Shown here piece by piece: positions 1 through 32,000 of a stretch of DNA of 32,000 nucleotides. Location: assembly GCF_039383305.1 (NCBI RefSeq), contig NZ_CP135009.1, positions 1 through 32,000 on the forward strand, given 5' to 3'. The position numbers were made by a program, and so were the translations under genes. Each line of letters begins with the position of its first letter. Position 1 is the first letter of the stretch. The notes beneath the pieces are model-generated. The model was not told the DNA's origin. It saw only the letters and a program-made list of their open reading frames with translations, and did no database searches. This DNA comes from Candidatus Saccharimonadota bacterium. Its GTDB lineage: Bacteria; Pseudomonadota; Gammaproteobacteria; Enterobacterales; Enterobacteriaceae.

Positions 1-1875
1 ATGTTAGAAAAAAAATATGATGTCATCGTAATTGGAGGAGGTCATGCTGGAATTGAAGCGTCTTCGGCAGCTGCTAGAATGAATTGTCGTACTTTATTGC
101 TTACTCAAAATAAAAAAACTATTGGTACTCTTTCTTGTAATCCTTCTGTTGGAGGGATTGGAAAAGGACAATTGGTTAAAGAAATTGATGCATTAGGTGG
201 TTTAATGGCAATTGCAACAGATTTTTCAGGAATACAATTTAAAATTTTAAATGTAAGAAAGGGTCCAGCTGTAAGATCTACACGTGCGCAGGTAGATAGA
301 ACATTATATGCTCAAAAAATTCAAAATCTTTTAAAATCACAAAAAAATTTGACTATTATCGAAGATGAAGTTCAAAAATTAATTATAAAAAATAATAAAA
401 TTATTGGAGTATTAACATTAAATTTAATAACTTATTATAGTGTTTCTGTAGTTTTAACTGCTGGTACATTTTTAGGGGGAAAAATTTATTTTGGTTCGAC
501 TGTTTTGGAAGGAGGACGTTTTAAAGATAAATCTTCTAAAGCTTTGTCTCAAAATTTATGTAATTTACCTTTTCGTATTCGTAGATTAAAAACAGGTACT
601 CCCCCTCGAATAGATAAGAATAGTATTAATTTTTTTTCTTTAGAAAAACAATTTAGTGATAATCCTATACCAGTTTTTTCTTTTTTAGGAAAAATTTCTC
701 AACATCCTGCTCAAGTACCATGTTATATTACTTATACTACAGAAAAAACTCATAATTTAATTTTTAAAAATTTAAAAAAAAGTCCTTTATATTCTGGAAT
801 TATAAAAAGTTTAGGACCTAGATATTGTCCTTCTATTGAAGATAAGATTGTTCGTTTTCCTGATAAAATTCGACATCAAATTTTTTTAGAACCTGAGGGT
901 TTAAATAGTCAAATTTTTTATCCTAATGGTATTTCAACTTGTTTACCATTAAATATACAAAAATTATTAATTAATTCTATTCCAGGGTTAGAAAAGGCAT
1001 TAATTGTGCAACCTGGATATGCTGTTGAATATGATTATTTTGATTCAAGAGATTTAAATTTAACTTTAGAATCAAAATTTATTTCAGGATTTTTTTTAGC
1101 TGGACAAATAAATGGTACTACCGGTTATGAAGAAGCAGCAGCTCAAGGAATTTTAGCTGGTTTAAATGCTGCTTTATATTTTAAAAATAAAGATTTATGG
1201 TTTCCTTTAAGAAGTCAGGGATATTTAGGTGTTTTGATAGATGATTTATGTAATAAAGGGACTTTTGAACCTTATCGTATGTTTACTTCTCGAGCTGAAT
1301 ATCGTTTATCTTTACGTGAGAGTAATGCGGATTTAAGATTGACTGAAATTGGTTATAAATTTGGTTTAATAAATGAAAAAAGATGGAAGAGATTATTACA
1401 AAAAAAATTTCATATTAAAAAAGAAATAATGTATTTAAAAAAAAAAATTATTTCATGTAATTCTTCTCGCGCTAAAATTTTGAATTTTTTTTTACCAAAA
1501 AAATTAACTAGTAATTTTTCTGCTTTTAAATTATTAAAACGTCCAGAAATTTTTTATTCAATGTTAATTGATCATAAATATTTTTTAAATAATCTTAGTG
1601 CTCAGGATTTTGAAGCTATTTTAGAATTAGAAACACAAATAAAATATTCTGGATATATTCGACGTCAAATTTCTGAAATTAAAAAATTTTTTTTTTATGA
1701 AAAAACTTTCTTACCAAGAAATTTAGATTATACAAAAATTTACGGATTATCTAATGAAGTATCTTCTAAATTAAATTATTATAAACCTTTTTCTTTAGGT
1801 CAAGCTTCTCGTATTTCTGGAATTACACCAGCAGCAATTTCTATATTATTAATTTTTTTAAAAAAAAAATTTTAA
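1..1875 (+). CDS. mnmG: tRNA uridine 5-carboxymethylaminomethyl modification enzyme MnmG (GidA)
   Basis: 624-aa ORF. It has the N-terminal FAD-binding motif [14 protein letters not shown] and is colinear with E. coli MnmG ([46 protein letters not shown]). Confidence 0.97.
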
Positions 1876-1930
1876 ATATTTTTTAAAATATTTCTTTTTT
1901 AAAAAATATTTTATGATATAATTTATAAAA

Positions 1931-2770
1931 TTTTTTATGATCCAGATTTTTTATGATCCAGATTTTTTATGATCCAGATTTTTTATGATCCAGATTTTTT
2001 ATGATCCAGATTTTTTATGATCCAGATTTTTTATGATCCAGATTTTTTATGATCCAGATTTTTTATGATCCAGATTTTTTATGATCCAGATTTTTTATGA
2101 TCCAGATTTTTTATGATCCAGATTTTTTATGATCCAGATTTTTTATGATCCAGATTTTTTATGATCCAGATTTTTTATGATCCAGATTTTTTATGATCCA
2201 GATTTTTTATGATCCAGATTTTTTATGATCCAGATTTTTTATGATCCAGATTTTTTATGATCCAGATTTTTTATGATCCAGATTTTTTATGATCCAGATT
2301 TTTTATGATCCAGATTTTTTATGATCCAGATTTTTTATGATCCAGATTTTTTATGATCCAGATTTTTTATGATCCAGATTTTTTATGATCCAGATTTTTT
2401 ATGATCCAGATTTTTTATGATCCAGATTTTTTATGATCCAGATTTTTTATGATCCAGATTTTTTATGATCCAGATTTTTTATGATCCAGATTTTTTATGA
2501 TCCAGATTTTTTATGATCCAGATTTTTTATGATCCAGATTTTTTATGATCCAGATTTTTTATGATCCAGATTTTTTATGATCCAGATTTTTTATGATCCA
2601 GATTTTTTATGATCCAGATTTTTTATGATCCAGATTTTTTATGATCCAGATTTTTTATGATCCAGATTTTTTATGATCCAGATTTTTTATGATCCAGATT
2701 TTTTATGATCCAGATTTTTTATGATCCAGATTTTTTATGATCCAGATTTTTTATGATCCAGATTTTTTAT
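1931..2770. repeat. Perfect tandem array of the 16-mer TTTTTTATGATCCAGA: 52 full copies (1931-2762) plus a half unit TTTTTTAT (2763-2770)
   Basis: Direct reading shows a 16-nt period. The 240-nt print pattern of the 60-nt lines recurs exactly and I found no substitutions or indels. TGA or TAA stops fall in all six frames, and no ORF-track entry lies here. Confidence 0.97.
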
Positions 2771-2771
2771 T

Positions 2772-2780
2772 TGTGTAAAT
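2772..2780 (-). promoter_or_regulatory. Candidate DnaA box (ATTTACACA on the minus strand)
   Basis: The plus strand reads TGTGTAAAT and its reverse complement ATTTACACA matches the relaxed consensus TTWTNCACA at 7 of 8 specified positions, with the CACA core intact. It lies 2 nt after the last repeat half unit. This is a single site judged by eye only. Confidence 0.25.
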
Positions 2781-2792
2781 TATTATAAAAAT

Positions 2793-5213
<2,421 letters not shown>

Positions 5214-5266
5214 TTAAAAAAAATTTTTTAAAAAAATGTTTAATTTATAATAATATTTTTTTTTTT

Positions 5267-6373
5267 TTATAAATGTAAAGGCATAATAATAAAACAAATT
5301 TTAGGTTTTTCTTTTGATTGTATTTGAATACTAGTAATAGGTTTTTTAAATAAAAAATCAATTTCTTGAGTTTGTATAATATTTAATGTATCTAATAAAT
5401 AGAAGACATTTAATGAAAATTCAATATTTTCAGATATTTTTTTTATTTTTAGAATTTCTTTTGATTTTTCATCATTTTGATTGTTTGTTCTAATAATTAA
5501 TTTTTTTTTAAAAAATTGTAATGTAACTCCTTTAAAAATTGTATTGCATAAAACAGAGGCTCGTAATAAAGCTTCTTTTAATGGTTGAGAAAGAATTGAA
5601 ATTCTTAGGATAGGTGGTAATAATAAAATTTCTTTATAATTTGGAAAATCACCTTCTAGTAATTTTGTAGTTAATTTAAGATTTTCTATATAAAAGATAA
5701 TATCATGATGACTAATAATTAATTTAATTTGATTTTTAGTATTTTCTAACAAATGTATTAATTCTATAATACATTTTTTATGTAATATAATAGAAAAATT
5801 AGGTATTTTTTTTTTAAAAATAATTTTATAAATTGCCATTCTATGTCCATCAGTAGCGACACTATAGAGAATATTATTTTTAACTTCAATTAACATTCCA
5901 TTTAAATAATTTCGTACATCTTGATTAGCAATGGCAATTTGTGTCATAGAAATAATGTTTTTAAATTTTTTTTGGGATAAAGAAAATATAATATTTTTTT
6001 GTGTATGATTAAATTTAGGAAAATTTTCAGACGGTAATGTTATCATATGAAAATGAGAATTAAAAATTTTAATTTGAAAAATATTATTATTTATTGAAAA
6101 ATTTAATTGTGTTTTTGGAGGAATATTACGACAAATATTCAATAATTTTTTTCCTGAAATAGTAATTTTTCCAGTTTCTTGAATATTAAATTTTTCTTTT
6201 TTTATAAAAATACATAGTTCTAAATCTAAATTAGAGCAAGTTAAAGTCATTCCTTTTTCAGAAATTTCTAATAGTACATTTTCTAAAATAGGAAAAATAG
6301 GATTTTTTGTTAAAATATTACTTATTTTTTTAAAAGAATTTAAAAATATTTCTTTTTGTATAGTAAATTGCAT
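5267..6373 (-). CDS. dnaN: DNA polymerase III beta sliding clamp
   Basis: 368-aa ORF, matching the E. coli length of 366 aa. The N-terminus MQFTIQKE and the C-terminus IIMPLHL parallel E. coli MKFTVERE and VVMPMRL. It lies directly downstream of dnaA, with only 4 nt between them. Confidence 0.93.
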   Translation of the reverse strand: MQFTIQKEIFLNSFKKISNILTKNPIFPILENVLLEISEKGMTLTCSNLDLELCIFIKKEKFNIQETGKITISGKKLLNICRNIPPKTQLNFSINNNIFQIKIFNSHFHMITLPSENFPKFNHTQKNIIFSLSQKKFKNIISMTQIAIANQDVRNYLNGMLIEVKNNILYSVATDGHRMAIYKIIFKKKIPNFSIILHKKCIIELIHLLENTKNQIKLIISHHDIIFYIENLKLTTKLLEGDFPNYKEILLLPPILRISILSQPLKEALLRASVLCNTIFKGVTLQFFKKKLIIRTNNQNDEKSKEILKIKKISENIEFSLNVFYLLDTLNIIQTQEIDFLFKKPITSIQIQSKEKPKICFIIMPLHL

Positions 6374-6377
6374 AAGA

Positions 6378-7718
6378 TTATAAAGATAGTTTATATAGTA
6401 AATTTTTGAAATTTATTAAAATTTCAGGATTATTTTTTTTTAATTTTTTTATTTTTCGACATGCATGTAAAATTGTTGTATGATCTCGTCCTCCAAAAAA
6501 AATTCCAATTTCTGGTAAACTATATTGTGTTAATTTTTTAGTTAAAGAGATAGCAATTTGTCGCGGATGTGAAATTGATTTTGATCTTTTTTTTGATAAT
6601 AAATCTTTTATAGTAATGTTATAATGTTCTGATACTTTTTTTAAAATTTTTTTTACTGTTATTTTTTTTTTTTGAGATTGAATTTGGTCTTTTAAGGCAA
6701 ATTGAGCTAATTCAATAGTAATTTCTTTTTGAGTAAATTGAGCATGCATTTTAATTTTATTTAGAGCACCTTCTAATTCTCTGATATTAAAATATAAATT
6801 TTTAGCTATGAATTTTGCTACTTTATATGGTAAAAAAATTTTTTTTAAATTAGATTTTTGTATTAAAATTTTAATTCTTGTTTTTAATTCGGGCGGGTGA
6901 ATAGCAACAGTAATACCCCATCCAAAACGAGATTTTAAACGTTCTGCAATACCTGGTAGTTTTTGTGGGTAGCAATCAGAGGTTAAAATAATTTTATGAT
7001 TTCCTTCAAAAAGTGTATTAAAAGTGTGAAATAATTCTTCTTGTGAACGTTTTTTTTTAGAAAAAAATTGAATATCATCAATTAAAAGCGTGTTTACAGA
7101 ACGATAATATTTTTTAAATTCTTCAATAGAATTATTTTTTAATGATTTTACCATATTTTGTACAAATTTTTCTGAATGTATATAAATTACTTTATTAGAA
7201 AATTTTTTAGATAAAATACAATTTCCAATAGCATGTAACAAATGTGTTTTTCCTAATCCTGTATTTCCATAAATGAATAATGGATTATATGTTGTTGTAT
7301 TTAGATTGTTAGCTATTTGTAACGATGAATATTTTGCTAATTGATTAGATTTTCCTTCAATAAAATTGTTAAAATTATATTTTTTATTAATTGTAATTTG
7401 AGAATAATTTTTTTTTTTTTTAAATTTTTGATTATTTATTTCTTCTTTTTTCTTAAGATTTTTTGTATTAGATTCTTTAGGGAGTATTTGTAATACAATA
7501 CAAGGAGGTTTTATTCTATAAAATTTATGTAATAATTGGTTAAAATTTTTAATGTATTTATTTTTGATCCAATTAAGAATAAATTCATTTGGAGTATAAA
7601 GATGTAAAATATTATTATGAATTTTAGCTTTTAATGGTCGTATCCAAATAGTAAATTCTGTAGGTGTTAATTTTTTTTTTAGATGTGATAAACATTTTTT
7701 CCAAATTGAAAGAGACAT
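6378..7718 (-). CDS. dnaA: Chromosomal replication initiator DnaA
   Basis: 446-aa ORF. MSLSIWKKCLSHLKKKLTPTEFTIWIRPLKA matches E. coli [31 protein letters not shown]. Walker A GNTGLGKTHLLHA and the domain IV DNA-contact segment FGGRDHTTILHACRKI are conserved. Confidence 0.98.
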   Translation of the reverse strand: MSLSIWKKCLSHLKKKLTPTEFTIWIRPLKAKIHNNILHLYTPNEFILNWIKNKYIKNFNQLLHKFYRIKPPCIVLQILPKESNTKNLKKKEEINNQKFKKKKNYSQITINKKYNFNNFIEGKSNQLAKYSSLQIANNLNTTTYNPLFIYGNTGLGKTHLLHAIGNCILSKKFSNKVIYIHSEKFVQNMVKSLKNNSIEEFKKYYRSVNTLLIDDIQFFSKKKRSQEELFHTFNTLFEGNHKIILTSDCYPQKLPGIAERLKSRFGWGITVAIHPPELKTRIKILIQKSNLKKIFLPYKVAKFIAKNLYFNIRELEGALNKIKMHAQFTQKEITIELAQFALKDQIQSQKKKITVKKILKKVSEHYNITIKDLLSKKRSKSISHPRQIAISLTKKLTQYSLPEIGIFFGGRDHTTILHACRKIKKLKKNNPEILINFKNLLYKLSL

Positions 7719-7948
7719 AAATTTTCCTAAAATTAGAAAAAAATATATTATTTTTGTATTATATTTTTTTATGATAAATTAATGTTACTTTTTAATTTTT
7801 TTTTAAATATTTATTTTGATTTTAATATTATTTGTAAATTAAAATAATTAATTATAAAATATTTAAAAAATTTATATTTTTTTTAAAAAAAATATTTTTA
7901 TATTTATAATATAAAAATTTTATAATATGTTTTTAAGGAATTTTAAAA

Positions 7949-8083
7949 ATGAAACGTACTTTTCAACCTTCTTGCATTAAACGAAAACGTTCTCATGGTT
8001 TTCGTGTTCGTATGTCTACGAAAAATGGGAGATGTATTATTGCGCGTCGACGTTTTAAATTACGTCGTATTTTAAGTGCATAA
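7949..8083 (+). CDS. rpmH: 50S ribosomal protein L34
   Basis: This gene is not in the ORF track because it is too short. My translation is [44 protein letters not shown] (44 aa), against E. coli [35 protein letters not shown]. An AAGGAA sequence lies 8 nt upstream of the ATG. Confidence 0.95.
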
Positions 8084-8108
8084 TTTTAACATAGAAATAA
8101 TTAAAAAT

Positions 8109-8453
8109 ATGAAAAATTTTTCATTTCACAAAAATTTACATTTAAAAAAAACAAAAGATTTTAATTATGTATATCAAAATCATCAAAAAAAGATTACTTC
8201 TGAATTGATAGTATTAGGTCGATTGAATTGTTTTAATTATCCTCGATTAGGAATTTCTATTTCTAAAAAAAAAATAAAATATTCATGGAATAGAAATCGA
8301 ATTAAAAGAGTTATTAAAGAATGTTTTAGATTATTACAATTTTATTTAATTTCTATGGATTTTATAGTTATTGTCAGAAAAAATATTAGTTTTTTAAATA
8401 ATTATGCACTTGCAAATATTATTAAGAAATTGTGGTTTTATAAATCTTTTTAG
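8109..8453 (+). CDS. rnpA: RNase P protein component
   Basis: The ORF-track frame is 8076-8453. MKNFSFHKNLHLKKTKDFNYVYQ aligns with the E. coli RnpA N-terminus [23 protein letters not shown], and RNRIKR and MDFIVIVRK are conserved. A GTG at 8076 overlapping rpmH by 8 nt is an alternative start. Confidence 0.9.
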   Translation: MKNFSFHKNLHLKKTKDFNYVYQNHQKKITSELIVLGRLNCFNYPRLGISISKKKIKYSWNRNRIKRVIKECFRLLQFYLISMDFIVIVRKNISFLNNYALANIIKKLWFYKSF

Positions 8454-8520
8454 AATTTTAATATTTTATGAAGAAATTTTTAATATATTTTAAATTTTTT
8501 AAGTTATGAGAAAATTAATT

Positions 8521-10125
8521 ATGGATTTTCAACGTTATTTTTTTATTTTTATAATATTAATTTTATCTTTTTTTTTATTTAGAGCATGGAATTTAGAAAA
8601 TAATATTTCTAATAATGTTGATATAAATTTAAAAAATAGAAAAAACATAAATTTAAATTTTATTCAAGATTTTAAAAGAAAATATATAAATGTTCGTACA
8701 GATGTTCTTTCTCTTAATTTAAATTTATTAGGTGGAGATGTTGAAGAAGCAGATTTATTATTATATAAAAAAAATTTAAAAGAAAAAAAATCTTTTACTT
8801 TATTAAAAAATAAAAAAAATTTTTTATATAAAATTGTTAGTGGAATTTCTGGTAAAGAGGGAATAGATTTTTTAGATTTTCAAAAACGTCCATTATATTT
8901 AGTAAATTTTGGATTGTATCGTTTTAAAAAAAATGAAAAAATTTTAAAAGTTCCTTTATTTTGGAAATCTTCTACAGGTATTTTATATATAAAAACATTT
9001 ATTTTTAAAAAAGGTCATTATGATTTTGATATTGAATATTCAATTTATAATCCTTTAAATCAAAAATTAAACATAATTTTATTTTCAGAAATACATCAAA
9101 TGAATTTTTTTTCTAAATATTTAAAAAATACTTGGAGAAATTTTTTAAAATTAAAAACTTATTATGGTGCTGCTTATTCTTGTGATCAAAAAAATTATAT
9201 AAAATATAGTTTTGATTCAATTAAGAAAAATAAAAATTTTTCTTTAAGTACTAAACATGGTTGGATTTCTATGTTACAACAATATTTTTCAGTAGCTATT
9301 ATTCCTAGAAATAATATTACTCATTATATTTATTCTTATTTTTTAAAAAATAATATTTCTGTTATTGGGATTTCTTCAGAAAATAAAATTATTTCCCCTC
9401 ATTCTATGAAAAAGTTTATTTTTACATATTGGGTAGGTCCATCTATTTATAAATATTTAAATAAAATAGTACCTTATTTAACATATTTAATTGATTATGG
9501 GTGGTTTTGGTTATTATCGCAAGTATTTTTACAAATATTATTATTTTTTTATAGTTTTTTGCATAGTTGGGGATTATCAATTATTTTCATTACTGTTTGT
9601 GTTCGGAGTATTATGTTTCCTTTAATGAAATTACAATATAGATCTATGAATAAAATTAAAAAAATACAACCGGAAATTTCTAAAATTCAAAAAAAATTTT
9701 TTGGTAACACGATATTAATAAATCAAAAAATATTAGCATTATATCAAAAAGAAAATATTAATCCTTTAAATAGTTTTTTACCTATGTTAATTCAAATGCC
9801 AATTTTTTTAGCATTATATCATATGTTAATGGAAGCAGTAGAATTAAGACATTCTTCTTTTTTATTTTGGATTAAAGATTTATCTAATCAAGATGAATAT
9901 TATATTTTGCCTTTTTTAATGGGTTTAAGTATGTTTTTTATGAATTTAAATACTTCTAAAAATGATTCAAATTTAATATCTTCAAAAATGATATATTTTA
10001 TTCCTATAATGTTTACAATATTTTTTTCATGTTTTCCATCAGGTTTAGTTTTATATTATCTAATTAGTAATTTAGTAACTATTTTACAACAAAAAATTAT
10101 ATTTTTTAAATATTTTAAAAATTAA
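8521..10125 (+). CDS. yidC: Membrane protein insertase YidC
   Basis: The ORF-track frame is 8506-10125. MDFQRYFFIFIILILSFFLFRAW aligns with E. coli [23 protein letters not shown], so the ATG at 8521 is preferred and 8506 is an alternative. The C-terminal insertase core includes PMLIQMPIFLALY and PSGLVLYY. Confidence 0.93.
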   Translation: MDFQRYFFIFIILILSFFLFRAWNLENNISNNVDINLKNRKNINLNFIQDFKRKYINVRTDVLSLNLNLLGGDVEEADLLLYKKNLKEKKSFTLLKNKKNFLYKIVSGISGKEGIDFLDFQKRPLYLVNFGLYRFKKNEKILKVPLFWKSSTGILYIKTFIFKKGHYDFDIEYSIYNPLNQKLNIILFSEIHQMNFFSKYLKNTWRNFLKLKTYYGAAYSCDQKNYIKYSFDSIKKNKNFSLSTKHGWISMLQQYFSVAIIPRNNITHYIYSYFLKNNISVIGISSENKIISPHSMKKFIFTYWVGPSIYKYLNKIVPYLTYLIDYGWFWLLSQVFLQILLFFYSFLHSWGLSIIFITVCVRSIMFPLMKLQYRSMNKIKKIQPEISKIQKKFFGNTILINQKILALYQKENINPLNSFLPMLIQMPIFLALYHMLMEAVELRHSSFLFWIKDLSNQDEYYILPFLMGLSMFFMNLNTSKNDSNLISSKMIYFIPIMFTIFFSCFPSGLVLYYLISNLVTILQQKIIFFKYFKN

Positions 10126-10207
10126 AATGTATTTTTAAAGATTATTTTTAAATAATATTTTTAAAATAGAAATTTAATAGTTTTTTATAATTATAATTGA
10201 GTTAAAG

Positions 10208-11575
10208 ATGAAAAGAAAAAAAACTATTGTAGCAATTGCAACTGCAGTGGGAAAATCAGGTATTGGGATCGTTCGTGTTTCAGGAACTCAAGTGTTATTA
10301 GTAGTTAAAAAAATTTTGAAAGTTCCTTTAAAAGAACGTTATGCGCATTATTTACCTTTTTTAGATTTTAAAAATAATATTATTGATCAAGGTATTGTAT
10401 TATTATTTTTAGCTCCTAATTCTTTTACAGGTGAAGATATTTTAGAATTTCATGGGCATGGTAATTTAATTGTTTTAAATCTTTTAATTAAAAATATTTT
10501 ATTAATACCTCATATTAGATTAGCTAAACCTGGAGAATTTTCTAAAAGAGCTTTTTTAAATAAAAAAATTGATTTGATACAAGCCGAATCTATATGTGAT
10601 GTAATTAATGCAGATTCAGAAGCTGAAATTCATGCTTCTTTACAATCTTTAAATGGTTATTTTTCAAAATGTCTTCATAAAATTATTAAAAAATTAAATA
10701 AATTATCTGTAAATTTAGAAATTTCTGTAAATTTTCCTGAAGAAATTGCAGAAAAAAAATTTTTTTTTAAAAAAATTGAGAATCAATTAATCAAAATTAT
10801 TTGTTTATTTCATAAAATTCACACTACAGCTTCACAAGGATGTTTAATACATGAAGGAATTAAAGTTATTTTAACAGGTCCACCAAATGTAGGTAAATCT
10901 AGTTTATTTAATCGATTGTTGCAGAGAAAAGTATCAATAGTGACTAAAATTTCAGGTACTACTCGTGATATTTTAAGAGAAAAAATTTGTTTAAATACTT
11001 TGAATATTGAACTTTTAGATACTGCGGGAATACATGACAATCCTGAAAAAATTGAAAAAATTGGGATTAAATTTGCATTAAAAGAAATAGAATTATGTCA
11101 TTATATTTTTTTAGTTTTAGATAGTCAAAATAATGAAAATTTTAATTTACGATATATTTTAAAAGGAATTCAACGTTTAAAATCTTTTCAGAAATTAATA
11201 ATTATTTTTAATAAAATTGATTTATTATCTGATAAAATTTCATTAAAAAATTATCCAACTGGATATACATATTTTTTTATTTCTGTTAAAAAAAATTTCG
11301 GAATTTCTAAAATTTTTAATTATTTAGAAAATATTTCTAATACTCGAGATGAAATGAAAAGTATTTTTTTATCTAGACAAAGACATATAAAATTATTAAA
11401 AAATGCATTATTTTTTTTAGAAAAAGGAAAAAAAGATTGGTTAAATTTTTTTTCTATTGAATGTTTATTAGATAATATTCGATTAGCTAAAAATTCTATT
11501 TTTCAAATTACTGGTAAATTTTCACATGAAGAATTATTAAAAAAAATTTTTTCAAAATTTTGTATAGGTAAATAA
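10208..11575 (+). CDS. mnmE: tRNA modification GTPase MnmE (TrmE/ThdF)
   Basis: 455-aa ORF with TIVAIATAVGKSGIGIVRVSG at the N-terminus, G-domain motifs GPPNVGKSSLFN and DTAG, and the diagnostic C-terminal CIGK. Confidence 0.96.
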   Translation: MKRKKTIVAIATAVGKSGIGIVRVSGTQVLLVVKKILKVPLKERYAHYLPFLDFKNNIIDQGIVLLFLAPNSFTGEDILEFHGHGNLIVLNLLIKNILLIPHIRLAKPGEFSKRAFLNKKIDLIQAESICDVINADSEAEIHASLQSLNGYFSKCLHKIIKKLNKLSVNLEISVNFPEEIAEKKFFFKKIENQLIKIICLFHKIHTTASQGCLIHEGIKVILTGPPNVGKSSLFNRLLQRKVSIVTKISGTTRDILREKICLNTLNIELLDTAGIHDNPEKIEKIGIKFALKEIELCHYIFLVLDSQNNENFNLRYILKGIQRLKSFQKLIIIFNKIDLLSDKISLKNYPTGYTYFFISVKKNFGISKIFNYLENISNTRDEMKSIFLSRQRHIKLLKNALFFLEKGKKDWLNFFSIECLLDNIRLAKNSIFQITGKFSHEELLKKIFSKFCIGK

Positions 11576-11626
11576 AATATTCTTTAAAATTTTTAAAATT
11601 TTTTTAAAAAAATTTTAAAATAAAAA

Positions 11627-11699
11627 TGCCCGGAGGCGGAATTGAACCACCGACACGGGGATTTTCAGTCCCCTGCTCTACCAACTGAGCTATCCGGGC
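11627..11699 (-). tRNA. tRNA-Phe (anticodon GAA)
   Basis: The reverse complement reads GCCCGGATAGCTCAGTTGGTAGAGCAGGGGACTGAAAATCCCCGTGTCGGTGGTTCAATTCCGCCTCCGGGCA. It folds as a cloverleaf with the anticodon loop CTGAAAA and is close to E. coli tRNA-Phe. No 3' CCA is encoded. Confidence 0.95.
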
Positions 11700-11880
11700 A
11701 TAAATATTATTATGTCTTAGAAAATAATTTTTGTCAAGTTTTATGGTTTTTTACAATTTTTCTTATAAAAAATATAATAAAATTAATTTTTTAATATTTT
11801 AAAAAATTTGAAAGAAAATATTTTATATTTTTATAATAAAATAAAAAATTTAATATGTTTAAAAAAAGAATATTTTATCT

Positions 11881-11909
11881 CTTGAAATTTTTAATAAATA
11901 ATTATATAT
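11881..11909 (+). promoter_or_regulatory. Candidate sigma32 (heat-shock) promoter of groES-groEL
   Basis: TCTCTTGAAA (CTTGAAA at 11881-11887) matches the sigma32 -35 consensus. After a 15-nt gap comes TTATATAT (11902-11909), an AT-degraded version of CCCCATNT. It lies about 85 nt upstream of groES. The -10 element is weak. Confidence 0.35.
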
Positions 11910-11994
11910 TTATAATAATTTATTAATTTTAATTTTTTTTTTAAATTTAATAAGTATTTATTGTTATTTTTAATATTATAAAGGTATTTAAAAT

Positions 11995-12285
11995 ATGAAA
12001 ATTCGTCCATTACATGATCGTGTTATTGTAAAACGTAATGAAGTAGAATTGAAATCTGCGGGAGGAATTGTATTAACAGGTTCGGCTGCAGAGAAATCTA
12101 CACGAGGAATAGTTTTATCAGTAGGAAAAGGACGTATGTTAGATAATGGAATAATTAAAAAAATGGATGTAAAAGTAGGTGATACAGTTATTTTTAATGA
12201 AGGTTATGGTGCTAAAGTAGAAAAAATTGATCATGAAGAAGTTTTAATTTTAAATGAAAATGATATATTAGCGATTATAGATTAA
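11995..12285 (+). CDS. groES: Co-chaperonin GroES
   Basis: 96-aa [41 protein letters not shown] is nearly identical to E. coli GroES. Confidence 0.99.
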
Positions 12286-12348
12286 TTTTTTTAATATTAA
12301 TATTTTTTTTAATATTAAAAATTTTTATTTAATTTTAAAAAAATATAA

Positions 12349-14019
<1,671 letters not shown>

Positions 14020-14071
14020 TTTTTTTTATTTTTTTTTAAATTTTTTTTTATTTATTTTTTTTAAAATTTTA

Positions 14072-14100
14072 CCTTGTTTTCAAGTTTTTTGAGAACAAGG
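14072..14100 (+). terminator. Candidate groESL terminator hairpin
   Basis: CCTTGTTTTC (14072-14081) pairs with GAGAACAAGG (14091-14100), giving a 10-bp stem with one G-U pair on the plus-strand RNA and a 9-nt loop. It is the only GC-containing palindrome in this spacer. The T-run is not adjacent and begins about 10 nt later. Confidence 0.45.
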
Positions 14101-14294
14101 GACTTAAAATTTTTTTATAATTTTAAATTTTTTGATTATAATTTTAGAAAAATATTTTTTTAAATATAGTTGATTTTAAAGAAAAATATTTATTTATAAA
14201 ATTTATAAATTTTATTTCTATATAAAAAAATATAAAATTAAAAATTTATTTATCAGAAAAGATTTTCAGAAAAAATTTTATAATAAAAAAATTT

Positions 14295-15026
14295 TTAATA
14301 TTCATTACCAGTAATATATTTTCTGTAACTATCCCATTCAAAAGTTAACCACAAACTATTTCCTAATCTCATACGATCAATTACTCGTTCACCTAAAAGA
14401 TTTTTCATACCGATTAAATCTAAATTAGATAACATTCCAGTTGATCGTTTTGAAGATGATCTACGATCTACAATTTGATTAATTATAATTTTTTCATATC
14501 TAGATTCTGTTTGGATACCAATTTCATCAATCATTAATAAATCTACTGTACTAAGATTATTTAATAAATTTTCTTCCGTCATAATACTAGCCCCATTAAA
14601 GGTGCTTTTCATATTTGACATTAGATCTGCTACTGTAACAATTAATACACTTTTACCATGTAAAATTAGGTAATTTCCTATCGCTGAAGCTAAATGATTT
14701 TTTCCTGTTCCAGGTCGGCCTGAAAAAATAAAACTAGAAATATTATTATTAAAGTTTTTTGCATATTTTTGAGCGGCATGTAATACTTTTTGATGTCCAG
14801 TATGATGTATTTTGTAATTATCAAAAGAACAATTTAAATATAATTCTTTTATTCCTGATCTTCCAAAAATTTGTTGAATTTTCATGGCTTTATTTTTTTG
14901 TATAATATTTTTAGAAGATAAAATTCCTTGTTTTTGATTCCATAATAATAATTCCTTGTCTGTATAAAATTTTGGTTTAATATTTTTAGGCATGATTTTT
15001 TTTAATTTTTTTAAAAATTTTTTCAT
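14295..15026 (-). CDS. dnaC: Replicative helicase loader DnaC
   Basis: 243-aa ORF colinear with E. coli DnaC: ISSFIFSGRPGTGKNHLASAIGNYLILHGKSVLIVTVADLMS, DLLMIDEIGIQTESRYEKIIINQIVDRRSSSKR and LGERVIDRMRLGNSLW. Confidence 0.96.
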   Translation of the reverse strand: MKKFLKKLKKIMPKNIKPKFYTDKELLLWNQKQGILSSKNIIQKNKAMKIQQIFGRSGIKELYLNCSFDNYKIHHTGHQKVLHAAQKYAKNFNNNISSFIFSGRPGTGKNHLASAIGNYLILHGKSVLIVTVADLMSNMKSTFNGASIMTEENLLNNLSTVDLLMIDEIGIQTESRYEKIIINQIVDRRSSSKRSTGMLSNLDLIGMKNLLGERVIDRMRLGNSLWLTFEWDSYRKYITGNEY

Positions 15027-15227
15027 ATTAGTACTATCTTGTTTTTTTAGATATTTATAAATATATTTTTTTTAAAAAAAAATAAAAGATGAAAAATATT
15101 ATATTTTATTTTTAAAATTTTTTAATTAATTTGTTGTTTTTAAATAAATTTTATTCAAAAAATTTTATTTTTTTTAAAAAAATAATTTAAAAATAGAATT
15201 TTAAGAATTAGATATTTTTTAAAAATT

Positions 15228-15815
15228 TTATTTTTTTTTAGTATAAGATACTTGATATAAAGAATATGAGATACGACGAGTATAATGATATTTAATACAT
15301 ATCCAATTTTTAGGTATAATTAAGGTAGTAAAATTTTTACTTTTTTCAATATAAATTAAGGAATTTTTTTTTATCCAATCATTTTGATTAATTAAAAAAA
15401 TAGTAATTTGTAATATATGGCGTTTTTTAAAAGGAGGATCCAAAAATATTATATCATAAGGGTGTCCTTTTTTTTTTAACCAAGTAAGAGTATTTGTACA
15501 ATGTAAATGAATATTTTTAATTTTAAACTTAGAAATAGTTTTTTGAATAATTTTAAATAATTTTTTATTTTTTTCAAGTGCTGTAATAAATAAAGAATTT
15601 CTTGATGCGCTTTCAATACTTAAATTTCCGCTGCCTGAGAAACAATCTAAACAAATAGAATTTTTAATAAATTTTTGTAACCAATTAAATAAAGTTTCTT
15701 TCGTACGACTATTAGTGGGTTGTATTTTGATATGTTTTACTGAATTTAAATATCTTCCTCGAAATTTTCCTCCAATAATTTTAATATTTTTTTTATGTTG
15801 TTTTTTTTTTTTCAT
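15228..15815 (-). CDS. rsmD: 16S rRNA (guanine966-N2)-methyltransferase RsmD (YhhF)
   Basis: 195-aa ORF. IKIIGGKFRGRYL, RTKETLFNWL, CLDCFSGSGNLSIE and FLDPPF match E. coli RsmD. It is divergent from ftsY, as in E. coli. Confidence 0.92.
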   Translation of the reverse strand: MKKKKQHKKNIKIIGGKFRGRYLNSVKHIKIQPTNSRTKETLFNWLQKFIKNSICLDCFSGSGNLSIESASRNSLFITALEKNKKLFKIIQKTISKFKIKNIHLHCTNTLTWLKKKGHPYDIIFLDPPFKKRHILQITIFLINQNDWIKKNSLIYIEKSKNFTTLIIPKNWICIKYHYTRRISYSLYQVSYTKKK

Positions 15816-15974
15816 AATTTTAGAATATTTTTAAGTTTTTATGATAATCTTTTTATACCATAAATAAAGTAAAAGTCCAATTAAGAGTTTTTATATTTTT
15901 AATTGTATTCTAGAATATGTTAAAAAATTTAATATATAAAAATATTTACAAATTTAGATAATATTAAGGATATT

Positions 15975-16904
15975 ATGTTTAATTTAAAGAAAGAAAATAA
16001 GAGATTTTTTTTTTCTTTTACAAATTTTTTTAAAAAAACTAAAAATTTATTTTTTAAAAAAATTCAAAATATATTTTTTAAAAAAAAAATAGATGATGAA
16101 GTTTTCTTAAATATAAAAGAAATTTTATTGTTAGCTGATGTAGGGATTTCTACGACAAATAATATTTTAAAAAAATTTAAAAAAAAAATTCAAGATAAAA
16201 ATATTGTAAGTACTAAAGAAGCTTATTTAATTTTTAAACAACAATTATGTAACATTTTATTACAAGTAAAAGATTCAGTTCAGTATCATGCGTTTGATAT
16301 TCGAGTTATTTTATGTGTAGGGGTAAATGGAGTAGGAAAAACTAGTACACTCGTAAAATTAGCTTATTTTTATCAAAAAAAAAAAAAAAGGGTTTTATTA
16401 GTAGCAGGAGATACCTTTAGGGCAGCAGCAATAGATCAATTAAAAGAATGGGGGAAATTATATAAAATTCCGGTATTTTATAAAAGTTTAGGTATTGATC
16501 CTTCTTCAGTTATTTTTGATTCTTTAAGATATGCTTTAATAAAAAAATTTGATATGATTTTAATTGATACAGCAGGACGATTACATAATAAATTACATTT
16601 GATGCAAGAATTACAAAAAATGGATCGCGTAATTAAAAAATATAATGCTATAGTTTTTCAGGAAACTATTTTAATTTTAGATGCATGTATTGGTCAAAAT
16701 TCTATTCAACAAACTCGTTTTTTTAATCAAATTATACCTTTATCTAGTATTATTATTACTAAATTAGATGGAACTGCTAAAGGGGGTATTTTATTAGCTA
16801 TAGTAAATGAATTTTATTTACCAATTAAGTACATTTGTATTGGTGAAAGTATTGAAGATTTAGTACGTTTTAATGTACATAAATTTATTGAATCTTTATT
16901 TTAA
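15975..16904 (+). CDS. ftsY: Signal recognition particle receptor FtsY (NG domain only, no acidic A domain)
   Basis: 309-aa ORF with GVNGVGKTSTLVKLA, VAGDTFRAAAIDQL, DTAGRLHNK and TKLDGTAKGG. The N-terminus KRFFFSFTNFFKKTKNLFFKKIQNIFFKKKIDDEVF aligns with the E. coli A/N-junction segment GFFARLKRSLLKTKENLGSGFISLFRGKKIDDDLF. Confidence 0.95.
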   Translation: MFNLKKENKRFFFSFTNFFKKTKNLFFKKIQNIFFKKKIDDEVFLNIKEILLLADVGISTTNNILKKFKKKIQDKNIVSTKEAYLIFKQQLCNILLQVKDSVQYHAFDIRVILCVGVNGVGKTSTLVKLAYFYQKKKKRVLLVAGDTFRAAAIDQLKEWGKLYKIPVFYKSLGIDPSSVIFDSLRYALIKKFDMILIDTAGRLHNKLHLMQELQKMDRVIKKYNAIVFQETILILDACIGQNSIQQTRFFNQIIPLSSIIITKLDGTAKGGILLAIVNEFYLPIKYICIGESIEDLVRFNVHKFIESLF

Positions 16905-16963
16905 ATTTACAAATTTTTATTAAAAACGAATTTGATAAATTAAATAATGCTTTTGAAAATATT

Positions 16964-16992
16964 TTGACAGTTAAAACTTTCAATGATATTGT
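16964..16992 (+). promoter_or_regulatory. Candidate sigma70 promoter upstream of rpoH
   Basis: A perfect -35 TTGACA (16964-16969) is followed by a 17-nt spacer and the -10 TATTGT (16987-16992), which is preceded by an extended TGn (TG at 16984-16985). It lies about 150 nt upstream of rpoH. A G- and C-containing hexamer is uncommon in these spacers. Confidence 0.45.
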
Positions 16993-17137
16993 TTTATTAT
17001 TTATAAAATTTTTAATATTAAAGATTATATATTTAAATTATACTAATATATTATATATAAAAATTTTATAATATTTTTTAATTTATGTAAAAAAATTTGT
17101 TATAAATAATTTTTTTATAATACATAGAGGTTGAATT

Positions 17138-18010
17138 TTGTGCATGACTAATAAAAGTAATGTAATGAGTTTTTTAAATGTAGGTAGTTTAGAAGCTTAT
17201 ATTAGAATGGCTAATTCATTCCCCATGTTAACAGTAAAACAAGAAAAAGTAATTTCTAAACGTCTTTTTTTTCATGGAAATTTAGAAGATGCAAAAACTT
17301 TAATTATTTCTCATTTAAGATTTGTTATTTATATTTCTAGAAGTTATTCAGGGTATGGATTATCTCAAGCTGATTTAATTCAAGAAGGTAATCTTGGATT
17401 AATGAAAGCAATAAAACGATTTAATCCTGAAATAGAGGTTCGTTTAATATCTTTTGCTGTACATTGGATTAAATCTGAAATTCATAAATATGTTTTAAGG
17501 AATTGGAGAATTGTTAAAATTGCTACTACTAAAGCGCAACGTAAATTGTTTTTCAATTTAAGAAAAACAAAAAAACGTTTAGGTTGGTTTAATGAAATGG
17601 AAATTACCGTTGTGGCTCAAGAATTAGGAGTAACGCGTCAAGATGTTAAAGAAATGGAATCTCGTATGTCTGCGCAAGATATTACTTTTAATTATTTTTC
17701 AAAAAATTCTACTTCTGAAAATAATTTTGAAGATCTTTTTTCTTCAGTATATTTAGAAGATCATACTTCAAATTTTGCAAATACTGTTGAGTTAGATAAT
17801 TGGGAATCTCATACAAATACTAAATTAAATAATGCATTATTAATTTTAGATGAAAGAAGCCAACAGATTATTAAAAGACGTTGGTTAGATTCTAGTCAAG
17901 AAAAAATTACATTACGAACTATTGCTAAAGACTATGGAATTTCAGCTGAAAGAGTTCGACAATTAGAAAAGAATGCTATGAAAAAATTAAAAATAGCTAT
18001 TCAAATCTAG
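17138..18010 (+). CDS. rpoH: RNA polymerase sigma-32 factor RpoH
   Basis: ORF colinear with E. coli RpoH: [47 protein letters not shown], the RpoH box [18 protein letters not shown], and [18 protein letters not shown]. The start is either TTG at 17138 (AGAGG 7 nt upstream) or ATG at 17144 (better N-terminal alignment). Confidence 0.96.
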
Positions 18011-18179
18011 TTATAATTTTATAATAAATTTAATTTCAAAATTTTTATAAAAAAACTTAAAAATTTTATTACGTTTTAAGATTTTGATAATAATTTATAT
18101 TATTAAGCGTTAAAATAGAAATATTTATATAGTTTAAAATTTTTTAAATTATTATTTTTTTACATAGGACATAATCTCA

Positions 18180-20456
18180 ATGTTGATAAAAAATCATATC
18201 TTAGGATTTCCGAGAATTGGTTTAAAAAGGGAATTAAAAATTGCTCAAGAAAAATATTGGTCAGGGAAAATTTCTTTAGAGGAATTATTAATTGTTGGAA
18301 AAAAAATTCGAAAAAAAAATTGGAAAAAACAAAAAGAATTAGGATTAGATTTTTTAACAGTAGGTGATTTTGCATGGTATGATCATGTATTAACTACTAG
18401 TGTAATGGTAGGAAATATTCCTGAAAGACATAAATCTGAAAATCAAAAAAATATCTTAGATATCTTATTTAATATTGCTCGTGGAAAATCTTCTTCTGAT
18501 TGTAAAACTGTGCATGCTTCAGAAATGACTAAATGGTTTAATACTAATTATCATTATATTGTACCTGAATTTTCTAAAAATCAAAATTTTTCTTTTTTTT
18601 ATAAACAACTTTTAAAAGATATTGAAGAAGCTAGTGTATTAAATCATCCGATAAAAGTAGTTTTATTAAGTCCAGTTACATACTTATGGTTAGGAAAAAT
18701 TAAAGGAAAAAATTTTAATAAATTAGATTTATTGCCAAAATTATTAAATGTATATAAGAAAATTTTAAAAAAAATTTATAAAAAAAATGTTGAATGGGTA
18801 CAAATCGACGAACCTATTTTAACATTAGATTTAGACGATTCTTGGAAAAATGCAATTAAAAATACATATACAAATTTTCAAAATTTTTCTAAAATTTTAT
18901 TAACAACATATTTTGGTAGTATTAATCATAATTTAGAATTGGTGTCTACTTTAAAAATTGATGGGTTACATCTTGATTGTGTATCAGAAAAATATAATTT
19001 ACAAGAAATACATAAATATATTCAAAAAGATTGGATTTTATCTTTAGGAATTATTAATGGTAAAAATATTTGGCGTGCGAATTTGATATTTTGGTATAAT
19101 TATTTAAAAAAATATTTAAGATTATATTTAAATGTTTGGATAAGTACGTCTTGTTCTTTGTTGCATGTTCCGATGGACTTATCATTAGAAAAAAATTTTA
19201 AAAAAGAAATAAAAGAATGGTTTTCTTTTGGTTTTCAAAAATGTTTTGAATTAGTTATGTTAACTAATGTATTAAATAAAAAAATTTTATCGATTGATTG
19301 TTTAAAAAAATGGGTATTACCTTTACAAAATCGTGAAAATTCTTCTATAGTACATAATTCGCATGTAAAATTGCGTATACAAAAATTACAAAAAATTTCT
19401 TCGAACAGATTAAGTCCATATAAAATTCGCTTTAATATACAAAAAAAAATATTGAATTTACCTGATTTACCATTGACGACAATAGGGTCTTTTCCTCAAA
19501 CTTCTGAAATTCGAAAATTACGTTTTAATTTAAGAAAAAAAAAAATAACTCAAATTGATTATGATCGTGAAATTAAAAAATATATAAAATATGCAATTTT
19601 ACAGCAAGAAAAATTAGGTTTAGACGTTCTTGTACATGGTGAACCAGAAAGAAATGATATGGTAGAATATTTTAGTGAATATTTAGAGGGTTTTGTTTTT
19701 ACTAATTATGGTTGGGTACAAAGTTATGGATCTCGTTGTGTAAAACCTCCTATTATTATTGGTGATATTAGTCGTATTACTCCAATGACAGTATATTGGT
19801 CAAAATATGCTCAATCTTTAACTAAAAAATTTGTAAAAGGTATGTTAACAGGTCCGATAACAATTTTATGTTGGTCTTTTCCTCGTGAAGATTTATCGCA
19901 TGAAATAATTTCTAAACAAATTGCATGTGCGTTAATGGATGAAGTAAAAGAATTAGAAAATGAAGGTATTAATATTATTCAAATTGATGAGCCTGCTTTA
20001 CGTGAGGGATTACCTTTAAGAATTTGTGATCACAAAGAATATTTGTCTTGGGCTACAGAAGCATTTCGTTTATGTTCTTTAAATATTAAAGATAGCACAC
20101 AAATTCATACACATATGTGTTATTGTGAATTTAAAGATATTATGCCGGCAATTGTTAAATTAGATGTAGATGTAATTACTATTGAAACTTCTCGTTCCGA
20201 TATGGATTTATTAGAATTTTTTAAAAAATTTAAATATCCTAATTCTATTGGTCCTGGTGTATATGATATTCATTCTCCGAATATTCCTACTCAAAAATGG
20301 ATAATTAAGTTATTAAAAACTGCATTAAAACATATTCCATATCAAAGATTATGGGTAAATCCTGATTGCGGTTTAAAAACTAGAACTTGGGATGAATCTA
20401 TATTGTCTTTAAAAAATATGGTTCAAGCTGTAAAAAAAATACGTAAAAAATTATAA
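18180..20456 (+). CDS. metE: Cobalamin-independent methionine synthase MetE
   Basis: 758-aa ORF. NHILGFPRIGLKRELKIAQEKYW, VGDFAWYDHVLTT and EMTKWFNTNYHYIVPEF match E. coli MetE. The C-terminal zinc-site region IHTHMCYCEF and NPDCGLKTR is present. Confidence 0.97.
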   Translation: MLIKNHILGFPRIGLKRELKIAQEKYWSGKISLEELLIVGKKIRKKNWKKQKELGLDFLTVGDFAWYDHVLTTSVMVGNIPERHKSENQKNILDILFNIARGKSSSDCKTVHASEMTKWFNTNYHYIVPEFSKNQNFSFFYKQLLKDIEEASVLNHPIKVVLLSPVTYLWLGKIKGKNFNKLDLLPKLLNVYKKILKKIYKKNVEWVQIDEPILTLDLDDSWKNAIKNTYTNFQNFSKILLTTYFGSINHNLELVSTLKIDGLHLDCVSEKYNLQEIHKYIQKDWILSLGIINGKNIWRANLIFWYNYLKKYLRLYLNVWISTSCSLLHVPMDLSLEKNFKKEIKEWFSFGFQKCFELVMLTNVLNKKILSIDCLKKWVLPLQNRENSSIVHNSHVKLRIQKLQKISSNRLSPYKIRFNIQKKILNLPDLPLTTIGSFPQTSEIRKLRFNLRKKKITQIDYDREIKKYIKYAILQQEKLGLDVLVHGEPERNDMVEYFSEYLEGFVFTNYGWVQSYGSRCVKPPIIIGDISRITPMTVYWSKYAQSLTKKFVKGMLTGPITILCWSFPREDLSHEIISKQIACALMDEVKELENEGINIIQIDEPALREGLPLRICDHKEYLSWATEAFRLCSLNIKDSTQIHTHMCYCEFKDIMPAIVKLDVDVITIETSRSDMDLLEFFKKFKYPNSIGPGVYDIHSPNIPTQKWIIKLLKTALKHIPYQRLWVNPDCGLKTRTWDESILSLKNMVQAVKKIRKKL

Positions 20457-20505
20457 ATATTTTTTTTAGAATTTTTTATTATTATAACATTTACATATAA
20501 GTAAT

Positions 20506-20528
20506 GATGAGGCAAAATTCGCCTCATC
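20506..20528 (+). terminator. Rho-independent terminator candidate after metE
   Basis: GATGAGGC (20506-20513) and GCCTCATC (20521-20528) form a perfect 8-bp GC-rich stem with a 7-nt loop, followed by TATTTTG. It lies 50 nt after the metE stop, between the convergent metE and rpoC. Confidence 0.6.
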
Positions 20529-20696
20529 TATTTTGAAAATAAAAATATAAAGATAATATTTTTAAAAATAAATTTATAAAAAAATATTGTATTTTTTTTA
20601 AATACTATTTTATTTTTTGTTAAAAAAATAAATGTTTATATTAGAAAAAAATTTTTTATTAAAAATTCTATTAATTATTTTTATAATATTATAGAT

Positions 20697-23600
20697 TTAT
20701 TTTATATTTTCGGTTGAATTTAATAATTCTGAAAGACTTGCTGATGCTTTTTCTGCATTAATAGAAGATGAAGATTGAGAGTTCATTATAGAAAAATTAA
20801 TATTTTTTTGTATTTTTTTTTCTTTTTTTGTTTTTTGAGATATTCGATTTTTATGATAAGAATATCCTGTTCCAGCTGGAATTAATCGTCCAACAATTAC
20901 ATTTTCTTTTAAACCTCTTAATTTATCTTTTTTTCCCGCTACTGAAGCTTCAGTTAATACTCGAGTTGTTTCTTGAAAAGAAGCCGCAGAGATAAATGAT
21001 TCAGTAGCTAAAGAAGCTTTTGTAATACCTAATAAATCTCTTGAAAAAGTAGATAAAATTTTTTTTTTTTGTTTTAAAATATTGTTTATAATAGTAATTT
21101 TAGAATATTCTAATTGTTCTCCAGGTAAAAATTCAGAATTTCCAGATTGAGTAATTGTAGCTTTTCTTAACATTTGACGAACAATAACTTCAATATGTTT
21201 ATCATTAATTTTAACACCTTGTAATCGATATACTTCTTGTACTTCATGTACAATATATTTTGTAACAGCTTGAACACCTCTTAATCTTAAGATATCATGT
21301 GGAGATTCCGGTCCATCTGAAATAATATCTCCTTTTTCTACTCTTTCACCTTCGAAAACATTTAATTGTCTCCATTTAGGAATCATAACTTCGAAGGTAT
21401 CTTGAATATTAGAAGGAGTTAAAATTAATCTTCTTTTTCCTTTAGTTTCTTTTCCAAATGAAACTATTCCGCTAATTTCAGCTAAAATAGCAGCTTCCTT
21501 AGGGCGTCTTGCTTCAAATAAATCAGCAACACGAGGTAATCCACCTGTAATATCTTTTGTTCCACTAGATTCTTGGGGTACTCGCGCTAAAGTATCTCCA
21601 GAAGTAATTTTCATACCATTTTCTAATTGTACAATAGTTTTACCTGGTAAAAAATATTGGGCGGGCATGTCAGTACCAGGAATTAAGATATTTTTCCCAT
21701 ATTTATTTAAAATTTTTAAAGATGGTCTTAAATCTTTTCCTGTAATTGTTCTTTCAGAAGTATCTAAAATAATTATAGATGAGAGACCAGTTAATTCATC
21801 AGCTTGTCTTGTAATACTTTGTCCTTCTATCATATCTACGAATTGAATATATCCATTAACTTCTGTAATTACTGGAATAGTATGAGGATCCCATTGAGCT
21901 ATAATTTCTCCAGATTTAGCTTTTTTACCATGTCCTTTTGTTAATATAGATCCGTAAGGTAATTTATAATTTTCTTTAGTTTTACCGAATTTGTCAATCA
22001 TTTTTAATTCTACATTACGAGAAGTAATAACTAATTTACCTTCAGAATTAATAACAGATTTAGAATTATTTAGGTTGATAATTCCATCATAACGAATTTG
22101 AATACTTGATTCTGAAGCGGCTCTGGAAGCTGCGCCTCCAATATGAAAAGTCCGCATAGTTAATTGAGTTCCTGGTTCTCCAATGGATTGAGCGGCTATA
22201 ACACCTATTGCTTCTCCTTTTTGTACTAATTCTCCCCTTGCTAAATCTCTTCCGTAACAAGTAGCACAGACTCCGAAAGTTGTTTTACAATTTACGACTG
22301 ATCTGACTTGAATAGAATCAATAGAATATTTAGTAAGTAACGTACACCATTTTTCATTTAATAAAGTATTTTTAGGAACTATAATATTTTTAGTATTAGG
22401 TTGCATAATGTCTTCAATAGTGACACGTCCTAATACACGATCTTGCAGAGCTTCTTTAATGTCTCCTCCTTCAATTAAAGAAGTTAATGTAATTCCTTTT
22501 TTTGTATTACAGTTGTCTTCTGTAACTACAAGATCTTGTGCTACATCAACTAAACGTCTTGTTAGATAACCTGAATTTGAAGTTTTTAAAGCAGTATCAG
22601 CTAATCCTTTTCGTGCTCCATGTGTAGAAATAAAATATTGTAAGACGTTTAATCCTTCTTTAAAATTTGCAATGATCGGAGTTTCAATGATAGATCCATC
22701 AGGTTTTGCCATTAAACCTCGCATTCCAGCTAATTGTCTAATTTGCGCTGCTGAACCTCTAGCTCCTGAATCCGCCATAATAAAAATATTGTTAAAAGAA
22801 GGTTGAATTTTAAGTTTTCCTTCTTTGTCTTTTATATATTCTGTTGAAATATTTTTCATCATAGCTGAAGCAATTTTTTCATTAGCAGTTGTCCAAATAT
22901 CTATAATTTTATTATATTTTTCTCCTGCAGTGACTAAACCAGATTGAAATTGTTTTTGAATTTCAGAAACTTCTTGTTTTGCTTCTGTAATAATTTGAGA
23001 TTTTTTTTTAGGAACTTTCATATCATTGATGCCTACTGAAGTTCCTGATTTTGCAGCGTATGAAAATCCTGTATACATAATTTGATCTGCAAATGTAACA
23101 GTAGGTTTAATGCCTAAAATTCGATAACAAGAATTTATTAATTGAGAAATATCATTTTTTCCTAAAGTTTTATTAATCATATGAAATGGTAAACCATGTG
23201 GTACAATATTCCATAAAATAGCTCGTCCAATGGTAGTTTTAATAATTTTTTTATCTTTAATTTTTAGTTTATTATTTTTTTTTTTATATTCTATAATACG
23301 TATTTTAACATATGCGTGTAAAGACACTAATCCTAAATGATATAATTTTTCTGCTTCATATGAGCCAGATAAGATCATATTTTCTCCTTTTGCATATAAT
23401 TTACCACGCGTCATATAATAAATACCTAAAACTACATCTTGTGATGGTACAATAATAGGTTCTCCATTTGCAGGAGATAAAATATTATTTGTAGACATCA
23501 TTAAGGAGCGAGCTTCATTTTGCGCTTCTTTAGTTAATGGAATATGAACTGCCATTTGATCACCATCAAAATCTGCATTATAAGCGGCGCAAACTAAAGG

Positions 23601-24950
23601 ATGTAATTGTATAGCTTTTCCTTCAATTAAAATAGGTTCAAATGCTTGTATTCCTAATCGATGTAAAGTAGGAGCTCTATTTAATAAAATTGGATGTTCA
23701 TGTATTACTTCATCTAAGATATCCCAAACAATAGGTTCTTCATATTCTACCATTTTTTTAGCTGCTTTTATTGTAGTAGCTAAATTTCGATGTTCTAATT
23801 TTCCATAAATGAATGGTTTAAATAATTCTAATGCCATTTTTTTTGGAAGACCACATTGATGTAAACGTAAATATGGACCTACGGTAATTACAGATCTTCC
23901 AGAATAGTCTACTCTTTTTCCTAATAAATTTTGACGAAATCGTCCTTGCTTACCTTTTATCATATCTGCTAAAGATTTTAATGGACGTTTATTGGATCCT
24001 GTAATAGATTTTCCTCGTCGACCATTATCTAATAAAGCATCAATAGCTTCTTGTAACATACGTTTTTCGTTTCGTACAATAATGTCAGGTGCAGATAATT
24101 CTAATAGACGTTTTAGACGATTATTACGATTAATAACACGACGATATAAATCATTTAGATCTGAAGTAGCAAATCTTCCACCATCTAAAGGTACTAAGGG
24201 TCTTAAATCTGGCGGTAAAACTGGTAATACCGTTAAAATCATCCATTCAGGTTTATTTTTAGAGATAATAAGAGATTCTAGAAGTTTGATACGTTTTGTA
24301 ATTTTTTTTTTTTTTGTTTCTGATTGAATTTTTTTGATATCTTCTTTTAATGATAAACAAATATTTTTTAGGTCGAGATTACGTAATAATATTTGAATTG
24401 CTTCGGCGCCCATTTTAGCTTCAAATTCATCCGTAAATTCCTCTAAAGCTTCTAAATATTGTTCTTCAGATAAGATTTGGCATTTTTCTAAATTTGTGAG
24501 TCCAGGATCAATAACAACATACGCTTCAAAATATAAGACTCTTTCTATACTTCTTAAAGGCATATCTAATAATAATCCAATACGTGATGGTAAAGATTTT
24601 AGAAACCAAATGTGCGCTATTGGAGATGCAAGTTCTATATGTCCCATACGATCACGTCGTACTTTACTATGAGTAACTTCAACTCCACACTTTTCACAAA
24701 CAACACCACGATGTTTTAAACGTTTATATTTACCACATAAACATTCAAAATCTTTTATAGGTCCAAAAATTCTAGAACAAAATAATCCATCTCTTTCTGG
24801 TTTAAAAGTTCTATAATTTATTGTTTCTGGTTTTTTAATTTCTCCGAATGACCATGATCTAATAATATCCGGAGAAGCCAGAGAAATTCTGATAGAATCA
24901 AATTCTTCTATTTTATTAGGAATTTTAAAAAATTTTAATAAGTCTTTCAC
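20697..24950 (-). CDS. rpoC: DNA-directed RNA polymerase subunit beta'
   Basis: 1417-aa ORF with a GTG start, as in E. coli (VKDLLKFLK versus MKDLLKFFK here). The zinc-binding [23 protein letters not shown] and the catalytic [12 protein letters not shown] are present. Confidence 0.99.
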
Positions 24951-25032
24951 GGATCAGGTCTCGTTAGTATAAGAAAGGGTATACGAGAAGTATAAGGGAA
25001 TTTTCTAGTAATTTTATTTTAAATATAATTAT

Positions 25033-28000
25033 TTAATCATTTTCTAGTTCTATATTAATACCTAAAGAACGTATTTCTTTTAATAATACATTAAATGATT
25101 CTGGCATTCCTGGTTCCATTTTTTGTTTACCACTTACAATATTTTTATACATTTTAGTGCGTCCATTTACATCATCTGATTTTACAGTTAACATTTCTTG
25201 TAAAGTATGTGAAGCTCCATAAGCTTCCAATGCCCAGACTTCCATTTCTCCAAAACGTTGACCACCGAATTGAGCTTTTCCTCCTAATGGTTGTTGTGTA
25301 ATAAGACTATATGATCCGGTAGATCTTGCATGCATTTTATCATCGACTAAATGGTTTAATTTTAACATGTACATATATCCTACAGTGACATCTTGCTCGA
25401 ATTTTTCTCCGGTTCTGCCATCAAATAAAGTGATTTGCCCTGAACTAGGTAAATTACCTAATTTTAATAAATTTTTAATTTCTTGTTCTTGCGCTCCATC
25501 AAAAACTGGAGTTGCTATTGGCATTCCATTTTGTAAATTTTTTGCTAATGTGAAAATTTCTTCAGGAGAAAAATTTTTTAAATTAACTTTTTGAAATGTA
25601 TTGTTACCTAAATCATATGCTTTTTGTATAAATTTTTGAATTTTTTTTAGATCTTTTTTGGTTTTTAACATATTATGAATAACATCACCTATTCCTTTGG
25701 AGGCTAATCCTAAATGAGTTTCTAATATTTGCCCGATATTCATTCTGGATGGCACTCCTAATGGATTTAAGACAATGTCTACTGGATTACCATGAATATC
25801 ATATGGCATATCTTCGACTGGATTAATTTTTGAAATTACGCCTTTATTACCATGACGTCCAGCCATTTTATCTCCTGGTTGAACTTGTCGTTTAGTAGCT
25901 AAATATACTTTTACAATTTTTAAAATTCCAGGAGATAATTCATCACCTTCTGTAATTTTTTTATTTCTAATATATAATTTTTTTTTAAATTTTTTTTTTA
26001 AATTTTTGTATTGTTTTTCAAATTGTAAAAGAATTTTTTGCATTTCTGGATTTTTTTTAAATTTTATTTTAAAATATTTTTCTATGGAGTCTGTAGATTT
26101 AATTAAATGATATAATTTTTTATGAAGAAAAATTTTTTGAATGCGTTTAATAATATTTTTTTCAAAAATTTTAAGTTCAATAATAAGTTTTTCTTTAATT
26201 TTTTTTAATTGCATAGTTTCAATTTCTAAAGTTCGTTTGTCTTTTTTGACTCCTTCTCGTGTAAAAATTTGTACGTCAATAATAGTTCCTAAAGAACCAT
26301 TCGGAACTCTTAATGAAGAATCTCTTACATCGGAGGCTTTTTCTCCAAAAATTGCTCGTAATAATTTTTCTTCTGGTGTTAATTGAGTTTCTCCTTTCGG
26401 AGTCACTTTTCCGACTAGTATATCTCCACTTTTAACTTCTGCGCCAATATATACAATACCTGAATCGTCTAGTTTAGATAAAGAAGATTCATTAATATTA
26501 GGAATATCAGCTGTAATTTCTTCAGCACCTAATTTAGTATCTCTAGCAATACATGACAATTCTTGAATGTGTATAGTAGTAAATTTTTCTTGTTGAATAA
26601 CTTTTTCTGAAATTAAAATAGAATCTTCAAAATTATATCCATTCCAGGGCATAAAAGCGACTCTCATGTTTTGTCCTAATGCTAATTCACCTAAATCTGT
26701 TGCTGGACCATCTGCCAATATATTTCCTTTAGAAATTTTTTCATTTAAAAATACACATGGAATTTGATTAATACAAGTGTTTTGATTAGATCTTAAATAT
26801 TTGTTTAAATAATAAATATCTATTCCAAAATTTTCATTAGTAATTTTTTTTTCAGAAATTTTTACAACAATTTTTGAAGCATCAGAATATTGTATTGTAC
26901 CGCTTCTTTTAGCAATAATTGTAACTCCGGAATCGATTGCTACTATTCTCTCCATTCCAGTGCCTACTAACGGTTTTTCTGCTCTTAATGTAGGTACTGC
27001 TTGTCTTTGCATATTTGCACCCATAAGAGCTCGATTTGCATCATCATGTTCTAAGAATGGAATTAAAGAGGCACCGACAGAAACAATTTGTTGTGTTGAA
27101 ATATCAATGTAATTTACTTTTTTTTTAGGAAATAATCCAGATTCTCCGTTATAACGGCAAATAATATTATTTTTTTTTAATTCATTATCTTTGTTAATTT
27201 CGGTATTAGCTTGAGCAATGATGTAATTATTTTCTTCTATTGCTGAAAGATAATGTATATTTTTAGTAACTTTTCCTTTTATTATTTGTTGGTATGGTGT
27301 TTCTAAAAAACCATATTGATTAGTTTGAGCGTATATTGCTAAAGAATTTATTAATCCAATATTTGGTCCTTCTGGAGTTTCTATAGGGCATACTCTTCCA
27401 TAGTGTGTAGGATGAACATCTCGTACTTCAAATCCAGCTCTTTCACGTGTTAATCCTCCTACTCCTAATGCAGAAATTCTTCTTTTATGTGTAATTTCTG
27501 ATAATGGATTATTTTGATCCATAAATTGGGATAGTTGACTAGAACTAAAAAATTCTTTAATAGCTGCTGAAATTGGTTTAGCATTAATCATATCTTGAGG
27601 CATTATAGTATCTAGATCAGCAATAGATAATTTTTCTTTTACAGCCCTTTCAACGCGAATTAAACCTATTCGAAATTGATTTTCTGTCATTTCTCCTACA
27701 GAACGAATTCTACGATTACCTAAATGATCAATATCATCAATTTCTCCTTTCCCATTACGAATAGAAATTAATTTCTTAATGACTTTAATAATGTCAGAAG
27801 TACTTAAAAGACTAGATCCTTTTAATTCTTTTCTTTTTAAGGATCGATTTAATTTCATTCTTCCGACGGGTGATAAATCATATTTTTCAACAGAAAAAAA
27901 TAAATTTTCAAATAAGTTTTCTGTAGATTCTTTTGTAGGTGGTTCTCCGGGTCTCATCATACGATAAATTTCTGTTAGTGCTGTTAAGCGATCAGATGTA

Positions 28001-29064
28001 GAATCTATTTTTAATGTTTCGGAAATATATGATCCATGATCTAAATCATTTGTAAAGAGTACATCTATTTTTTTAAATCCAGAATTTTTTAATAAAGAAA
28101 TAATTTCTAAAGATAATTGTGTGTTAGCAGTAGCTAAAATTTTTCCAGATTTTTTGTCAAAATAATTTTTAATTAGAGTTTTTTGTAATAAATATTCAAT
28201 AGGCACTTTAATGTATTTTACATTATCTTTTTCAAGATTTTGAATATGTCGTGTAGTAACACGTTTTCCTTTTTCTATATAAATTTTTTTATTATATATA
28301 ATGTCAAATGAAGTTGTTTCTCCTCTTAATCTTTTAGGAATTAATATCATTTTAAAATGTTTTTTTTGTATATAAAAAGTATCTTTTTTAAAAAAAATTT
28401 TTAAAATATTTTCTGTATTTAGATTTAAAGCACGTAGTAGAATGGTAATGGGTAATTTTCTTCTACGATCGATTCTAACGTATAGAATATCTTTTGGATC
28501 AAATTCAAAATCTAGCCAGGATCCTCTATATGGTATAATTCTTGCATTGAACAATACTTTTCCTGAGGAATGCGTTTTTCCTTTGTCACTATCGAAAAAT
28601 ACTCCTGGGCTACGATGTAATTGTGATACTACTACTCTTTCAGTTCCGTTAATTACAAAAGTTCCTGTATTAGTAATTAATGGAATATCTCCCATATAGA
28701 CTTTTTGTTCTTTTATATGTTTAATAGTTTTTTCAGTTGTATCTTTTTCATAAATAATTAATTGTAATTTTACACGTAAAGGTGCAGAGTAAGTTAATCC
28801 GCGAATTCGACATTCTTGAACATTAAAAATATTTTTTCCTAATTTGTAAGAAATATATTTTAATTTTGCAAGAAAATTATAACTATAAATTGGAAAAATT
28901 GAATGAAAAGCAGATTCTAAACCAGATTTTTCTGGAGGATTTTTTTTTAGGAATTTACGATAAGAATCTAATTGAATAAACAATAAATAAGGTATATCAA
29001 TTTTTTTTTTTTGTTTTCCGAAATTTTTACGAATTCGTTTTTTTTCAGTATTCGAGTAAACCAT
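25033..29064 (-). CDS. rpoB: DNA-directed RNA polymerase subunit beta
   Basis: 1343-aa [20 protein letters not shown] and [13 protein letters not shown] match E. coli, and the rifampicin-cluster region [30 protein letters not shown] is present. Confidence 0.99.
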
Positions 29065-29192
29065 TATTTTCCTTATTTTTTTAGAAAAGATAAATGATAT
29101 ATTTAGATTTTTTAAAAATATAAAAAATATTTTTTTTATAGTTTTACATATTAAAAATTTAATAAAATATAAATTTTTAAAGTGAAAATATA

Positions 29193-29216
29193 GCTGGTGA
29201 TTTTTATGTCACCAGC
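29193..29216 (-). terminator. rplL-rpoB intergenic hairpin (candidate attenuator or partial terminator)
   Basis: On the transcribed minus strand, GCTGGTGA-cataaaaa-TCACCAGC forms an 8-bp stem followed by TATATTTTCAC, 51 nt after the rplL stop. An overlapping alternative stem ATGTC/GACAT lies at 29206-29221. E. coli has an attenuator at the equivalent position. Confidence 0.5.
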
Positions 29217-29266
29217 GACATAAGTTATATAATTATAGTATTTGAAATTTTAATAATATTTTATAT

Positions 29267-29635
29267 TTATATAATATCTACTTGCGCTCCAGCATCTATT
29301 AATATTTTTTTTAAATTTTCTGATTCTTCTTTATTAATTTTTTCTTTAACGAGTACAGGTGCTGATTCTACTAAATCTTTAGATTCTTTTAAACCTAAAC
29401 CAGTAGTTGCTCTAATTGCTTTAATTACAGAAACTTTATTTGGACCTATAGCATTTAATTTTACATTAAATTCTGTTTTTTCTTCTTTAACAATATTTTT
29501 GGAAGATTCAGAATTTTTAATAGGCAAAGAAGCAGAAACATTAAATTTTTTTTCTATTTTAGAAATTAAAGACATTATTTCTTTAATTGACATTTTTGAG
29601 ATAGCAGTAATAATTTCTTTAGTAGTTAATGACAT
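29267..29635 (-). CDS. rplL: 50S ribosomal protein L7/L12
   Basis: The ORF-track frame is 29267-29662. Homology places the start at the third Met (ATG at 29635): [35 protein letters not shown] against E. coli [35 protein letters not shown]. The C-terminus [18 protein letters not shown] is conserved. Confidence 0.95.
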
Positions 29636-29679
29636 AATCATAGTTCCTAATGTCGGATTCAATATTTATAAATATTTTT

Positions 29680-30168
29680 TTATTTTTTTTGAGTTATGTT
29701 AAATAATATTCGTAATAATTTTCTAATGCTAATTTCTTGGAATAGAAATAATAATTGTTGAAGGGCTTCAGAATATGTAGGTATTAATGAAAGTTTTTTA
29801 ATTTCTGAATTTGATAAAATTTTTCCTTCAAAAATTGCAGTTTTAATTTTAAAATTTTTATTTTTTTTTGCATAATTTAAAAAAATTCTACTTGCGCTAC
29901 CTGGGTGTTTCATAGAAAATGCTAATAAAGTTGTTCCTTTTAATATTTTATTAAGTATTGAAAAAGGAGTAGATATGAGTGATTTTTTTAATAAAGTATT
30001 TTTTACAACAGAAATTATTACATTTTTTAATCTATTTTTTTGACGTAAATAATTAATTTCATTAACTGTAATTTTTGAAATATCTGCAATAATTAAAGAA
30101 AAAGCTTTTTTTGCTAGGGTATGATATGTTTTAATAATTTTTTTTTTTTGTATTATTGTTAACGCCAT
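29680..30168 (-). CDS. rplJ: 50S ribosomal protein L10
   Basis: 162-aa ORF. MALTIIQKK, VVKNTLLKKSL, LLAFSMKHPGSASRIF and LIPTYSEALQQL parallel E. coli L10. The rplJ-rplL synteny is retained. Confidence 0.93.
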   Translation of the reverse strand: MALTIIQKKKIIKTYHTLAKKAFSLIIADISKITVNEINYLRQKNRLKNVIISVVKNTLLKKSLISTPFSILNKILKGTTLLAFSMKHPGSASRIFLNYAKKNKNFKIKTAIFEGKILSNSEIKKLSLIPTYSEALQQLLFLFQEISIRKLLRILFNITQKK

Positions 30169-30335
30169 TTTTTTTTCTCTATAATTTAAATTTTATAAAT
30201 TTTTATAAAATTTTTTTATATAATTTTTGAATATTAATTAATATATTATTTTAAGGTATGATAAAATTTTTTAAAAAAAATAAAATTTAAAATTTTAAAT
30301 ATTTCTATATAATTTCATATATAATAAGATATTTA

Positions 30336-31025
30336 TTAAAGAGATATATGATTAACTATGATACTAGGACTCATCGTAGTAGATAAAGATATTTTTTTAA
30401 AATAGAATCCTTTTAATTGAGGTGGTTTAGAATTTTTAATATGTTGTAATAAAAATAATAAATTTTCATATAATTGGGTGGTAGAAAAATTAATTTTTCC
30501 AAATGTGCTATGAATAATTCCATATTTATCATTACGACATTTTATTTTACCTTTTCGAAGTTCTTGAATAGTATTTTTTAAATTGTCAGTAATTGTTCCA
30601 TCTTTTTTATTAGGCATAAATCCTTTAGGTCCTAATATTAATCCTAAATTTTTTATAAATTGCATAGCGTCTGGAGTAGCTAAAACATAATCAATTTTTT
30701 TTTTTTTTTTTTTAATAATATCTAATATAGATTCCATACCAGAAAAATCAGCTCCTATTTTCAAGGCTTTTTTTTGATTTTCAGGAGAAGTAAAGACTGC
30801 AATAGTAATTTTTTTTCCTGTACCATGGGGTAGAATTACTGTATTTCGTATATTTTGTTCTGATTTTTTAGAATTTATAGATAATTGACAAGCAAGATCT
30901 ACACTTTCTGTAAATTTTGTTGGTACAAATTTTTTTAAAATTTTTATTCCATCTTTTATTTTGTAAATTTTTTTTTTTATAAAAATTTTTATATTTTTTT
31001 TATTTCTTTTGGAAATTTTTTTCAT
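30336..31025 (-). CDS. rplA: 50S ribosomal protein L1
   Basis: 229-aa ORF. KFTESVDLACQL, VILPHGTGKKITIAVFT, ATPDAMQFIKNLGLILGPKGFMPN, GIIHSTFGKINF and ISLSTTM match E. coli L1. Confidence 0.96.
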   Translation of the reverse strand: MKKISKRNKKNIKIFIKKKIYKIKDGIKILKKFVPTKFTESVDLACQLSINSKKSEQNIRNTVILPHGTGKKITIAVFTSPENQKKALKIGADFSGMESILDIIKKKKKKIDYVLATPDAMQFIKNLGLILGPKGFMPNKKDGTITDNLKNTIQELRKGKIKCRNDKYGIIHSTFGKINFSTTQLYENLLFLLQHIKNSKPPQLKGFYFKKISLSTTMSPSIIVNHISL

Positions 31026-31030
31026 AATTT

Positions 31031-31462
31031 TTATTCCTGAATAACTTTGATTCCCATTGATTTAGCAGTACCTTCAATAGAATTAGCAATTTTTTCTAAA
31101 TTTGAGCCTGTCATATCAGTAATTTTTTGTTGCGCTATTTCATATATATTTTTTTTAGTAATAGTAGCTACAGTAATTTTTTTTGGTTTTTGAGATCCTT
31201 TTTTTATGTTTGCTATTTTTTTTAATAAAACAGAAGCAGGAGGTGTTTTAATTATAAAAGAAAAAGATTTATCAGAATATACAGTTATAATTACTGGAGT
31301 AGGAATTCCTTTTTCTATCTTAGAAGTTTTTAAATTAAATTGTTTACAAAATTCCATGATATTAATTCCTTTTTGCCCTAAGGCTGGACCGACTGGAGGG
31401 CTAGGATTAGCCATACCTGATAATATTTGTAATTTAATATAAGTATTTATTTTTTTAAGCAT
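31031..31462 (-). CDS. rplK: 50S ribosomal protein L11
   Basis: 143-aa [38 protein letters not shown] and [10 protein letters not shown] are nearly identical to E. coli L11. Confidence 0.98.
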
Positions 31463-31490
31463 ATATATTCTCTTTGATATAAAATTATTG

Positions 31491-32000
31491 TTAATTTTTT
31501 GTAACTTGATTAAAATCTAATTCTACGGGGGTAGATCTGCCAAAAATAGATATGGAAACTTTGAGTCTATTTTTTTCATAATCAATATTTTCTACAATAC
31601 CATTAAAATCTGAAAAAGGTCCTTCTTTTACTCGTATAGTTTCTCCTGGTTCAAAAATAATTTTGGGTCTAGGTTTATTATGAATTTTTTTTAATTTTTG
31701 TAAAATTTTATCAATTTCTTTCTTATTAATTGGGGTAGGTTTATCAGGAGAGCTACCGACAAAACCTGTAACTTTAGGTAATTTTCGAATGACATGCCAA
31801 TTTACATTATTCATAATCATATATACTAAAATATATCCTGGAAAAAATTTATATTCACTTTTTTTTCGTTGACCTTTAATAATTTCGATTACTTCTTCAG
31901 AAGGTACTAAAATTTTTCCAAATTCTTTATTTAAATTATTTAAAGTAATATATTCACGAATAGATTCTGCTACAGTATTTTCAAATCCAGAAAATGCTTG
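31491..32000 (-). CDS. nusG: Transcription termination/antitermination factor NusG (5' end outside the window)
   Basis: The ORF track starts at an internal Met (31820), but the frame stays open to the window edge. The upstream translation [18 protein letters not shown]...[31 protein letters not shown] matches E. coli NusG QAFSGFEGRVATSLREHI...[31 protein letters not shown]. The KOW region [45 protein letters not shown] is conserved. Confidence 0.95.

Follow-up and report, generated by a model that had tools for sequence, protein, structure and literature searches.

A 16-bp tandem repeat between mnmG and gyrB in the Buchnera of Nippolachnus piri, probably a lineage-specific minisatellite whose deposited length was set by assembly

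The 16-bp tandem repeat present between mnmG and gyrB in Buchnera aphidicola of the aphid Nippolachnus piri is real. It is likely to be a lineage-specific, non-coding minisatellite that was generated by slippage in the remnant of a lost atp operon, with a length and uniformity in the deposited record that were set by the assembly.

The window, which is the whole stretch of 32,000 nt that was analysed, consists of the first 32 kb of CP135009, the Buchnera genome of N. piri sample 10. The gene mnmG starts at base 1, the start of the window being the start of the genome record, and the gene order is that of Buchnera. The features in and around the mnmG-gyrB spacer, followed by the gene order of the window, are:

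1..1875, plus strand: mnmG (gidA), TIGR00136 MnmG with 845 bits, 100% identical to a Buchnera aphidicola protein
1876..1930, no strand: left unique flank, conserved with the spacer in Buchnera of Tuberolachnus salignus and joined to the repeat in five Logan contigs
1914..1922, plus strand: extended -10-like motif TGATATAAT, perfect (regex search), 8 nt upstream of the array and pointing into it; at 2112-2120 in the T. salignus locus
1931..2762, no strand: tandem array, full units, 52 exact copies of TTTTTTATGATCCAGA in the deposited record
2763..2770, no strand: partial unit TTTTTTAT at the end of the array, equal to the first 8 nt of the unit
2771..2792, no strand: right unique flank, adjoining the array on the gyrB side with the sequence TTTTTTATTTGTGTAAATT, without GGCAGG/CCTGCC hairpin
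2793..5201, minus strand: gyrB, NF011501 and TIGR01059 GyrB, identical to XAJ79672.1, convergent with mnmG
Gene order: mnmG / gyrB-dnaN-dnaA / rpmH-rnpA-yidC-mnmE / tRNA-Phe / groES-groEL / dnaC-rsmD / ftsY-rpoH-metE / rpoC-rpoB-rplL-rplJ-rplA-rplK-nusG

A truncated nusG (31491-31820) was considered at the far end of the window and rejected, as the ORF simply runs off the window end.

When analysing the spacer, exact counting of the 16-mer gave 52 head-to-tail copies at 1931-2762, and TRF called the array at 1930-2770 with a period of 16, 52.6 copies, 100% matches, no indels and a score of 1682. The description given in an earlier reading of the sequence alone (the sequence-only reading), 52 perfect copies and a half unit at 1931-2770, is thus true of the deposited sequence, and the gene ends at 1875 and 2793 agree with its placement of the array over most of the 917-nt gap between the convergent mnmG and gyrB. 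An 8-nt direct repeat (TTTTTTAT ... TTTTTTAT), a putative substrate for slippage, marks both ends of the array, and the unit is found nowhere else in the window, even when two mismatches are allowed (shuffles give 0.19 matches). Three further claims of the same reading were borne out: the array is non-coding, in that it shares no bases with any ORF of at least 20 aa; the unit is richer in G+C (25%) than its neighbours, the other 20 spacers of the window averaging 8.8% and the array's own flanks 5.2%; and the rest of the window is compact, with other spacers of 4-294 nt. Folding revealed no secondary structure in the array (MFE -1.2 kcal/mol over 8 units, z 0.66), Rfam gave no match to it, the sole match in the window being tRNA-Phe, and with contiguous units that lack spacers between them the array is not a CRISPR array.

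In ~100 kb of comparable Buchnera DNA, made up of the rest of the window together with loci of N. piri, T. salignus, Cinara cedri and Acyrthosiphon pisum Buchnera, the best TRF score was 101, which makes the array an outlier by more than 16-fold and, as had been proposed, out of character for a Buchnera chromosome. As a sequence it is a real feature, far beyond chance. The second-strongest tandem repeat of the window, a 24-nt unit in 2.5 copies with 91% matches in the 5' part of ftsY (16026-16086), has a TRF score of 101.

That the repeat is present in the reads was seen in Logan, assemblies that were made independently from raw SRA runs with a different pipeline. Five runs from two accession series carry the array: SRR29339701, SRR29339702, SRR28869277, SRR28869278 and SRR28869279. 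In every one of them the mnmG contig ends 82-84 nt past the stop codon, which is 27-29 nt or 1.7-1.8 units into the array, and the junction between flank and unit is identical, showing that an independent assembler does not traverse the locus. With a graph k of 31, which we take to be the Logan setting, the expected contig end is at position 1959, 30 nt beyond the last flank-specific base 1929 (the periodicity begins at 1930), and two of the contigs end exactly there. For 31-mers to recur, the periodic run has to reach 47 nt, and 2.5 units or fewer would be read through; the breaks inside the array therefore imply at least three tandem units in each of the five read sets. The runs also differ from each other, since at position 39 SRR29339701 has the allele of the window and SRR29339702 that of CP135006, the genome of the second N. 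piri sample, and SRR28869277-79 represent a third lineage, for which mnmG shows 2 differences and a stretch of 9,497 nt in one contig shows 19. The array is older than the ~0.2% divergence among these N. piri samples.

The positions of the contig ends, 1957, 1958 and 1959 in the window, are 1-2 nt apart. The contig of SRR28869278 stops just before position 12 of unit 2, a C that is variable in the second sample (09), and this could be due to C/T heterogeneity in the reads or to graph clean-up at high depth. On the other side of the array, support for the gyrB junction came from the two deposited assemblies only, and full-length GyrB was found only on the two NCBI records; for a guessed cut GyrB product (residues 208-802) no encoding contig is on record. 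None of the Logan assemblies of the five runs has a full-length gyrB and the contig of the SRR28869277-79 lineage stops at window position 4553, so that some feature of gyrB repeatedly breaks short-read graphs; the two N. piri samples differ at codon 251 (4449).

The length and uniformity of the array have to be seen against how the genomes were made. According to Lu et al. 2024 (Sci Data 11:673, PMC11193766), where N. piri sample 10 is CP135009 with 417,660 bp and sample 09 is CP135006 with 417,640 bp, PCR-amplified libraries with inserts of ~250 nt were sequenced on Illumina NovaSeq 2x150 only. Contigs from MEGAHIT were joined in Geneious and seed extension was run in NOVOPlasty (insert 250, k 27-33); drafts that had not closed by then were completed in Geneious by merging NOVOPlasty with MEGAHIT sequences, and circular drafts were polished with Pilon. 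The article (PMC11193766) describes neither long reads nor PCR validation, and the word "repeat" is absent from its text. The authors of NOVOPlasty (PMC5389512) state that tandem repeats longer than the read length cannot be assembled accurately from short reads, and that if no small variations are found the contig is terminated and then restarted beyond the repeat.

The array of sample 10 has a longest exact self-repeat of 825 nt and repeated k-mers at every k tested up to 300, and with its 840 nt it exceeds any read (150 nt) or insert (~250 nt). Since a perfect repeat of 840 bp is longer than both reads and read pairs, its copy number and perfect identity were not measured; the 52.5 copies and the identity are outputs of a reconstruction. 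Reads and inserts of this size, together with seed extension and Pilon, mean that the array length was set by the assembly procedure or that one sample was templated on the other, and the perfect identity in the record would be the uninformative consensus of reads that could not be placed within the array. From such data, and with ten variant units in sample 09, the step taken in the sequence-only reading from perfect identity to very recent expansion or selection cannot be made. It can reasonably be inferred that the array is longer than the largest k of MEGAHIT, presumably 141 by default, could span, because otherwise the authors' contig would carry a short and correct version.

A comparison with CP135006 showed that the two genomes are colinear over 11,875 nt of the window with 13 differences, 10 of which fall inside the 840-nt array against 3 in the other 11 kb. 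Those outside are located at 39 (synonymous, mnmG), 4449 (GyrB I251M) and 5561 (synonymous, dnaN), while the 10 in the array of sample 09 affect units 11, 17, 19, 22, 28, 33, 35, 37, 45 and 47, always in the C of GATC (unit position 12), with C>T in nine units and C>A in one. Of the picture drawn from sample 10, the presence of the array and its deposited length hold in this sister sample and the perfect uniformity does not. The length is identical in the two samples even though they were sequenced separately. For a locus whose size is beyond the reach of the reads, such agreement suggests that the reconstruction was deterministic or templated. The 20 bp by which the two N. piri assemblies differ in total size do not come from the first 11.9 kb.

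The variant units also carry information on what the reads contained. Units of the T type probably exist in sample 09, because Illumina error alone could not win the consensus for a minority variant at the expected depth, and the units are thus probably not all identical in the N. piri lineage. In the array of sample 09 the longest exact repeat is 175 nt and every 200-mer is unique, so that this version could in principle be resolved by overlapping read pairs from ~250-nt fragments and the ~840 bp might then be genuine, which is why the length is not called simply wrong here. The lone C>A unit is hard to make by polishing multi-mapped reads, and suggests that real read-overlap information entered the assembly. 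The spacing of the variant units was examined for signs of a read-length constraint: compared with random placements, the 175-nt longest repeat ranks at the 6th percentile (P about 0.06), and the longest perfect run is unremarkable (P=0.33).

These data bear most directly on the reading that the record is literally correct, with 52.5 identical units in sample 10 that result from very recent slippage expansion or ongoing homogenisation. The equal length of both deposited assemblies, the possibility, in principle, of resolving the sample 09 version from fragments of ~250 nt and the occurrence of a G+C-rich unit among extremely AT-rich spacers, which argues for youth, are all in keeping with it, but reads of 150 nt and inserts of 250 nt cannot give the size of a perfect array of 840 nt, an array that is not resolvable is unlikely to reach the exact length of the sister sample independently, and the units of sample 09 are not all identical. 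We therefore regard a literally correct record as unlikely, although it is the alternative that survives best.

To place the array in the history of the spacer, the mnmG-gyrB locus was compared in Buchnera of A. pisum (APS), Cinara cedri (BCc) and T. salignus. The nearest genome is that of the T. salignus Buchnera, with an MnmG that is 78% identical; its spacer of 253 nt is the same in LN890285.1, OZ035016.1 and one Logan assembly and holds no unit, and neither does the 75-nt spacer of BCc. In APS the eight-gene operon atpBEFHAGDC is located between gidA and gyrB (APS locus 2084-8910), an operon that none of the three Lachninae Buchnera examined has at this site, where their spacers are 75 nt (Cinara cedri locus 1906-1980), 253 nt (T. 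salignus locus 2056-2308) and 917 nt (window 1876-2792). Gene order thus shows the Lachninae spacer as an apparent remnant of the loss of the atp operon from the mnmG-gyrB site, and the extended -10-like motif in front of the array may be a relic of the promoter of that operon.

Alignment of the two nearest spacers revealed a conserved block directly 5' of the array, TATGATATAATTT(A/C)TAAAA, and at the aligned site T. salignus has TTTTTTATAATATATATTTTTAAT where N. piri has TTTTTTATGATCCAGATTTTTTAT. The left part of the T. salignus spacer is colinear with the N. piri flank, a single unit and then the right flank; this in-place match of the unit scores only marginally above shuffles (P=0.056). 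The idea that the unit derives from the 3' arm of a terminator hairpin was also considered and rejected, the alignment being no better than for shuffled cores (P=0.17). The hairpin itself, GGCAGG/CCTGCC, is found beside the gyrB stop in APS (-15.5 kcal/mol, APS locus 8850-8872), BCc (-16.7 kcal/mol, Cinara cedri locus 1925-1955) and T. salignus (-13.9 kcal/mol, T. salignus locus 2270-2300) and is absent in N. piri, where the counterpart at 2763-2792 has no stem. It is probably a convergent terminator that was lost in N. piri; no terminator-like site, and thus no intrinsic terminator, was found at 1700-3000 of the window. Conserved intergenic terminators have been documented in Buchnera (PMC3164680).

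Searches outside the relatives did not find the array elsewhere. An exact 25-mer spanning the junction had no match in 185,579 GTDB species-representative genomes, in JGI metagenome contigs or in IMG/VR, and blastn against the plasmids of PLSDB gave no match to the repeat, a search that the low-complexity filter may limit. The possibility, raised in the sequence-only reading, of an array widespread in published genomes is contradicted by its absence from the sister species and from these GTDB, metagenome, viral and plasmid collections; within this coverage, only the N. piri lineage has the array.

For the minisatellite favoured here, a putative course of events would begin in place, in a piece of the ancestral spacer flanked by the T-rich direct repeat TTTTTTAT; slipped mispairing of these two 8-mers would have made the first duplication and replication slippage the later copies, the setting being a genome of a kind that would generally be reduced in mismatch repair and recombination. 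Core genes for mismatch repair are incomplete in most Buchnera (PMC11665910), and in Portiera of Bemisia tabaci intergenic tandem repeats proliferated alongside the loss of dnaQ, mutL and others (PMC3673631). That a G+C-rich core survives among spacers of 8.8% G+C implies youth or continuing turnover and, taken together with the C>T/A variants, the 25% G+C core suggests a young array that is decaying under AT-biased mutation, for which both C>T and C>A would be the expected direction. The nine C>T units may well go back to a single mutated unit that was copied by multi-unit slippage, and not to nine independent hits: with four G/C positions available in the unit, the probability that nine independent hits all fall on one site is about (1/4)^9 if that site is specified beforehand and (1/4)^8 if it is not.

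A function for the array was approached through the motifs in its unit, which contains GATC and TGATCCAGA, a 7/9 match to a DnaA box. Taken as a selected element, the array would be a cluster titrating DnaA or SeqA near oriC, or a buffer replacing the lost convergent mnmG/gyrB terminator. The location is suggestive, as the array adjoins the gyrB-dnaN-dnaA operon and the der-mnmG spacer (432 nt, AT-rich, directly upstream of window position 1 on the circle, 2770-3201 in its own N. piri contig) contains two perfect DnaA boxes, TTATCCACA, and is likely to be oriC, about 2.1 kb from the array. Further points in this direction are the 52 GATC sites in 840 nt, the hairpin kept beside gyrB in APS, BCc and T. 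salignus that is missing exactly at the array, and the tandem repeat with a DnaA box known on the pTrp plasmid of T. salignus Buchnera (PMC4898801).

The tests of the motifs themselves speak against such an element. Shuffled units contain a 7/9 box in 6% and GATC in 4.5% of cases, and the resemblance to a DnaA box and GATC, being at chance level, was rejected as evidence of function. Both mismatches to the box are a G, at box positions 2 and 8, which probably matter for DnaA binding. A cluster of DnaA boxes would consist of repeated 9-mers of the form TTATNCACA, and the best match in the unit is 7/9; in the window as a whole there is no perfect DnaA box and there are 5 sites with one mismatch against 9.2 expected, which is no enrichment, while the 69 GATC sites outside the array occur at chance frequency. 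The array shows no hairpin or terminator signal, the sister species does without it, and the variant units of sample 09 destroy GATC. With no support for a function found in the ORF, structure, Rfam, DnaA-box and GATC tests, a selected element of either kind is very unlikely, and it is just as improbable that an array of at least 0.8 kb is kept nearly uniform by selection, for titration of an initiation factor or as a terminator substitute, in a polyploid and repair-poor symbiont. The array could buffer convergent transcription incidentally, a role that no tested feature supports.

Pure inflation, meaning a real spacer with one or two units or a host or contaminant satellite wrongly joined to Buchnera, is hardly credible, for although circle closure by seed extension of short reads is prone to looping and the gyrB-side junction has its support in two deposited assemblies, five independent read sets join the mnmG flank to 1.7-1.8 units and then break, with the same junction in all five and at a k where a run below 47 nt would be read through, which excludes the one or two units that the sequence-only reading had allowed for.

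Among known systems, the minisatellite proposed here is most like a bacterial VNTR as used for MLVA typing and formed by slipped-strand mispairing: it has contiguous head-to-tail units within the 10-100 bp type (period 16, at least three units in five read sets), is intergenic, non-coding, lineage-specific and absent in relatives, and shows a bounding partial unit and unit variants with single substitutions. The copy-number polymorphism that defines VNTRs was not seen, the two deposited N. piri arrays being equal in a length set by the assembly, and the deposited copy number of 52.5, which has the same origin, is much higher than in typical VNTRs. Portiera aleyrodidarum of Bemisia tabaci (Sloan & Moran 2013, PMC3673631) likewise has intergenic tandem repeats in a tiny AT-rich endosymbiont genome, where lost replication and repair genes were held responsible for them, but at many loci, with a spike at a unit length of 7 bp, enlarged spacers genome-wide and rearrangements, in contrast to the single 16-bp locus in the compact and syntenic 32-kb window of N. 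piri Buchnera.

Closer in phylogeny are the 18-nt and 55-nt units on the pTrp plasmid of T. salignus Buchnera (PMC4898801), also short-unit tandem repeats in Lachninae Buchnera, which prevented closure of the plasmid from Illumina data. These are located on a plasmid, and the 55-nt unit has a perfect DnaA box and is maybe an origin, whereas the N. piri unit is chromosomal with 7/9 as its best box. As an assembly problem the locus resembles the control region of Gonioctena used as a NOVOPlasty benchmark (PMC5389512), a repeat array longer than the read, with the difference that long reads gave the truth in that case and N. piri has short reads only.

Buchnera chromosomes are a textbook example of structural stasis and lack repeats. 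A chromosomal minisatellite is therefore unusual in Buchnera, and its value is mainly that of a data-quality flag and possibly of a typing marker. In both CP135009 and CP135006 the array appears as finished sequence although the data could not fix its length or its homogeneity, and comparisons of spacer length, non-coding DNA or repeat content based on these genomes should not take 1931-2770 at face value. An array confirmed as long could be of use in typing Buchnera and aphid populations, as a marker that evolves fast, and could be a natural reporter of replication slippage and of heterogeneity within the host, in a symbiont that is polyploid and whose repair is eroded.

The T. salignus Buchnera assemblies also differ in size, with 421,426 bp for LN890285.1 (2016, Illumina), 421,666 bp for CP135003 and 421,661 bp for OZ035016.1. 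This difference of ~240 bp lies outside the mnmG-gyrB spacer, and may correspond to a repeat that was collapsed in the older assembly.
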